Positions 1 to 64,000 of a stretch of 64,000 nt of DNA are shown piece after piece. The stretch comes from Thermoanaerobaculia bacterium (GTDB lineage Bacteria; Acidobacteriota; Thermoanaerobaculia; UBA5066). Position numbers and translations under genes: made by a program. Location of the stretch: the NCBI GenBank assembly GCA_963816185.1, contig CAWFJJ010000028.1, positions 128,001 to 192,000 on the forward strand, read 5' to 3'. Under the pieces are notes generated by a model. The model worked only from the letters and a program-made list of their open reading frames with translations, searched no databases and was not told the DNA's origin. Positions within the stretch are counted from its first letter, which is position 1, and each line of letters starts with the position of its first letter.

Positions 1-110
1 TCTACGTCACGCACGACAGCGACGCGATGGGCGGAGCCGACGCGGCCTTTCACGTCGACGGCCGGGTGAGCGCCGGCTTCGCCGCGCACGTTCACGGGGC
101 GGCGCCGTGA
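1..110 (+). CDS. C-terminal fragment of metal ABC transporter ATP-binding subunit (ZnuC-like), partial
   Basis: Frame from nt 3 reads YVTHDSDAMGGAD...AP* (ABC H-loop VTHD); its TGA overlaps the GTG of the permease (GTGA). Confidence 0.7.
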   Translation, partial: YVTHDSDAMGGADAAFHVDGRVSAGFAAHVHGAAP

Positions 111-916
111 TCGAATTCCTCGCCTATCCGTTCTTCCAGCGGGCGCTCCTCGCCGGAGCGCTGACGGGGCTCCTCTGCGGCGCGCTCTCATTTTTCGTCG
201 TGCTCAGGCGTCTCGCGTTCGTCGGCTCGGGCGTCGCACACGCGGCGTTCGGCGGCGTGGCGCTTGCCACGCTCCTCGGGTTTTCGCCCGGCCTCGGCGG
301 CCTCGCCGTTTCGCTCGCAGTCGCAGGCGCGACGGCAAGGGCCTCGGAGTCGTCGGGCGTCTCGGAGGACACGGCGGTCGGCGTCTTTACGGTGGCGGCC
401 ATGGCCGGGGGCGTCGTCGCGCTCGGCTTCGTCAAGGCGAACGTCGACCTTTTCGGCCTCATGTTCGGCAACATCCTGACCGTCGATCCGGAGGACCTCT
501 TGCTCCTCGCCGGAGCCGCCGCGGGCATTCTCGTGGCGCTCGCATTCTTCTTCCGGCCGCTGCTCCTCGCGTCGGTCGACGAGGAAGGCGCTCGGGTCGC
601 CGGCGTCGGGACGGGCGCCATGCGGCTTCTCGTTCTCGTCCTCATCGCCGTCGCCGTCGTGGCGGCGCTGAAGGTCGTTGGAATCCTTCTCGTCTCGGCT
701 CTCCTCGTGCTGCCGGGCGCCACGGCACGCCCGCTCGCGAGCCGCTGGCCCGGCTTCCTGGGAGGTTCGATCGCCGTCGCGCTCACGTCGGTTGTTGGAG
801 GGCTGCTTCTTTCCGTGGCGCTCGACATCGCCTCGGGCGCCGCGATCATCCTGCTCGGAACCTGCCTCTTCGTGGCGGCGATCGCGGCCACGCGGCTTCG
901 CGCCCGGCGCGTCTGA
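107..916 (+). CDS. Zn/Mn ABC transporter permease (ZnuB/MntB family)
   Basis: Hydrophobic protein with family motifs FFQRAL, RRLAFVGSGVAHAA, LFGLMFGNILTV, VGILLVSALLVLP. Confidence 0.92.
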   Translation: MIEFLAYPFFQRALLAGALTGLLCGALSFFVVLRRLAFVGSGVAHAAFGGVALATLLGFSPGLGGLAVSLAVAGATARASESSGVSEDTAVGVFTVAAMAGGVVALGFVKANVDLFGLMFGNILTVDPEDLLLLAGAAAGILVALAFFFRPLLLASVDEEGARVAGVGTGAMRLLVLVLIAVAVVAALKVVGILLVSALLVLPGATARPLASRWPGFLGGSIAVALTSVVGGLLLSVALDIASGAAIILLGTCLFVAAIAATRLRARRV

Positions 917-937
917 GTTCTAGGGTATCTTTCGCGC

Positions 938-1708
938 ATGGCTCCGCTACCCAACAAGCTCGTCCTCGTCCGCCACGGCGAGAGCACCTGGAATCTGGAG
1001 AATCGCTTCACCGGGTGGGTGGACGTGGGCCTCTCGGCGAAGGGCGTCGAGGAGGCCCGGGCCGGCGGGAGGCTGCTGAAGACTGAGGGCTTTCGTTTCG
1101 ACCGCGTCTTCACGTCGCTTCTGACGCGGGCGATCCTGACCGCCCAGATCGTCCTCGAGGAGCTCGACCAGCTCTGGCTGCCCGTCGAGCGTTCGTGGCG
1201 CTTGAACGAGCGGCACTACGGCGCGCTGACCGGCCTCAACAAGAAAGAGACGGGGCGGAAGTACGGGGATGAGCAGCTCCATCAGTGGCGGCGCGGATAC
1301 GCGGTCCTTCCGCCCGCGCTCGACGAAGACGATCCGCGGCACCCGCGTTTCGACCCGCGTTACAGGACGCTGCCTCCCGAGCTGCTTCCGCGGACCGAGA
1401 GCCTCGAGAGGGTCGTGGCCCGCACGCTCCCGTATTGGTACGACGCGATCGTGCCGCGCCTCGCGGCCGGGGAACAGGTGCTCGTGGCGGCGCATGGCAA
1501 CAGCCTGCGCGCCCTCGTGAAGCATCTCGACGCGATCTCCGACGACGACATCGCCGCTCTCAACATCCCGACCGGAATCCCGCTCGTCTACACGCTCGAC
1601 TCCGCATTTCATCGTGTCTCGAGCGTGTACCTCGGCGATCCCGAGGCCGCGAGGAAGGCCGCCGAAGCGGTCGCGAAGCAGGCGAGCGCGGGCCCGAGCG
1701 GCGCGTAG
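938..1708 (+). CDS. gpmA: 2,3-bisphosphoglycerate-dependent phosphoglycerate mutase
   Basis: [37 protein letters not shown] motifs. Confidence 0.97.
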
Positions 1709-1914
1709 AGAAGACACCTAGGAAATCTTGCTCTTCGTATTTCCCTTTTGACCATTGGTCGTTGGCATGTCGTCACAACAGGCGGACGGCGCTGTGTGAC
1801 CCGTGTCATCTCGCGTTGCTCTCGTGGGACGCGTGGAGTGACCGGGAACACCGAACGCGTGCGAGTTCGCGACTGGCACCTTCGTTGCTCCACAGGAGAG
1901 CGGAGGTACGGTTC

Positions 1915-2322
1915 ATGAATCTTTCTAGAGCCTTCTCGAAGAGCACACCGATCCTCGCCGTCGTCGCGCTCGCGGCGTTCATCACGTCGTGCAGCAAGTC
2001 GTCCCCGACCGAGCCGACGACGGGAGGAACGATGGCCTCCGCCGGCTCGGTCGTGATCACGTCCGCCGGAGTCTCGCCCAAGACGCAAACCGTCGGGTTC
2101 GGCGCGATGGTCACGATCACGAACAACGACAGCGTGCCGCACGAGTTCGCTTCGAATCCGCACCCGGTCCACACGGATTGCCCCGAGATCAACGCTCCCG
2201 TCCTCCAGACGGGCCAGAGCTTCACGGCGATGATGGCGAGCAAGGCGGAGACCTGCGGCTTCCACGATCACCTGAACCCCACGAACGCCGCGTTCCAGGG
2301 CACGATCTTCGTCGCGAAGTAG
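1915..2322 (+). CDS. Cupredoxin-like lipoprotein (135 aa)
   Basis: GGAGG RBS before ATG 1915; lipobox-like FITSC; VTITNNDSVPH...HPVHTDC...CGFHDHLNP...GTIFV resembles a cupredoxin beta-sandwich. Confidence 0.7.
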   Translation: MNLSRAFSKSTPILAVVALAAFITSCSKSSPTEPTTGGTMASAGSVVITSAGVSPKTQTVGFGAMVTITNNDSVPHEFASNPHPVHTDCPEINAPVLQTGQSFTAMMASKAETCGFHDHLNPTNAAFQGTIFVAK

Positions 2323-2454
2323 GGATCGGCTGACGGGCCGCTCGCGGGCATACTAGGCCTCCCGCCGTGTCCCGGCTGACGGGCCGGCGGGGGTCGATAT
2401 GGCTCGCGTCCGCACCGTTACAGCGTCGCTCGAGATCCTCGTGCCGGGGACGCG

Positions 2455-3651
2455 CTGATTCCGCGCGTTCTCTCCCTCGCGGCGCTCGCGGCGACGATCG
2501 CAGTCGCGCAGGGCGAGCGGACTCCTCTCACGCTCCGCGACGCCCTCGCGCGCGCTGAGGCCGCGCCCGACGTCGTCGTCGCTCGCGCGGCGCAGGCCGT
2601 CGCCGAGCGCGGAATCGACGTCGTCCGGGCGCCCGGGTCTCCGACGCTCACCGCCGGGACGCACACGGAGGCCGCGCGTCTCGCGCTCGCCCTTGCCGTC
2701 CCCGTGCGCTGGGGCAGCCAGCGGGGAACCGCCCTCGATGTCGCGCGCGCCGAGCGCGACGCGGCAACGGCCGAAACCGCCGCCGCGGTCGACCGTGCGC
2801 GAGAGGCCGTCACGGCCGCGTGGTTCCGCCTCGCGGCCGACGAGGAGCTCGAGAGCATCGCGGCGGCGCGCGTCGCACGGCTGGAGAGGACCGCCTCCGC
2901 CGTGAAGGAGCTCTTCGAGGCGGGCCGCGTTCCGCGCCTCGATGTCGTGCGCACACAGGCCGAGGCGGCGTTTGCGCGCGCCGACGTTTTCACGGCCTCG
3001 GCGGAGCGCCGCGCGGCGGCAGCGGCCCTCGCCCTGCTGGTGAGCTCGGAGCCGGGGACCGATCTTTCGGCCGCGGGCGAGCGACCCGCGCCCGCGCCTC
3101 TCCCCGGCCTCTCGTCGCTCCAGGCGCGCGCCGCGAACGCGGCCGATGTTCGGGCCGCCGACGCGCGGAGCCGGGCCGCCGCCGCCCGGATCGAGAGGGC
3201 GAAGCGGGAGGGCCTGCCCGCGCTCACGCTCGAAGGCGGAGTGGACGTGAACGACCCGACGATCGAAGGAACCGACAAGCACGTCTCTCTGGGTCTGACG
3301 ATTCCGGTCGGTGCACACGCTACGGTCGCCGTCACGAGCGCGGAGCGCGAGCGTGCCGCCGCGGAGCGGTCGCGGCTGGTCCGTTCGCTCGAGGCGGAAA
3401 TCGTCGCGGGATGGAACCGGACGGAGGCCGCCCGGCGACGGCTCGAGGCGCTCGACACGGCAACCCTTCCGGCGGCCCGGGAGGCTGCCGACCTCGCGGG
3501 TATCGCGTACCGGGAGGGCCGACTGGACCTCCTTCGGCTGCTCGAGAGCGAACGTGCCCTTCTCGAGGCGCGCGTGGGCCGCGTGGAGACATGGGTGTCC
3601 TGGGGAACGGAACGTGCGAGCCTCGAACGGCTCGTGGGAGGGAAGCTTTGA
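2455..3651 (+). CDS. TolC-family outer membrane efflux protein (start uncertain, CTG or local indel)
   Basis: Frame open upstream of the called 2704 start, giving signal-like LIPRVLSLAALAATIAVAQ then LTLRDAL; OEP repeat motifs FEAGRVPRLDV and YREGRLDLLRLL; coupled to MFP. Confidence 0.8.
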   Translation: MIPRVLSLAALAATIAVAQGERTPLTLRDALARAEAAPDVVVARAAQAVAERGIDVVRAPGSPTLTAGTHTEAARLALALAVPVRWGSQRGTALDVARAERDAATAETAAAVDRAREAVTAAWFRLAADEELESIAAARVARLERTASAVKELFEAGRVPRLDVVRTQAEAAFARADVFTASAERRAAAAALALLVSSEPGTDLSAAGERPAPAPLPGLSSLQARAANAADVRAADARSRAAAARIERAKREGLPALTLEGGVDVNDPTIEGTDKHVSLGLTIPVGAHATVAVTSAERERAAAERSRLVRSLEAEIVAGWNRTEAARRRLEALDTATLPAAREAADLAGIAYREGRLDLLRLLESERALLEARVGRVETWVSWGTERASLERLVGGKL

Positions 3652-4721
3652 GATTCCGGACGTGGGCCTCGCTCCTCGCGATCGCCGTGCTCGGGGGCTG
3701 CGGCGCCCCTGACGCCGGCGAGCCTGCCGCGCGGACTGTCAAGGTCCGCGTCGCGCAAGCGGCTCCGCACGATTTCGAGGTTCGCCTTCGGGTCGCGGGG
3801 CGCGTCGTCCCGCCCGTGGACCGACAGGCGTCCGTCTCGGCGCCGGTCGCGGGCCGCATCCAGGAGGTCACGGCCCGCGAGGGGCAGCGCGTGCGGAAGG
3901 ACGAGGTCCTTGCGCGCGTCGACGCGCGCCCCCTCGACGAGGCTGTCCGCTCCGCCGAGGCCGCGTTGAAGCGCACCGAGGCCGACGCCGCGTTCAAGCG
4001 GGACGTCGCGAAGCGGTCTCGGGACCTTTATGAGAAAGGCGTCGTCGCGCGCCAGGAGGCGGACGCGGACACCTCGGCCGCCGTCGCGGCCGAGGCCGCG
4101 GTCGTCGAGGCGACGTCGGCCCTGTCGGCCGCGCGGCGAAACCGCGAGTGGGCCGAGCTGGCGGCGCCGTTCGACGGCGTCGTGGTGCGCATCCTGCGCC
4201 ATCCCGGTGAGCAGGTGGACGGCACCGCCGCGACGCCTATCGTCGAGGTCGCCGGGCTCGACCCGCTCGAGGTCTCGCTCGACGTGCCCCCCGAGGCTCT
4301 CGCGCGCCTGCACGTCGGCGACCAGGCGGAGGTCACTGCGGGCTCCGGCGCCCCGCTCGGGGCCCGTGTCACACGGGTCGCGGGCGCGCTCGACGCGGCC
4401 TCCCTCGTCGGTGGCGTCCGCCTTCGCTTCACGGGTCCCATGCCGCCGCTGGCGCTCGGAACCCCGGTCGACGTGCGCCTCACGCTCGAGCGCCTTCCGG
4501 GTGCCGTCGCCGTTCCGAAGCGGGCCGTGCGGCGGAGCGCGGAGGGCGCACCCGAGGTCGTGGCTGTCGTCGGCGGCAGGGCGAAGGCGACGCCCGTGAC
4601 GCTCGGGCCCGAGGAAGAGGGGCTCGTCGCGGTCCGATCGGGGCTGAAGGCGGGAGATGTCGTCGTCGTCGAGGATCCCCTCGGCCTCGCGGACGGCGTC
4701 CCGCTGGAGATCGCGCGTTGA
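3648..4721 (+). CDS. RND efflux periplasmic adaptor (MFP) lipoprotein
   Basis: TTG start overlapping TolC stop; lipobox LGGC; [36 protein letters not shown] motifs. Confidence 0.9.
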
Positions 4722-7700
4722 CTCTCTTCGCCCGGCTGTTGCGCCAGCGCTCGCTCGTCCTCGTCGCAAGCGTCGGCGTCATGCTCGCGGGCGCGGTCGC
4801 CCTCGGCCGCCTCGGGACCGGCATCTATCCGGAGATCGAGTTCCCGCGCATCGTCGTCGTCGCGCGAGCGGCGGACCTTCCGCCCGAGCAGATGCAGGCC
4901 GCCGTCGTCCGCCCGCTCGAGGAGTCGCTCGCGACCGTCCTCGGGCTCCGGCGCCTGCGCGTACGCATCATTCGCGGCGCGGCCGAGCTCTCGCTGCAGT
5001 TCGTAGACGGGACGGACATGTGGCGGGCACTGCAGCTCGTGGACGCAGCCGCGGCCGAGGCGCGCGGAAATCTTCCGCCGGGCGTCGAAACGGAGACCCA
5101 GAAGGTCACGCCGGCCGATTTCCCGATCCTCTCGTACAACCTCGTCGGCGCCAACGCGACGATCCGGCGCGAAGCCGCCGAGCAGCTCGTGCGGCCGGTG
5201 CTCTCGCGCGTGCCCGGAGTCGGGCGAGTCGAGGTCATCGGCGGGGACCCGCGCGAGGTCGAGATCGTCGCGGACCCCGCGCGCCTCGCGGCCGCGGGGA
5301 TCCGGCCCGCCGAGCTCGCGCGGCGCGTCGGCGAGGGGCTCGCGCGGCGGGCCGTCGGGCGCTTCGACTCGTTCCGGCAGACGACGACCGTCCTCGTGGA
5401 CCCTCCGGCTCTCGATCCCGAAAAGCTGGCCGGCCTGCCCATCGCGGCGAGCCGGCAGGGAAGCGTGCGTCTCGGCTCGCTCGCCGAGGTCGTCGAGGGG
5501 GCGCCGGATCGGGTCCTCGCCGTCCACGGGCCGGAAGGCGATGCCGTGCAGGTCAGCGTCTCGCGAATGCTCGGCGCGTCCGCCCCCGACGTCGTCCGGG
5601 GGATCGAGAAGGCAGCCCGAACTCTTCCGCTTCCCGCGGGTCTCGCGCTCAAGGAGGTCTACAACCAGGGCGGTCTCATCCGGGAGTCGATCCTCGGCAT
5701 CCGCGATGCGATCGTCCTCGGGATCCTCCTGACCGTCGGCGTCCTCGCGCTGTTCCTGCGCGACGCGCGCGCCGGCCTGCTCGCGGCGCTCTCGGTGCCG
5801 GTCGCCCTCGTCTCGACGTTCTTCGGAATGTCCGTGTTCGGCCAGACGCTGAACCTCATGTCGCTCGGCGGCATGGCGATCGCGATCGGCCTCGTGATCG
5901 ACGACGCGATCGTGGTCGTCGAGGCGATCGTGAGGAGGCGCGAGGAGGGCGCGTCGCCGGAAGCCGCCGTCGCGGAGGGACTCCGCGAGATGACGTCCCC
6001 CGTCATCGGGACCACCGTCACGACGATCGTCGTCCTTCTGCCGCTGGCCTTCATGACGGGGCTCGTCGGGAGCTTCTTCAAGGCCCTCGCGCTCACGCTC
6101 GCCTCGGCCGTCTTCGCCTCGCTCCTCTTCGCGCTCTTCGTCCTTCCGCTTCTCTGCGGACGGCTGCGCGAGAGCGGTGCGGAGCGCGGGGCGCGCGTCG
6201 AGAACGTGCATGCGGCGCTCCTCGGCGCCGCGGGGAGGCGCCGTCTCGCCGTGGCGGCCGCGACCGGCCTCCTCGCGCTCGGAGGCGCCGTCATCGCGCG
6301 GCGAATGCCCTCGGGTTTCCTTCCGGAAATGGACGAAGGGGCCTTCGTCCTCGACTACTTCATGCCCGCCGGGACGTCGCTCGCCGACACCGAGAAGGCG
6401 GCGCTCCACCTGGAGGCGATCCTCGCGGCGACTCCCGGCGTCTCGACGTGGAGCCGCCGCACGGGCGCCGAGCTGGGCCCGGTGACGGCGACTCTCATGA
6501 GCCGCGGCGACATCGCGGTGCGCCTCGTCCCGCGGGGAAAGAGGAAGGACGCGGAAGAGATCATTGCGGGGCTGCGCGCCCGAGTCGACGCCAAGCTCCC
6601 CGGCGTGCGCGTCGAGTTCGTGCAGATCCTCGAGGACGTCCTGAACGACCTGTCCGGCGCGCCGCGTCCGCTCGAGGTCAAGCTCTTCGGGCCGGACGAG
6701 GGTGTCCTGCGCGACCTCGCGGGCAAGCTGTCGCAAAGCCTCGCAAGCGTGCCGAGGCTCGTCGACACGTACTCCGGCGTCGAAGGGCAGGTTCCGCTGC
6801 GCGTCTTCACCGTGGACGGGGAGGCAGCCGTGCGAGCGGGGCTCACGGCTGCGGACGTGGCCGAGGATCTTGCGACGGCGCTGCAGGGGAAGGTCGTCGG
6901 TTCCGTGCCGCGCCTCGACCGGCTCGTCCCCGTGCGCGTGCGGTTCCCCGATGCCGTGCGGTTCTCGCCGGAGGCCGCCGGCAGCTTTCCGGTCGCCGTC
7001 GCGGGCGAGACCCTGCCGATCTCGCGTCTGGCTCCGTACGCGGAGGTGAGCGGCGCGAGCGTTCTCTACCGGGAGAACCTATCGCCCGTCGTCCCGGCGT
7101 CGGCAGACGTCGAGGGCGGCGACCTCGGCGGAGCCGCGCGCGCCGTCGCGGAACGGCTCTCGAAATTGCCTCTCCCGCCGGGCTATCGTTCGGAGATCGG
7201 CGGCCGGGCCGAGAGTCAGGGCCGAGCCTTCCGCGACCTCGCCGAGGTCCTCGCGCTGGGCGTCCTCGCCGTGTTCGCCGTCCTCGTGGCTCAGTTCCGT
7301 TCCGCGAAGGCCGCGCTCCTCGTCCTTCTCCTCGTGCCTGTCGCGCTCTCGGGCGGTGTCCTGTCCCTTTTCGTCTGCCGCGTCCCTCTGAACGTCTCGT
7401 CGGTGATGGGCCTCGTGCTCCTCGTCGGCCTCGTCGTCAAAAACGGGATTCTTCTCGTCCAGAAGGCGCAGGAGCTGATCAAAGCGGGAGAGGCGCCGGC
7501 GGCCGCTCTGGCGTCGGCCGCCCACCGGCGGCTGCGGCCCATCCTGTTGACGACGCTGTGCACGATCTTCGGCCTCCTCCCCCTTGCCTTCGCGTGGGGC
7601 GCCGGCTCCGAGCTCCAGCGGCCGCTCGCGATCGCCGTCGTCGGGGGCCTCCTCGTCTCGACCCTTGCGACCCTCGTCGCGCTGCCCCTGCTGGGCGCGC

Positions 7701-7741
7701 GCTTCGTCAGGACTGTCCCGCAAGCCATTGGGAACCCATGA
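4718..7741 (+). CDS. RND efflux permease (AcrB/CzcA family)
   Basis: 1007 aa; [43 protein letters not shown] motifs. Confidence 0.95.
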
Positions 7742-7743
7742 GG

Positions 7744-7772
7744 TTGCGGCCAGGACGTGGCTCTGCTACGAT
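7744..7772 (+). promoter_or_regulatory. Candidate sigma70 promoter for rpmB-rpmG
   Basis: TTGCGG-N17-TACGAT with extended -10 TG; GGAG RBS before ATG 7801. Confidence 0.45.
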
Positions 7773-7800
7773 GGTAGATTCTGGGTCGAAGGAGCTAGAA

Positions 7801-8037
7801 ATGTCCGGAATCTGCCAGGTCACGGGAAAGCGCGCGGTGTCGGGGAACAAGGTTTCCCACGCCAACAACAAGACGAAGCGGCTCTTCAAGCCGAATCTCC
7901 GCTCGCAGCGTTTCTGGCTCGCGAGCGAGCGCCGCTGGGTTCGGCTGCGCGTCTCGACGGCAGCGATGCGGACGATCGACAAGAAGGGGCTGGAAGCCGT
8001 CGTCGCCGGGATGCGGCGCGAGGGGAAGAGGATCTAG
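7801..8037 (+). CDS. rpmB: 50S ribosomal protein L28
   Basis: [33 protein letters not shown]...[14 protein letters not shown]. Confidence 0.97.
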
Positions 8038-8040
8038 GCC

Positions 8041-8193
8041 ATGCGCGAGAAGGTGAAGCTCGTCTCCACGGCGAACACGGGTTACTTCTACACGATCACG
8101 AAGAACAAGAAGACCCATCAGGACAAGATGGAAGTGAAGAAGTACGACCCCAAGATCCGCAAACACGTGGCCTTCAAGGAGTCGAAGATCTAA
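8041..8193 (+). CDS. rpmG: 50S ribosomal protein L33 (cysteine-free form), absent from ORF track
   Basis: Manual translation [50 protein letters not shown]. Confidence 0.97.
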
Positions 8194-8257
8194 CCTGGGG
8201 GCGCCTCGAAGCGCCCCGTCCCCCACAACCTAGAGGACTTCTCGAGCCCGCACCGCT

Positions 8258-9436
8258 CTACGGGCTCATCCTCCGAATCGCAAGGACGCCGATCGCCGCA
8301 AGGATCAGCGACAAGGCGATCAATCCCAGCGGATCGAGTGTCGGAACGGCAACTCCGCCGGGCGTGGGTGTCGGCGTCGGAGTCCCCGGAGGAGCCGTTG
8401 GTGTCAGAGTCGGAGTAGAGGTTGGCGTCGACGTCGGAGTAAAGGTCGGTGTGGGAGGCGGGGGCGCGGCGCCGGTCGTTACCGCCACGAAGACGGGAAG
8501 GCCCAACCCTGTGGCGGCTCCGGAGAGCGTTCGCAGCGGGGCGACATTGCCGTTCGCCGTTCGCGCATAGACCGTGACGGAACTGCCGCTACTGTTCGCG
8601 ACGGCCACCTCGTCGTTTACGAGGTCCCCGGCCAGGCCGAACGGTGCATTCAGACTCGTAGCAGCCCCCGCGATGGTCCGCAGCGGGGCGACATTGCCGT
8701 TCGCCGTCCGGGTGTAGACCGTAAGGGAGTTGCCGGTGCGGTTCGATACGATCAACTCGTTGTTCACGGTGTCGACGGCCACAGCGTTTTAAAGGTTCAG
8801 GCCAGTGGCGCCCCCGGACAGGACCCGCAGCGGGGCCACGTTCCCATTCGCCGTCCGAGCGAAGACCCTGACGGCGGCCGGGAGATCCGCCACGACCAGC
8901 TCGTTGTTCACGAGGTCGAGGGCCACGTCGACCGGACCATTCAATCCCGTGGCGGCTCCGGCGATTCTCCGCAGTGGGGGCACATTGCCACTCGCCGTCC
9001 GGGCGTAGACCGAGATCGAGAGCGAGCCCATGTTCGAGTCGGCGACCACCAGCTCGTTGTTGACGGTGTCCACGGCCAGGCCCGCCGGACTACTCAAGAG
9101 CGTGGCGCCCCCGGACAGAGTCCGCAGCGGAGCGACGTCGCCGTTCGCCGTCAGGGGGTAGACCGTGACGGAGTTGTTGCCAAAATTCGCCACGATCAGC
9201 TCGTTGTTCACCCTGTCCACGGCGAGGCCCGCTGGATTATTCAGGAGCGTCGCAGCCCCGGAGAGCGTCCGCGTCGGTGCGACGTTGCCGTTCGCGGTCC
9301 GGGCGTAGACCGTGATGGAGCTGGTGGCGCCTTCGTTTCCGACGAAGAGCTCGTCCTGGGCCCAGGCCGTCCCGCTCCCCATGCTCAGAACAAGTGCCGC
9401 GATCGAACAACCCGATCGGAGAAAGCGATCTGACAT
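8258..9436 (-). pseudogene. Secreted six-repeat NHL-like beta-propeller protein with PT linker and IPTL-CTERM-like anchor, interrupted by in-frame TAA at 8789-8791
   Basis: ORFs 8789-9436 and 8258-8782 share a frame (LNL*NAVAVDTVNN) and together match the intact paralog next door. Confidence 0.75.
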
Positions 9437-9468
9437 CTATCTGCCACCTTTCGTGTGGGGCGAGCCTC

Positions 9469-10635
9469 TCAGGGGCTCAGCCTCCGAATCGCGAAGACGC
9501 CGAGGGCCGCGAGGATCAGCGACAAGGCGATCAGTCCTCGCGAATCGAGTGTCGGAACGGCAACTCCGCCGGGCGTGGGTGTAGGCGTCGGAGTCCCCGG
9601 AGGAGCCGTCGGAGTCAGAGTCGGCGTAAAGGTTGGTGTCGAAGTCGGAGTAGATGTTGGTGTCGGAGGCGGGGGCGCGGCGCCGGTAGTGATCGCCAGG
9701 GATTGAGGGCCGTTCAGCCCTGTGGTGCCGCCGGCGAGCATCCGCAGGGGGGCGACGTTGCCATTCGCCGTTCGCGCGTAGGCCGTGATGGAGTTGTTGG
9801 AAAAATTCGCCACAACCAGTTCGTCGTTCGTCGTGTCCACGGCGGGACCCCGTGGGCTATTCAGCCCCGTCGCGGCGCCCGTGAGGGTGCGTAGGGGCGC
9901 GACGTTGCCATTCGCGGTCCGGGCGTAGACCGTAACGGAGTTGTTGCCCGGGTTCACCACGGCCAGCTCGTTGTTCACGAGGTCCAGGGCCAGGCCGAAC
10001 GGACCATTCAACCCCGTGGCGGCCCCGGCGATGATCCGTAGCGGGGGGACGTTGCCATTCGCCGTCCGTGAATAGACCCTGACGGAAGGGAGGCTGGAAT
10101 TCGTGACAACCAGCTCGTTGTTCACGGCGTCGACGGCCACGCCAGATGGCTGAAACAACCCCGTGGAGTCGGTGAGCGTCCGCAGCGCGGCCACATTGCC
10201 ATTCGCCGCTCGGGCGTAGACCGTGATGGCGCCGAACGAATTGACCACCACCAGCTCGTTGTTGACAGGGTCCACGGCCAGGCGGAACGGCTCAGTCAAC
10301 CCGGTCGTGGCCCCGGCGATGGTCCGCAGCGGAGCCACGTTGCCGTTGGCCGTCCGGGCGTAGACCGTAACTGACGTGTTCCCCACGTTCGCCACGAACA
10401 GCTCGCTGTTCACGGCGTCCACGGACACACCCGTGGGCGTACTCAATCCCGTGGCGGCCCCGGCGATGGTCCGCGTCGGGGCGACATTGCCGTTGGCCGT
10501 CCGCGCGTAGACCGTAACAGAGTTGTTGGCGCTGTTCGCGACGAACATCTCGTCCTGGGCCCAGGCCGTCCCGGTCCCCACGCCCAGAAGAATCGCAACG
10601 ATCGAATAACCCGCCCGAAGAACGCGACCCGACAT
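9469..10635 (-). CDS. Secreted six-repeat NHL-like beta-propeller surface protein with PT linker and IPTL-CTERM-like sorting tail
   Basis: Signal peptide ending AWA-Q; six ~49-aa repeats (RTANGNVAPLRT.GAATGL..P.G.AVD.VNNEL); C-terminus AVPTLDSRGLIALSLILAALGVFAIRR; GGAGG RBS. Confidence 0.8.
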   Translation of the reverse strand: MSGRVLRAGYSIVAILLGVGTGTAWAQDEMFVANSANNSVTVYARTANGNVAPTRTIAGAATGLSTPTGVSVDAVNSELFVANVGNTSVTVYARTANGNVAPLRTIAGATTGLTEPFRLAVDPVNNELVVVNSFGAITVYARAANGNVAALRTLTDSTGLFQPSGVAVDAVNNELVVTNSSLPSVRVYSRTANGNVPPLRIIAGAATGLNGPFGLALDLVNNELAVVNPGNNSVTVYARTANGNVAPLRTLTGAATGLNSPRGPAVDTTNDELVVANFSNNSITAYARTANGNVAPLRMLAGGTTGLNGPQSLAITTGAAPPPPTPTSTPTSTPTFTPTLTPTAPPGTPTPTPTPGGVAVPTLDSRGLIALSLILAALGVFAIRRLSP

Positions 10636-10706
10636 CCTCCACCTCCACTTCGAAATCTCGCCGCGATTCGCCGCGGCAGCCACGCGCAGTCGGTTGTCTG
10701 ATCTAA

Positions 10707-10734
10707 ATGCGATGAAAACCGCCCCGCGGGCTCA
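10707..10734 (-). promoter_or_regulatory. Candidate ECF-type promoter for the beta-propeller genes
   Basis: Minus strand TGAGCC-N17-CGCAT in the divergent gap next to the ECF gene; assignment is inference. Confidence 0.3.
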
Positions 10735-10802
10735 CGCGCCCGTTCTCGTGGCGATCCCGGGGTGTAAGATCACCGCACAGAATCGTTTAGGTGCCTTCGA
10801 CA

Positions 10803-11375
10803 ATGTCGACGCCAAGCCCGAGCGACGTGACGGCGCTGCTCCTCGCGTGGGGTCGCGGCGAGAGCACGGCGCGCGAGAAGCTGATCCCTCTCGTTTACGC
10901 GGAGCTTCGGCGCCTGGCGGCCGGGGCGATGGCGGCCGAGCGGCTGGACCATACGCTCGAGCCGACCGCCCTCGTGCACGAGACGTATCTCAAGCTCGTC
11001 CGGCAAACGGGCGTCCCCTGGCAGAACCGCGCGCACTTCTTCGGCGTGGCGGCGCGTCTGATGCGCCAGATCCTGGTGGACCATGCCCGTGTCCACGGGG
11101 CGCAGAAAAGGGGCGGTGGCAGGCCTCGGCTCACGCTCGACTCCGCGCTCGCCGCCGCGGCTGGAGGGAACGAGGTCGAGCTGCTCGCCCTGGACGACGC
11201 GCTCGAGGAGCTTTCGCGGATCGACGAGGCACAGGGCCGCATCGTGGAGCTGCGCTTCTTCGGCGGCCTCTCTGTCCCCGAAACCGCGGAGGTGCTCGGC
11301 ATCTCGCCCGCGACCGTGAAGCGGGACTGGGCCGTCGCGCGAGCGTGGCTCTTCCGGCGGCTGGCTTCGGCGTGA
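10803..11375 (+). CDS. ECF sigma factor (TIGR02999/EcfK-like, kinase-associated)
   Basis: DVTALLLAW, VYAELRRLA, HTLEPTALVHETYLKL, NRAHFF..AARLMRQILVDHAR, TVKRDW..ARAWL. Confidence 0.92.
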   Translation: MSTPSPSDVTALLLAWGRGESTAREKLIPLVYAELRRLAAGAMAAERLDHTLEPTALVHETYLKLVRQTGVPWQNRAHFFGVAARLMRQILVDHARVHGAQKRGGGRPRLTLDSALAAAAGGNEVELLALDDALEELSRIDEAQGRIVELRFFGGLSVPETAEVLGISPATVKRDWAVARAWLFRRLASA

Positions 11376-11382
11376 GGGAGAG

Positions 11383-13968
11383 ATGACGCCGGAAGAGTGG
11401 GGAACCGTCAAGGACCTCTTCGACGAAGCGCTCGGGCGGCCCGAAGGCGAGCGCGCGGGGTTCGTCTGCCGCCGGACCGGAGGGGACGAGGCGGTCGCTC
11501 GGGAGGTGTTGTCGCTCCTCGAAGCGCACGAGGGGGCGGGAGGATTTCTGCGGTCGCCGACGGCGACGCGCGCCGGCGCTGACGCGCCCCGCCCGCCGCT
11601 ACCGAAGCGCGTGGGCCCTTACGGGGTCCTCCGCGAGCTGGGCTCGGGAGGGATGGGAATCGTCTATCTCGCCGAGCAGATCGGGCCGGACTTCCGGAGG
11701 CCGGTGGCGGTCAAGGTGATCCGCCACGGCTCCAGCAGCGCGCTGTTCGTGCGGCGCTTCCAGAACGAGCGCCGGATTCTCGCGGGACTTTCGCACCCGA
11801 ACATCGCGGCGTTGCTCGACGGCGGGACGACGGAAGACGGGCTGCCGTACTTCGCGATGGAGTACGTGGCGGGGACGCCGCTGAACGAGTACTGCGACTC
11901 GCACCGCTTTTCGACTGCGCAAAGGCTGATCCTCTTCCGGACGATCTGCGCGGCCGTCCAATACGCCCACCAGAACCTCGTCGTCCATCGGGACCTCAAG
12001 CCGGGGAACATCCTCGTGACGCAGGAAGGCGTCCCGAAGCTTCTCGACTTCGGCCTCGCCAAGGTTCTCGAGCCCGGACCCGACGCCTCGCCCGAGGAGA
12101 CCGCGACGAATCTCAGGATCTTCACGCCCGCGTATGCGAGCCCCGAGCAGGTGAAGGGTGAGATCGTCACGACGGCGAGCGACGTGTACTCGCTTGGCGC
12201 TCTTCTGTACGTCCTCCTGACCGGGAAGCGGCCCTACCGCGTCACGACGCGGGCCACGGAGGAGCTCGCGCGGGCGGTCCTCGAACAGGACCCGACCCGG
12301 CCGAGCCTCGCCGTGCGGGCCGAGGCAGAGCCCGCGAACCACGATGGAGAGGCGGCGCCGACGCCCGTCCAAACAGCCCTGGCCCGCGGGAGCACGCCCG
12401 AGAAGCTCTCTCGCGTGCTCGCCGGGGACCTCGACACGATCGTCCTCAAGGCGATGCACAAGGACCCAGGGCGGCGGTACGCCTCGGCCGAAAGGCTCTC
12501 TGCGGACATCGGACGCCAACTCGACGGCCGGCCGGTGTCGGCACGGCCCGACTCGCGCGCGTACCGCCTCGGGAAGTTCGTGCGCCGGCACGCCGTCGCG
12601 GTCGTGGCGGCAGGCCTGGTCGTCCTCGCGGTCGCCGGCGGCGCCGCGGCGACGCTCTGGCAGGCGCGTCGGGCGGCCGAGAAGGAAGCCCTCGCGGTCC
12701 GGCGGTTCAACGACGTGCGCAGGCTCGCGAACGCCTACCTCTTCGAGTTCCACGACGCGATCGAGAACCTGGCCGGTTCCACGCCGGCGCGCCAGCTCGT
12801 CGTCCGGAGAGGTCTCGAGTACCTCGACGGGCTCGCGAGGGAGGCGAAAGGCGACCGCTCGCTGCAGAGGGAGCTCGCCGCGGCGTACGCCAAGGTGGGG
12901 GACGTGCAGGGGGGCGGCCATTTCGGGAACCTCGGCGACACGGCGGGGGCGAAGGCCAGCTACGCCAAGGCTCTCGCACTCCGCGAGGACATCGCTCACG
13001 CCCCCGGCGCCGGGCCCGGCGACAGGGCCGACCTCGTCGACGCCCGGCTCAGGGTGAGTTCGCTTCTGAGCCTGACCGGGGACCACGCGGGCGCCGCCGC
13101 CGCGGCGCGGAGCGCCGTCTCGGAAGCGGAGGCCCTCGCCGACCCGGAGCCGCTCGCCCGAGCATGGCACCGGCTCGGCCAGATCCTCGTCGACGCCGGC
13201 AGCTACGGCGACGCGCTCGTCTGCTACACGAAGGAAGTCGCGATCTTCGAGAAACTAAGCGCCGAACAACCGGCCAACGCCCGTGTTCGGCACGGCCTGG
13301 CCATCGGCTACAAATACGTGGGTGGGATCTGCGCGCACGACAAGAGGTATCTCGAGTCCGTCGCGAGCTATAGAAAGGCGCTCGTGATCGAGGAGGCATT
13401 CGTCGCGGCCGAGCCGGCGAACGCGAGGTATCGGCGCGATCTCTCCTTCACGCTCAGCGACGTCGGATACAACCTTCTCTATCTCGGAGACAAGAAGTCC
13501 GCCCTCGAAAGCTACCGACGGGCCGTCGGAATCCGCGAAGCCCTGGCGGCGGCCGATCCCAAGGATGTCACTCTCACCAGGGCGCTCGCGGCGGTATACG
13601 TCCGCCTGGGGCTGGCCGAGGTCGAGGCGGGTGAACCCGGTTGGTTCGCGCACGGGCAGCGAGCGCTGGCTCTCCTCGACGACCTGGTGGAGAAGAACCC
13701 CCGCTCGGTCGAAGACCGCCGCCTGCGTGCGGAAGCACTCGCGAGCGTGGGCGACTTCGTGGGCCTCGGCCAGACTCCCCAATGGCGCGGTACGCTCGAT
13801 CCGCCGCCTCCGCCCGGGGTCTGCCCCTGGCACAGGAAGAGCCTCAAAGCGTGGGAGGAGCTGCAGAAGGAGGGTGCCCTGAGCAAGGCCCAGCAGGAGC
13901 AGGCCGAATACGTCGAGGGCACCGTACGCGCGTGCGACAAGAGCGAGGCGATCGGGAGACGACCGTGA
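11383..13968 (+). CDS. Membrane Ser/Thr protein kinase with C-terminal TPR domain
   Basis: LGSGGMGIVY, VAVK, HRDLKPGN, DFG, YASPEQ; TM segment AVAVVAAGLVVLAVAGG; helical TPR-like repeats after it. Confidence 0.93.
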   Translation: MTPEEWGTVKDLFDEALGRPEGERAGFVCRRTGGDEAVAREVLSLLEAHEGAGGFLRSPTATRAGADAPRPPLPKRVGPYGVLRELGSGGMGIVYLAEQIGPDFRRPVAVKVIRHGSSSALFVRRFQNERRILAGLSHPNIAALLDGGTTEDGLPYFAMEYVAGTPLNEYCDSHRFSTAQRLILFRTICAAVQYAHQNLVVHRDLKPGNILVTQEGVPKLLDFGLAKVLEPGPDASPEETATNLRIFTPAYASPEQVKGEIVTTASDVYSLGALLYVLLTGKRPYRVTTRATEELARAVLEQDPTRPSLAVRAEAEPANHDGEAAPTPVQTALARGSTPEKLSRVLAGDLDTIVLKAMHKDPGRRYASAERLSADIGRQLDGRPVSARPDSRAYRLGKFVRRHAVAVVAAGLVVLAVAGGAAATLWQARRAAEKEALAVRRFNDVRRLANAYLFEFHDAIENLAGSTPARQLVVRRGLEYLDGLAREAKGDRSLQRELAAAYAKVGDVQGGGHFGNLGDTAGAKASYAKALALREDIAHAPGAGPGDRADLVDARLRVSSLLSLTGDHAGAAAAARSAVSEAEALADPEPLARAWHRLGQILVDAGSYGDALVCYTKEVAIFEKLSAEQPANARVRHGLAIGYKYVGGICAHDKRYLESVASYRKALVIEEAFVAAEPANARYRRDLSFTLSDVGYNLLYLGDKKSALESYRRAVGIREALAAADPKDVTLTRALAAVYVRLGLAEVEAGEPGWFAHGQRALALLDDLVEKNPRSVEDRRLRAEALASVGDFVGLGQTPQWRGTLDPPPPPGVCPWHRKSLKAWEELQKEGALSKAQQEQAEYVEGTVRACDKSEAIGRRP

Positions 13969-16124
13969 CCGAGGCCGGCCCGCCCCGCCTGGAACGCTTC
14001 GATCTCGTCGTGATCGGCTCGGGGCCGGCCGGTGAGAAGGGCGCCGCGCAGGCTGCGTACTTCGGAAAATCCGTCGCGCTCGTCGAACGGCTCGCCGAGC
14101 CCGGCGGCGTGTCCGTCCACACCGGGACGCTGCCCTCCAAGACCCTGCGCGAGTCGGCCCTCTACCTGACCGGGTTCCGGCGGCGCGAGCTCTACGGAAT
14201 GACGCTCCGCCTGGACCGGCAGAAGAGTCTGCGACAGCTCACCGGGCGGCTCCGCGACGTGACGGCGGCGCAGACGCGCCAGATCAGGCGCAACTTCGAG
14301 CGCCACCGGATCACGACGATCACGGGCCGTGGCCGCTTCCTCGACCCGGGCACGATCGGGGTCTTCGACGCGGACGGCAACGAGAAGCGGCGGCTCGGGT
14401 TCGACGCGGCCCTCGTGGCGGTGGGCTCTTCTCCTCTTCCGCCGCGTGGACTCACGTTCGACGACCCGGACGTCGAGGACTCGGACCGGATCCTCGACCT
14501 CGACCGCATCCCGAAATCCCTCGCCGTGGTCGGCGGCGGCGTCATCGGCTGCGAGTACGCCTCTCTCTTCGCGGCGCTCGGAACGACCGTGACCCTGATC
14601 GAAGGACGCGACCGGCTCCTCGGCTTTCTCGACGGCGAGTTGTCGTCGACTCTGAAGATCGCCCTCGAGCGGATGGGGGGAGAGGTCCTTCTCGGCGACG
14701 CCGTCGAGACGATCAGCCGGGAGGGGAATCTCACCGCGAACGCCCTGAGGCTCACGTTGAAATCCGGACGCGTGCTCGCGGCGGACAAGGTCCTGTTCTC
14801 GGCCGGGCGCCACGGAAACACGGAAGGGCTCGGGCTGGAGCAGGCCGGCGTGGTCTTCGACGAGAAGGGCCGGATCCCCGTCAACGACCACTTCCAGACG
14901 AACGTGCCCCGGATCTACGCCGCGGGCGACGTCGTCGGCTTCCCGGCGCTCGCCGCGACGTCGATGGAGCAGGGGCGCGTCGCCGCGTGCCACGCTTTCG
15001 ACATCCCCTTCAAGACCTCGGTGGCCCGGCTTTTTCCGTACGGCGTCTACACGATCCCCGAGGTGTCCATGATCGGCGCCACGGAGGAAGAGCTCAGAGA
15101 GCGGGGTGTTCCCTACGAAGTGGGAAGGGCGCGGTACGAGAACAACACGAGGGGGCAGATCACCGGCGACCTGGACGGTTTCGTGAAGCTGGTCTTCGAT
15201 CCCGCCACCAGGAAGCTGCTCGGAGCGCATCTCATCGGCGGGGGCGCGACGGAGCTCGTGCACATCGCACAGATGGTGATGCTGAAGGAAGGCGGCCTCG
15301 ACGACTTCATCCAGTCCGTCTTCAATTTCCCGACGCTCGCCGAGTGCTTCAAGTACGCGGCGTACGACGGCCTGCAGCGCCTTTCCCACCGCAGCGATGC
15401 CCCGCAAGAAAGGACGGCGAAAATCGCGGCGCCGAAGGCGGACGTCCATCCCCCCGCGCGTACGTGGTTCGTCGGAATCGACCTCACCGACCCCTTCGCC
15501 CATACGAGCCGCCCCGTGACGCTCGCCCTCATGGATCGGTGGCGGCGAGTTCGCTTCGTGACGTGGACGTACGAGCCGGCCGGCGAGAGGATGATCCCCG
15601 AACACGTCGCTACGGAGGGTTTCGTCGTCGCGATCGACGGGCCGCAGGGGCTCGCGGCCAGGGGTCGGACGATGCGGCTGGCCGAGCGCGTTTTGCGCGC
15701 CCCGGGCAAATCGGGCGAGACGTTCGCGGGGGCTGGAAAGCCCTACGCGGGCTTCATTCGCGGCAGCGTCGAACTCTTCGGCGCGCTCCGAAAATCGGGC
15801 CTCGGCCTCCTCGGGGAGGCGCCTTGGGAATCGACCGAGCTCCTCGAGGTCTATCCGGGCGACGCCTGGCCGAAATGGGCGGGGCGAAGGCCTCCGAAGA
15901 AGAGCCTTCCGGCGGGCCGGCGCGCGCGCTACGACATCCTGCGCGAGCACGGCCTCGAGCTGCCCGTCGGGTGCGACGCGATCACCCACGATCAGCTCGA
16001 CGCGGCGGCCGCCGCGTTCCTCGCCTACCTCTGGGCCACCGGCAACGCCCGGGAGTTCGGAGACCCGCCCGTCTGGGATGAGGGGGCGGGCTGCATCCGC
16101 GAAGGGATCATCGTCAGCGTCTAG
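13965..16124 (+). CDS. sthA: Soluble pyridine nucleotide transhydrogenase SthA-like protein fused to a C-terminal DUF429-like (RNase H-like fold) domain
   Basis: GTG start overlapping kinase stop; IGSGPAGEKGA, SVHTGTLPSKTLRE (no redox CxxxxC), FNFPTLAECFK; tail with GIDL, AIDGPQG, LEVYP, DQLDA. Confidence 0.85.
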   Translation: MTEAGPPRLERFDLVVIGSGPAGEKGAAQAAYFGKSVALVERLAEPGGVSVHTGTLPSKTLRESALYLTGFRRRELYGMTLRLDRQKSLRQLTGRLRDVTAAQTRQIRRNFERHRITTITGRGRFLDPGTIGVFDADGNEKRRLGFDAALVAVGSSPLPPRGLTFDDPDVEDSDRILDLDRIPKSLAVVGGGVIGCEYASLFAALGTTVTLIEGRDRLLGFLDGELSSTLKIALERMGGEVLLGDAVETISREGNLTANALRLTLKSGRVLAADKVLFSAGRHGNTEGLGLEQAGVVFDEKGRIPVNDHFQTNVPRIYAAGDVVGFPALAATSMEQGRVAACHAFDIPFKTSVARLFPYGVYTIPEVSMIGATEEELRERGVPYEVGRARYENNTRGQITGDLDGFVKLVFDPATRKLLGAHLIGGGATELVHIAQMVMLKEGGLDDFIQSVFNFPTLAECFKYAAYDGLQRLSHRSDAPQERTAKIAAPKADVHPPARTWFVGIDLTDPFAHTSRPVTLALMDRWRRVRFVTWTYEPAGERMIPEHVATEGFVVAIDGPQGLAARGRTMRLAERVLRAPGKSGETFAGAGKPYAGFIRGSVELFGALRKSGLGLLGEAPWESTELLEVYPGDAWPKWAGRRPPKKSLPAGRRARYDILREHGLELPVGCDAITHDQLDAAAAAFLAYLWATGNAREFGDPPVWDEGAGCIREGIIVSV

Positions 16125-18837
16125 CGCCCCACGTGTCGACCTCGACCGGAGCCTGGAGGCCGACGTCCTTGAGCTGCGGCAGGATCGCCGCCTTGTCCCC
16201 GACGAGGACGAGGACGCCGCGGTCGAGCGCGAGCGCGTCCCGTGCGGTCGCATTCAACGCGGGCGCATCGAGCGCGGCCTGCGCCGCGAGGTCCTCGCCT
16301 AGGGTTTCGAAGGGCGCGCCGAGCTCGACGTAGCCGGTCGCGGTCGCGAGGATTCCCGAGAGGCCCGAGAAGGACTGCACGGCGGAGTTCTTCACGATGT
16401 CCCGTGCCTTACCGACCTCTTCCGGCGTGACGTCGCCGCCCGAGAGCCGCGCGAACTCCGCGAGGAACTCCTTGAGGGCGGCGCCTGTGACCTTCGAGGT
16501 GACGTCCGCGCCGGCGCTGAACGTGCCCAGCGCGCGCCCGAGTCCGAACCGGGCGCTCGCCCCGTACGTGTAGCCGTTCTTCTCCCTGAGGTTCTGGTTC
16601 AGACGGCTCGTGAAGCTGCCGCCCAGGATCGTTCCGAGGAGGCGAAGCTTCGGTCGGACGGGATCGGCGAATTTTGGCGCGGGCGCGGCAAAGCGCACGA
16701 TCGTCTGCGGCGCTCCGGGGCGGTCGACGAGGAAGACCCGGGGCCCGCGGATCGTGAGAGGAGAGGTCGAGGGAAGCGGGACGACGGGCGGACGCGGACC
16801 CTCGGCCTTCCAGTCGCCGAGAGCCTTCTCGAGCGCCGCCTTCGTCTCGGAGAGGGAAAGGCTGCTCGCGACCACGAGGGTCGCGAGATCCGGGCGGACG
16901 AGAGCAGCGCGCTCGGACTTGACTCGGTCGAGCGTGATCGCCGTGAGGGATTCAGGTGTTCCGTCGACCGGCCAGGCATAGGGATGGCCGTCGCCGTGGA
17001 GCTCGCGGCTCACGACGCGCGCGGCGACCTCGTCGGGCCTCTCGTCGGACTGAACGAGATCGTCGAGCGCGAGCCTTTTCACGCGTGCGAAGTCCTTCTC
17101 CTCGAGCCGGGGCCTGCGCACGGCGTCCGCGAGGAGCGAGGCCCCCTTCGCGAAATTGCGCGAGAGGATCGTCATCCTCGCCTCCAGCGCTTCGTGGTCG
17201 GCCGATGCCGAGAACTGTCCGCCGAGCGCGGCGACCTCCTCGCCGAACCGGAGCGCGTCCAGGTCGCCGGCGCCCTCGTCGAGCATCTGGGCGGTCATCG
17301 AGGCGAGGCCCGCGTCATGTCCGTCGGCGGCCGTCAACGGGCCGCCCGTCTGGAAGACGAGCGCGGCCGCGGTGAGCGGCAGGTCGAGCGTCCTCCAGAA
17401 CTCGACGGGGATGCCGTTCGCGAGCGTGAAGCGTTCGGGCGCCGGCGGGTGGAACGCGGCCGGCACGCCGTCCGCCGGACGCGCGTCGCGCGGACCCGGT
17501 GCGCGCTTCGGCTGCTCGGGGAGCACCCGGAAGAGGACGCGCGCGTTCTGCGTGATCACGCGCCGCGCGGTCTCGAGGACGGCCGCTCTCGTCGCGTTGC
17601 GGTACCGGTCGAGGTCCCGCTGGAAGCTGTTCGGCTCGCCCCAGAAGAACTCGTACTGGTTCATGTAGTCCGCGCGCGTCCCGAGGCGCTGCAGCGCGGC
17701 GAGCTTCCCGGCCTCGATCGAGGCCTTCCGCTCGTCGAGCTCCTTCTCGGTCGGCCCTTCCTTGAGAAAGCGCGCGAGCTCCTCGTCGACGACTTTCTCC
17801 ACGCGGTCGAGATCCGCGTCGGGGCGGGTCTGCACGTCGATGCGGAAGACCGAGCCGAGGAGCTGGCTCTCGTTGTTCGCGGTGACGGACGTGGCGAGCG
17901 CGTCGTCGATGACGAGGCGCTTGTAGAGACGGCTGCTCTTGCCGTCGGCGAGGACGGCGGCGACGAGGTCCGTCTCGGCGTCTCCGGGGCCGAAGGCCTT
18001 CGGCGAGTGATACGCGAACGTGAGCTGCGGGAGCTGGACCTTGTCGAAGGCGACTCCCCGCTTCACGCCGTTAAGCGTGGCGGGCGGCACGTCCCGCCGC
18101 GGAGGCTCGGCCCCGCGCGGGAGGGTGCCGAAGAGCTTCTCGACGAGGGGGCGGATCACCTTCGGATCGAAATCTCCCGCGACGACGAGGCTCGCGTTGG
18201 ACGGCGTGTAGTACGTCGCGAAGAAGTCCTTCACGTCGTTCACCTGAGCCGCTTTCAGGTCCTCTTCGGTGCCGATCGGCGGGAAGTGGTACGGGTGCGC
18301 GGGCGGATAGAGCAGATACTGGATCGCGAGCTCCGCGCGGCCGTAAGGCTGGTTCTCGTAGCTCTGCCTCAGCTCGTTCAGGACGACGTCGCGCTGCAGG
18401 TCGAGCTTCTTCTGGTCCATCGCGCGCGCAAGGTCTTCGAGCCGGTCCGCGTCGAGCCAGAGGAGCGTCGGGAGCAGCGAGGCGGGGCCGGATGAGAAGT
18501 AGTTCGTGCGGTCGGTGTCCGTCGAGGCGTTGTTCGATCCGCCCGCCGCTTCCATGATCCGGTCGAACTCGCCGGTCGGCACGCGTTCCGTGCCCATGAA
18601 CATCAGGTGCTCGAAGAGGTGCGCGAAACCGCTGCGGCGCGGCTGCTCGTCCTTGCTGCCCACGCGGTACCAGATGTTCACGGCGGCGACCGGCAGGCTG
18701 TGGTCCGGGTAGAGGATCACGGTCATCCCGTTCTTCAGCGTGAGCTTCTCGACGGCGAAGCTCTGTGCGGGAACCCGGGCGGTCGCGAGAAGAACGGCGG
18801 CGAGAGCGCAGGCGAAGAAGGCGGAACGTCGGGTCAT
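16114..18837 (-). CDS. M16 family zinc protease (pitrilysin-like), secreted, two-module
   Basis: GFAHLFEHLMF (HxxEH), NASTDTDRTNY, RLNQNLREKNGYTYGA; signal peptide. Confidence 0.93.
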   Translation of the reverse strand: MTRRSAFFACALAAVLLATARVPAQSFAVEKLTLKNGMTVILYPDHSLPVAAVNIWYRVGSKDEQPRRSGFAHLFEHLMFMGTERVPTGEFDRIMEAAGGSNNASTDTDRTNYFSSGPASLLPTLLWLDADRLEDLARAMDQKKLDLQRDVVLNELRQSYENQPYGRAELAIQYLLYPPAHPYHFPPIGTEEDLKAAQVNDVKDFFATYYTPSNASLVVAGDFDPKVIRPLVEKLFGTLPRGAEPPRRDVPPATLNGVKRGVAFDKVQLPQLTFAYHSPKAFGPGDAETDLVAAVLADGKSSRLYKRLVIDDALATSVTANNESQLLGSVFRIDVQTRPDADLDRVEKVVDEELARFLKEGPTEKELDERKASIEAGKLAALQRLGTRADYMNQYEFFWGEPNSFQRDLDRYRNATRAAVLETARRVITQNARVLFRVLPEQPKRAPGPRDARPADGVPAAFHPPAPERFTLANGIPVEFWRTLDLPLTAAALVFQTGGPLTAADGHDAGLASMTAQMLDEGAGDLDALRFGEEVAALGGQFSASADHEALEARMTILSRNFAKGASLLADAVRRPRLEEKDFARVKRLALDDLVQSDERPDEVAARVVSRELHGDGHPYAWPVDGTPESLTAITLDRVKSERAALVRPDLATLVVASSLSLSETKAALEKALGDWKAEGPRPPVVPLPSTSPLTIRGPRVFLVDRPGAPQTIVRFAAPAPKFADPVRPKLRLLGTILGGSFTSRLNQNLREKNGYTYGASARFGLGRALGTFSAGADVTSKVTGAALKEFLAEFARLSGGDVTPEEVGKARDIVKNSAVQSFSGLSGILATATGYVELGAPFETLGEDLAAQAALDAPALNATARDALALDRGVLVLVGDKAAILPQLKDVGLQAPVEVDTWGARR

Positions 18838-18953
18838 GAAATTCCTCCGGCCGTCGTGGGACACGTCGACGCGCTGGAGAGTACGGCGGGAATCGAAAAA
18901 GGTTGCTAGGATTTGCCGTTGGTCGAGGTCCAGGCACGAAAGGAGCGTCTCCC

Positions 18954-19550
18954 ATGATTCTTCCCCCTCTTCCGTGGGCCGACAACGCGCTCGAGCCCTT
19001 CATCTCGAAGAACACGATCGGCTTCCATTACGGCAAGCACCACAAGACGTACGTCGACAACCTCAACGGCCTGGTGGCCGGAAAGCCGGAGGCCGACATG
19101 GATCTCGTCTCGATCGTCAAGACGTCGGCCGGCAAGGCCGACAAGGCGGCGATGTTCAACAACGCGGCCCAGGTCTGGAACCACACGTTCTACTGGAACA
19201 GCCTTCGCCCGAAGGGCGACGCGAAGATACCGAAGGAGATCGCCGCGAAAATCGACACGTCCTTCAAGGGCGGATACGAGGGCTTCAAGAAGGAGTTCTC
19301 AGACGCCGCGATGGGGCAGTTCGGGAGCGGCTGGGCCTGGCTCGTCGCCGAAGCCGGCAAGCTCAAGGTCGTCAAGACGCCGAACGCCGAGAATCCGCTC
19401 ACCACGGCGGCCACGCCGCTCCTGACGCTCGACGTCTGGGAGCACGCGTACTACCTCGATTACCAGAACCGCCGGAAGGACTACGTCGCCGCCGTGGTCG
19501 ACAACCTCCTGAACTGGGACTTCGCGGAGAAGAACCTGGCGAAGGGGTGA
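18954..19550 (+). CDS. sodB: Fe/Mn superoxide dismutase (probably Fe type)
   Basis: HYGKHHKTYV, FNNAAQVWNH, QFGSGWAW, DVWEHAYY; AGGAG RBS. Confidence 0.93.
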   Translation: MILPPLPWADNALEPFISKNTIGFHYGKHHKTYVDNLNGLVAGKPEADMDLVSIVKTSAGKADKAAMFNNAAQVWNHTFYWNSLRPKGDAKIPKEIAAKIDTSFKGGYEGFKKEFSDAAMGQFGSGWAWLVAEAGKLKVVKTPNAENPLTTAATPLLTLDVWEHAYYLDYQNRRKDYVAAVVDNLLNWDFAEKNLAKG

Positions 19551-19569
19551 ACGCGTCGTCCCGCGGCAG

Positions 19570-20016
19570 CTACGGGACGAGATCCGACACCCACACCGCG
19601 CACAGCAAGGCCTTCAGCCGGTTGAAGTCCTTGTCGCCGAGCGTCGTCCGCCATTCGGTCTCGATCTCGGCCAGGATCTCGTGGATCTTGGCCCAGGCGG
19701 CTCGTCCGCGTCTCGTGAAGTGGACAACGCGCGCCCGCCGGCCCTCCTTGGCATCGCGGCGGACGATGTAACCGAGCCGCTCGAGGCTCTGAAGGAGCTG
19801 ATTCATGGCTTGCTTGCTCATCCCGGCGCGCTCGGCCAGCTCGCTCGGGCGACAGCCGTGCGGGCCGGGATACTGCAACACCCCCATGTGTGGGAGGCGA
19901 AGATCGCGGAAGCCGGCGCTGTTCAATCCGGAGACGATGCGCCGATGGACGGCCTGAGCCGGCAGCCGCAGCAAGGCGCCGATCAGGGGATTTTCGGGAA
20001 GCTCGAGGCTTGACAT
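19570..20016 (-). CDS. MarR family transcriptional regulator (start 20016 or 20031)
   Basis: SELAERAGMSKQAMNQLLQSLERLGYI...RARVVHFTRRG winged helix. Confidence 0.88.
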   Translation of the reverse strand: MSSLELPENPLIGALLRLPAQAVHRRIVSGLNSAGFRDLRLPHMGVLQYPGPHGCRPSELAERAGMSKQAMNQLLQSLERLGYIVRRDAKEGRRARVVHFTRRGRAAWAKIHEILAEIETEWRTTLGDKDFNRLKALLCAVWVSDLVP

Positions 20017-20060
20017 TCGAGTAAACTCCATGTACTTTAGTGTTGGTAAATGAAGTTTAC
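20010..20060 (+). promoter_or_regulatory. Cupin gene promoter with putative MarR operator
   Basis: TTGACA(20010)-N17-TACTTT; inverted repeat GTAAA-N5-TTTAC at 20046-20060 and a degenerate copy at 20021-20035. Confidence 0.6.
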
Positions 20061-20075
20061 TAAAAGGAGGACGTC

Positions 20076-20549
20076 ATGGCAACGCAGATCTGGGTGAACC
20101 CGTCGGAAGAGACCATCCAGATCGGTCCGCTTGGCATTCGCTTCCTTCTGAGCGGCGACGACACCAATGGCGGCGCCTCCGTCTTCGAAATGACGGTCCC
20201 GGCCGGACGGAAGCTGGCGGCTCCGGCCCACAAGAACGACGCTTACGAGGAGACGCTCTACGGGATCACGGGTGTGCTGACCTGGACCATCGACGGCAGG
20301 GCCATCGCGGTCGGGCCCGGCGAGGCCGTGTGCATCCCGCGCGGCGCCGTCCACCGCTTCGACAACTTCGGGTCGGAGGATGCGAAGCAGCTGTCGATCA
20401 TCACTCCGGCGATCATGGGTCCCGCCTACTTCCGGGAAGCCAGCGAGGTCGTGAACGCCGCCGCCGGAGGGCCGCCGGACGTGGCCAGGATGGTCGAGGT
20501 CTTCCGGCGACACGGGATGACGATTGCCGCGCCGCCGCCGGCCCGTTAA
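20076..20549 (+). CDS. Cupin domain protein
   Basis: PAHKNDAYEE, GPGEAVCIPRGAVHRF cupin motifs; AGGAGG RBS. Confidence 0.85.
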   Translation: MATQIWVNPSEETIQIGPLGIRFLLSGDDTNGGASVFEMTVPAGRKLAAPAHKNDAYEETLYGITGVLTWTIDGRAIAVGPGEAVCIPRGAVHRFDNFGSEDAKQLSIITPAIMGPAYFREASEVVNAAAGGPPDVARMVEVFRRHGMTIAAPPPAR

Positions 20550-20597
20550 CCGTCGAACGTTTTTCACGGAACACGGGCTTGCTTCCCCCGAGGCGGG

Positions 20598-21579
20598 TCA
20601 GGGCCGCGCGCTCTCGAGCCGCCGCACGTACCAGTCGACGCCGTCCTCGAGGCCGACGGGCTTCTTCGTGAATCCCTGCGCTCTCAGGCGCTCCATCTTC
20701 GCCTCGGTGAAGTACTGGTAGCGCGCGCGGATCGCCTCGGGCGTCGGGACGAAGACGATGCGTTCGGGCAGGCCGAGCGACCTGAAGACGCCCTTCGCGA
20801 GGTCGAGGAACGTGCGCGCCTTCCCGGTTCCGACGTTGTAGATCCCCGAGGTCACGGGTTTTTTCAGCGCGAACCACACCGCCTCGACGGCGTCGGACAC
20901 GTCGACGAAATCGCGCGACTGGTGTCCGTGGGGGATGTCCGCCCGGTGCGACTCGAAGAGGCGGATCTCGCCTTTCGCCTTCGCCTGGTCGTAGCCGTGG
21001 AGGACGACGCTGGCCTGCGGTCCCTTGTGGCGCTCGCCGAAGCCGTACACGTTGAAGAAGCGGAAGCCGGCCCACGAGGGCGGCGTGCGCCCCGCCGCGG
21101 CTTCCCCGAGCGCCCAGAGGTCGAAGCGGCGCTTGGACTCGCCGTAAGGATTCAGCGGCTTGAGTCGCGGCACCAACGCGTCCGAGTCGTCGAACCCGAG
21201 CGCGCCGTCGCCGTACACGGCCGCGCTCGAGGCGTAGACGTACGGAATGCCGAGGCGGCGGGCCCCGTTCCAAAGATTCTTGGAGTAGTCGACGTTGAAC
21301 TGCCGGAGAAGATCCTCGTCCAACTCGGTCGTGGACGAGATCGCGCCCATGTGGACGATGCCGGCGAGGGGGATGCGGGAGGACGCGAGCCACGGCGCCA
21401 GCTCCTCGACGTCGAGCCTCGTCCCGAAGTCGAGGCGCGCTGTGCTCAGGCCGGCTCGCGAACGCGTCCCGGTGGTCGACGCTGACGACATTCACGCCGC
21501 GAGCGTTGCAGGACTCCACGAAGCGGGCGCCGATGAAGCCGGCGGCGCCGGTGACGAGAAGCGTCTCGGCTGCGCTCAC
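20598..21579 (-). pseudogene. hldD: ADP-L-glycero-D-manno-heptose 6-epimerase-like SDR, frameshifted near 21435
   Basis: N-terminus VTGAAGFIG in one frame, HMGAISSTT / YASSAAVYG / YGESK / RFFNVYG in another; removing one base joins them. Confidence 0.75.
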
Positions 21580-21637
21580 CCGCTGATCCTACGGGATCTC
21601 GCTTGGCATCTTCACGTCTTCTTCCTATGCTCCGGCC

Positions 21638-22606
21638 ATGACGATCAGCGCGTTCCTGAAGCATCATTTCCGCCATTTCAACTCCGCGACTCTCGTGGAC
21701 GCGGCAGAAGCCTGGAAGGATCTCCTCGCGGGCGGCGGCCGGATGTTCCTGACGATGGCCGGAGCGATGTCGACGGCCGAGCTCGGGCTGTCGCTCGCCG
21801 AGATGATCCGGCAGGGGAAGGTCCACGCCATCACGTGCACGGGCGCGAATCTCGAGGAGGACGTCTTCAACCTCGTGGCGCACGACCACTACGTGCGTCT
21901 CCCGAACTACCGCGAGCTGAGTCCCGCCGAGGAGACCGCGCTGCACGGGCGGCACCTGAACCGCGTCACGGACACGTGCATTCCGGAGGAGGAGGCGATC
22001 CGGCGGATCGAGCGTGCTGTGCTCGACGAGTGGACCGCGGCGGACCGCGAGGGCAAGCGTTACTTCCCGCACGAGTTCATGTACCGGATCCTTCTCTCCG
22101 GCGTACTCAAGGAGCACTACCAGATCGACCCGAAAGACTCGTGGCTCCTCGCGGCGGCCGAGAAGGACCTTCCGATGTTCGTCCCCGGCTGGGAGGACTC
22201 GACGCTCGGCAACATCTTCGCCGCGCACTGCATCGAGAAGGAGATCAAGAACGTCCACACGGTGCGGACGGGCATCGAGTACATGACGGCTCTCGCCGAG
22301 TGGTACACCTCGACCTCTCCGAAGAATCCGGTCGGCTTCTTCCAGATCGGCGGCGGCATCGCGGGCGACTTTCCGATCTGCGTCGTGCCGATGCTCCACC
22401 AGGATCTCCGGCGGGACGGCGTGCCGCTGTGGGCGTATTTCTGCCAGATCAGCGACTCCACGACGAGCCTCGGGAGCTACAGCGGCGCCGTCCCGAACGA
22501 GAAGATCACGTGGGGCAAGCTCGGCGCGAAGACGCCGCGGTTCGTCATCGAGTCCGACGCGACGATCGTCGCGCCCCTCATGTTCGCGTTCGTGCTCGGG
22601 TGGTGA
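21638..22606 (+). CDS. Deoxyhypusine synthase-like protein
   Basis: AGAMSTAELG, TGANLEED, EDSTLGN, IGGGIAGDF, SYSGAVPNEKITWGK, ESDATIVAP. Confidence 0.9.
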   Translation: MTISAFLKHHFRHFNSATLVDAAEAWKDLLAGGGRMFLTMAGAMSTAELGLSLAEMIRQGKVHAITCTGANLEEDVFNLVAHDHYVRLPNYRELSPAEETALHGRHLNRVTDTCIPEEEAIRRIERAVLDEWTAADREGKRYFPHEFMYRILLSGVLKEHYQIDPKDSWLLAAAEKDLPMFVPGWEDSTLGNIFAAHCIEKEIKNVHTVRTGIEYMTALAEWYTSTSPKNPVGFFQIGGGIAGDFPICVVPMLHQDLRRDGVPLWAYFCQISDSTTSLGSYSGAVPNEKITWGKLGAKTPRFVIESDATIVAPLMFAFVLGW

Positions 22607-23526
22607 GCCGGGTGAGAAGGGCTGGTCTCCTTTTCCTTGCGGTGACGGCGCTCGGAGCCGGCGCCTGCCGAAAGAGCGAGCCGCCGAAGCCCGCCGCGGG
22701 CCTCGAGAGGCCCTATGCCCTGAAGGGCGTCGTCGTGTCAGTCGACCGCGCGGGCGGGAAAGTCACCGTCAAGCACGACGAGATCCCGGGCTATATGGAA
22801 GCCATGACGATGCCGTTCGCAGTCTCCGAGCCGAAGATCCTCGAGGATCTCAAGCCCGGCGACACGATCGAGGCGAAGCTCCTCGTCGGCGAACGCAGCT
22901 CGCACCTCGAAGGCATCGTCGTGTCGCGTCCGCCCGGCACGCCGTCCGTCCAGACGATCCCCGCGCTCGGGGACTACGGGAAGCCGGGCGATGCCGCGCC
23001 GGCCACCGTTCTCGTGGACCAGGAAGGAAAGCCGCTCTCGCTCGCGGATTTCAGGGGCAAGGCCGTGGCGGTGACGTTCATCTTCACGCGTTGCCCGCTC
23101 CCGGACTTCTGCCCGCGCATGAACCTGAACTTCTCGGAGGTCGAGCGCCGCCTCGCGACGGATCCGAAGCTCTACGGCGCCACACAGCTCCTCTCGGTCA
23201 GCTTCGACCCCGAGCACGACACGCCGGCCGTCCTGAAGGCTTTCCGGGAGCCGTTCCTGAAGGGAGTCCCCGACGTGGTGCCGGGCCACTGGCGCTTCGC
23301 CACGGGCACGCTCGAGCGGATCAAGGAGTTCGCGGGATTCTTCGGCCTCACGTACCTCAAGACGGGAGACCAGTTCGTTCACAGCCTCGCGACCGCGGTC
23401 ATCTCTCCTGACGGGAAACTCCTTTCGATCCGGCGAGGCAACGACTGGGAGCCGAAGGAGCTCGTGGATGACCTGAGACGAGCGGCCGCGGGCGAGAACC
23501 GACACGTCAAGGCGGCCTCGAAATGA
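22603..23526 (+). CDS. SCO family lipoprotein with N-terminal CusF-like copper-binding domain
   Basis: GTGA overlap; lipobox AGAC; KHDEIPGYMEAMTMPF; FIFTRCPLPDFCP; SFDPEHDTP; FVHSL. Confidence 0.88.
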   Translation: MSRVRRAGLLFLAVTALGAGACRKSEPPKPAAGLERPYALKGVVVSVDRAGGKVTVKHDEIPGYMEAMTMPFAVSEPKILEDLKPGDTIEAKLLVGERSSHLEGIVVSRPPGTPSVQTIPALGDYGKPGDAAPATVLVDQEGKPLSLADFRGKAVAVTFIFTRCPLPDFCPRMNLNFSEVERRLATDPKLYGATQLLSVSFDPEHDTPAVLKAFREPFLKGVPDVVPGHWRFATGTLERIKEFAGFFGLTYLKTGDQFVHSLATAVISPDGKLLSIRRGNDWEPKELVDDLRRAAAGENRHVKAASK

Positions 23527-24131
23527 AGGCGCTCCGGCTCGCGGTTTTCTGCGCCGCGGTCCTTCTCGGAATGCTGGGCCTTCACCAGCTCGTGTACGCT
23601 CTCATGAGCCGTGGACATGCCTCCGACCTGCCGATGCTGGGACACGTCCCCGATTTCGCCTTCGTCTCCGAGCGCGGCCGGCCGGTCGCCGCGCGCGACC
23701 TCGAGGGCAAGGCATGGATCGCCGACTTCATCTTCACGCGCTGCGGCGGCACGTGTCCGGCGATGTCCGAGAGGATGGCGGAGCTAGCGCGTACTCTGAA
23801 GGACGAGCCCGGCGTGGCGTTCGTCTCGTTCGACGTGGATCCCGAGCACGACAGCCTGGCCGACCTCGCCACGTATTCGCGCCAGCACCGGGCCGATCCC
23901 GAACGCTGGACGTTTCTGCGCGGCGAGAGCGCGGCCGTGCGCGCCCTCGCGGGCGAGGGTTTCAGGCTCGCGGTCGTGGACGGCCACGCCGACGATCCGG
24001 AGCCGATCCTTCATTCCTCGCGCTTCGTCCTCGTCGACGGAACGCGGGAGATTCGCGGCTATTACGACGGGCTCGAGGCCGGCGGCGTCGAGAAGCTCGC
24101 TGACGACGCGCGACGGCTCGCGAAGGACTGA
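23523..24131 (+). CDS. SCO family protein
   Basis: FIFTRCGGTCP, VDPEHDS, ILHSSRFVLVD. Confidence 0.9.
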   Translation: MKALRLAVFCAAVLLGMLGLHQLVYALMSRGHASDLPMLGHVPDFAFVSERGRPVAARDLEGKAWIADFIFTRCGGTCPAMSERMAELARTLKDEPGVAFVSFDVDPEHDSLADLATYSRQHRADPERWTFLRGESAAVRALAGEGFRLAVVDGHADDPEPILHSSRFVLVDGTREIRGYYDGLEAGGVEKLADDARRLAKD

Positions 24132-24149
24132 CGACCCTATACTCCGCGC

Positions 24150-24851
24150 GTGTCGATTCTCGAGGCGCACGGCCTCACGAAGACGTACCACGTCGGGAGC
24201 GAGAAGGTCGTCGGCGTCTCCGACGCCACTCTCGCTCTCGACGCGGGGTCCTTCACGGTCCTCGCCGGCCCCTCCGGCAGTGGCAAGACCACGCTCCTGA
24301 ATCTCCTCGGCGTTCTCGACCGGGCGGACTCCGGGACGCTCCTCTTCGAAGGGCACGACGTCTCGGGCCTCGATGAGCGCGCTCGCGCGCGGCTTCGCCG
24401 CGAGAAGCTCGGATTCGTCTTCCAGGCATACCAACTCGTGCCCGTGCTCTCGGCGGAGGAGAACGTCGCCCTCGCCCTTTGGATCCGGGGCCTCCCGGAC
24501 GAGGAATGCGCGTCGCGCGCTCGCGCGGCCCTCGCGGCCGTCGGCCTCGAGGGGCTCGAGAGCCGGCGGCCCGACGCGCTCTCGGGCGGACAGCGGCAGC
24601 GTGTCGCGGTGGCGCGCGCCCTCGTGGGCGAGCCCGTGCTCATCCTCGCGGACGAGCCCACGGCGTCGCTCGACTCGGAGACGGCGGCTCACCTTCTCGA
24701 CCTTTTCGAAGAGCTTCACCGCTCGCGCGGCGTCGCCTTTCTCTTCTCGAGCCACGATCCTCGCATCGTCGAGCGGGCGGAACGGCGCATCTCTCTTCAG
24801 GACGGACGCGTCGTCGCGGATGAGTACGCGCCTACTGGAGCACGCGCGTGA
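24150..24851 (+). CDS. ABC transporter ATP-binding protein (LolD/MacB-like)
   Basis: GPSGSGKTT, LSGGQRQRV, ILADEPT. Confidence 0.93.
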   Translation: MSILEAHGLTKTYHVGSEKVVGVSDATLALDAGSFTVLAGPSGSGKTTLLNLLGVLDRADSGTLLFEGHDVSGLDERARARLRREKLGFVFQAYQLVPVLSAEENVALALWIRGLPDEECASRARAALAAVGLEGLESRRPDALSGGQRQRVAVARALVGEPVLILADEPTASLDSETAAHLLDLFEELHRSRGVAFLFSSHDPRIVERAERRISLQDGRVVADEYAPTGARA

Positions 24852-26077
24852 GCCGTTGGGCGCGCTTCGCGGCGCGGAACCTCCGGCGCCACGCACGCCG
24901 GACTTTCCTCACGGGCTCGATCGTCGTCGTCGGATTCGTGGCGGTCACGATGACGTCGGGCTTCGTCTCCCAGACGTTCTCGTCATTGAAGGCGGCGACG
25001 ATCCGCGGGACCGGCGGCCACCTGCGCCTCCTCGACCCCAAGGCGGCGGGGAAGACGGACGACGAGGCGGCCGTCCTGATGCTGGACGACTGGCAGGGCC
25101 TCGCAGCCGTCGTGAAGAAGGACCCGCGCGTCGTCCAGGCCATGCCGAAGCTCTCGTTCTTCGGCCTCGTCGCGAAAGGCGAGAAGAGCGCGGCTTACAT
25201 CGGCACCGGAACCATTCCCGCGCTCGAGAAGAACGCTTCTCTCGCCTCCGACACGGTCGTATCCGGGACGTTCTTCTCGAATCCGGACGCGGACGACGTG
25301 ATGCTCGGCTCCGGACTCGCGCGCGCGATCGGCGCGAAAGTTGGCGAGCTCGTCACCGTGATGGCGACGACTCCCGACGGCTCGCTGAACGCGGTGGATG
25401 CGACCGTCGTCGCGGTGCTCTCGTATCCGATCAAGGAGATCGACGACCGGCTCCTGTTCCTGCCTTATGCGGCGGCCTCGAAGCTCCTCAAGTCCGAGGG
25501 GAAGGCGAACACGCTCGTCGTGCTCCTCAAGGACGACGCCGACGTGGATGCGGCCGCGCGCGACCTCGGCAAGAGCCTCGAGGCGGCCGGCCGCCCCGTC
25601 GTCGTGAAGACGTGGCTCGAGACGGCGGCGTTCTACAAGCAGGTCAAGCTCCTCTACATCGCGATTTTCTTCTTCATGGGCCTCGTCCTCTCGATCGTCG
25701 TCATCCTCGCCGCCGCGAACACGATGACGATGTCCGTCTTCGAGAGAACGCGCGAGATCGGGACGCTTCTCGCGATCGGGATGGAACGCGGGCAGATCCG
25801 GACGCTTTTCCTTCTCGAAGGCTTCCTCCTCGGCGCCGTCGGATCTGTGATCGGCGCGATCGCCTCGTTCCTCCTGCGGCTCGCGCTGAACGCGTCGGGA
25901 ATCATGCTGCCGCCTCCTCCGGGCGGAACGCGCGGAAACGTCCTGCACGTCGACTTCATCCCGCTCGCGTACGGAATCGGGTTCGCGATCATGTCACTCA
26001 CCCTCCTCATCGCCGCGTGGTGGCCCGCGCGCCGCGCGGCGCGGCTGAACCCCGTGGAGGCTCTCGGGCATGTGTGA
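24848..26077 (+). CDS. ABC transporter permease (LolE/FtsX-like)
   Basis: ARNLRRH, ERTREIGTLLAIG, PARRAARLNPVEAL. Confidence 0.9.
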   Translation: MSRWARFAARNLRRHARRTFLTGSIVVVGFVAVTMTSGFVSQTFSSLKAATIRGTGGHLRLLDPKAAGKTDDEAAVLMLDDWQGLAAVVKKDPRVVQAMPKLSFFGLVAKGEKSAAYIGTGTIPALEKNASLASDTVVSGTFFSNPDADDVMLGSGLARAIGAKVGELVTVMATTPDGSLNAVDATVVAVLSYPIKEIDDRLLFLPYAAASKLLKSEGKANTLVVLLKDDADVDAAARDLGKSLEAAGRPVVVKTWLETAAFYKQVKLLYIAIFFFMGLVLSIVVILAAANTMTMSVFERTREIGTLLAIGMERGQIRTLFLLEGFLLGAVGSVIGAIASFLLRLALNASGIMLPPPPGGTRGNVLHVDFIPLAYGIGFAIMSLTLLIAAWWPARRAARLNPVEALGHV

Positions 26078-26897
26078 GAAAGAGAAGAAAGAGAGGATTC
26101 TTCGAATGGTTAATGGGCCTTTCGGCGCGTCCGAACGCTGCCCGGCGCGAGCAGCCTCTGCGGCGCGACGCGTCCCATATTCCCTTCTAAGAAATATTCT
26201 CTTTCCTTCTCTTGCCTTTGCCTCCGTCTCTCGTGCGGACGACCCCGCGGCGCTGCTGCGCCGTGCGGAGCGCATCAAGGAGGCCTGGCCGGAGGTCGTC
26301 ATCACGCTGCGCGTGACGACGACGAAGCCCGGCGCAGCGCCTGCGGGTGGGACTTTCGCAGTCGAGGCGAAGGGCCGCGACAAGTCGCGCATCCGCTTCC
26401 TGAATCCGTCCGACGCCGGCAAGTCCGTCGTTCAGGTGGGAGACGAGGTCTGGCTCGTCCTGCCGAACACGCGCAATCCGATCCGCGTGCCGAAGAGTCA
26501 TCGCCTTCAGGGTGGGTTCTCGGCGGCCGACATGGCCCGCACGCGGTTCGTGGACGACTACGACGCGGCCCTGGAGAGGACCGACGTCCTGAACGGCATG
26601 AAGTGCGCCGTTCTGCGCCTCACGGCGAAGGCGGGGAAGAATCCGTCGTATCCGATCGTGCGCGTGTGGATCGACGAGAAGGAAGGTCTCTACCGCAAGG
26701 CGGTCTTTCTCGTCTCCTCCGGAAAGACCGCGCGGGAAACGACCTTCGACGAGTACCGTCCGTTCCACGGCGTCCTCTCGCTCGCGAAAATGACGATCGT
26801 CGATACGCTCCGGCCGGGAACGACGGTCGTCGAATACCTCGACTACGAGAAGAAGAGCCTGCCGGATTCAATCTTCGAGCCGAAGGCCGTGCCTTAG
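26070..26897 (+). CDS. Outer-membrane lipoprotein-sorting (LolA-like) protein with N-terminus overlapping a palindromic repeat
   Basis: Follows Lol-like ABC genes; IRFLNPSDAG, VWLVLP, GGFSAADM, VWID, LPDSIF pattern. Confidence 0.7.
   Translation: MCEKEKKERILRMVNGPFGASERCPARAASAARRVPYSLLRNILFPSLAFASVSRADDPAALLRRAERIKEAWPEVVITLRVTTTKPGAAPAGGTFAVEAKGRDKSRIRFLNPSDAGKSVVQVGDEVWLVLPNTRNPIRVPKSHRLQGGFSAADMARTRFVDDYDAALERTDVLNGMKCAVLRLTAKAGKNPSYPIVRVWIDEKEGLYRKAVFLVSSGKTARETTFDEYRPFHGVLSLAKMTIVDTLRPGTTVVEYLDYEKKSLPDSIFEPKAVP
26081..26212. repeat. Palindromic element with ~38-bp imperfect inverted termini
   Basis: Left AGAGAAGAAAGAGAGGATTCTTCGAATGGTTAATGGG; reverse complement of right arm AGAGAAGGAAAGAGAATATTTCTTAGAAGGGAATATGGG. 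Confidence 0.6.
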
Positions 26898-29059
26898 TGC
26901 GTCCGAGAGCCGGCCTCGGCGCGCAGGCGCGCCGCGTCGGCCGCGCGCCCGGCTTTCTCGTAGGCGTCGGCGAGCGTGCTTCGCGTGTCGGACGACTCGG
27001 GGTCGAGCTTGCGAGCCGTCTCGAGCTCGGAGATCGCCTCGCTGGTCCGTCCTTCCTCGAGGAGAGCTCGCCCGAATTGCCAACGCGCGGCGGCGTTGTC
27101 GCCGTCCAGGTCCACGGCACGTCGGAAGTGTTGGAGGGCGAGGGCGCGGTCGCCCTTGGCGCGGTAATGCTCGCCGAGGTGGACATTCCACCACCCAAGG
27201 GGGTCGAGCTCGAGAAGACGTTTGCTCAGCGCCAACGACTCGTCCCACCGCTTCTGGTTCATGAGGAGGTGCGAGTACCAGTGCAGGGCACTGAGGGAGT
27301 TCGCATCCAGCTCGAGGGCGCGCCGGAACTCCTTCTCTGCCGCCCGTTCGTCACCCGTGAGCATCGTGGCGTGGGCGAGGACGGCGTGGGCGTCGGCGAG
27401 GTCCGGATCTAGCTCGAGGGCCTTGCGCGCCGCGGCCTTCGCCTTCTCGTAGGCGTCCGGGACCGGGCGGCGGTTCGTGTAGCCGAAAACGTCCCAGGTT
27501 TCCGCGATCCCTGTCCACGCCTTTGCGTAGGTAGGGTCCGCCTCGAGCGCCTTTTCGAAGTACCCGAGACCCTTCTCGAGATCGGATTCTCTCCGCCCGC
27601 TGGCCCAGAGCTGATTCCCCCGAAGCCAGAGCTCGTAGGCCTCGCGGCTTTCGGTCTCCTTCCGAGCGAGCCGCGCGCGGTCCTCGCCCGAAAGCGGAAG
27701 CCGAAGCTTCCCTGCGACGGCGGAGGCGATCTCGGCGGGTAGTGCCGCGATGGTCTCGAGGGGGCGGTCGTACCGCTCTCCCCAAAGGTGACGCCCGTCC
27801 CGCGCATCCACGAGCTCGACCGTGATCGAGACGCGGCCCGACCGCCCGACGGCGCGCCCCGTCATGACCGCCCGCACGTTCAGCGCGCGGGCAGCCTCGA
27901 GCGGGTCCACATTGACGCCGGCGAACCGCGCGACCGCGCTCGAGGCCATTACGCGGAGGTTCGGAGCCTGCGAGACGCGCGAGATCACGGAGTCGGACAC
28001 CGAGGCGCACAGGTCGGCGAGTTCGGCGTCGCTCCCGGCACTCGAGAAGGGAAGGACGGCGAGAGACTCGATAGGGGAGGAGCCCCGTCGCGTGGCGAAG
28101 AGGATCGCGGCCGCCGCGGCGGCGGCGAGGACAGCTCCTGCCACGACCCAGCGGACGCGGCCGGAGCCTCGTGGCGGGAAGGGAAGAGACGGGGTCGTCT
28201 CCGGGGCCGGCACGGGACCGGAGCCGCTCGCAAGCGCGCGCCCGGCCGCCGCGACGTCGGCCGGCCTCTTTCCCGGATCCTTCTCGAGACAGCGCGCGGC
28301 GAGGTCCCGCAGGTCCGCGGGCGTGTCCGGCCCGAGAGCGCTCCAGTCGGGGGCGCCCGTGAGAACGGCGGCGAGCGTTTCCGTCGCGTTCCGGCCGGCG
28401 AACGCGCGCCGGCCGGAGAGCATCTCGTACAGCACGCAGCCGAACGCCCAGACGTCCGACGCCGGACCGGCCGGCTCGCCGCGCACCCGCTCGGGCGACA
28501 TGTAGCCCACGGTTCCAAAGGTCGCCCCCGCCTCCGTCAGCGCGGAAGCCGTCTCGGCCGCCGAGACCTCGTCGCGCGCCGCGGGCGCATTGCGCGCGAG
28601 GCCGAAGTCGAGGATCTTCGCCCCGTCCTGCGTGAGAAAGATGTTCTGTGGCTTGAGGTCCCGGTGGATGAAACCCAGCTCGTGAGCGCGCGCGAGCCCC
28701 CGCGAAGTCTCCCCGCCGATGCGCCGAGCCTCCGACTCGGGAAGCGGCCCGCGGTCGATGCGCGCCGCGAGCGTCTCCCCCTCGAGGAGCTCCATCACGA
28801 AGTACGCGACGTCGCCCTCGCTTCCCGCGTCGAAGAGGGTGCAGACGTTGGGGTGCGTGAGCCGGGCCGCGATCTTCGCCTCGCGCGCGAATCGGCGGAG
28901 GGCCTCGGGATCGTCGCCGTGGCGCGCGGCGACGACCTTGAGCGCGACGTCGCGCTCGAGCCGCGCGTCGTACGCTCGATACACCTCGCCCATCCCTCCG
29001 GCACCGAGCGGAGCGAGGACCTCATACGGTCCGAGGCGCGTCCCGGCCTCGAGGGTCAC
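26894..29059 (-). CDS. Ser/Thr protein kinase with TM segment, TolB-like domain and TPR repeats
   Basis: LGAGGMGEVY, HRDLKPQN, DFGLA; TM WVVAGAVLAAAAAAAILF; ESLAVLPF; RKALELDP repeats. Confidence 0.92.
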   Translation of the reverse strand: MTLEAGTRLGPYEVLAPLGAGGMGEVYRAYDARLERDVALKVVAARHGDDPEALRRFAREAKIAARLTHPNVCTLFDAGSEGDVAYFVMELLEGETLAARIDRGPLPESEARRIGGETSRGLARAHELGFIHRDLKPQNIFLTQDGAKILDFGLARNAPAARDEVSAAETASALTEAGATFGTVGYMSPERVRGEPAGPASDVWAFGCVLYEMLSGRRAFAGRNATETLAAVLTGAPDWSALGPDTPADLRDLAARCLEKDPGKRPADVAAAGRALASGSGPVPAPETTPSLPFPPRGSGRVRWVVAGAVLAAAAAAAILFATRRGSSPIESLAVLPFSSAGSDAELADLCASVSDSVISRVSQAPNLRVMASSAVARFAGVNVDPLEAARALNVRAVMTGRAVGRSGRVSITVELVDARDGRHLWGERYDRPLETIAALPAEIASAVAGKLRLPLSGEDRARLARKETESREAYELWLRGNQLWASGRRESDLEKGLGYFEKALEADPTYAKAWTGIAETWDVFGYTNRRPVPDAYEKAKAAARKALELDPDLADAHAVLAHATMLTGDERAAEKEFRRALELDANSLSALHWYSHLLMNQKRWDESLALSKRLLELDPLGWWNVHLGEHYRAKGDRALALQHFRRAVDLDGDNAAARWQFGRALLEEGRTSEAISELETARKLDPESSDTRSTLADAYEKAGRAADAARLRAEAGSRTH

Positions 29060-29072
29060 GGTTCGGGCACCG

Positions 29073-30551
29073 TCATCGGCGGGAGATCGCGGCCACGCCC
29101 GCTTTCCTCGGTCTCAGCGCGACGTAGAGGCTGCCCGCGGCGAAGAAGCCCACGAACCACGCGTAATCGTAGAGCGGCGTCAGAACCGGGATGACGAGGC
29201 CGCCCCACGCGAAGAAGCAGCCCGCGAACGTCGCGACGACCGCGGCCCGATTCCAGCCTCCGTAGACGCCGTCCTTCAGGTAGAGCGCCCTGAGGTCGAG
29301 CGTCTTCTTCTTCACGATCCAGTAGTCGGCGATGAGGACCCCCGCGATCGAGCCGAGGCCTCCCGAGTAGCCGAGCAGCCACGTGAAGATGTAACCCTTC
29401 GGATCGGCGAGGAGGCGCCAGGGCTGCATCGCGATGCCGAGGAGGCCCGTGAGGAGACCTCCCGTCTTGAAGCTGATGTACCGGGGGAGCGCATTTGCGA
29501 AGTCGTTCGCGGGCGATACGACGTTCGCGGCGATGTTGACGGCGAGCGTCGCGACCACGACCGAGAACATCGCGACCGCGACGACGAGCGGATTCGTGAA
29601 CTTCCCGACGAGCTTGACGGGATCCCAGATCGCCTCGCCGAAGATGATCGCGCTCGCGCTCGTGATGAGGACGCCCATCGCCGCGAATGCGAACATCGTG
29701 GTGGGCAGCGCGACGGCCTGGCCGACGATCTGTTCTCGCTGGCTGCGCCCGAAGCGCGTGAAATCCGGCATGTTGAGCGAGAGCGTGGCCCAGAACCCGA
29801 TCATCGCGGTGAGAGAGGGGACGAAGACGGGGAAGAATTCGCCGAACGTCGGAAACTTCCCGGGTTGCGCGAGCAGCGGGCCGAGCCCGTTCGCCTTGTT
29901 CACGGCCCACACGAGAAGAACGATCGTCACGACGAGGACGTACGGCGCGGCCCAGTTCTCGACTTTGCGGAGGAGATCCATGCCCCGGTAGATCACGAAG
30001 ATGTTCAGACCCCAGAAGAGAAGGAACGAGAGCCATTCCGTCGTCGTGTGGCCGGAAAAACCGGCTCCGAGGAGCGCCGGCCAAGGCGGGAACACCGCGG
30101 TGAAGAACGTATGGAGGGCCTCCCCACCGATCCACGTCTGGATGCCGAACCAGCCGCAGGCGACGAGGGCGCGCATGAGCGCCGGCAGGTTCGAGCCCGC
30201 GGTACCGTACGCGGCGCGTGCGAACACGGGAAAGGGGATGCCGTATTTCGTGCCAGGATGCGAGTTCAGGAGGATCGGGACGAGGACGATCGAATTGCCG
30301 AGGAGGATCGTGAACAGCGCCTGCTTCCAGTCCATGCCGCTGTTCATGAGGCCGGAGGCCAGCATGTACGTCGGGATGCAGTGCGCCATCGAGATCCAAA
30401 GCGCGGCGTAGTTGTACGTCGTCCAGGTGCGGCGCGCGACCGGAATCGGGGCGAGGTCCTCGTTGTAGTACGGGCTCGCCTCGAGCGCGGACGTATCCGC
30501 CAGCTCGACGCGGCCGTCCGCGTGGGCGATCTCGCCGGTCACCGCGCTCAT
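29073..30551 (-). CDS. NCS1 nucleobase:cation symporter (uracil/hydantoin type)
   Basis: YNEDLAP, GTKYGIPFPV, ACGWFGIQ, LNMPDFTRF, NIAANVVSPAND. Confidence 0.93.
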   Translation of the reverse strand: MSAVTGEIAHADGRVELADTSALEASPYYNEDLAPIPVARRTWTTYNYAALWISMAHCIPTYMLASGLMNSGMDWKQALFTILLGNSIVLVPILLNSHPGTKYGIPFPVFARAAYGTAGSNLPALMRALVACGWFGIQTWIGGEALHTFFTAVFPPWPALLGAGFSGHTTTEWLSFLLFWGLNIFVIYRGMDLLRKVENWAAPYVLVVTIVLLVWAVNKANGLGPLLAQPGKFPTFGEFFPVFVPSLTAMIGFWATLSLNMPDFTRFGRSQREQIVGQAVALPTTMFAFAAMGVLITSASAIIFGEAIWDPVKLVGKFTNPLVVAVAMFSVVVATLAVNIAANVVSPANDFANALPRYISFKTGGLLTGLLGIAMQPWRLLADPKGYIFTWLLGYSGGLGSIAGVLIADYWIVKKKTLDLRALYLKDGVYGGWNRAAVVATFAGCFFAWGGLVIPVLTPLYDYAWFVGFFAAGSLYVALRPRKAGVAAISRR

Positions 30552-30587
30552 GGGGCGGCGGAATCGTAACCCAGGGGATCTCCCGGA

Positions 30588-31004
30588 TCAGCCTTCCGGC
30601 CGGACGTACGTCAGGGTGTGGTGCGTGAGGAGCGTTCCGGTCTTCGTCAGACAGGACGCCTCGCCGTACGTCGAGCGCCGGCCGGCCCGGAGGACTTTCG
30701 CCCGGCAGACGAAACCCTCTCGACGGGCGCTCCTCAGGAAGGAGGTCTGCATGTGACTCGTGACGGACAGATCCGCGAGCCCGGTTTGCGTCTTGATCGC
30801 GAGCCACATGGCGACGTCGGCCGCCGTCATGAAGACGATGCCGCTCACGATGCCGCCGGGGCGCTCCCACTCGCGCCGGAACGGGACGTCCAGAGTGCAG
30901 ACGCCGTCCTCGATGGACTCCACGCGAAAGCCGAAGGGCCGCGTGAACGCGTTCTCATGGGAAAGAAGGGCCTGCAATTCCTCCACGGTGACGGCCGAAC
31001 TCAT
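30588..31004 (-). CDS. PaaI-family hotdog thioesterase
   Basis: MSSAVTVEEL...RPGGIVSGIVFMTAADVAM...TSFLRSA...VLRAGRR. Confidence 0.8.
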   Translation of the reverse strand: MSSAVTVEELQALLSHENAFTRPFGFRVESIEDGVCTLDVPFRREWERPGGIVSGIVFMTAADVAMWLAIKTQTGLADLSVTSHMQTSFLRSARREGFVCRAKVLRAGRRSTYGEASCLTKTGTLLTHHTLTYVRPEG

Positions 31005-31100
31005 CGGAGCCTCCGGGGTGAGGATACCGAGGCGGCTCTCGCCTTTGTTTTGGATTCGGCCTAAGCTAAAAGTTCGTTCTTCTCGCGGGGGAGGTCGTGG

Positions 31101-32249
31101 ATGAGCGTCGATCTGTCGGTCGTCTTCACAGGCATGAGGTTCGAGAATCCGTTTCTTCTCGCCTCGGCTCCGCCCACGGAGTCCGACACGAACATCATGC
31201 GGGCCTTCGAGGCCGGATGGGGCGGTGTCGTGACCAAGACGATCGGCCTGCATCCCGTCGTGAACGTCGCGGGAGCGAAGACGAAGTTCCTCAGGACCGA
31301 CGTTCAGACCCCTCGCATTTCGATGAAGAGCCGGCCGGATTCGGTCCTCCACTCCTCGTGGAACTGGGAGCTCATTTCCGACAAGCCTCTCGACTGGTGG
31401 GTGAGCCGACTGCCGAAGATCAAGAAGGCGTTTCCGAAGAAGATTCTCGTCGCCTCGATCATGGCGGGGTCCGGCAACGACAAGGAGCTCCAGAACTGGC
31501 AGCTCTTGGCGAGGTCCTGTCAGGACGAAGGCGTGGACGCCCTCGAGCTGAACTTCTCGTGCCCGCACATGGACCGCGAGGACATGGGCTCGAACATCGG
31601 GAAGTCGAGCGGCCTGACCTCGATCGTCACGAAGGCCGTGAAGGAAGTCGCAAGAGTCCCGGTCTGGACCAAGCTGACTCCCTCGACGACCGACATCGCG
31701 GTCGAAGCCGGTGCGGCGTTTCGCGGAGGCGCGGACGCGATCACGTCGTCGAACACGTTCCCGTCGATCCCTCTCGTGGATCCCGAGACGCTCGAGTTCG
31801 AGATGAACGTGGACGGCTACACGTCGAGCGGGGGTCTCGGCGGTCCCGCCATCCTGCCGCTGGCGCTCGCGAAGATGGCCCAGATGACGCACGCGTTCCC
31901 GGACAAGTCCTTCTCCGGTATCGGCGGCATCTCGGACTTCTCGCACGCGCTCAATTACTTTCTCCTCGGATGCGGCACCGTGCAGGTCTGCACGGCCGCG
32001 ATGCTGGACCACGCGATCGGACCGAACGTCATCCGGACGCTCAAGCAGGGGATGTCCGAGTTCCTCGAGAAGAACGCCGGCAGGGGATGGCGGTCGCTGG
32101 AGGACTTCCGCGGCCTGAGGCGCGACCACGTCGTTCCGCAGTCGCAGATCCGCCGCCCGAATCCCGGCGAGTACCACGGCGGGCACGAGGGCGAGGGCTA
32201 CGCGGCGCCCGAGCCGGCGCGGGCACCGGCGGGGTCGCGCGAGAAGTAG
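31101..32249 (+). CDS. preA: Dihydropyrimidine dehydrogenase FMN subunit (PreA/PYD1-like)
   Basis: NPFLLASAPPT, GWGGVVTKT, ELISDKPL, ELNFSCPH, KLTP, SGIGGI, VQVCT. Confidence 0.88.
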   Translation: MSVDLSVVFTGMRFENPFLLASAPPTESDTNIMRAFEAGWGGVVTKTIGLHPVVNVAGAKTKFLRTDVQTPRISMKSRPDSVLHSSWNWELISDKPLDWWVSRLPKIKKAFPKKILVASIMAGSGNDKELQNWQLLARSCQDEGVDALELNFSCPHMDREDMGSNIGKSSGLTSIVTKAVKEVARVPVWTKLTPSTTDIAVEAGAAFRGGADAITSSNTFPSIPLVDPETLEFEMNVDGYTSSGGLGGPAILPLALAKMAQMTHAFPDKSFSGIGGISDFSHALNYFLLGCGTVQVCTAAMLDHAIGPNVIRTLKQGMSEFLEKNAGRGWRSLEDFRGLRRDHVVPQSQIRRPNPGEYHGGHEGEGYAAPEPARAPAGSREK

Positions 32250-32260
32250 CCCGCGGTGCC

Positions 32261-37913
<5,653 letters not shown>

Positions 37914-38018
37914 GCGTGCGCGGCCGCTAGGCCTGTTTGATTCCTGAGACTGATGCGCAGGATCATAGCGGGTTTTCTTCGAAGGTAAATGCGGCCTCGG
38001 ATGAACCGCGATGGCGCC

Positions 38019-39356
38019 TCAGGCCCAGCCGGCCAGCGACTCGTCGAGGATCTTGAGAGCCTCGTCCACCTCGCCGGCGTTCACGACGAGCGGCGGCGAG
38101 ATGCGGATGACGTTGCCGTAGAGCCCGCCCTTGCCGATCAGGAGGCCGCGCTTCTTCGTCTCTTCGAACAGGCGCACGGCCTTTTCCGGCGCGGGCGTCC
38201 GGTCCTGAACGGTTTCGTCGGCCACGAGCTCGACGCCCTGCATGAGGCCCATGCCGCGCACGTCGCCGATCGTCTTCGGGTACTTCTTCTTGAGACCGTC
38301 GAGGCCGCCACGCAGGCGAGAGCCCATCTCGGCCGCGTGCTTCGGCGCGTCGATCTCCTCCATGACCTCGAGCGTCGCGTTCGCGGCGGCCGAGGAGATC
38401 GGGTTCCCGCCGAACGTCGAGATCGAGAGAGCCTTGAGCGAGTCCGCGACCTCCGGCGTCGCGATCGTGACCCCGAGCGGCATCCCGTTCGCGACGCCCT
38501 TGGCCATCGTCATGATCTCGGGCTCGACGTTCCAGTGCGAGATGCCGTACCAGGCACCGCCGGTGCGCCCGAAGCCCGTCTGCACCTCGTCGCAGATGAA
38601 GACGCCGCCGTATTTCCGGACGATCCCGACCGCGATCTCGAAGTACTCCTTCGGCGGCGTGATGAATCCGCCGACCCCCTGGATGGGCTCGGCGATGAAG
38701 CCCGCGATCCGGCCGGTCGTCGTCGTCTTGATCAGCTCTTCGAGGTCCTGGGCGCAGGCGATGCCGCAAGACGGGTACGTGAGCTTCAGCGGGCAGCGGT
38801 AGCAGTACGGCGAGGGCGCGTGCTTGATCGCGGCGATCTGCGTCGGCAGCGCGCGCCACGGTGCATGCGCGGTGAGCGATTGAGCGAGCATCGAGCGGCC
38901 CGAGTAGCCGTGGCGCAGCGCGACGATCTCCGTGCGGCCCGTGTAGACCTGCGCCATCATGACGGCGGTCTCGTCGGCCTCGGTGCCCGAAGACGTGAAG
39001 AACGATTTCCGGAGCCGCCCGGGCGTCAGCCGCGCGAGCTTTTCGGCGAGCTCGACGATGGGCAGAGTCGGATAGAGCGTCGAGACGTGGCCGAGCCGGT
39101 CCACCTGCGCCTTGATGGCGGCGTTCACCTTGTCGTTTGCGTGCCCGACGGAGATCGTCAGGATGCCGCCGAAAAAGTCGAGGTACGTCTTCCCGTCGGC
39201 GTCCCGCACGCGCATCCCCTTGCCGGATTCGAGGACGACGGACTCTTTGTAGTAGTTGGCCACCGACGGAAAGAGGTACTCCTTGTGCTTCGCCCGCACG
39301 TCGGCGGAAGAAAGAGCGGGAGAAGACGAAGGTCTTGCCTCGGAAGTGGGGTTCAT
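38019..39356 (-). CDS. Class III aminotransferase (beta-alanine aminotransferase, AGXT2/PYD4-like)
   Basis: YLDFFGGI, SGTEADE, AEPIQGVGG, DEVQTGFGRTG, TMAKG, DVRGMGLM; context in pyrimidine cluster. Confidence 0.88.
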   Translation of the reverse strand: MNPTSEARPSSSPALSSADVRAKHKEYLFPSVANYYKESVVLESGKGMRVRDADGKTYLDFFGGILTISVGHANDKVNAAIKAQVDRLGHVSTLYPTLPIVELAEKLARLTPGRLRKSFFTSSGTEADETAVMMAQVYTGRTEIVALRHGYSGRSMLAQSLTAHAPWRALPTQIAAIKHAPSPYCYRCPLKLTYPSCGIACAQDLEELIKTTTTGRIAGFIAEPIQGVGGFITPPKEYFEIAVGIVRKYGGVFICDEVQTGFGRTGGAWYGISHWNVEPEIMTMAKGVANGMPLGVTIATPEVADSLKALSISTFGGNPISSAAANATLEVMEEIDAPKHAAEMGSRLRGGLDGLKKKYPKTIGDVRGMGLMQGVELVADETVQDRTPAPEKAVRLFEETKKRGLLIGKGGLYGNVIRISPPLVVNAGEVDEALKILDESLAGWA

Positions 39357-39405
39357 GACAGGGCTCCCTTCGAATGCTGGCTCAGAAGCAGGTCATAAGG
39401 GCGCA

Positions 39406-39576
39406 TTTCTTAGAAGGTGAATGGGGAAGAGCGGCTCGGGGACTCACCTCGCGACGGGCGGGCTCAAGTGCACATCGCAGCGGAGCTTTTCTTAGAAGGT
39501 GAATGTGGGCATGCCGCTCGAGGAATCGCGCCGCGGGGCACCCGACGACGTAGCCCCGCTCACCCCTTCTAAGAAA
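39406..39576. repeat. Intergenic palindromic element plus an extra left-arm copy
   Basis: TTTCTTAGAAGGTGAATG at 39406 and 39488; inverted CCTTCTAAGAAA at 39565-39576. Confidence 0.7.
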
Positions 39577-39613
39577 CTTTGCAGGCCATCGTATGTCCAC
39601 TCAGACACCGCAA

Positions 39614-40999
39614 CTACGATCGGGTCTTTCTTAGCAGAAAATTCCCTCTTCCCGCTTTCCCCTTGAACGTCCCATTCTCGACGATCACTTCGCCGCGCGA
39701 AATCACCGTGTCCGCTGCGCCCTGGACGACGCGACCTTCGTAGGGCGTGTAGTCGACGCGCTGGTGGAGCGTCTTGGCGTTCAGCGTGAGCTTCCGGTTC
39801 GGGTCGAAGACGACGAGGTCGGCATCGGAGCCGGGGGCGATCGTCCCTTTCTTCGGGAAGAGCCCGAAGATCTTCGCAGGCGACGTGGAGGTCAGCTCGA
39901 CGAAACGGTTCACGGAGATGCGGTTCCTGACGACGCCGCCGTCGTACAGGAGGGACATACGCGTCTCGATTCCGGGAGCGCCGTTCGGGATCTTCGAGAA
40001 GTCGCCCTGGCCGAGATCCTTCTGGCCCTTCATGCAGAACGGGCAGTGGTCGGTCGACACGGCCTGCAGGTCGTTCATGCGGAGGCCGCGCCACAGCGCC
40101 TCTTCATTGCCTTTCGCCCGGAGCGGAGGCGACATCACGTACTTGGCGCCCTCGAACCCTGGCTCCTCGTAGTTGTCGTACGAGAGGAAGAGATACTGCG
40201 GGCAGGTCTCCGCGTGCATGGGCAGGCCGCGGTCGCGCGCCTCCGCGATCTTCTCGAGCGCCTCGGCGGCCGAGAGGTGAACGACGTAGAGCGGGGCGCC
40301 CGCCATCTCGGCGAGGCAGATCGCGCGGTACGTCGCCTCGGCCTCCGCGCGAGGCGGCCGCGTGAGCGCGTGCCACTTCGGGGCCGTGTGGCCCTCGGCG
40401 AGCGCGCGCCTCACGAGGACGTCGATGACGTCGCCGTTCTCGGCGTGCATGCAGATCGTGCCGCCGTTCTCGCCGGTCCTGAGGAAGGCGCGGAAGATGG
40501 AGCCGTCGTCGAGCATGAGGACGCCGCGGTAGGCCATGAAGAGCTTGAACGACGTCACGCCTTCCTTGACGAGGGCGTCCATCTCCTTCTCGACGGCTTC
40601 GGGAAGGTCCGTGATGATCATGTGGAAGCCGTAGTCGATTGCGGCCTTGCCTTCCGCCTTCTTCATCCAGGCGTCGCGAGCGTCGCGAAGCGCCTGACCC
40701 TTGTACTGGATCGCGAAGTCCACGATGGAGGTCGTGCCGCCGTGGGCCGCGGCGATCGTGCCGCTCTCGAAGTCGTCGGCGGAGGTCGTGCCTCCGAACG
40801 GCATGTCGAGATGCGTGTGCGCATCGATGCCGCCCGGGATGACGAGCTTGTTGGTGGCGTCGAGGATGCGTGCGTCGAGAGCGGGCGCGGTGCCGGCGGC
40901 GAAGATCGCGGAGATCGTCGAGTCTTCGACGAGAATGTCGCCGAGATAGTCGTCGACAGCGGTGACGACGCGTCCGCCCTTGATGAGAAGACGATTCAT
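39614..40999 (-). CDS. hydA: Dihydropyrimidinase (D-hydantoinase)
   Basis: PGGIDAHTH, SFKLFMAY, MHAENG, ETCPQY, VMSPPLR, STDHCPF, KIPNGAPG. Confidence 0.95.
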   Translation of the reverse strand: MNRLLIKGGRVVTAVDDYLGDILVEDSTISAIFAAGTAPALDARILDATNKLVIPGGIDAHTHLDMPFGGTTSADDFESGTIAAAHGGTTSIVDFAIQYKGQALRDARDAWMKKAEGKAAIDYGFHMIITDLPEAVEKEMDALVKEGVTSFKLFMAYRGVLMLDDGSIFRAFLRTGENGGTICMHAENGDVIDVLVRRALAEGHTAPKWHALTRPPRAEAEATYRAICLAEMAGAPLYVVHLSAAEALEKIAEARDRGLPMHAETCPQYLFLSYDNYEEPGFEGAKYVMSPPLRAKGNEEALWRGLRMNDLQAVSTDHCPFCMKGQKDLGQGDFSKIPNGAPGIETRMSLLYDGGVVRNRISVNRFVELTSTSPAKIFGLFPKKGTIAPGSDADLVVFDPNRKLTLNAKTLHQRVDYTPYEGRVVQGAADTVISRGEVIVENGTFKGKAGRGNFLLRKTRS

Positions 41000-41021
41000 G
41001 CTTTGCCTCGCGGGGCCGGAG

Positions 41022-41165
41022 CCCCTCCTCCTGCTCGCGCAAACTCGCTTCGCTCAGACAGAGCGCTCGGGCGTTGGGGAACGCCGGCTCCTCGCAGGGG
41101 CGGCACCCCTCCTCCTACTCGCGCAAACTCGCTTCGCTCAGACATGCGCTCGGGCGTCGGAGGGG
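41022..41165. repeat. Tandem pair of REP-like hairpin repeats (84-bp period)
   Basis: CCCCTCCTCCT(G/A)CTCGCGCAAACTCGCTTCGCTCAGACA at 41022 and 41106; second unit closes CCCCTCC...GGAGGGG. Confidence 0.75.
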
Positions 41166-41247
41166 CGTCGCCCCCGCTCGTCGCGAAAGGGCGGTGCCCC
41201 TCTTCCTTTCTAAGCAAATCTTTCCTCGTGCTCTTCGAACGTCTCAT

Positions 41248-42114
41248 TTAAAGCGCGACGAGCCGATCGTAAGTTTCCGGCCGCCGGTCGCGGAAGAACT
41301 GCCAGGTGCGGCGGACCTCCTCGATCATGTCGAGGTCGCACGTCGCGACGACCAGCTCGTCCTTGTCTTCGCCGGCGATTGCGAGGAAGTTGCCTCGCGG
41401 GTCGACGATGTACGACGAGCCGTAGAAACGGCCGATGTTCCACGGCGCTTCGGTGCCGACGCGATTCGACGCGGCGACGAAGTAGCCGTTCGCGACTGCG
41501 TGCGCGGGCTGCTCGAGCTTCCAGAGGTACTGCGAGAGGCCGGCGACGGTCGCCGACGGGTTGAAGACGATCTCGGCGCCGTTCAGGCCCAGCGCGCGCG
41601 CGCCCTCGGGGAAATGGCGGTCGTAGCAGATGTAAACGCCCACCTTCGCGAATCGCGTCTGGAAGACCGGGTAGCCCAAGTTCCCCGGCTTGAAGAAGTA
41701 CTTCTCCCAGAAGCCGGACGTGTGCGGGATGTGGTTCTTTCGGTACTTCCCGAGGTACGCCCCGTCCGAGTCGTAGACCGCTGCGGTGTTGTAGTAAACG
41801 CCCGCGTCCTCGCGCTCGTACACGGGCACGACGATCGCCATCCGGTACTTCTTCGCGACCTTCGCGATCGCCTCGGTCGTGGGCCCGGGCACGCTCTCGG
41901 CGGCGTCGTACCAGTACGGGTCCTGCGACGGGCAGAAATACGGCCCGTTGAAGATCTCCTGCAGCCCGAGAATCTGCACGCCCTTTTTCCCGGCCTCGTG
42001 GACGAAGGGAAGGTGCAGGTCCATCGCGGCCTTCTGCACCTTCGCGAGCGGAGCCTTCGGATCGGAAACCGGGTTATGCGTCTGGATCAGGCCAACGGTC
42101 ACGTTCCGCGGCAT
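41248..42114 (-). CDS. Beta-ureidopropionase (nitrilase family)
   Basis: LQEIF, YNTA, YRKNHIP, FWEKYFF, ICYDRHFPE, FNPSAT; adjacent to hydA. Confidence 0.9.
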   Translation of the reverse strand: MPRNVTVGLIQTHNPVSDPKAPLAKVQKAAMDLHLPFVHEAGKKGVQILGLQEIFNGPYFCPSQDPYWYDAAESVPGPTTEAIAKVAKKYRMAIVVPVYEREDAGVYYNTAAVYDSDGAYLGKYRKNHIPHTSGFWEKYFFKPGNLGYPVFQTRFAKVGVYICYDRHFPEGARALGLNGAEIVFNPSATVAGLSQYLWKLEQPAHAVANGYFVAASNRVGTEAPWNIGRFYGSSYIVDPRGNFLAIAGEDKDELVVATCDLDMIEEVRRTWQFFRDRRPETYDRLVAL

Positions 42115-42199
42115 TCATCTCCTCCAAAGCCCGGAGCGCACTCGGGAGCTTCGGCGCATCTCGTGCTCTTCACACTCGAAGAAATTCTCTTTTTGTATT

Positions 42200-43720
42200 T
42201 CAGAACCACCGCTCGATGACGACCTTCTGGTCCGTGTAGAAGACGACGCTGTCGCGACCGGTCGCCTTCACGTCGCCGAAGAAGCTCTCCTTCGAGCCCC
42301 CGAAGGGGAAGAACGCCATCGGCGCCGCGACGCCCACGTTCACGCCGACCATCGCCGGAGGCGCCTGCATGGCGAAGTCGCGAGCGGCCTTGCCGCTCGT
42401 GGTGAAGATCGACGTCGTGTTCGCCTGCGGGTGTGCGTGGAGGAGCTCGAGCGCGCCGGCCGTGTCCGGCACGTTCACGAGCGACAGCACGGGTCCGAAG
42501 ATCTCGTCGCGCGCGACGGACGACTTCGGATTCACCTTGTCGAACACCGTGGGCCCGAGGAAGAAGCCCTTTTCGCGGCCCTTCACCGTGTGGCGGCGCC
42601 CGTCGAGGAGAAGCTCTGCCCCATCGGCGATGCCCTTCTCGATGTAAGACACGATGCGCTGCCGCGCGCTCTCGCGGATGACCGGGCCCATGGAAACGCC
42701 GGACTCGGCGCCGTCGCCCACGCGGATGGACTTCGCCGCGGCCACGAGCCGCTCTTTGATCTCGCCGTGCGATTTTCCGATCGTCACGACGACCGAGCCC
42801 GCGAGGCAGCGCTCGCCCGCGCAGCCGTAGCAGGATTCCGACACGACGCCGATGGACTTGTCGAGGTTCGCGTCGGGCATCACGACGATGAAGTTCTTCG
42901 CGCCCCCGAGCGCCTGCACGCGCTTTCCCGCGTGCGTTCCCGTGCGGTAGACGTGCCTGGCCACAGGCGTCGAGCCCACGAAGGAGACGCCCTTGACATC
43001 CGGGTGCTCGCAGAGGCCGTTCACGACGTCGACGCCGCCGTTCACGATGTTCACGACTCCGGGAGGAACGCAGCCTTCGAGGAGCTCGTGGATGCGCTTT
43101 TGAGAGAGCGGCACGAGCTCCGACGGCTTCAGGACGAACGTGTTCCCCGTCGCAACCGCGAACGGCAGGAACCAAAGCGGAACCATGGCGGGGAAGTTGA
43201 ACGGCGCGATGGCCCCGAACACGCCGAGAGGCTGGCGGTGGACGTCGCAGTCGATGCCGCGCGCGATGTCCTCGAGGCCCGAGCCCATCATGAGCGAGGG
43301 CATGCCGCACGCGACCTCCACGCACTCGATGCCGCGCCGCACCGAGCCGCGCGCCTCGTCCAGAGTCTTGCCGTGCTCGGTCGTCACGATCCGGGCCAGC
43401 TCCTCGAAATGTTCCTCGAGGCGGTTCTTGAAGGCGAACATGGTCCGAGCGCGCTCGACGACTGGTGTCGCGCGCCAGGCCGGGAACGCGGCCTTCGCGG
43501 CCGCGACTGCCGCGTCCACGTCCCCCCGGGTCGAGAGCGGCGTCTTTGCGATCACCGCGCCGGTGGCCGGATTGAAGACGTCGACGGTGCCCGAGGCGCG
43601 CGCGTCGACCCACATTCCGCCGATGAAGTTCGAGAGAACGGGAACGTGGGCCGCGTGAGATCCCGACGAAGTGCTTCGCGTGGCGCCGGGCGTCGTTGCG
43701 GTGGGGGCGGAAGTAGCCAT
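42200..43720 (-). CDS. mmsA: CoA-acylating (methyl)malonate-semialdehyde dehydrogenase
   Basis: APFNFPAMVP, LKPSE, FVGST, GGAKN, AGERCLA, EIFGPV, FFPFGGSK. Confidence 0.93.
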   Translation of the reverse strand: MATSAPTATTPGATRSTSSGSHAAHVPVLSNFIGGMWVDARASGTVDVFNPATGAVIAKTPLSTRGDVDAAVAAAKAAFPAWRATPVVERARTMFAFKNRLEEHFEELARIVTTEHGKTLDEARGSVRRGIECVEVACGMPSLMMGSGLEDIARGIDCDVHRQPLGVFGAIAPFNFPAMVPLWFLPFAVATGNTFVLKPSELVPLSQKRIHELLEGCVPPGVVNIVNGGVDVVNGLCEHPDVKGVSFVGSTPVARHVYRTGTHAGKRVQALGGAKNFIVVMPDANLDKSIGVVSESCYGCAGERCLAGSVVVTIGKSHGEIKERLVAAAKSIRVGDGAESGVSMGPVIRESARQRIVSYIEKGIADGAELLLDGRRHTVKGREKGFFLGPTVFDKVNPKSSVARDEIFGPVLSLVNVPDTAGALELLHAHPQANTTSIFTTSGKAARDFAMQAPPAMVGVNVGVAAPMAFFPFGGSKESFFGDVKATGRDSVVFYTDQKVVIERWF

Positions 43721-43780
43721 TGCGTCACCTCCAGGGGAAGGTGATTCTAAGCCCGGGCCGTGGGGGAGCCGGCGCTGCCG

Positions 43781-44995
43781 TCAGCGCGCGAGCAGCGTTC
43801 CGACCCGGTCGAGAACTCGCTCGGCAACTTCGGCCTTCGAGAGGAGCGGAAGCTCTTCGGCTCCGGCCGCGTCGATCAGCGTGACCCGGTTGCTGTCGGA
43901 GCCGAACCCCGAGTCCTTCCGCATGACGTCGTTCGCCACGACGAGCGACAGGCGTTTCTCCTTCAGCTTCTTTCGCGCGTTCGGCACGAGGTCGCTCGTC
44001 TCGGCGGCGAATCCCACGACGCAGGTCGGGCGTCCGCTCCTGGCGCGCGCTTCGGCGACGGCCGAGAGGATGTCGGCCGTGCGCTCGAGCTCGAGCGCCG
44101 GCGGGCCGGCATCCTTCTTGAGCTTCTGAGCCGCGGGCCGCGCGGGTCGAAAGTCCGCGACCGCCGCGGCCATGAGGAGGACGTCCGCCCGGGCGCCCGC
44201 CTCGAGAACGGCGTGAGCCATCTCGTCCGCGGTTCCGACATCGATCCTCTCCGCGCCCACCGGCGTCGCCAGATGACATGGCGCGGCGACGAGCGTCACC
44301 TCCGCACCCCGGTCGAGAGCGGCCTCGGCCAGCGCGAAGCCCTGCTTGCCGGACGAGCGGTTCGCGAGGACGCGCACCGGATCGACCGGCTCTTCCGTGC
44401 CTCCCGCCGTCACGATGACGTGCCGTCCAGCGAGCGGACCATTCCGGCCGGCCGCGCGCCGGACGTGGCCGAGGATCTCGTCCGGCTCGAGCATTCGGCC
44501 GCGTCCCGCGAGGCCCGAAGCCATCCGCCCCTCGGCGGGCCCGATTACGGTGACGCCGCGCGCGCGAAGTGTCGCGAGATTCGCCTGGACCGCGGGATGC
44601 TCGAACATGCCGGCGTCCATCGCGGGAGCGACGAGGAGCGGGCACCGCGCCGCAAGGGCCGTCACGGTGAGGAGGTCGTCGGCGAGCCCGAGCGCGAGCT
44701 TCGCGAGAATGTCGGCTGTGGCCGGCGCGACGAGGAGGAGGTCCGCCCCTTCGCCGAGGCCGACGTGCAGGATGTGCGCGTCCGCGCCCCAGAGGTCCGT
44801 GTACGCGTGGCGGCCCGTGAGGGATTGAAACGTCAAGGGTGTGACGAATCGGGCTGCGGCCGCCGTCAGAATCGCATCCACATGCGCGCCCGCCTGCGTG
44901 AGCTGGCTCGCGAGATCGGCCCCCTTGTACGCGGCGATCGAACCGGCGACGCCGAGTAGGATTCTCTTGCCGCGGAGGATCGGGATCACGTTCAT
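43781..44995 (-). CDS. coaBC: Bifunctional phosphopantothenoylcysteine decarboxylase/synthetase
   Basis: GSIAAYK, APATA, PAMD, TAGGTEEPVDPVR, NRSSGKQG, AAVAD, GFAAET, VAND. Confidence 0.95.
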   Translation of the reverse strand: MNVIPILRGKRILLGVAGSIAAYKGADLASQLTQAGAHVDAILTAAAARFVTPLTFQSLTGRHAYTDLWGADAHILHVGLGEGADLLLVAPATADILAKLALGLADDLLTVTALAARCPLLVAPAMDAGMFEHPAVQANLATLRARGVTVIGPAEGRMASGLAGRGRMLEPDEILGHVRRAAGRNGPLAGRHVIVTAGGTEEPVDPVRVLANRSSGKQGFALAEAALDRGAEVTLVAAPCHLATPVGAERIDVGTADEMAHAVLEAGARADVLLMAAAVADFRPARPAAQKLKKDAGPPALELERTADILSAVAEARARSGRPTCVVGFAAETSDLVPNARKKLKEKRLSLVVANDVMRKDSGFGSDSNRVTLIDAAGAEELPLLSKAEVAERVLDRVGTLLAR

Positions 44996-45765
44996 CAGTC
45001 GCCCGCGTTCATCTCGTAGACGAGGCGCAGGCCGTCCAGTGTGAGCCACGGGGCCACGACGTCGATCACCGGAGTCTCCTTCGCGACCGTCTCGGCGAGG
45101 CCGCCCGTGGCGACCACCTTCATCCCCGGTCCGAGCTCTTTCCGGAAGCGCGCCACCATTCCCTCGACGAGACTTACGTATCCGAAAAGCAGCCCCGACT
45201 GGATGGAATGCACGGTGTTCTTCCCGATCGCGGACGGCGGGCGCACGAGGTCCACGCGCGGGAGCTTCGCCGCGCGCTGGAACAGGGCGTCCGCCGCGAT
45301 GCCGATTCCGGGCGCGATGGCGCCGCCGAGGTAATCGCCCTCGGCTGAGATCGCGTCGAATGTCGTGGCGGTGCCGAAGTCGACGCAGCACGCGGGCCCG
45401 CCGTAGAGATGGCGGATCGCAGCGGCGTCCACGACGCGGTCCGCGCCGACCTGCTTCGGATCGTCGTACCGGATGCGCACGCCCGTCTTCACGCCGGCAT
45501 CCACGACGAGCGGCGTCCGGCCAAGATACCGTACGGCCGCTTCTTCGAGGACGCCCGTGAGCGGCGGGACGACCGACGCCATGACGACCGCATCCACGGC
45601 CTCGACCTCGAAGCCCGCGTGCTCGAGCAGGTCGTCGAGCAGCATCCCGTATTCGTCCGCCGTGCGGTTGTGCACAGTGGCCAGGCGCCATCTCGGGCCC
45701 GGCGCGGACCCGTCGTAGAGGCCGAGCGTGATGTTGCTGTTTCCGACGTCGATGGCGAGGAGCAT
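44995..45765 (-). CDS. coaX: Type III pantothenate kinase
   Basis: IDVGNS, SVVP, VGADR, VDFGTATT, GGAIAPG, ATGG. Confidence 0.95.
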   Translation of the reverse strand: MLLAIDVGNSNITLGLYDGSAPGPRWRLATVHNRTADEYGMLLDDLLEHAGFEVEAVDAVVMASVVPPLTGVLEEAAVRYLGRTPLVVDAGVKTGVRIRYDDPKQVGADRVVDAAAIRHLYGGPACCVDFGTATTFDAISAEGDYLGGAIAPGIGIAADALFQRAAKLPRVDLVRPPSAIGKNTVHSIQSGLLFGYVSLVEGMVARFRKELGPGMKVVATGGLAETVAKETPVIDVVAPWLTLDGLRLVYEMNAGD

Positions 45766-46604
45766 CAGGTTTCTCCGAGGACGACGTTGTCGAGGAGCCG
45801 CGTCTTTCCGATGCGCGCGGCGAGGGACACGAGTGCGGCGCCCTCGACGCGGTCGACCTCTTTGAGCGTCGAGGCATCGGCGACGGAGACATAGTCGGGG
45901 TGGACGAGCGGCTCGCCCGCGAGCATCTCCGTCAGGATGGCGCGCAGCCGGCGCGCATCGCGCTCCCCGGAGTCGTAGGCCGCGCGAGCGGCCTCGAGGG
46001 CGCGGTGAAGCACGGGCGCCGCCCGGCGCTCGTCGGGGCCGAGATAGACGTTCCGGCTGCTCAGGGCGAGCCCGTCCTTTTCCCGGACGATGGGGCACAC
46101 GACGACGTCGACGGGAATCGACAGGTCCTCGACCATCCGCCGGATCACGGCGACTTGCTGCGCGTCCTTCTGCCCGAAATACGCCCTCTCCGGCCGGAAG
46201 ACGTTGAGGAGTTTCGCGACCACGGTCGCGACACCTCGAAAGTGGCCGGGGCGAAGGGCGCCTTCGAGCGGCGCGCTCACGTCTTCCACCGTGATCCACG
46301 TCTGGAATCCCGGCGGGTAGACCTCGCCCGCCGATGGAGTCCAGACGGCGTCCAGGCCGAGCGAGGCGAGGAGGCCGAGGTCGTTGTCGAGAGACCGCGG
46401 ATACGCCACGAAGTCCTCCGCCGGACCGAACTGGCTCGGGTTGACGAAGATGCTCGCCGCGGCGTGCTCGTTCTCCTTTCGCGCGCGCGCCACCAGCGAC
46501 AGATGCCCCGCGTGGAGCGCGCCCATCGTCGGCACGAGGCCGAGCGACCCTTCGCGGGAGGCGCGGAACGCGCGCACGTCGGCAGCCGTCGTGAGGACTT
46601 TCAT
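45765..46604 (-). CDS. panC: Pantoate--beta-alanine ligase
   Basis: VPTMGALHAGH, SIFVNPSQF, RPGHFRGV, FGQKDAQQ, GLALSSRN. Confidence 0.96.
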   Translation of the reverse strand: MKVLTTAADVRAFRASREGSLGLVPTMGALHAGHLSLVARARKENEHAAASIFVNPSQFGPAEDFVAYPRSLDNDLGLLASLGLDAVWTPSAGEVYPPGFQTWITVEDVSAPLEGALRPGHFRGVATVVAKLLNVFRPERAYFGQKDAQQVAVIRRMVEDLSIPVDVVVCPIVREKDGLALSSRNVYLGPDERRAAPVLHRALEAARAAYDSGERDARRLRAILTEMLAGEPLVHPDYVSVADASTLKEVDRVEGAALVSLAARIGKTRLLDNVVLGET

Positions 46605-47476
46605 GCCGCGGCGCGGGCGCCGTGAAGGCGCAGGAGCGTCTCGTTCGCCGGCGTGGGGACTCCGAGGCTTGCCCCCTCGCGCACGACGGCGCCGTTGATC
46701 GCGTCGATCTCCGTGGGCGCGCCTCTCAGGACGTCCTGGAGCGTCGAGGAGTGGTTCGACGCCGTGGCGCGTGCCACGCGCCGCGCCTCGGCGGCGGCGT
46801 CGGGGAAGGGAAGAGCGATTCCCTTCGCGCGTGCAACCTCCGCGACCTCGTTTGCCGCGCCATCGAGGAGCGCGAGGGCTTCGGGGCGCTCGAGCAGCCG
46901 GCCGTTCGGAACCCTCAGGATCGCGCTCAAGGCATTGATGCCTGCGTTCACGGCAAGCTTTCCCCACGCGAGCGAAGCTCCCTGGGCGGGATCGACGGCG
47001 CGCGCGTCGAGACCGGCGGAGCGAAAGACCGCCGCGAGGGAGTCGGGCCCGGCGATGTGCGTGGGGCCGTCGCCGCAAGGGCGCACGCGCCCGGGCGCCA
47101 GCAGCGTCGCCCCTTGCTCCGTCACGCCGAGGAAAGCCCGCGGGCCGAGCTTCTCGACGTTCCCGAGGCCGTTCTGAAGCGTGAGGACGCTCCCGTCGGG
47201 GCCGGCCAAAGCAGGAACGTCGCGCGCCACGCGGTCGGTCTGCCAGGCCTTGACGAGGACGAGGACGAGATCCGCGGCGTCGAGCGGGGCTCCGAGGCGC
47301 GCGCCTTCGACGGCGAAGGCCTCTGACCCGCGAGGCGTCTCGAGGACGATGCCGCCGCGTGCGATGGCGTCGAGCCCTTCCGTCCAGGTTCCGACGAGCG
47401 TGACCTCGGCCACACGCGCGAGGCGCGCCCCGAAGAAGCAGGCCAGCGCTCCCGTTCCGAGGACGTGGACCCTCAT
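46601..47476 (-). CDS. panE: 2-dehydropantoate 2-reductase
   Basis: GTGALA, LVKAW, LQNGLG, WGKLAVNAGIN, SSTLQD, TEIDAINGAV. Confidence 0.93.
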   Translation of the reverse strand: MRVHVLGTGALACFFGARLARVAEVTLVGTWTEGLDAIARGGIVLETPRGSEAFAVEGARLGAPLDAADLVLVLVKAWQTDRVARDVPALAGPDGSVLTLQNGLGNVEKLGPRAFLGVTEQGATLLAPGRVRPCGDGPTHIAGPDSLAAVFRSAGLDARAVDPAQGASLAWGKLAVNAGINALSAILRVPNGRLLERPEALALLDGAANEVAEVARAKGIALPFPDAAAEARRVARATASNHSSTLQDVLRGAPTEIDAINGAVVREGASLGVPTPANETLLRLHGARAAA

Positions 47477-47480
47477 CGCG

Positions 47481-48362
47481 TCAGTGCGCCGTCTCGCCGC
47501 CCCACTCGCGCGCGATCGCCCGATAGACGTCCTCGTCGAGCGCGTGCGCATGGGCAGGCTCGGGGAAGCGCCCTGTGCGGACGTCTTCGACGTAGGCGGC
47601 GAATGCCCGCGCCATCTCTTCGTGGAGGCTCGCATACTGCTTGACGAACTTCGGCGCGAAGCCGTCGGTCAGGCCGAGGAGGTCGTGCGTCACGAGGACC
47701 TGGCCATCGCATGCGGCGCCGGCGCCGATTCCGATCGTGGGGATCGAGAGGCGGCGCGTGATGAGGCCGGCGAGCCGGTCCGGGATCGCCTCGAGGACGA
47801 GCGCGTGACAGCCCGCATCCTCGAGGGCGTGCGCGTCCTCGACGAGGCTTCGCGCCGCGGCGGCCGACTTGCCCTGGGTCCTGAAGCCGCCGAGCTGGTT
47901 CACTTTCTGCGGCGTTAGGCCGATGTGGCCCACGACCGGGATTCCCGCGCCCACGAGCGCCCGGACCGCCGGCACGACCTCGCGACCGCCTTCCAGCTTC
48001 ACGGCGTTCATGCCGCCTTCCTTCAGGAATCGGCCCGCATTCCGCACGGCGTCGCCGACCGAGGCCTGGTACGAGAGAAACGGCATGTCGCCGACGAGAT
48101 GCGCGACCTTCGCGCCGCGCGCGACGGCTTTCGCGTGATGGAGCATCTCCTCCATCGTCACGGGCAGCGTGTTGTCGTACCCGAGGACGACCATTCCGAG
48201 CGAATCGCCCACGAGGATCGAGTCCACGCCTGCGAGGTCGAGGGCGCGGGCCGTGGGGAAGTCGTACGCGGTGAGCATCGTGATCGGCTCGCCGCGCTCC
48301 TTCTTCGCCCGGAGCGTGTGAAGAGTGATCTTTCGCTGGGGAGAGGGAGCTATCGTGGACAT
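47481..48362 (-). CDS. panB: 3-methyl-2-oxobutanoate hydroxymethyltransferase
   Basis: MLTAYD, LVGDSLG, DMPF, VKLEGG, GHIGLTPQ, GIGAG, DGQVLV. Confidence 0.96.
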   Translation of the reverse strand: MSTIAPSPQRKITLHTLRAKKERGEPITMLTAYDFPTARALDLAGVDSILVGDSLGMVVLGYDNTLPVTMEEMLHHAKAVARGAKVAHLVGDMPFLSYQASVGDAVRNAGRFLKEGGMNAVKLEGGREVVPAVRALVGAGIPVVGHIGLTPQKVNQLGGFRTQGKSAAAARSLVEDAHALEDAGCHALVLEAIPDRLAGLITRRLSIPTIGIGAGAACDGQVLVTHDLLGLTDGFAPKFVKQYASLHEEMARAFAAYVEDVRTGRFPEPAHAHALDEDVYRAIAREWGGETAH

Positions 48363-48383
48363 GGCTATCTTCTCCGTGGAAGT

Positions 48384-48448
48384 AAGACGCCTTTCGAAAA
48401 GATCTCGAGCAGCCGACGCGTCCGGGTCGCGTGACACGATCCCGGCGC
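48384..48448 (-). ncRNA. Candidate pan RNA motif-like leader upstream of panB
   Basis: Minus-strand hairpin GCG-CCGGG-(A)-UCGUG-UCA-CGCGA-CCCGG-(A)-CGC with two bulged A, then a second hairpin before the GGAG RBS. Confidence 0.45.
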
Positions 48449-48817
48449 AGAAACGATGATAGCCCCTGCACTATGCCCCGTCCACGAGCCGGGGTCGTAT
48501 TCTTCCTACGCCTGCCGGAATCGCGACCCGTCATGTCTTCTCGCCCTTCGAAGGAAGCATCATTCAAGTCATTTAGAATCAATTGTTTGAGTAAATCGCC
48601 TCCTCTGGCGATCTCTCCTTCTAAGAATCTTCCCTTCTTCCCCTCGCCTCATTAGGAAGCGAGCCACCGGTGCATGTACAGCATTCCGCTGCCCTGATGC
48701 ATCTTCGTCAGTCGATTTTTCTCTTGACATAGCTCCTTTCGTGAAACAATTCCGTCAGGTTCAGCTTGGGGTACCAGACCCGTGGTCCATGCGGGCGCGG
48801 TCCCTAGGGAGTCGTCC

Positions 48818-49444
48818 ATGGCAGCGTGGGACACGACGGAAGGCATGGGGCTGACGCCGGCTCTCGCCGGTGGTGGTTCGATGGCTGAAGCGTCGGTCCT
48901 GCGGGCCGTTCTCTCCGACGAGATTCCCGTCTCGGATGACGTCTCCTCCGAGGCCGCGGGCATCACGCCCGGCGAGTGGGACTGGACGGCGCTGAACAAC
49001 GTGCTCCGCCCGAAGCTCATCGGCCTCGCGGTGAGGAAGTACAACTTCAGCCACGAAGAGGCGGAAGACGCCGTCCAGACGGTCTACATGCGCGTTCTCG
49101 CACGCGATCCGCGCGTGAAAGACCCGATCGGCTACGTCAAGATCGCGTTCCTCAACACCTGCCTGAACATCGCGATGGCGAAAGAGCGCAGCGTCCAGCA
49201 GATGCCGGAGGAGATGGACGTGCCGGACCCGAAGTGCGAGCGCGTCACCGCGCGCCTCGAGGCCGTGCGCATGGTCAACAAGGCGATCCGCAGCGCCGGG
49301 CCGAAGTGCAAGCGCATCGTGCGGCTCTACTTCGGGCAGGAATACAGCCTGGCCGACATGACGAAGGCCACGGGCTACTCCAAGAAGACCGTCTGGAAGC
49401 GCATCTGGGGCTGCCTCGACAAGATGCGGAAGGTGCTCGCGTGA
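48818..49444 (+). CDS. ECF-type sigma-70 factor (start could be 48818 or 48881)
   Basis: Region 2 EEAEDAVQTVYMR...FLNTCLN and region 4 CKRIVRLYF..YSLADM..ATGYSKKTVWKRI..CLDKMR. Confidence 0.85.
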   Translation: MAAWDTTEGMGLTPALAGGGSMAEASVLRAVLSDEIPVSDDVSSEAAGITPGEWDWTALNNVLRPKLIGLAVRKYNFSHEEAEDAVQTVYMRVLARDPRVKDPIGYVKIAFLNTCLNIAMAKERSVQQMPEEMDVPDPKCERVTARLEAVRMVNKAIRSAGPKCKRIVRLYFGQEYSLADMTKATGYSKKTVWKRIWGCLDKMRKVLA

Positions 49445-50880
49445 GCGCAGAATTCAAGCCTGCCGCGTCTTCCTGCCCCGAGCAGTGGGAGCTTTTCGAG
49501 CTCGTGACCGAGGGCTCGACGGAGCTGAACGCGCATGTGAAAGCCCACGTCACGGCGGGCTGCCCGTCGTGCGGGAAGCACCTCGACGACATCCGCACGC
49601 TCTCGAGGGCGCGCGAGATGAAGGAAGAGTTCGACGCCTTCTTCGAAGAGCTGCCCCAGGACGACGCCCCGCCCACGGAGCGCGAGGAGTTTCTCCTCAA
49701 GTTCAAGAAGAAGAACCGCCCCGCCGACCGCCTCGGCCGCCTCGCCCACGACGGCCGCCAGCTCGCGGCCGAGATCGTGAAGGCGGTTTCGGAAGAAGGC
49801 CTCGAAAAGGCGAAAGAGCTGCTCGGGAAGATCGAAGCGGATCCGAGCCGCGGATACGCGTACCTGTACGCGTGCCAGCTGGCAATGCCGAAAACGTCCA
49901 GCAACCCGCCGATGTACGTCGAGTTTGCGAAGGCGATATCGGAAACGACCCGGAGCCTCCCGTACCTTAAGGACAAGGGACCCGCTCAGCCCGTCTGCCG
50001 CGAGCAGGTAGCCGGCGAGGCGGCGCTCTTGAAAGCAAACGCGCTGACCTACCTGGCGCTGTGCGCCGAGGCAATTGACGCAGCGCGAGAAGCTCGCCTG
50101 AGCTTTGTCGCGGCGGGTGAGGACAGTTTTGCGCTCGCCCTAGCGGACTACTTCGAGGGACTCGCGGTCACGTTCTCTGGTGATTTCGCTGTCGCGTGGC
50201 GGCTCCTGAAATCAGCTCGTTCTGAATTCAATCTTTATGGGCAAGAGAACTGGCAGGGGAGAGCTCATGCGGCGCTCGGACTCTTGGTTCTGGGCCGCGG
50301 GAAGTGCGCCTCGGCCCTACATTTCTTCGACGAGGCTCTTCGAGTACTTCACCCCGATCAGGACGGCACGGCCTACGCCGCAACTCTTGTGAATCGGGGC
50401 TATGCCTTGGTCAAGGTTGGTCGGTTGGATGCAGCGAAGGCGACGTATGCGCGCGCGCTTATGCACGCCCGTCGGTTCCAGATGAACCATCCTCTTCTCA
50501 CGATTCGCTTCGGCTTGGCCTCGATCGAACTGCTCCGGGGCAATGTCGTTCGGGCGCTCGGAGGATTCGAGAGGATGGCCCACGATGCCGCGGAGATGGG
50601 TTTCAACGAGCAAGTACTCGGCGCTCAGCTGCGGATCGCCGAGTGCTTGTCACGTCTCGGCCGTGGCGACGAAGTGGAGCGCCGCGTTCAAGAGATTCGT
50701 CAGTCCGCCTTCAAGGTTTCGCTCGAGAATGATCTGGCGTTCCGCGAGCTTTTCGAAAGCATCGATGAGGATCGAGCTTCCTCGGAGATGATCGCCTACA
50801 TCGCAGACTACTTCGAGGGCAGAAACCGCGGTGTTCGCACAGCCTACAAACCGTTCCGGCTGGTGGCGAACGGAAGTTGA
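49441..50880 (+). CDS. Zinc-finger anti-sigma-like domain fused to a soluble TPR-repeat domain (479 aa)
   Basis: GTGA overlap with sigma stop; C-x-HVTAGCPSC (HxxxxCxxC); TPR-like helices GRAHAALGLLVLGRG...FDEAL and ATLVNRGYALVKVGRLDAAKATYARAL; no TM segment. Confidence 0.8.
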   Translation: MSAEFKPAASSCPEQWELFELVTEGSTELNAHVKAHVTAGCPSCGKHLDDIRTLSRAREMKEEFDAFFEELPQDDAPPTEREEFLLKFKKKNRPADRLGRLAHDGRQLAAEIVKAVSEEGLEKAKELLGKIEADPSRGYAYLYACQLAMPKTSSNPPMYVEFAKAISETTRSLPYLKDKGPAQPVCREQVAGEAALLKANALTYLALCAEAIDAAREARLSFVAAGEDSFALALADYFEGLAVTFSGDFAVAWRLLKSARSEFNLYGQENWQGRAHAALGLLVLGRGKCASALHFFDEALRVLHPDQDGTAYAATLVNRGYALVKVGRLDAAKATYARALMHARRFQMNHPLLTIRFGLASIELLRGNVVRALGGFERMAHDAAEMGFNEQVLGAQLRIAECLSRLGRGDEVERRVQEIRQSAFKVSLENDLAFRELFESIDEDRASSEMIAYIADYFEGRNRGVRTAYKPFRLVANGS

Positions 50881-50957
50881 TCGTTCTGTAGACATCGTTC
50901 ATAGACAGGGGGCAGAGGTGCCAAGAAATCGGGTACCTCAAGAAAGTTCTTATCAGA

Positions 50958-51002
50958 AGGGGGTCAAACGTGTGCCCCCGTCTGTCCGTGTATATAGCCC
51001 AC
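50958..51002 (+). promoter_or_regulatory. Promoter-like element, copy 1 (upstream of peptide gene)
   Basis: AGGGGGTCAAA-N13-CTGTC-N7-ATAGCCCAC; 34/45 identical to copy 2. Confidence 0.55.
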
Positions 51003-51069
51003 AGCTGAACAATCGCAGCACTAACCAATTGTTGGCAACTTGGTAACCCAGGTAGGCCAGGGAGGACGT

Positions 51070-51201
51070 ATGGATTTCGACTTCGGCTTCGGTTCGTTCT
51101 TGTATTTCATTGACTGGTTTGGGTTTGGCAGCTCAGCGGAAAGCGTCTCGACGACGACTATCGGCGGTAACAAGGTCTCCACGACGACTATCGGCGGCTG
51201 A
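51070..51201 (+). CDS. 43-aa peptide MDFDFGFGSFLYFIDWFGFGSSAESVSTTTIGGNKVSTTTIGG (putative signalling or precursor peptide), absent from ORF track
   Basis: GGGAGG RBS; duplicated 24-bp unit differing only at synonymous third positions; followed by a terminator-like hairpin. Confidence 0.78.
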   Translation: MDFDFGFGSFLYFIDWFGFGSSAESVSTTTIGGNKVSTTTIGG

Positions 51202-51261
51202 CAACTAACTCCCAATAGCTGCCCAACAGGCTGGCTTGACTGGCTCTGTGTTAGGTGTGTT

Positions 51262-51283
51262 TGCGCGTGAAAACGCGTGTTTT
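51262..51283 (+). terminator. Putative intrinsic terminator after peptide gene
   Basis: TGCGCGT-GAAA-ACGCGTG stem-loop followed by TTTT. Confidence 0.55.
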
Positions 51284-51338
51284 CGTGTTCTTGGGTAAGA
51301 TTTGCATATGAATTGGGTGTCAAAAATATTTTCTTGGG

Positions 51339-51383
51339 AGGGGGTCAAAGGCGCGCCCCTGGCTGTCTCTACTAATAGCCCAC
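51339..51383 (+). promoter_or_regulatory. Promoter-like element, copy 2
   Basis: Same conserved blocks and spacing as copy 1, 381 bp downstream. Confidence 0.55.
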
Positions 51384-51484
51384 CCTTAGGGCGCCCTCAA
51401 GCAATTTCAGATCGTTAATCCAGGAAGTGAACCTCTGGCTCACCTTGGTCGGTAACGTCGGCTCTGAGGCGAGTGTGTTCGCCC

Positions 51485-51868
51485 TCACCCCGCGTACTGC
51501 GCGATGCCGTTTCCGAATGACCAGTTCTCCTTGGGGACCTCGACGAGGTTCACGAGGACGTCTTCCTTCCGCATGCCGGGGTTCTTCGCGAGGTTCTCCG
51601 CGATCCGGGCGTAGAAGGCCTTCTTCATCTCGAGGGTCCGGCCCAGGTTCAGAGTGACCTCGATGAAGACGACGTCGTCGGTGCGTTTGACGCCGAGGTA
51701 ACCGGCGTCGTAGATGAGGCCGCCGGCGGGGTGCTCTGTGATGACCTGGAAGCGGTCGTCGGCGGGGACGTTGATCGTCGCGAGCATCGCGTCGAAGACG
51801 CCGTCGGCGATGGCCTTGATGTAAGCCGGTGGCTTACCCGCGCGAAGGGAGATGTGGACGAGCGGCAT
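51485..51868 (-). CDS. Tautomerase family protein
   Basis: N-terminal Pro after Met (MPLVHISL), DDRFQVI, GRTLEMKK, ENWSFGNG. Confidence 0.9.
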   Translation of the reverse strand: MPLVHISLRAGKPPAYIKAIADGVFDAMLATINVPADDRFQVITEHPAGGLIYDAGYLGVKRTDDVVFIEVTLNLGRTLEMKKAFYARIAENLAKNPGMRKEDVLVNLVEVPKENWSFGNGIAQYAG

Positions 51869-51915
51869 GGGGCCTCCTGTGGCCCGAACGTTACCGCTCC
51901 CGGGCGCGCCGCGCC

Positions 51916-52317
51916 TCAGTCTTCTATCAACTTATGCCCCGCGAGCGTGAGCGCCGCGATCGCCTCGTTCAGGGAAGTCTTCTTGACGAGGATGTAATCC
52001 GTGTCGAACGTCGAGACCGCGAAGAGGCTGATTTTTGCATCGGCAAGCGGCTTTGCGACGGAAACGAGGACCCCTACGACATCGAGCGGGAACGGGCCGT
52101 GGAGCTTCAGGAGGGCCCAGCCGCGCGCGACCCGCAGGTCGAAGCCGTCGAGGTTCGGCGGGAGGCGCCGCTCGTCGCAGACGATCGACAGCTCGTCGGC
52201 CGTCCGGGTGATCGACGTGAACGTCTTGCCGGCCCATGTCGGAAGGGGAGCCTTCGCAGACAGGCGGCAGATGGCGTACGTGCCGGGAATCACGGAGAAG
52301 CGCTGTCCCGGTTTCAT
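51916..52317 (-). CDS. ACT domain protein (GATS/CASTOR-like)
   Basis: SITRTADELSIVC, GPFPLDVVGVL, FAVSTFDTDYILVK. Confidence 0.88.
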   Translation of the reverse strand: MKPGQRFSVIPGTYAICRLSAKAPLPTWAGKTFTSITRTADELSIVCDERRLPPNLDGFDLRVARGWALLKLHGPFPLDVVGVLVSVAKPLADAKISLFAVSTFDTDYILVKKTSLNEAIAALTLAGHKLIED

Positions 52318-52329
52318 CTCGGCAAGATC

Positions 52330-52764
52330 TCAGGGCGATGCGAAGGGGTTGCGGATGCGCAACGCTCCGAAGGCCTGCCCGGTGTTGAGGTCTTCCGACC
52401 AGATCGTCCGGCAGCCTAGCCGGCGGGCGCTCTGAAGAATGAGGGCATCCCACAGGGAAATGCGTTTGCGTCGATGCAAGTCGATGGCCGCGAGGACGTC
52501 CGCTCGAACGGGCTCGTGAAGAATCCAGTGCGAGAGGTCTTCGATGAGCGCGGCGGCTCCCGCCGCCGGCATCGGCCTCGAGACCTTGCGGGTGATCGTG
52601 ACGAAGAGCTCCTGCAAGACCTGAAGGCTGAGACAGCCGCGCCCGGAGCGCCACAGACCGGCCACGAGCTCTCGCGCCTGCGCTGCTTTCGCCCCCGCGC
52701 TTGCGTCGTACGCGTAGACCAGGACGTTCGTATCGACGAACTCCCGGGCCGGCTCAGCGCTCAT
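52330..52764 (-). CDS. PIN-domain toxin (VapC-like)
   Basis: FVDTNVLVY, QVLQEL, SLWDALI, WSEDL. Confidence 0.9.
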   Translation of the reverse strand: MSAEPAREFVDTNVLVYAYDASAGAKAAQARELVAGLWRSGRGCLSLQVLQELFVTITRKVSRPMPAAGAAALIEDLSHWILHEPVRADVLAAIDLHRRKRISLWDALILQSARRLGCRTIWSEDLNTGQAFGALRIRNPFASP

Positions 52765-53002
52765 GGAGCGAGTCGCGGGTCCACATGGCCTGACCCCGGG
52801 TTCCCAGATTCACGGGGCGTGTGAGCCGCGCGAGCGCCCGCTCGCGAGCCGCGGCGTAAGCGTCCTCGCGCTCGACGATGTCTTCCAGCATGCCAGCGAG
52901 AAGCGCCGAGACGGAGGTCTGCCGTTCGACGGCGAGGATCTTCACCTTTCTCAGCACGGGCTTTGGAAGCGCGAGCGTGATGTTCTGAATGACCGCCTTC
53001 AC
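52754..53002 (-). CDS. CopG/RHH-type antitoxin (VapB-like)
   Basis: NITLALP..VLRKVKILA..TSVSALL; WTRDSLHER; overlaps toxin start. Confidence 0.8.
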   Translation of the reverse strand: MKAVIQNITLALPKPVLRKVKILAVERQTSVSALLAGMLEDIVEREDAYAAARERALARLTRPVNLGTRGQAMWTRDSLHER

Positions 53003-53032
53003 GCGAAAGAGTGTATCACGCGTTCACGTGAA
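52998..53032. promoter_or_regulatory. Putative toxin-antitoxin autoregulatory operator
   Basis: TTCACGCGAA (52998) and palindrome TTCACGTGAA (53023) at the antitoxin start. Confidence 0.4.
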
Positions 53033-53067
53033 ACGGATCGAGTAACCCGCTGGAGTGACGAAGGTCG

Positions 53068-53754
53068 TCATCCCCCGGACGCGGGCTCGGCCGGGCGGGG
53101 GCCCATGTGGTGCTTGATCATCTCGCCCTCGGCGATGTAGATCGCTTCCTCGCCGATGTTCGTCGCGAGGTCGCCGACGCGCTCGAGGTTCTTCGAGACG
53201 CTCATGATCTCGATCGAAGCGCTGATGAGCGCCGGGTTCTCGACCATGTACGTCAGGAGCTCGCGGATGATGGACTTGTTCTTCTCGTCGAGGATGTCGT
53301 CGCGCTTGCAGACTTCGAGAGCGAGCGCGCTGTCCTTCCGGATGAAGGCATCCAGCGACTCCTTCAGCATGCCCCGCGCGATCTCGGCCATGTGGGGGAT
53401 GTCGATCCACGGCTTGAACGGGCGAAAGCGCGACAGCCGCTCGGCGCCCTCGGCGATGTTCACGGCGTGATCGCCGATGCGCTCGAGGTCGGCGTTGATC
53501 TTGAGGGCCGAGACGAGCAGGCGGAGGTCCCCGGCGACGGGCTGCTGCAACGCGAGGAGGTCGATCGCGTCCTCGTCGTTCTTGATCTCCATCTGGTCGA
53601 TCACCTTGTCGCGCTCGATGACTTTCCGCGCCTTCGCGGCGTCGGCCTCGACGAGCGCCTCGACCGCGAGGCGGATCTGGTTCTCGACTTCCGCGCCCAT
53701 GCCGATGAGCTGCCGGCGCAGGTTCTCGAGCTTCTCGCCGAAATGTTCTTTCAT
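53068..53754 (-). CDS. phoU: Phosphate signalling protein PhoU
   Basis: QQPVAGDLR, DLERIGDHAVNIAE, LERVGDLATNIGE. Confidence 0.96.
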   Translation of the reverse strand: MKEHFGEKLENLRRQLIGMGAEVENQIRLAVEALVEADAAKARKVIERDKVIDQMEIKNDEDAIDLLALQQPVAGDLRLLVSALKINADLERIGDHAVNIAEGAERLSRFRPFKPWIDIPHMAEIARGMLKESLDAFIRKDSALALEVCKRDDILDEKNKSIIRELLTYMVENPALISASIEIMSVSKNLERVGDLATNIGEEAIYIAEGEMIKHHMGPRPAEPASGG

Positions 53755-55580
53755 GAGGTCTCCTTCGTGCGTTCGAGGGCCACGTCCCGCGGGACCGCCG
53801 CCGGCAGCGTGACGGTGAAGCGGCTGCCCTTGCCGGATTCCGAGTCCACGCGGATCGTGCCCCCGTGGAGGATGAGGAGGTGCTTCACGATGGCGAGCCC
53901 GAGGCCCGTGCCCGGGATCGACTTCGCGCGCGACGGGTCGACGCGGTAGAAGCGCTGGAAGATGCGGTCCTGCTGCGAGCGCGGGATGCCGATGCCGCGA
54001 TCGACGACGTGGACGACCACAGGGGACGCGGCGGCCGGGCCGCCCGGCGGTCCCCCCTCCGCGAGGACGTCCACCCGCTGGCCGGAGGGGGAGAACTTGA
54101 CGGCGTTGTCGACGAGGTTGCGGAACACCTGGGAGAGGCGGCGGCGGTCCCCGACGATCTCGAGATTCTCGCCTGCCTCGACCGCGACCGTCACGCCCCG
54201 CGCCTCGGAAACCGGGGCGAGGTCTCGCACCACGGAGGCGAGGAGCGGCAGCAGCGAGATGCGTTCGAGAGAGAGCGTCACGGCGCCGGACTCGATCTGC
54301 GAGAGGTCGGTGAGATCCGAGACGAGCGCCTCCATCTCCGACGATTGCCGCTCGAGAATGCCGATGAGCCGCGCGAGATCGGGAGGGAGGTCGTTCTCGC
54401 CGGCGAGCGTCTCGACGGCCGCGCGGATCGCCGCGACCGGGGTCCGGAGCTCGTGGGAGACGTCCGAGACGAAGCGCCGCCGCATCGTCTCCGTGCGCTC
54501 GCGTTCGGTCGCGTCCCGAACGACCCCCACCGCGGCGGGCTCGCCGGCCCCGCCACCGTGCGGGACGGCGCGGACGTTGATCTCGAGGACCTGCTCGGGT
54601 GCGGTCTCCCCGCCGAGGCGCAGGACGGCCGTCTCGTCGGTCGAGCCCTCGCCCTGGACGCGGGCCGCGAAGAGGCGGAGCGTTTCCGGGTCGCGCACGA
54701 GGTCTACGAGCGCGCGCCGCGGCGCGCCCGCGGGCGCGCGAAGCAGGGTGAGCACGGCCGGGTTCGCGTCGAGGAGCGCGAGGGTCCGATCCACCACGAG
54801 GAGGCCGACGGGGACCTGCTCGAAGACGGTCCGCGCGAGGAGGCGCGCTTTTTCGCTACCCTCGCGCTCGGCCGCGACGAGGCGCGCGAAGCGGGCGAGC
54901 GCGACGAAGACCTCCTGCGTCTCCTCCGAGCCGCTCGCGGGCGGGTGGGGATGGCGGCCGGCCGCGGCCTCGGCGACGCCCGCATTCACGCGCTCGAGGT
55001 CGCGCGCGTGCCGGTGCCGGATGAACGTGACGAGGACGGCGACGATGAGCCCGGCGAGAACGGAGACCTGCAGGAGCGTCCGCCGGAACGGCGCCTCGAG
55101 CGCGTCGAGGTCGTTCTGGCTCATCGCGAGGCGGACGTAGCCGATCGGGCTCGCCTCCTCCCCTACGCGGCGCGCGACGTAAACGAACGGGTCGTGAACC
55201 GTCGCGGACGTGCGCGCGCCGAAGCCCACGAGGCCGTGGCGCGCCGCGAGGACCTCCGGACGCGACGCGTGGTTCTCGACGCGCTCGAGCCGATCGGGAG
55301 GGACCTCGCTGTCGGCGATCACGGTCCCGTCCGCTTCGATGAGCGTGAGGCGCGCGCCGGCCTGCCGCGCCGCGAGGCCGACGCGGTCCTGCGCGGCGGT
55401 CCGCGTCTTCAGGTCGGCCTCGAACTCGGGCGCGACGCGCTCGAGCATGAGGACGAGGTCGCGCCGGCTGTGCTCTCGCACGGCGCCGTCGAGGACGCGC
55501 CCGAGCGCGATCGCGAAGGCGACGCCGAGAACGAGGCCGGCGAGCGCGGGCAGGGCCGCGCGGCGGAGGAGGGGAGTCAT
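53751..55580 (-). CDS. phoR: Phosphate regulon sensor histidine kinase
   Basis: Two TM, ENHASRPEV, PAS, FVSDVSHELRTP, NLVDNAVKF, FQRFYRVD, GTGLGLAIVKH. Confidence 0.9.
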   Translation of the reverse strand: MTPLLRRAALPALAGLVLGVAFAIALGRVLDGAVREHSRRDLVLMLERVAPEFEADLKTRTAAQDRVGLAARQAGARLTLIEADGTVIADSEVPPDRLERVENHASRPEVLAARHGLVGFGARTSATVHDPFVYVARRVGEEASPIGYVRLAMSQNDLDALEAPFRRTLLQVSVLAGLIVAVLVTFIRHRHARDLERVNAGVAEAAAGRHPHPPASGSEETQEVFVALARFARLVAAEREGSEKARLLARTVFEQVPVGLLVVDRTLALLDANPAVLTLLRAPAGAPRRALVDLVRDPETLRLFAARVQGEGSTDETAVLRLGGETAPEQVLEINVRAVPHGGGAGEPAAVGVVRDATERERTETMRRRFVSDVSHELRTPVAAIRAAVETLAGENDLPPDLARLIGILERQSSEMEALVSDLTDLSQIESGAVTLSLERISLLPLLASVVRDLAPVSEARGVTVAVEAGENLEIVGDRRRLSQVFRNLVDNAVKFSPSGQRVDVLAEGGPPGGPAAASPVVVHVVDRGIGIPRSQQDRIFQRFYRVDPSRAKSIPGTGLGLAIVKHLLILHGGTIRVDSESGKGSRFTVTLPAAVPRDVALERTKETS

Positions 55581-56294
55581 TTCGAGAATTTGTATCCCAC
55601 GCCGACGACCGTCTCGATGACGTCGTCGCCGATCTTCTTGCGCAGAGAGCGGATGTGGACGTCGACGGTGCGCGTCTCGATATCGGCCGCGTAATCCCAC
55701 AGGCGGGAGAGGATGGTCTCGCGCGAGACGACGCGGCCGCCGCTTCGGATCAGGAGCCAGAGAAGGTCGAACTCCTTCTTCGTGAGATGGAGCGGCTCCC
55801 CGCGCACCTCCACGGTGTGGCGCGCCCGGTCGACCTTGAGGCGCGGATCCTCGTAGACGTCGTCCGGCGACTCGGGCGAGGCCGCGCGGCGCAGGTGCGC
55901 CGCGATGCGGGCGAGGAGCTCCTTCATCGAGAAAGGCTTCGTGACGTAGTCGTCGGCGCCGAGCTCGAAGCCCAGCAGCTTGTCGCGCTCCTCGGCGCGC
56001 GCCGTGAGCATCAAGATCGGGACGTGCCGCGTCTCCTCGTGCTTCTTGAGCTCGCGGCAGATCGTGAGGCCGTCCACGTCCGGGAGGTTCAGGTCGAGAA
56101 CGACGAGGTCCGGCGGGTGTGCGAGGAGCTCGTCGAGCGCCACAAGACCTCCGGCGAAGCGCTCGATCTCGTAGCGCCCGTCCTTCTTGAGGTTATACGT
56201 GAGCGTGAAGGCGAGATCCTCGTCGTCCTCGACGACGGCGATGCGTGGGCCGCGCGGAGAGAGGGGCGCCCGCAGGCGTCGTCCCGCCCCTCAT
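55577..56294 (-). CDS. phoB: OmpR-family response regulator PhoB (frameshift near 56248, or CTG start at 56275)
   Basis: [40 protein letters not shown]; ATG at 56294 is one base out of frame. Confidence 0.8.
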
Positions 56295-57136
56295 CCAAAC
56301 CGCCCTGTTATGTAGTCCTCGGTGGTTTTCTGGCGGGGCTTCGTGAAGATGATCTCGGTCTGGTCGAACTCGATGAGCTTGCCGAGCATGAAGAAGCCGG
56401 TCTCGTCCGAAACACGCGCGGCCTGCTGCATGTTGTGCGTCACGATCACGATCGTATAGCGTTCCTTCAGCTCGAAGATGAGCTCCTCGACCTTGGCGGT
56501 CGCGATCGGGTCGAGGGCGGAGCAGGGCTCGTCCATCAGGAGGATCTCGGGCTCGACCGCGAGCGCGCGCGCGATGCAGAGGCGCTGCTGCTGGCCGCCC
56601 GAGAGCCCCAGCGCCGACGTCTTGAGGCGGTCCTTGACCTCGTCCCAGAGCGCGGCGCGCACGAGCGCCGACTCGACGCGCTCGGTGAGCTCGGAGCCGC
56701 TGAGGGCGCTGTTGATCTTCAGGCCGTAAGCCACGTTGTCGAAGATCGACTTCGGGAACGGATTCGACTTCTGAAAGACCATCCCGACGCGCCGCCTCAG
56801 GTCGACGATGTCGATGTCGGATCCGTAGATCTCGCGTCCGTCGAGGAGAACGTCCCCGTCGACCCGCGTGTCCGGGATGATGTCGTTCATTCGGTTCAGG
56901 CACCTCAGGAACGTCGACTTGCCGCAGCCGGAAGGCCCGATGAACGCCGTAACGCACTTCTCGCGGATCTGGATCGAGATGTCGTGCAACGCCTGGCTCC
57001 GCCCGTAGAAGAAGTTCAGGTGCCGCGCCTCCATCCGGACGGGGAGAGGCGCGGCCGCGGCCGTCGCCGTTCCGGGGGCAGAAGACGGTTTCGCGAGGGT
57101 ATCGGCGGCTCTTTCGTTCACGACGATCTCCATCAT
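56291..57136 (-). CDS. pstB: Phosphate ABC transporter ATP-binding protein
   Basis: [44 protein letters not shown]. Confidence 0.96.
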
Positions 57137-57981
57137 GTGCGGTGCATCCTCTCGAGGCGCCTCGTGACGACGCGGGCGAGGACGGAAAAGAGGAAGACGA
57201 CCGTGACGAGGACGAGAGCGCCGGCCCACGCCTGCCGGTGCCAGTCCTCGTAGGGCGAGATCGCGTACGTGTAGATCTGTACGGTCAGAGAGGCGATCGG
57301 CTGCGAGAGAGTCGTCGACCAGAATCGGTTCGAAAAGGACGTGAAGAGCAGCGGCGCCGTCTCTCCTGAGATGCGCGCGAGCGAGACGAGGATCCCGGTC
57401 ATGATGCCCGGCAGCGCCGCCGGGAGCATGACCGTGAAAGCTGCGCGCGACCGGGTCGCCCCGAGGGCGAGCGCTCCCTCGCGAAGAGTCGAAGGCACGA
57501 GGTTGAGGAGCTCCTCCGTCGTCCGCGTGATGATCGGGATCATCATGAACCCGAGGGCGACGCCACCCGCCACGGCGCTGAAGTGGTGGACGGGCAGGAC
57601 GACGAGCGCGTACGCGAAGATCCCGATCACGATGGACGGGATCCCGTTCAGGACGTCCGCCGTGAAGCGAACCGCGGTCGCGAGCTTCGATTTCGGATAC
57701 TCGGACAGATAGATGCCGGACATGAGGCCGACGGGGATCGCGACACAGGACGCGAGGCCGATGAGGATCAGCGTACCGACGATCGCGTTCGCCATGCCGC
57801 CGCCCGCCTCGCCGACGGGCTTCGGCATCTTCGTGAAGAAGTCCCAACTCAGGGAGGTGACGCCCTGCTTCAGGACGTAGAAGAAGACGAAGAAGAGCGG
57901 CACGAGAGCGAGCGCGACGGACGCACCGCAGAGCCCGACGACGGCGTTCGAGAGGAGCTTGCGGCGCGCGTTGCGGCTCAT
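57133..57981 (-). CDS. pstA: Phosphate ABC transporter permease
   Basis: [28 protein letters not shown]. Confidence 0.95.
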
Positions 57982-58051
57982 CGGCGCCCTCCCCTTACGG
58001 CTCGGCCGCTGCGCGTCCCTTCGATCCTCGCCCGTGGCTCGGCTCTCCGGT

Positions 58052-59020
58052 TCACGCGGCCTCTTCGACGGGCACCGCCGCCGCTTTCGGCGCCGAGGCC
58101 TTGACTTCGCGGTTCACGCTCCAGATCAGGAAGCGCGATGCCGCGTTGATGAGGAGGGTGATCGCGAAGAGGACGAGTCCGATCTCGACGAGAGCGGACA
58201 GATAGAGGTCGTCCGCTGCTTCCGTGAACTCGTTCGCGATGACGGCCGCCATCGTGTACTGCGGTGCGAAGAGGGACGCCATGATCCGAGGGCTGTTTCC
58301 GATGACCATCGTGACGGCCATCGTCTCGCCGATCGCGCGGCCGAGGCCGAGGATGACAGATCCGAGAATCCCGGTCCTTCCGTATCGCATCGCGACCCGA
58401 ATCGCCTCCCAGCGCGTCGCCCCGAGCGCGTACGCGGCTTCGCGCTGCGTCGCAGGCACGGCCTTGAGCACCTCGCGGGCGACCGACGACGTGAACGGGA
58501 TGATCATGACGGCGAGGATGAGCGCGGCCGAGAGCATTCCGACGCCGAGCGGCGGGCCCGAGAAGAGGGGAAGGCTGCGCGCCCAGGCGGGCGTGAGCAC
58601 CTCGAGCTTGCGCACGAGCGGGACGAGGACGAAGACGCCCCAGAGGCCGTAGACGATCGAGGGGATCGCGGCGAGGAGCTCGGTCAGGAAGGCGAGGGGC
58701 GTCCTCAGAACTCGCGGCGAAAGCTCCGAGAGGAAGATCGCGATTCCGAGCGCGACGGGCGTCGAGATCAGGAGGGCGAGGAACGAGGAATAGAGCGTGC
58801 CCCAGATGAACGGCAAGGCGCCGAAATCACCGGAGACGGGATCCCAGGTCTTCGTCTTCCAGAAGCTGAAACCGAACTTCGTGATCGAGAGACGCGATTG
58901 CTGCCAGAGGACGAACGCGATCGCGGCGACGAGTAAGACGACGAGCGCGGCGAAGAAGCCCGTCCCCGCGCGGAACCCGAGATCCTCTCCTTTCCGCCGC
59001 GGGGCCGGGCTCTTCGTCAT
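58052..59020 (-). CDS. pstC: Phosphate ABC transporter permease
   Basis: ELLAAIPSIVYGLWG, REAAYALGAT, GRAIGETMAV. Confidence 0.95.
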   Translation of the reverse strand: MTKSPAPRRKGEDLGFRAGTGFFAALVVLLVAAIAFVLWQQSRLSITKFGFSFWKTKTWDPVSGDFGALPFIWGTLYSSFLALLISTPVALGIAIFLSELSPRVLRTPLAFLTELLAAIPSIVYGLWGVFVLVPLVRKLEVLTPAWARSLPLFSGPPLGVGMLSAALILAVMIIPFTSSVAREVLKAVPATQREAAYALGATRWEAIRVAMRYGRTGILGSVILGLGRAIGETMAVTMVIGNSPRIMASLFAPQYTMAAVIANEFTEAADDLYLSALVEIGLVLFAITLLINAASRFLIWSVNREVKASAPKAAAVPVEEAA

Positions 59021-59040
59021 CGTGTGCTTCCGCTGCGAAC

Positions 59041-60087
59041 TTACAGCTTGATCTTCCCGAGGGCCTTCATTTCGAGGGCGACGACTTCCTTCGGAAGCGG
59101 AGCGTAGCCGAGGCCGGCGCAGTACTTCTGTCCGTCGGTGATCGCCCACTTGAAGAAGTCGATCATGATCTTCGCGCGCGCCTTGTCCTTCGGGTTCTCG
59201 TAGAAGAGCATCCAGGTGAAGGACGAGATCGGATAGGCGTCCGCGCCGGGCGCGTTCGTGATCGAGACGCGGAAATCGGCCGGCATGGCCTTCGCGGCGC
59301 CTGCGGCCGCCGCGGTGACGGTCTCGAGCGAGGCGCGCAGGAACTTGCCGTCGTGGTTCTGGACGTCGCCGAAGCTGATGTTGTTCTGGATCGCGTAGAT
59401 CAGCTCCACGTATCCGATCGCGCCCGGCGTCTGCTTCACGAGGCCTGCGACGCCCTCATTCCCCTTCCCGCCGATGCCCACGGGCCAGTTGACGGACGTC
59501 GCGACTCCGACCTTCTTCTTGAACTCCGGATAGACCTTCGAGAGATAGTCGCAGAAGATGTAGTTCGTTCCCGAGCCGTCGGAGCGATGGACCGCGGCGA
59601 TGTCCAGGCTCGGCAGCGCGACGCCGGGATTCAGCTTCTCGATGGCCGGGTCGTTCCACTTCGTGATCTTGCCGAGGTAGATCTCGGCGAGGACGGCGCC
59701 CGTGAACTTCAGGTTCACCGTGACGCCCGGGATGTTGTACGAGGGTGCGACGCCGCCGAGGACTGTCGGGAAATGGAGGACGGCGGCCGGAGCCGACTTG
59801 AGCTGGTCGTTCGTCATCGGCCCGTCCGAGGCTCCGAAGAAGACCGTGTTGTTCGTGAGCTGCTTGATGCCGCCGCCCGAGCCGATCGACGCGTAGTTGA
59901 TCTCGATGTCCGGATGCTGGTTGTGGTACTCGTCGAACCACTTCGAGTAGATGGGGAAGGGAAACGTCGCTCCCGCGCCGTTGATCTGAACCGTCTGCGC
60001 CTGAGCGGGCACGGCGGTAGCGGCGAGGAAGGCTCCGAAGAGAGCGGGGAAGAGAGACCGGAGATTTCTCTTGAAAGTGGTGTTCAT
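59041..60087 (-). CDS. pstS: Phosphate-binding protein
   Basis: GAGATFP, SIGSGGG, FGASD, HRSDGSGT, GKGNEGV, YPISSFT; signal peptide. Confidence 0.96.
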   Translation of the reverse strand: MNTTFKRNLRSLFPALFGAFLAATAVPAQAQTVQINGAGATFPFPIYSKWFDEYHNQHPDIEINYASIGSGGGIKQLTNNTVFFGASDGPMTNDQLKSAPAAVLHFPTVLGGVAPSYNIPGVTVNLKFTGAVLAEIYLGKITKWNDPAIEKLNPGVALPSLDIAAVHRSDGSGTNYIFCDYLSKVYPEFKKKVGVATSVNWPVGIGGKGNEGVAGLVKQTPGAIGYVELIYAIQNNISFGDVQNHDGKFLRASLETVTAAAAGAAKAMPADFRVSITNAPGADAYPISSFTWMLFYENPKDKARAKIMIDFFKWAITDGQKYCAGLGYAPLPKEVVALEMKALGKIKL

Positions 60088-60146
60088 GTTCGCTTTCGTC
60101 TCCTGAAGTTGCGGCGGCTCAGCGGCGTTCCTCATGGACGTGAGGA

Positions 60147-60174
60147 TGTGAGACGCGCGTGAAGTTAGTGTGAA
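60147..60174 (-). promoter_or_regulatory. Pho box upstream of pstS
   Basis: TTCACA / TTCACG / CTCACA direct repeats at 11-bp period on the minus strand. Confidence 0.7.
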
Positions 60175-60248
60175 AGTCGGCATGCAAGTCTTTCTTTCTA
60201 AGGAATTTATCTTCTTCCATTTTTTTTCTTTTCTTCGTCGTTTTCTCC

Positions 60249-61361
60249 TCAGAAGTTGACGAGCGTGTGAAGCGCGTAGAACTTGTTGTCTGGCTTCGCT
60301 GGGGCGAAATTGTCGAACGTCTCTTGTGTGTAGTCCGCCATGAGGGCCGAGACGATTCCGTGGCCGAAGTTGAACCAATAGGCGATGCCCACGATCGTGC
60401 GCTTCTGCTTCGGGTCGAGGTCCTTGTTGGGCTTGAGCTCGTCGTAGCGGATGAGGGCCTCGAGGCCGAACGGCGTCCTGGGCGTGACCCAGATCGACCA
60501 GTCCCTCGGCTTGACCTCGGCCGCGCCGGGCGAGGCCTGGTTCGTCGCCTCGATGTACGTGAAGCCCGCGTTGATGTATGGGTTCTCGAACGTCGTGTCG
60601 GCGAGCCAGCGGTTCCTCTTCTGGTCCTTCGCGACGTTGTCCACGTTCAGGAAGCCCGTGATCCGCCAGCCCTTCGCGACGGGCATGCTCTCGAGCGGAC
60701 GCAATGAGGCGCGGACCTGGAAGCCCTTCTGGTCGTTCGCTTCGGCCTTGTTGTAGCCCTCGCCGTTGTAGTAGCCGAGGTGCACGTCGCCGTAGTCGTC
60801 CGGGAAGCTGACGTGGCCGGAGAGACCGAGGTCGGACGACGTCAGGAAGCCGTCCCGGTCGACCATCGTCGGACTCTGGAACCGGTAGCGGTAGATGCCC
60901 TCGGCGTAGTCGATGTAAGGCGTCTGCTGCTGGCCGAAGCGCGCCCACGAGCCCTTGGGCAGCCAGTCGTCCAGGTTGAGCTGCGCGAAGGCGTACTTGA
61001 CGCGGACCACGTAGCTGCCGGAGAGCGTTCCCGTCGTGTCAGCCACGCGCACGAGATCGGTCGTGATTCGGTACGAGAGAAGGTGATGGAGCTGGCCGGT
61101 GAAGTTGAGGTACGCGCGCGAGACGTTGAACGCATTCGGGTTGTATGTGCTCCCGTCGGCGTTCTTGGCGGTCGGTGAGTCCGTATACGTGTAGTCGGCG
61201 AACAAAGTGAACCCGACCTTGATCGAGGGCCTGTCGTCCGGCGGGACGTAACCCTCGGCCGGTGTGACCTGAGCCGGCGCGGCGAGCGAGAACGCGAATC
61301 CGACTGCACAGATCGCGGCCGCGAGGCTCAGGCGTCGGACGAGGGTCGTCTGCTTCTGCAT
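60249..61361 (-). CDS. Outer-membrane beta-barrel, putative phosphate-selective porin
   Basis: Signal peptide, FNVSRAYLNFTG, VKYAFAQ, RFGQQQTP, amphipathic strands, terminal Phe; upstream of pstS with its own Pho box. Confidence 0.78.
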   Translation of the reverse strand: MQKQTTLVRRLSLAAAICAVGFAFSLAAPAQVTPAEGYVPPDDRPSIKVGFTLFADYTYTDSPTAKNADGSTYNPNAFNVSRAYLNFTGQLHHLLSYRITTDLVRVADTTGTLSGSYVVRVKYAFAQLNLDDWLPKGSWARFGQQQTPYIDYAEGIYRYRFQSPTMVDRDGFLTSSDLGLSGHVSFPDDYGDVHLGYYNGEGYNKAEANDQKGFQVRASLRPLESMPVAKGWRITGFLNVDNVAKDQKRNRWLADTTFENPYINAGFTYIEATNQASPGAAEVKPRDWSIWVTPRTPFGLEALIRYDELKPNKDLDPKQKRTIVGIAYWFNFGHGIVSALMADYTQETFDNFAPAKPDNKFYALHTLVNF

Positions 61362-61425
61362 GAAGTGTTCCTCCTTTTGCAGTCGCAGACTCTTGTCGAA
61401 CGAGATCAAGAGGCCGGGAGAACGA

Positions 61426-61444
61426 GGTGAAGGTTTGGTGAAGG
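61426..61444 (-). promoter_or_regulatory. Pho box upstream of porin
   Basis: CCTTCACC-AAA-CCTTCACC, 11-bp period. Confidence 0.65.
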
Positions 61445-61730
61445 TTCTCGAACGCAAAGCCAAGGGGTCGAAACATCGTCTCTTTACAGACTCTTTACTT
61501 CCGCGACGAGATCGAATCGGCCGTGCGACGCTTTGCGAAGGAGGTCGAGCAGGGGAGGCCGCTCACGGGCGCGATCACGCGCAAGAAGGCGTCCGCCGCC
61601 ATCTAGCCTGTTCCTCGTCTGGCTCATGCTCGCGCCCTGGGTGTTCTTCCGTCCCGGCTGCGCCCCCTTACGAGGCGGGGCGACACGCACAGCGCGGTGG
61701 TATGCAACGCCGCCCGACGTGTATCGGATC

Positions 61731-61955
61731 CTAAGGGCGGGCCGGCGAGAGCGGAGAGCTCTTTCTACGGAAGCGCTCGATCTTTCTTTGTTTCTGGCGG
61801 ACGGGAAGGTCGGGATCTCGTTCGGGGATCCGGACTTCCTGCGTCTGGGTGCAGGCGGCGCAAATGCGCGTGACGGAGTCGGGAGGCGGTTTCAGGAGAC
61901 TCACGACCATCTGGTTGGAAGCTCCACATGCCTCGCACGTCCAAAGATGCAGCAT
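61731..61955 (-). CDS. Small zinc-ribbon-like protein (74 aa)
   Basis: GAGGAGGT RBS; CEAC and CAAC pairs; basic tail. Confidence 0.6.
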   Translation of the reverse strand: MLHLWTCEACGASNQMVVSLLKPPPDSVTRICAACTQTQEVRIPERDPDLPVRQKQRKIERFRRKSSPLSPARP

Positions 61956-62076
61956 GCCGTTCGACCTCCTCGCGCGCATCTATCACACGGGAGTGCGGTT
62001 CATGTGAAGGCCAATCGAGCAGCAAGATCGAGGCCAGAAATCCAGGCTGACGAGGCCTCATCGCGTGCGTCCCTCC

Positions 62077-63309
62077 TCAGGCAGTGACTGCGGCCGTGCG
62101 TCGCGACGGCATGAGGTGCGTGAGAGGGCCGAGGCGGGCACGATGGCCCTGCCAGTCGACCTCGCGCGAGACGTAGGGCACGACCTGCGTCGCGAGCTGG
62201 AGGAGGTCCTTGGCGGGGAGGAGAAGGAGCTGAGCCGCCGTGAGGTCGGCCCTGGCCGTTCGCGCGAGGACGAAGCCCTGTGCGAGGCGGAGAAAGAGGA
62301 TGGCGCCTGCAGCGACGAACGGCAGAGGCGGGAGGCCGGATGGCCCGAGCGCCGTGCCGCCGCAGGCGAGGAGGGAAAACGGAAGCGGATTGAGGAGGAG
62401 CTCACCCGTGTACGTCAGCTTCGAAAAGGAATACCGGATCTTTCCCCAGCGCACCTGGCGATCCAGAGCCCGCCCGAGGGCGCGGGTCACCGTCACGTTG
62501 CGGACGACGACCGTCGAGAGCGCGATCCGAAAGCCCGCTGCCTTCACCGCGCAGCCGATCGCCTGGTCTTCCGCGAGGACGTCGGTGAACGCGGCGAAGC
62601 CCCCGATCGCGTCGTGAGCGGCGCGCGTCAGTGCCATGGACTTGCCGACGACGCACGCGACGCCGCCGGCCGCGGCCAGGACGGTGCCCGGGAGTACGAA
62701 CGTGAGGAGGTGAAGGCTCTCGATCACGGCGCCGAACGAGCGCGCGCCGGAGCCCGTGAATACGTTCGACACGCAGCCCACCGAGGGATCGTCGAAGGCG
62801 GCCACTGTCGCGGCGACGTCGCCGGGCTCGACGCGTACGTTCGAATCGGACACGAAGAAGATGTCGCCTCGGGCGACGCGTGCTGCGGCGACGAGCCGCT
62901 CGACCTTCGGGTTCTTGAGCGCGACGCCGGTCCCTCCGCCCACGACGAGGCGGAACGGCCCTTCGGGAAAGCGGGCCATGGCGCGGCGGGCGGCGGCCAC
63001 CGCGGGATCGTCCTCCCGCTCGGCCGAGAGGACGACCTCATGCGTCACACCCGACACTCGCGCGAACGACGCGAGGTTCTCCTCGAGGCCGTCGTCAAGC
63101 CCGGAGAGCGGCTTGAGGATCGAAACGCGCGGCGTCGTGGTGGAAGCGGCCGGCCGGAAAGCGTTCGCGGCCGGCTCGCGCCGGCCCCGCGCGAAAGGGC
63201 GGGGCGTCGCCTTCCCCTTCCGGAGGAGACGGACCACGAGGCCCGTCTGGACGGTCGTCAGGACGGCTCCGATTGCGGCCACGGCGAGAAGGACGGTCGT
63301 GAGAGTCAT
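62077..63309 (-). CDS. GT2/GT21 ceramide-glucosyltransferase-like (HpnI-like) glycosyltransferase
   Basis: SILKPLSG, NPKV, VSDSNV, GKSMAL, LAED, RQVRW. Confidence 0.88.
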   Translation of the reverse strand: MTLTTVLLAVAAIGAVLTTVQTGLVVRLLRKGKATPRPFARGRREPAANAFRPAASTTTPRVSILKPLSGLDDGLEENLASFARVSGVTHEVVLSAEREDDPAVAAARRAMARFPEGPFRLVVGGGTGVALKNPKVERLVAAARVARGDIFFVSDSNVRVEPGDVAATVAAFDDPSVGCVSNVFTGSGARSFGAVIESLHLLTFVLPGTVLAAAGGVACVVGKSMALTRAAHDAIGGFAAFTDVLAEDQAIGCAVKAAGFRIALSTVVVRNVTVTRALGRALDRQVRWGKIRYSFSKLTYTGELLLNPLPFSLLACGGTALGPSGLPPLPFVAAGAILFLRLAQGFVLARTARADLTAAQLLLLPAKDLLQLATQVVPYVSREVDWQGHRARLGPLTHLMPSRRTAAVTA

Positions 63310-63319
63310 GGGGCGGACC

Positions 63320-64000
63320 TCATGCGGTCGCCGGCTCGACGAAGCCGGGGATGACGGTGCACGGGCGGAGCGGCTCTGTCTCTTCCGGGATGCGGGCGGC
63401 GACTGGAAGTGGGTCGGGGAGACGCGTGACGCCGAGGCCCTTGCCGGCGCGGAGGGACGCGAGGATCGCGTCCGGGTTCTTCTCGGAGCTCATGAGCGTC
63501 TTCCACGCGTAGAGGTGCGGGCGGTCGTGGAAGTCGCTGTTGCCGACATACGGGAGGCGCGCGCGGGAGACCTGGGGAAAGAGGTCCCAGCGGCACGCCA
63601 GCTCCCAGAGGTCGATGAGCGACGAGACCTCGCGGCGCTTGTTCCAGAGGTAGAACGTGTTCGCGAACCAGTCCGACTGCTCGTTGGGATGACACGCCAC
63701 CGTGACGGCGCCGGCTTCGCGGGCGCGCGTGAGCATCTCCTCGACCGGACCGTTCGCGGGGACGAAGCGGTCGAGGCCGAGCGCGAGGGCGTGGGCCGAG
63801 CGCTTTCCGGTGAGCGCGTTTCGCGTGAGCTCGCAGCCGGCGAGGACGACCATGCGGTACTCGTCCCAGGCGCGCCCCGCCTCGCTGTCGATCTCGGCGC
63901 GGTACGCGTCGAAGTTGTCCCTGGTGATCGAGAGCCGGCAGCCGTGCGCGATCTTCCCGAGGAGCGAGTCCGTATCGACGACGTGGTCTGTGACGGCGAT
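63320..64000 (-). CDS. PHP-domain phosphoesterase, 5' part outside window
   Basis: Frame open to the window edge: IAVTDH...GCEL...HAL...ACHP...GNSDFH. Confidence 0.8.
   Translation of the reverse strand: MAVTDHVVDTDSLLGKIAHGCRLSITRDNFDAYRAEIDSEAGRAWDEYRMVVLAGCELTRNALTGKRSAHALALGLDRFVPANGPVEEMLTRAREAGAVTVACHPNEQSDWFANTFYLWNKRREVSSLIDLWELACRWDLFPQVSRARLPYVGNSDFHDRPHLYAWKTLMSSEKNPDAILASLRAGKGLGVTRLPDPLPVAARIPEETEPLRPCTVIPGFVEPATA

Follow-up and report, generated by a model that had tools for sequence, protein, structure and literature searches.

A conserved ECF-type sigma factor, TPR-domain partner and short pro-peptide gene in a Thermoanaerobaculia bacterium: a candidate peptide-sensing module

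The window analyzed here is a stretch of 64,000 nucleotides from the genome of a Thermoanaerobaculia bacterium (assembly GCA_963816185.1, contig CAWFJJ010000028.1, positions 128,001 to 192,000), and all coordinates below refer to it. Positions 48818-51383 hold, all on the forward strand, a gene for a divergent ECF-type sigma factor, a gene for a soluble partner protein of 479 aa and an ORF of 43 aa. The features of this locus are the following:

48818..49444, forward: gene for a divergent ECF-type (group 4) sigma factor of 208 aa (ATG 48818, stop 49444)
49441..50880, forward: partner gene, 479 aa (GTG start, GTGA overlap with the sigma stop)
49441..49722, forward: N-terminal domain of the partner, residues 1-94, putatively ZAS-like (four helices, Cys/His motif)
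49723..50880, forward: TPR superhelix, residues 95-476, plus stop codon (from AF2 and Foldseek)
49879-50868, forward: hypervariable allelic TPR core, residues ~147-476 (from identity drop and entropy)
50943-51002 and 51324-51383, forward: 60-nt duplicated element, copies 70% identical (from repeat comparison)
50959..50987, forward: two-box ECF-like promoter candidate (GGGGGTCAAA at 50959-50968, 13-nt spacer, CTGTCC at 50982-50987)
50988..51069, forward: 5' leader with RBS (from the sequence)
51070..51201, forward: 43-aa pro-peptide gene (ATG 51070, RBS, repeat units)
51145-51168 and 51175-51198, forward: two C-terminal VSTTTIGG units (from the sequence)
51202..51289, forward: conserved 3' UTR and terminator-like hairpin (hairpin plus T run at 51262-51289)
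51340..51485, forward: second box copy (GGGGGTCAAA at 51340-51349, CTGTCT at 51363-51368) and downstream stretch

The sigma factor carries an acidic N-terminal extension of approximately 60 aa, and its N-terminus, MAAWD, is kept in the orthologues, with an identity of 82-98% across 19 orthologous loci. Its alignment to the sigma70-ECF model TIGR02937 (E = 4.5e-11) spans model positions 18-164 of 165 and, at 42.7 bits, falls marginally under the cut-off of 42.9; the Pfam models of sigma region 2 (19 bits) and region 4 (15.3 bits), the two regions to which ECF sigma factors are limited, both remain under their cut-offs, and the best PDB matches of the sigma profile are the ECF sigma factors SigE, CnrH and RpoE (E = 5.5e-4 to 3e-3). 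By these profile comparisons, the protein is a divergent ECF member lying at the model threshold.

A preliminary description of this DNA had proposed that the sigma gene is coupled through GTGA to a gene for a soluble protein with a zinc-type motif and a long TPR region. The sigma stop (49444) indeed overlaps the GTG start of the partner gene (49441) by 4 nt, an overlap that is identical in 20/20 group-A loci. Likewise, the partner protein has no transmembrane segment (maximum Kyte-Doolittle value of 1.35 in a 19-residue window), and its AF2 model is all-helical (pLDDT 88.3, and >90 over most of residues 100-470). In the N-terminal domain, helices are modeled at residues 15-24, 31-38, 42-69 and 78-87, and the motif reads C12-x23-H36-x4-C41-x2-C44, with C or H at position 12; across 114 relatives, the conservation of H36, C41 and C44 is 90% or higher. 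The motif of zinc anti-sigma (ZAS) proteins is H/C-x23-26-H-x3-C-x2-C within an N-terminal helical bundle; in groups A and B, the H-to-C interval is longer by one residue, and paralogues C and D have the canonical H-x3-C-x2-C. No HTH family of Pfam or NCBIfam matches the domain, zf-HC2 (Pfam) does not significantly match the partner protein, and its score in the module D protein also falls short of the cut-off (15.5 versus 22.2 bits). Given the motif, the 4-nt gene overlap and the joint loss of the Cys/His domain and of sigma region 4 in one variant of paralogue B, we infer a sigma/anti-sigma pairing, in which the N-terminal Cys/His domain would be a putative zinc anti-sigma domain.

The TPR region is matched by TPR_12 at 30.4 bits (cut-off 30.1), and its sequence likeness to RapJ and NprR (E ~1e-4 over ~90-110 residues) is at a generic TPR level. 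The top Foldseek matches are LGN/Pins-peptide complexes (E = 6e-7) and the Rap-Phr complexes 8rst, 4gyo and 6t46 (E = 4e-5 to 6.5e-5), with TM scores normalized to the target of 0.57-0.63 for Rap-Phr and of 0.55-0.68 across the Rap-Phr and LGN-peptide complexes. As modeled, the TPR superhelix is closest to proteins that bind a peptide in their groove.

The 43-aa ORF had been described as a repeat-bearing peptide with its own RBS and terminator, and these elements are present: the RBS GGGAGGA (51060-51066) precedes the ATG, two VSTTTIGG units follow within the ORF, and a terminator-like hairpin lies at 51262-51289. The two nucleotide repeats are 96% identical, and both differences inside the VSTTTIGG units are synonymous. 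No Pfam or NCBIfam family was found for the 43-aa pro-peptide.

An orthologue was found in 28/28 other genomes of the genus, and two further paralogous types of sigma/TPR/peptide module are present both in this genome and across the genus. Conservation of synteny had been suggested as a check, and the arrangement of an ECF gene upstream and a small ORF downstream proved to be kept in 31/31 unique orthologous modules (the unique A modules with 330 nt or more of DNA on their downstream side) and in 20/20 paralogous loci of the genus. An RBS-preceded small ORF was found in all 31 modules, compared with 7/86 reverse-complement and 204/1720 shuffled controls, and the AGGAGGAC-type RBS stands 4-7 nt upstream of the start codon in all loci. 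The A-module ORFs are 19-47 aa long, except for a call of 10 aa at one locus (L095), where a second candidate ORF of 20 aa ends in GPIGG. Peptide ends of the form P-[IV]-x0-2 or TIGG occur in 27/31 A modules, compared with 1/86 reverse-complement and 7/1720 shuffled controls. The peptides of every group end in P-I/V-G(G)-like motifs, and paralogues sharing the P-I-G end are only ~33% identical in the receptor. The observed locus architecture is real and lies far outside what chance would produce. In paralogue B, the peptide gene is followed by a conserved 136-aa protein of no known family and sometimes also by a weakly AurF-like protein.

Between the tandem 7-aa units within one gene, 110 synonymous and 17 non-synonymous codon differences were counted (15 genes). 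Because of this excess, the pro-peptide ORF is, as judged from its codons, translated and under selection, with the 7-aa unit as the selected part. Since 7-aa units are also the commonest tandem format in the pro-peptides, a mature unit of ~7-8 residues at the extreme C-terminus is the more likely one.

The promoter candidate has two conserved boxes, T[CG]AAA and C[CT]GTC, with 13-14 nt of variable spacer between them. The box pair is present in 30/32 unique A modules; its distance from the TPR stop is 78-81 nt in all but one of these 30, and equivalent boxes with another spacer sequence are found in paralogues B and C. ECF sigma factors recognize AAC-type -35 and CGT/GTC-type -10 boxes, with a box spacing 1-3 nt longer than that observed here, and are often autoregulated. 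The strict motif occurs in this genome at modules A (twice) and B and at one other site; in five other genomes, 11/11 matches lie at the modules, and the reversed-pattern control gave 0. Judged from this distribution, the two-box element behaves like a dedicated promoter, almost exclusive to these peptide genes, a pattern that fits feedback on the peptide promoter. The motif was not found upstream of the sigma gene itself, and no regulon beyond the peptide genes is visible by the strict motif; a loop devoid of output would be odd. A point against the promoter reading is that RNA-library contigs of relatives cover the promoter-like element itself.

This element had been reported as duplicated. 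The two copies do exist (60 nt, 70% identity), with two matches of the core pattern in the window, compared with 0 in 100 shuffles, and two across the whole 5.09-Mb genome; however, the ~100 nt between the second copy and the 3' end of a convergent tautomerase gene contain no ORF. A second box pair recurs ~145 nt past the peptide stop in 16/29 unique A modules, and the stretch after it is weakly conserved, lacks a conserved ORF and resembles at its 3' end the 3' UTR of the peptide gene. Conservation of this 3' UTR, which comprises a CAACTAA..CCCAATA..CCAA block and a hairpin of the GGCTGG/CCAGCC type, extends over 18 loci, and a terminator-like pattern is present in 24/32 unique A modules. The coding part is less well conserved than the UTR blocks on its 5' and 3' sides, which, together with the ORF-less second unit under the same promoter, would suit a transcript acting as a small regulatory RNA with an incidental ORF. 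Such a reading is, however, extremely improbable in view of the synonymous excess between the repeat units, the ORF kept open in every one of the 31 modules with a strong RBS in all and the lack of any Rfam match, although a transcript with a dual function, as RNA and as message, may exist.

The locus is a mosaic. Loci with only 48-74% identity in the TPR core share 92-100% identity in the sigma gene and in the partner gene up to ~nt 440, where the identity breakpoint is sharp. For the same pairs of loci, dS is 0.06-0.15 in the sigma gene and 0.90-1.74 in the TPR domain (dN 0.21-0.30), and entropy is 1.10 bits in the TPR core versus 0.68-0.70 upstream of it. The TPR-core alleles, which form at least 20 clusters, group with the last ~7-8 peptide residues regardless of leader format: the shared endings GPIAG, INA[GT]PIG, VSTT[ST]IGG, MPVQG and PIVG span different leader formats, and identity over the last eight residues is 0.60 within clusters (13 pairs) versus 0.37 between them (452 pairs). 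The suggestion that the peptides co-vary with the TPR region was borne out by a partial Mantel analysis of 22 loci, in agreement with the allele clusters: the last eight peptide residues correlated with the TPR domain when sigma third positions were controlled for (r = 0.29, p = 0.0004), while the reverse partial, peptide versus sigma given TPR, gave r = 0.04 and p = 0.31, although these p-values overstate the case because the loci are related, and part of the co-variation may be caused by joint inheritance, as the peptide gene adjoins the 3' end of the TPR gene. At the level of sequence, these comparisons show the TPR core and the peptide C-terminus to be old, recombining allele pairs (pherotypes).

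A similar picture might be expected if the TPR domain bound another partner, such as a protein or a phage or host factor in an arms race, and the peptide gene, only 190 nt from the TPR stop, hitch-hiked by linkage; TPR domains do mostly bind proteins. Nevertheless, the promoter/UTR DNA between the two variable segments is conserved (84-100% identity, L007 versus L145), so that recombination could uncouple the TPR core and the peptide, and the peptide C-terminus still follows the core across leader formats. As the triad is, moreover, kept in three paralogue groups, we find this explanation very doubtful, and recognition of the peptide by the TPR core is preferred. The TPR genes of module D are also informative: none of the four copies beside module A (loci L025-L028) has a downstream small ORF, and their cores resemble A-type alleles from other species (identity of up to 83%) more than they resemble each other (53-68%), a pattern that fits orphan receptors sensing foreign peptides.

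Alternatively, the peptide could be the output, with the ECF module responding to some other cue by switching on a secreted or membrane-active peptide, either bacteriocin-like or a RiPP precursor whose modifying enzymes are encoded at another place, and the TPR protein serving as immunity protein, chaperone or binder of another protein. Strong promoter matches occur only at peptide genes, the N-terminal part of the pro-peptides is hydrophobic and aromatic, many pro-peptides carry Cys pairs, and fast evolution is also typical of conflict systems; the proteins encoded after the peptide gene of paralogue B would likewise be in keeping with this idea. However, no modifying enzyme was seen adjoining module A, a selected 7-aa repeat whose P-I-G end is common to distant paralogues is unlike known bacteriocins, and the match of the TPR-core alleles to the last ~7 residues would still call for an interaction between TPR and peptide. 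We consider such an output quite unlikely.

The explanation that we favor, and regard as rather probable, is that cleavage of the pro-peptide yields a heptapeptide whose binding to the TPR anti-sigma gates the ECF sigma, which in turn transcribes the peptide gene. The 479-aa protein would hold sigma through its N-terminal ZAS-like domain, and the TPR superhelix, as co-variation and fold suggest, would bind the C-terminal ~7-8-residue unit(s) of the pro-peptide. Binding would alter the amount of free sigma, in either direction, and sigma, as the motif distribution suggests, would transcribe the peptide gene from the GGGGGTCAAA-N13-CTGTCC promoter, producing an autoregulatory loop. By analogy with RRNPP or Rgg/SHP systems, the likeliest route of the peptide would be export, processing and re-import, that is, cell-cell signaling. 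Export is a conjecture, because the 43-aa pro-peptide has an acidic N-terminus devoid of basic residues, a 19-residue hydropathy maximum of 0.9 and no Sec-type signal, and neither Sec, Tat nor lipoprotein signals were found in the pro-peptides. There is no exporter, protease or importer gene inside module A; the genome does encode machinery that would permit this route, namely ABC exporters with a C39 peptidase and binding proteins of the Opp/Dpp type, at sites unlinked to the module.

The lack of such signals and transport genes, together with a promoter motif limited to peptide genes, would also be in line with a cell-autonomous switch, in which the TPR domain binds the peptide and gates sigma and the peptide stays inside as part of a feedback loop, positive or negative, that serves as a bistable or timing device. 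We think this unlikely: it gives no evident ground for the presence, across species, of ancient allele pairs that recombine and leaves unexplained both the orphan receptors matching peptide-paired alleles of other species and the purifying selection on tandem identical heptapeptides, the maintenance of which suggests processing into several small products. If the peptides instead serve quorum sensing, uncultured soil Thermoanaerobaculia would make unmodified heptapeptides, often in tandem, that are sensed by hypervariable TPR anti-sigmas; there would be several orthogonal channels per genome, receptor/peptide pherotype cassettes would be traded between species, and the orphan receptors of module D would eavesdrop on the peptides of other species.

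To our knowledge, cytoplasmic TPR-receptor peptide signaling is regarded as a speciality of Bacillota and mobile elements, and no published description of such a sigma/TPR anti-sigma/peptide design was found in the literature. That the module represents the first cytoplasmic-receptor peptide quorum sensing in a diderm phylum, and the first acting via an anti-sigma domain and an ECF sigma, is a serious prospect to which we give somewhat less than even weight. ECF sigma factors are regarded mainly as stress transducers, and the Acidobacteriota rank near the top of the soil phyla in abundance and near the bottom in tractability. If true, peptide communication would be extended to diderm bacteria, ECF/anti-sigma pairs would gain a new input class in the form of small peptides that act as cytoplasmic ligands, and compact, naturally orthogonal sigma/anti-sigma/peptide sets would become available for synthetic biology. 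The hypothesis is open to direct testing with synthetic genes and heptapeptides, without culturing the organism.

Among known systems, the RRNPP(A) families (Rap-Phr, NprR-NprX, PlcR-PapR, PrgX, AimR-AimP) similarly have a gene for a soluble cytoplasmic TPR-type receptor adjoining a short pro-peptide gene, as is the case in all 31 A modules and all 20 paralogous loci, and the C-terminal portion of their pro-peptide supplies the mature signal, 5-8 residues long. Tandem pheromone copies in some RRNPP pro-peptides are described in the available text of one report (PMC11343458). In contrast, their output is an HTH domain or a phosphatase rather than an anti-sigma-like Cys/His domain with an ECF sigma, they belong to Bacillota and their phages and plasmids rather than to a diderm phylum such as the Acidobacteriota, and their pro-peptides are secreted by means of a Sec signal or a dedicated exporter and taken up again through Opp, whereas the pro-peptide here has no Sec-type signal. 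The available text of two RRNPP surveys (PMC10075063, PMC9765709) makes no mention of sigma factors or Acidobacteria, and Gram-negative appears there in one reference list only. Membership through shared ancestry with Rap, NprR, PlcR, PrgX, Rgg and AimR, or through output by an N-terminal HTH or a phosphatase/anti-activator surface, was rejected on the basis of the helical Cys/His N-terminus, the lack of an HTH and the generic TPR-level similarity; we do not class the module as an RRNPP(A) member, but its way of working may be alike.

In the Rgg/SHP and ComR/ComS systems of streptococci, too, the receptor gene has as its neighbor a gene for a pro-peptide that is short, hydrophobic and devoid of a classical signal. 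According to the portions of PMC3150281 available to us, the active part of SHP2 and SHP3 is the C-terminal eight residues, DI[I/L]IIVGG, the Gly-Gly end of which recalls VSTTTIGG, and the Rgg regulator drives the pheromone gene itself, with Opp and the Eep protease being required. However, Rgg, which belongs to Bacillota, is a repeat protein that binds DNA, whereas the receptor here would sequester a sigma factor; in addition, the pro-peptide N-termini are acidic here and basic there, and tandem heptapeptide units are frequent here.

Overlapping, co-transcribed sigma/anti-sigma genes are typical of ECF/ZAS pairs of the RsrA/SigR and ChrR/RpoE type, in which the N-terminal helical domain of a soluble partner likewise carries an H/C...H-x3(4)-C-x2-C motif. 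In known ZAS proteins, the zinc site serves as the sensor of redox or singlet-oxygen stress; here, in contrast, a 380-residue TPR superhelix is fused to the domain and a cognate peptide gene follows. In the available part of the ECF reclassification, TPR appears only as a C-terminal extension in ECF42 and with a FecR-like anti-sigma in ECF267 (PMC7826278).

Finally, the hypervariable receptor and signal segments inside conserved flanks resemble those of agr, comQXPA and comCDE. Here as in those systems, the alleles long predate the genes that flank them and have been shuffled between lineages. The receptors of agr, comQXPA and comCDE are histidine kinases in the membrane, which detect peptides outside the cell, whereas the hypervariable receptor segment here is a cytoplasmic TPR core.

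The module in the window (module A) consists of a sigma gene, a gene for a partner protein with a Cys/His motif and a TPR region, and a small peptide ORF, which are arranged as follows:

48818-49444, + strand: sigma gene, 208 aa (sequence reading)
49441-50880, + strand: partner gene, 479 aa, GTG start, with GTGA overlapping the sigma stop
50943-51002 and 51324-51383: two copies of a 60-nt element, before the small ORF and after its terminator, 70% identical to each other
51070-51201, + strand: small ORF, 43 aa, with GGGAGGA ahead and its start 190 nt beyond the partner gene end
51262-51289, + strand: hairpin and T run 3' of the small ORF (terminator scan)

The encoded peptide is MDFDFGFGSFLYFIDWFGFGSSAESVSTTTIGGNKVSTTTIGG. 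The element core matched twice in the window and never in 100 shuffles, and a search of the 5.09-Mb genome returned the same two window copies only. The upstream gene was read from its translation as a pantothenate gene, and the downstream neighbours, a convergent tautomerase gene and an ACT-domain gene, lie on the opposite strand. Slightly further downstream, on the - strand at 52330-53002, lies a VapBC-type toxin-antitoxin pair made up of overlapping genes for a PIN-domain protein (52330-52764) and a small ribbon-helix-helix-like protein (52754-53002).

The sigma/TPR/peptide triad is conserved. The partner orthologue was present in all 28 other genomes of the genus, and the order was identical in 18 of 18 loci with downstream DNA: the conserved element, a leader of ~70 nt, a AGGAGGAC-type RBS, a highly variable small ORF, and a conserved 3' UTR with terminator. 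Orthologous modules were pooled from genomes, a named genome collection and metagenomes, with duplicates dropped and at least 330 nt of downstream DNA required; all 31 unique modules of this set contained an RBS-preceded small ORF, starting 178-190 nt beyond the TPR gene stop. These ORFs are 19-47 aa in length, except at locus L095, where the first call has 10 aa and a second candidate of 20 aa ends in GPIGG. The peptide ended in P-[IV]-x0-2 or TIGG in 27 of the 31 modules, and the other four comprise a TSIGG end, one probable frameshift locus, and two peptides with two extra residues past PIAG or PIGG. With the same ORF caller, reverse-complement controls gave an ORF in 7/86 cases and the end motif in 1/86, and shuffled controls in 204/1720 and 7/1720, respectively.

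Two further modules of the same build (groups B and C) were found in the window genome, with TPR proteins ~33% identical to the window partner. All 20 paralogous loci of the genus have a sigma gene ahead of the TPR gene and a small ORF behind it, with peptide ends of PIGG, PIG, PIS, PIN, PIQG, PIPG, PVGG or PIGP and, in many, 2-4 tandem 7-aa units. Candidate modules also occur in other genera of the family, with the peptide ends PAGG and VPLG and three AGGTVPVG units, and weaker candidates in a sister family. Every named relative is a metagenome-assembled member of the Thermoanaerobaculia or Acidobacteriota, with the annotation 'hypothetical' or 'TPR repeat protein', with the exception of L104, a TPR-protein relative (37% identity) on a 5.3-kb contig titled Acidithiobacillales; no small ORF was found downstream of its TPR gene on that contig, and mis-binning and gene transfer are both possible explanations of its placement. 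In four long-read MAG records (L094, L097, L127 and L131), the TPR genes were matched in pieces and the peptide ORFs overrun the P-I-G motif or change frame; these loci may be pseudogenes or homopolymer assembly errors.

The codons of the tandem units bear on whether the small ORF is translated. Within 15 genes, the units differed by 110 synonymous versus 17 non-synonymous codon differences, most of the latter at spacer positions of 10-aa periods; for instance, all 9 codon differences among three INAGPIG units are silent. It is difficult to account for such a pattern without production of the peptide and selection for identical units. On this codon evidence, we take the small ORF to be a real gene that is translated, with selection acting on its C-terminal units of 7-8 residues as the functional part. 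Two readings of the peptide sequence were dropped: a double-glycine leader at the N-terminus, with GG after 14-18 residues in some peptides, fails as a general rule since it is absent from the short 19-21-aa peptides, and an agr-like reading, in which the Cys residues would form a thiolactone, fails as many peptides have no Cys.

The window sigma is of a divergent ECF type. It matched TIGR02937 over the whole model (E 4.5e-11) at 42.7 bits, just below the 42.9-bit cut-off, and the best solved structures for a profile of 14 relatives were the ECF sigmas SigE, CnrH and RpoE. No transmembrane segment was found in the partner protein, and its AF2 model (114-row alignment; pLDDT 88.3) shows four N-terminal helices followed by an unbroken TPR superhelix over residues ~95-476. 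The N-terminal part carries C12...H36-x4-C41-x2-C44, in which H36, C41 and C44 are conserved at 90% or more, and the canonical H-x3-C-x2-C is carried by paralogues C and D. Because the Pfam zf-HC2 model gave no significant match to this region, we designate it a putative zinc anti-sigma domain, an assignment made at the level of the motif. By sequence, the TPR part has generic TPR similarity only; by structure, it matched LGN/Pins complexes first (E 6e-7) and then Rap receptors with Phr pheromones (8rst, 4gyo, 6t46), and as modelled it resembles proteins that bind peptides in a groove. A co-fold that paired the TPR domain (residues 95-479, supplied as an alignment) with the 43-aa peptide scored 0.01 against a mark of 0.32, a result that weighs neither way on binding. 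The helix-by-helix entropy revealed a surface-like periodicity of variable positions on both helices of the repeats.

The module shows a mosaic pattern of evolution. Across orthologous loci, protein identity is 82-98% for the sigma and 57-90% for the partner. At the nucleotide level, loci L007 and L145 are 91-100% identical over the sigma gene and the opening ~440 nt of the partner gene; from there to about nt 1430 the figure is 48-74%, before it recovers to 100% at the gene end and 90% at the promoter. The same break was seen between the window locus and both L139 and L009. Locus pairs with a sigma dS of 0.06-0.15 have a TPR-domain dS of about 0.9-1.7 and a dN of 0.21-0.30, and some pairs with more distant sigmas have nearly the same TPR domain (dN 0.04). 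Together, the local divergence and the dS/dN pattern argue strongly for allelic mosaicism of the TPR core, with old alleles shuffled among lineages. Pherotype loci are known for a pattern of this kind.

The peptide end is associated with the TPR core. Over 22 related loci (including L151, which was left out of the dN/dS comparison, where an error in extracting its DNA gave impossible values of nan or about 3), the distance between the last eight peptide residues correlated with TPR-domain distance when sigma third positions were controlled (r = 0.29, p = 0.0004); there was no correlation with the sigma when the TPR was controlled (r = 0.04), and none with the Cys/His domain either (r = 0.12, p = 0.18). 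When 31 unique TPR cores were clustered at 15% distance, sharing of the last eight residues was 0.60 in co-clustered loci (13 pairs) versus 0.37 otherwise (452 pairs). One cluster holds pro-peptides of 21, 41 and 47 aa that are alike only in ...GPIAG, and another holds single-unit and triple-unit peptides with INA[GT]PIG in common. These comparisons support an association of TPR core and peptide end among loci that are related and in which the peptide and TPR genes are linked; the variable segments could nevertheless be uncoupled, since conserved DNA separates them.

Two conserved boxes with fixed spacing and a variable spacer sequence precede the peptide genes in groups A, B and C, reading GGGGGTCAAA[AG]-N12/13-CTGTC[CT] in A and B and GGTTGAAAAC...CCGTCT in C. 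Among the unique A modules, 30 of 32 have both boxes. The group-B peptide gene needs its own promoter, since a strong TPR-gene terminator lies immediately upstream. In the window genome, the A/B pattern occurs twice in module A, once in module B and at one site elsewhere, and the C pattern in module C and at one site elsewhere; in five further genomes, each of the 11 matches sits no more than 500 nt downstream of a TPR gene, and the reversed-pattern control gave 0. This distribution is good evidence for a dedicated two-box motif at the peptide genes. The likely recognition helix in sigma region 4 is KTVWKRI in A and B and PAVWKRI in C, which parallels the -35 boxes (in three groups only), and each sigma may well read the promoter of its own peptide gene. 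A sigma-70 promoter scan of 48500-51600, which is blind to ECF-type promoters, gave 0 sites. A reading of the element as a hairpin (GGGGG...CCCCC) was rejected, as the second copies retain both boxes without the complementary arm. Any signalling model is weakened by the lack of a visible wider regulon.

The UTRs of the peptide mRNA (51003-51069 and 51202-51260) are conserved better than the coding part and both contain ACCAATTG-like blocks; CAACTAA..CCCAATA..CCAA follows the stop, and an accompanying hairpin shows compensatory changes, as judged by eye. The peptide mRNA could conceivably be a dual-function RNA. No ORF follows the second copy of the boxes (51340-51485), which is directed into the 3' end of the convergent tautomerase gene. 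Of 29 orthologous loci, 16 have such an ORF-less unit. Downstream, the unit ends in a block that resembles the peptide-gene 3' UTR; it could be an ECF-dependent non-coding RNA or a relic of a duplicated peptide gene. Rfam gave no match over 48000-52500 at E up to 1, and RNAalifold, on poor alignments, gave no consensus fold (0.0 kcal) for the 5' UTR and the second unit and two short helices only for the 3' UTR. Metatranscriptome contigs from four runs in four studies were 88-95% like the conserved parts, namely the sigma gene, ~570 nt at the start of the partner gene, the promoter element together with its 5' leader, and the second element, and diverged at the onset of the variable parts, their source being relatives and not the window organism; as no start, strand or level is readable and DNA carry-over is possible, they were not counted as expression.

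The paralogous modules, together with a module D in which a second ECF gene and a TPR gene occur without a peptide gene, are located as follows (G000 is the window genome, C its contigs, and L individual loci):

Module B, G000:C25 ~549900-551800 (locus L023 3750-5800), - strand: sigma cut to region 2; 418-433-aa TPR protein without a Cys/His domain
Module C, G000:C5 ~37100-39250 (locus L024), - strand: ECF gene; TPR gene split over two frames; 37-aa peptide ending KPIGG
Module D, L025 8423-10798, L026 3586-5814, L027 1142-3370 and L028 4151-6424: in other genomes of the genus, adjoining module A

In the window genome, module B carries the boxes GGGGGTCAAA...CTGTCC, and its 51-aa peptide has three ASVGPIG units at the C-terminal end. 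In all 10 B loci examined, the peptide gene is followed by a conserved 136-aa protein that belongs to no known family. The reduced sigma gene upstream of a TPR protein lacking the Cys/His domain is found in half of the group-B loci, this one among them; these variants have lost together the two parts expected to touch, and have retained the TPR, the peptide and the promoter. Module C has the motif GGGCGAAAAC...CCGTCT and, as in 4/4 loci of its subtype, is directly followed by a membrane histidine-kinase gene (HisKA + HATPase_c); its split TPR gene reflects either a frameshift or an assembly error. The module D protein (742-790 aa) combines the canonical H-x3-C-x2-C, an extra helical region of ~360 residues and a TPR core. 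The D cores share up to 83% identity with A-type alleles from other species, versus 53-68% among themselves, and in three of four genomes the closest A allele is that of another genome. Module D would fit orphan receptors for foreign peptides, and the resemblance of its cores to foreign A alleles favours signals that travel between cells. The window genome encodes Opp/Dpp-type binding proteins and C39-peptidase ABC exporters, which are permissive only for export and re-import. Two or three SBP_bac_5 (oligopeptide/dipeptide-binding protein family) matches, the best at 184.7 bits, sit ~14 kb upstream of module A (window ~32510-35117, - strand; G000:C28:160510-163117).

In the mechanism that we propose, the sigma would be sequestered by the Cys/His domain of the partner, the free heptapeptide would be bound in the TPR groove, perhaps via its conserved P-I-G(G) end, and this binding would change sigma availability, with the peptide gene itself presumably driven by the sigma; the peptide would be exported, cut and re-imported. 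We somewhat favour a peptide-gated switch as the overall reading, and lean slightly against true cell-cell signalling while regarding it as a serious possibility.

We found no description of an ECF/anti-sigma-TPR/peptide module, or of an anti-sigma/TPR receptor with a cognate peptide gene, in the literature consulted, including term look-ups in PMC7826278 and PMC8999054 (ECF) and in PMC10075063 and PMC9765709 (RRNPP surveys); supplementary ECF group tables may list this sigma group. By the tests made, the module is not a member of the RRNPP family, from which it differs in having neither an HTH or phosphatase output nor specific homology. In its working, however, it would be like RRNPP systems and especially Rgg/SHP systems, in which the last eight residues (DI[I/L]IIVGG) of a pro-peptide that is short and hydrophobic form the active part, and the pheromone gene is induced by the regulator (PMC3150281); tandem pheromone copies are likewise described for Rap-Phr systems (PMC11343458).

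Follow-up and report, generated by a model that had tools for sequence, protein, structure and literature searches.

An unannotated peptide gene linked to an ECF-type sigma factor and a TPR-containing candidate anti-sigma factor in Acidobacteriota

Genes and features of the locus

The window is the whole 64,000-nt stretch of Thermoanaerobaculia DNA that was analyzed, and all coordinates are positions in it; the genome that it comes from is referred to as the source genome (G000). Three genes follow one another on the plus strand: an ECF-type sigma factor gene (48782–49444), a gene for a soluble 480-aa protein with a Cys/His (ZAS-like) part and TPR repeats (49441–50880), and a peptide gene (51070–51201) whose 43-aa product is absent from the annotation. 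The start of the sigma factor gene is uncertain: the longest ORF begins with GTG at 48782, and ATG codons at 48818 and 48881 are the alternatives. Residues 84–218 of the sigma factor were aligned to profile positions 18–164 (of 165) of NCBIfam TIGR02937, sigma70-ECF (E 5.3e-11, 42.4 bits, cut-off 42.9). The match to Pfam Sigma70_r2 was weak and below threshold (E 0.0014), and a PDB sequence search with the sigma factor gave no match. The factor is probably a divergent member of the ECF type.

The GTG start of the TPR gene overlaps the sigma stop codon by 4 nt (GTGA, 49441–49444), and the same gene order was found in the paralogous systems described below. The product, which was matched by Pfam TPR_12, is a candidate anti-sigma factor and peptide receptor. 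No transmembrane segment was found in it (maximum 19-residue hydropathy 1.35), and searches with Pfam and NCBIfam gave no HTH domain. H37, C42, and C45 were invariant among 19 orthologues (the window protein and 18 others) and are spaced as H-x4-C-x2-C, whereas the canonical H-x3-C-x2-C was seen in the C5 paralogue and in distant homologues. In an AF2 model of the protein (mean pLDDT 80.4), confidence was low at residues 1–100 and above 90 across most of the repeat domain, and all-helical repeats were predicted from about residue 100. The best Foldseek matches were LGN/Pins TPR domains (E 2e-6), which hold extended peptides, and the next were the Rap–Phr complexes 8rst, 4gyo, and 6t46 (E 7e-5 to 3e-4, target TM-score 0.62–0.66); TPR superhelices are generic, and these matches suggest likeness of fold and are not proof of kinship. 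When the TPR protein was compared with PDB chains by phmmer, no RRNPP protein was obtained at E up to 1, and there were two chance-level matches.

The peptide gene starts 190 nt past the TPR stop codon, runs from an ATG at 51070 to a TGA at 51199–51201, and encodes MDFDFGFGSFLYFIDWFGFGSSAESVSTTTIGGNKVSTTTIGG. It is supported by the ORF call, the orthologous ORFs, and a codon-level signature. A Shine-Dalgarno sequence, GGGAGG, is located at 51060–51065, 4 nt 5′ of the ATG. Residues 1–22 (51070–51135) form an aromatic and acidic leader, which is the only part detectable in relatives by sequence, and the core VSTTTIGG follows in two copies (51145–51168 and 51175–51198), the second of which runs up to the stop codon. 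An earlier note, made from the letters of this DNA, had pointed out the repeats, and they were recovered as it described: the two core copies (repeat family D2, 23 nt, 96% identity) differ only in TCG/TCC and GGT/GGC, both synonymous, and the leader contains FGFGS twice, with different codons in the two copies. Its remark on the N-terminus, which contains no basic residue and no Sec signal, was likewise borne out. Taken alone, the two synonymous core differences would be weak evidence of anything beyond chance. No Pfam family was matched by the peptide, and no second ORF with the core VSTTTIGG was found in the source genome.

Eight ORFs of the window were scanned with Pfam, which identified the sigma factor, the TPR protein, and, as 3′ neighbors on the other strand, a tautomerase, an ACT-domain protein, a PIN/RHH antitoxin pair, and PhoU. 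No tailoring enzyme or leader-recognition family was found among these ORFs, and the neighborhood contains no ABC exporter. Judging from their translations, the 5′ neighbors look like pantothenate and CoA genes.

Promoter boxes and the second unit

A conserved, near-invariant box of 44 nt (box 1) lies between the TPR gene and the peptide gene on the plus strand (50959–51002). It is ECF-type-like and consists of GGGTCAAA, about 13 nt, CTGTC, and then TATATAGCCCAC. When up to three mismatches were allowed, the box was found in 26 of the 175 genomes of the order, namely the source genome and 25 of the 28 same-genus genomes, and in none of the 146 others; the reversed pattern, used as a control for this search, gave 0 matches. 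At the orthologous loci, the Shine-Dalgarno sequence stands at a fixed 53–57 nt from the box. In the source genome, the core motif of the box was matched four times (reversed control 0): at the peptide gene, at box 2, at the peptide gene of a paralogue, and at one other site. Because the box is limited to these four sites, no physiological output of the system is visible. A box-1-like element was looked for by eye 5′ of the sigma gene and none was seen, so autoregulation of the operon is not claimed.

A terminator-like hairpin with a T-run (51262–51289, plus strand) follows the peptide gene, and equivalents of it are kept 3′ of the orthologous ORFs. Promoter box 2 (51340–51383, plus strand) begins 381 nt beyond box 1 and belongs with it to repeat family D1 (60 nt, 70% identity to box 1); a box 2 also follows box 1 in 27 related loci, which comprise 20 distinct sequences. 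No ORF is present in the conserved unit behind box 2 (51384–51482, plus strand), which is similar to the peptide gene's 3′ UTR, as judged from repeat families D3 and D4 and from alignment. This unit could be a small RNA, or else a second cassette that has decayed, and it may be the output RNA of the system. A search of Rfam with positions 50700–51700 gave no match at E up to 1, and the fold of the 3′ UTR showed no excess of stability over shuffled sequences (z 0.16).

Conservation at orthologous loci

Orthologues of the TPR protein were present in all 28 same-genus genomes (57–90% identity). The genome tallies for this protein, in the genus, in the class, and beyond it, include two unpublished genomes (G037 and G042), on which no claim rests. 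The slot 3′ of the TPR gene had the same order at the orthologous loci, with the box, the Shine-Dalgarno sequence, a small ORF, a conserved 3′ UTR, and the terminator. It was seen in 25 of the 28 same-genus genomes and in metagenome contigs (27 with the box), always directly after the sigma/TPR pair. A small ORF followed the first box at 27 of 28 loci, the exception being a contig end, and an ORF followed the box in 24 of the 27 metagenome stretches. The absence of an equivalent ORF at orthologous loci had been named by the earlier note as what would speak against the gene; such ORFs were found, conserved in position and design.

The genus and metagenome loci yielded 42 distinct peptides of 10–47 aa. 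Thirty-one of them end in P-[I/V]-x-G and six more have P-I close to the end, which makes 37 of 42 in all; the Pro is replaced by Thr or Ser in two, the window peptide and its nearest relative, from G005. Three peptides look broken, one being truncated and two having frameshift-like tails. Leaders were kept within subclades, and the cores were hypervariable, differing between nearly all species. A search with the window peptide in 60 related genomes gave matches only in G003 (E 1.5e-5), G017 (E 7e-4), and G005 (E 0.036); all three were found at the orthologous locus, and the alignments involved chiefly the leader. The leader in G003 is 65% identical to the window peptide over residues 2–27, and leaders resembling that of the window were also found in metagenome variants.

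Mean pairwise identity among the 19 TPR orthologues was 75–79% over residues 12–195 and 48–56% over residues 301–450; the TPR part thus diverges faster than the N-terminal part. Peptide-tail distance was correlated with TPR distance in a partial Mantel test in which the N-terminal part was controlled for (r 0.33, p 0.002, 18 taxa), a procedure that removes shared ancestry only in part.

Selection at the protein level

The codons of the invariant Pro were CCC (13), CCT (9), CCG (6), and CCA (3), and their diversity amounted to 0.72 for the third base and to 0 for the first two bases. The invariant Ile and Gly codons behaved like those of Pro, their variation being synonymous only. The second base was kept at hydrophobic leader positions, and the reading frame stayed open through many length variants. 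In the peptides with tandem cores, the variable columns between copies were read by eye in G001 (4), G014 (7), G002 (4), the second system of the source genome (2), and the window (2), and all 19 of them were synonymous changes at the third position. The repeats of G001, G014, and the second system, which supply 13 of the 19 columns, have a full 21-nt period without a spacer, so no core boundary had to be chosen there.

This pattern argues strongly that the ORF is translated and selected at the protein level. Since position and design are kept at orthologous loci and the codons carry a signature of selection, the ORF is more than a chance one. It is very probable that the 43 codons are a real, unannotated gene, that the small peptide it encodes evolves fast, and that the gene is tied to the sigma/TPR module.

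The reading frame could also be regarded as untranslated and the conserved unit as a small RNA, in line with the existence of the ORF-less box-2 unit and the conserved 3′ UTR. This is hardly credible given that the spacing of the Shine-Dalgarno sequence and the ATG relative to the box is constant, that the frame is open across length variants of 19–47 aa, and that only synonymous changes occur at the Pro, Ile, and Gly codons and inside the repeated cores.

Recurrence in paralogues and in other genera

The source genome contains two further sigma–TPR–peptide triads. Their peptides have PIG or PIGG at the C-terminus, and three ASVGPIG cores are present in one of them. One of the paralogous TPR genes in this genome is frameshifted. 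Orthologues of the paralogues in other species of the genus are accompanied by matching peptides, some with two or three tandem cores. A separate box is conserved in every paralogue group, and its geometry is that of box 1.

When 301 genomes of the class were searched with a profile of the TPR protein, full-length relatives were detected in 82. They were distributed over four families, in 29 of 31 genomes of f1, 20 of 39 of f2, 3 of 4 of f3, and 29 of 72 of f5, and none was found in the 154 genomes of 17 other families. Outside the class, the profile gave generic TPR matches in long proteins and nothing else. The first 19 non-genus loci included 10 with a small ORF after the TPR gene that was preceded by a Shine-Dalgarno sequence and had a Pro-containing end motif; three of these ORFs were of 10 codons. 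At a further 20 class loci, a downstream small ORF with a C-terminus of the same type was found in 14. A candidate peptide was absent at 15 of these 39 non-genus loci. A tight C-terminal motif, defined after the data had been seen, occurred in 14 of 20 downstream-sense regions, versus 1, 0, and 0 of 20 in the controls. With a loose motif (Pro at −3 or −4), real and control ORFs in the GC-rich genomes could not be told apart: it was present at 15 of 20 loci, and the control sets had it in 11, 4, and 8 of 20.

By inspection, 6 of the 14 class ORFs (57–99 aa) have a Sec-like signal, in that their N-terminus is basic and both a hydrophobic stretch and a site of the Ala-x-Ala type are present; others are hydrophobic and of 21–27 aa. 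The pro-peptides of G053, G047, and G510 are likewise Sec-like, so that such signals are carried by the pro-peptides of at least nine relatives in all. Family f2 has leaderless ORFs of 10 and 19 aa with strong Shine-Dalgarno sites. Tandem arrays of cores, of which several of the 14 class ORFs have two or three, were found in several lineages as well as in a paralogous system. The link of the peptide gene to the sigma/TPR pair was fixed across the three paralogous systems and the four families of the class.

ORF lists and six-frame scans were inspected for more than 60 related loci, at which the sigma factor and the TPR protein were the only constant partners and no tailoring gene was seen; the neighbors were read mainly from the ORF lists, and most of them were taken without a Pfam scan. 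No exporter, protease, or permease adjoined any locus examined. Opp/Dpp-type binding proteins are encoded in the source genome within the window, at about 32.5–35.1 kb, and are unlinked to the peptide locus.

Proposed function of the peptide

The arrangement is best described, in our opinion, as a module with three parts, namely a sigma factor of the ECF type, an anti-sigma factor that is soluble and has a TPR sensor, and a small peptide gene transcribed separately from a promoter such as ECF sigma factors use, a description that we consider somewhat better than an even bet. By analogy with known peptide-sensing systems, we are inclined, with about the same modest confidence, to regard the product as a pro-peptide from which the C-terminal core acts as ligand for the TPR anti-sigma factor and closes an autoinducing loop. 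Taken more broadly, a peptide that serves as TPR ligand within a feedback loop is fairly probable. That it acts as a signal from cell to cell is a more tentative proposal, to which we would give somewhat less than an even chance.

In this model, the N-terminal Cys/His domain of the anti-sigma factor would grip the sigma factor. The C-terminal core, with the family pattern x-x-P-I-x-G at the extreme C-terminus (in the window T-T-T-I-G-G within VSTTTIGG, present twice), would be freed from the aromatic and acidic leader, most likely exit the cell and then re-enter it, and occupy the TPR groove, whereupon the hold on the sigma factor would tighten or loosen. Freed sigma factor would direct transcription of the peptide gene and of the second box-driven unit, and the outcome would be a self-amplifying, strain-specific signal. 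The window peptide, with its two cores, would count among the leaderless, short-hydrophobic forms. We infer that the box is read by this particular sigma factor and that the peptide is bound by the TPR protein; processing, export, and import of the peptide would complete the cycle, and the sign of the response is presumed in the same way. Autoinduction is proposed because the peptide gene is box-driven, and an exported pro-peptide with a C-terminal active part is proposed because of the Sec-type relatives; Phr, PapR, and SHP are also exported pro-peptides in which the active part is C-terminal.

Several features of the window count against this model. The window peptide lacks a Sec signal as well as a linked exporter, protease, or permease, and its core has Thr at the position of the Pro that is conserved in 37 of 42 peptides. 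The H-x4-C-x2-C spacing of the window protein is not the canonical one, and the sigma factor falls just under the NCBIfam cut-off.

A sigma-induced small protein might instead bind the anti-sigma factor inside the cell, in positive or negative feedback, and the diversification of the peptides would then insulate the three paralogous systems from one another. This version, which we consider unlikely in both its parts, is kept alive by the 10-codon ORFs of f2 and the lack of a linked transporter: leaderless ORFs of 10 and 19 aa with strong Shine-Dalgarno sites fit it better than they fit an exported ligand, the window peptide too is without a signal peptide, and three triads per genome need orthogonality. 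The Sec-like signals of the relatives are at odds with it, however, as are the conserved leaders and identical repeated cores, which imply cleavage, and the strong diversification between species at one orthologous locus, which is the pattern of pherotypes. The hypervariability is also typical of antagonistic peptides, and the peptide could be the output of the sigma factor, e.g., a membrane-active or antagonistic effector, with the TPR protein sensing something else. That the box has no clear targets other than the peptide gene and box 2 would agree with such an output, and so would the hydrophobic, aromatic N-terminus, but the conserved short C-terminal motif and the repeat units of 6–9 aa suit a ligand better than a membrane-active peptide. 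Covariation of the tail with the TPR part, a TPR fold that resembles peptide binders, and the lack of a linked immunity or export gene further reduce the chances of an effector, which we rate as quite improbable.

The earlier note had proposed a processed signal peptide or a multi-core, RiPP-like precursor, and the parts of this proposal fared differently. Conserved leaders and hypervariable cores support its leader-plus-core logic, and the tandem cores of several lineages and of a paralogous system support the multi-core design. The RiPP part found no support because no tailoring enzyme was present at any locus examined; the conserved partners are the sigma factor and the TPR protein. Modification by enzymes encoded elsewhere in the genome would still agree with the leader/core layout, the Ser/Thr-rich core, and the Cys pairs in many short relatives. 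A multi-core RiPP precursor is nevertheless very unlikely, as neither Cys nor Ser/Thr is conserved across the family, in which the P-[I/V]-x-G end alone is, and the window peptide matched no precursor family of Pfam. The link to the upstream sigma/anti-sigma operon and the conserved promoter box were absent from the account given in that note.

Relation to known systems

The likeness of the proposed ligand circuit is closest to the RRNPP systems (Rap-Phr, NprR-NprX, PlcR-PapR, PrgX, Rgg-SHP, ComR-ComS, and AimR-AimP), in which, as here, a cytoplasmic TPR-type receptor adjoins a pro-peptide gene. The C-terminal end of the pro-peptide is active in those systems and is proposed to be so here, the cores are hypervariable between relatives, and both Sec-signal and short hydrophobic forms of the pro-peptide occur. 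A receptor, a peptide, and a short non-coding unit together recall aimR-aimP-aimX. SHP3 is a peptide of 23 aa, the active part of which is its last eight residues with a G-G end, according to the part of PMC3150281 considered here.

The differences are also clear. Instead of an HTH or Rap-type output, the locus has a Cys/His anti-sigma domain and an ECF-type sigma factor, its host belongs to Acidobacteriota, the TPR protein showed no sequence homology to RRNPP receptors in the PDB sequence search, and the leader in the window is acidic rather than basic. Two defining features of RRNPP, the output domain and the sequence homology, are absent here. On present evidence, an RRNPP/SHP-like logic with a sigma/anti-sigma output is an analogy that we judge slightly more apt than not. 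To our knowledge, pheromone sensing by cytoplasmic TPR receptors is regarded as a Gram-positive trait, and Acidobacteriota is a diderm phylum. The RRNPP_detector paper, in the passages drawn on here, places RRNPP systems in Firmicutes and their mobile elements.

Among ECF/ZAS pairs (RsrA-SigR, ChrR-RpoE, and RshA-SigH), the sigma gene adjoins and overlaps that of a soluble protein with an N-terminal His/Cys cluster, as it does here. Known ZAS anti-sigma factors sense redox or singlet-oxygen stress; at the present locus, by contrast, the putative sensor is a TPR domain of about 370 aa accompanied by a dedicated peptide gene. The group ECF270 was reportedly defined by Casas-Pastor et al. in 2021. 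It is described, in the sections of the review PMC8999054 used here, as having a ZAS-type soluble anti-sigma factor, a mechanism that is unknown, and an Acidobacteria example. The literature searched, with supplements such as the ECF contexts of Casas-Pastor et al. outside its scope, contained no pairing of a TPR anti-sigma factor with a peptide gene.

Multi-core RiPP and double-glycine peptides resemble the present ones in having a leader with repeated cores and, in the long forms, Gly-rich junctions after the leader. They differ in the position of the Gly-Gly, which here stands at the extreme C-terminus and not at the leader–core junction as in double-glycine/C39 systems, and no C39 exporter was found at the examined loci.

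The locus suggests that soil Acidobacteriota have a peptide signaling circuit whose known counterparts come mainly from Gram-positive bacteria. Beyond the single locus, the peptides could form a large, undescribed pheromone family of Acidobacteriota, with Sec-type, short hydrophobic, and multi-core pro-peptides that would be matured to C-terminal oligopeptides with Pro-x-Gly-type ends, species-specific pherotypes, and up to three insulated channels per genome, a proposal that we make tentatively and with appreciable doubt. Such a family, if real, would be the first RRNPP-like quorum sensing beyond Gram-positive bacteria and their phages. Should the peptide prove to be the ligand, the sigma group concerned would gain both a ligand and a mechanism, and there would be a communication system in an abundant and poorly cultured soil phylum; small orthogonal sets of peptide, sigma factor, and promoter, three of them in the source genome, would also become available and could be tested in E. 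coli. Genes of 10–50 codons that are missed by annotation can be recovered through their synteny with the receptor gene.

Promoter box 2 and the ORF-less unit beyond the peptide gene

Beyond the peptide gene, the promoter box occurs a second time (box 2). Together with the approximately 100 nt following it, this copy forms a unit on the plus strand (window positions 51340-51482), which reaches the convergent tautomerase gene and overlaps its 3' end. In the window, this ~100-nt stretch contains no ORF and is similar to the peptide gene's 3' UTR. Box 2 was found in 27 related loci, representing 20 distinct sequences, and in one subclade the part downstream of the box was well conserved. The unit may be a small RNA whose expression depends on sigma, or else a second cassette that has decayed.

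Very short peptide ORFs in relatives

Peptide ORFs of just 10 or 19 codons were observed at five loci (L069, L085, L086, L065, and L067) of family f2, another family of the same class that has homologues of the TPR protein. These ORFs have GTG starts with strong SD sites upstream, and their 5' UTRs share a conserved palindrome, GGCGG ... GAGCGCTC ... CCGCC, which is also located ahead of the peptides of group 3, one of the paralogue groups of the genus. At a further locus (L070, G036:C160), a 39-aa ORF ending in VPIGG was detected near position 564 on the minus strand, opposite to the TPR homologue there; this ORF may belong to a neighbouring system.

Genomic surroundings of the locus

The GC content drops from ~70-74% to 52-66% over window positions 48200-53800, covering the sigma-TPR-peptide locus and its neighbours. 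Despite the low GC, the locus is not an obvious recent island, since it is syntenic across the genus. A toxin-antitoxin pair is located on the minus strand (52330-53002), made up of a PIN-domain (VapC-like) gene and an antitoxin-like gene of the ribbon-helix-helix type that overlap each other, and the PhoU gene comes next (53068-53754, minus strand). Peptide import is feasible, as two genes for Opp/Dpp-type solute-binding proteins (Pfam SBP_bac_5) are present in the window (~32510-35117, minus strand), ~16 kb from the peptide locus and unlinked to it.

Other triads of the genome

Downstream of the system-2 peptide gene and on the same (minus) strand, genes for a 136-aa and a 302-aa protein were found (locus L059, G000:C25:547000-553500, positions 1281-2660), and these are possible outputs of system 2. 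The system-2 locus of a related genome (G028) has a short ORF with a C-terminal sequence that is similar by eye. Judged by the appearance of its sequence, the 302-aa protein looks like a di-iron (ferritin-like) enzyme. In the third triad (locus L060, G000:C5:34500-41000), the TPR gene (~2777-4208, minus strand) is split across two frames, resulting from either a frameshift or an assembly error, and the sigma gene and the 37-aa peptide gene are both intact. The latter is followed by a histidine-kinase-like gene.
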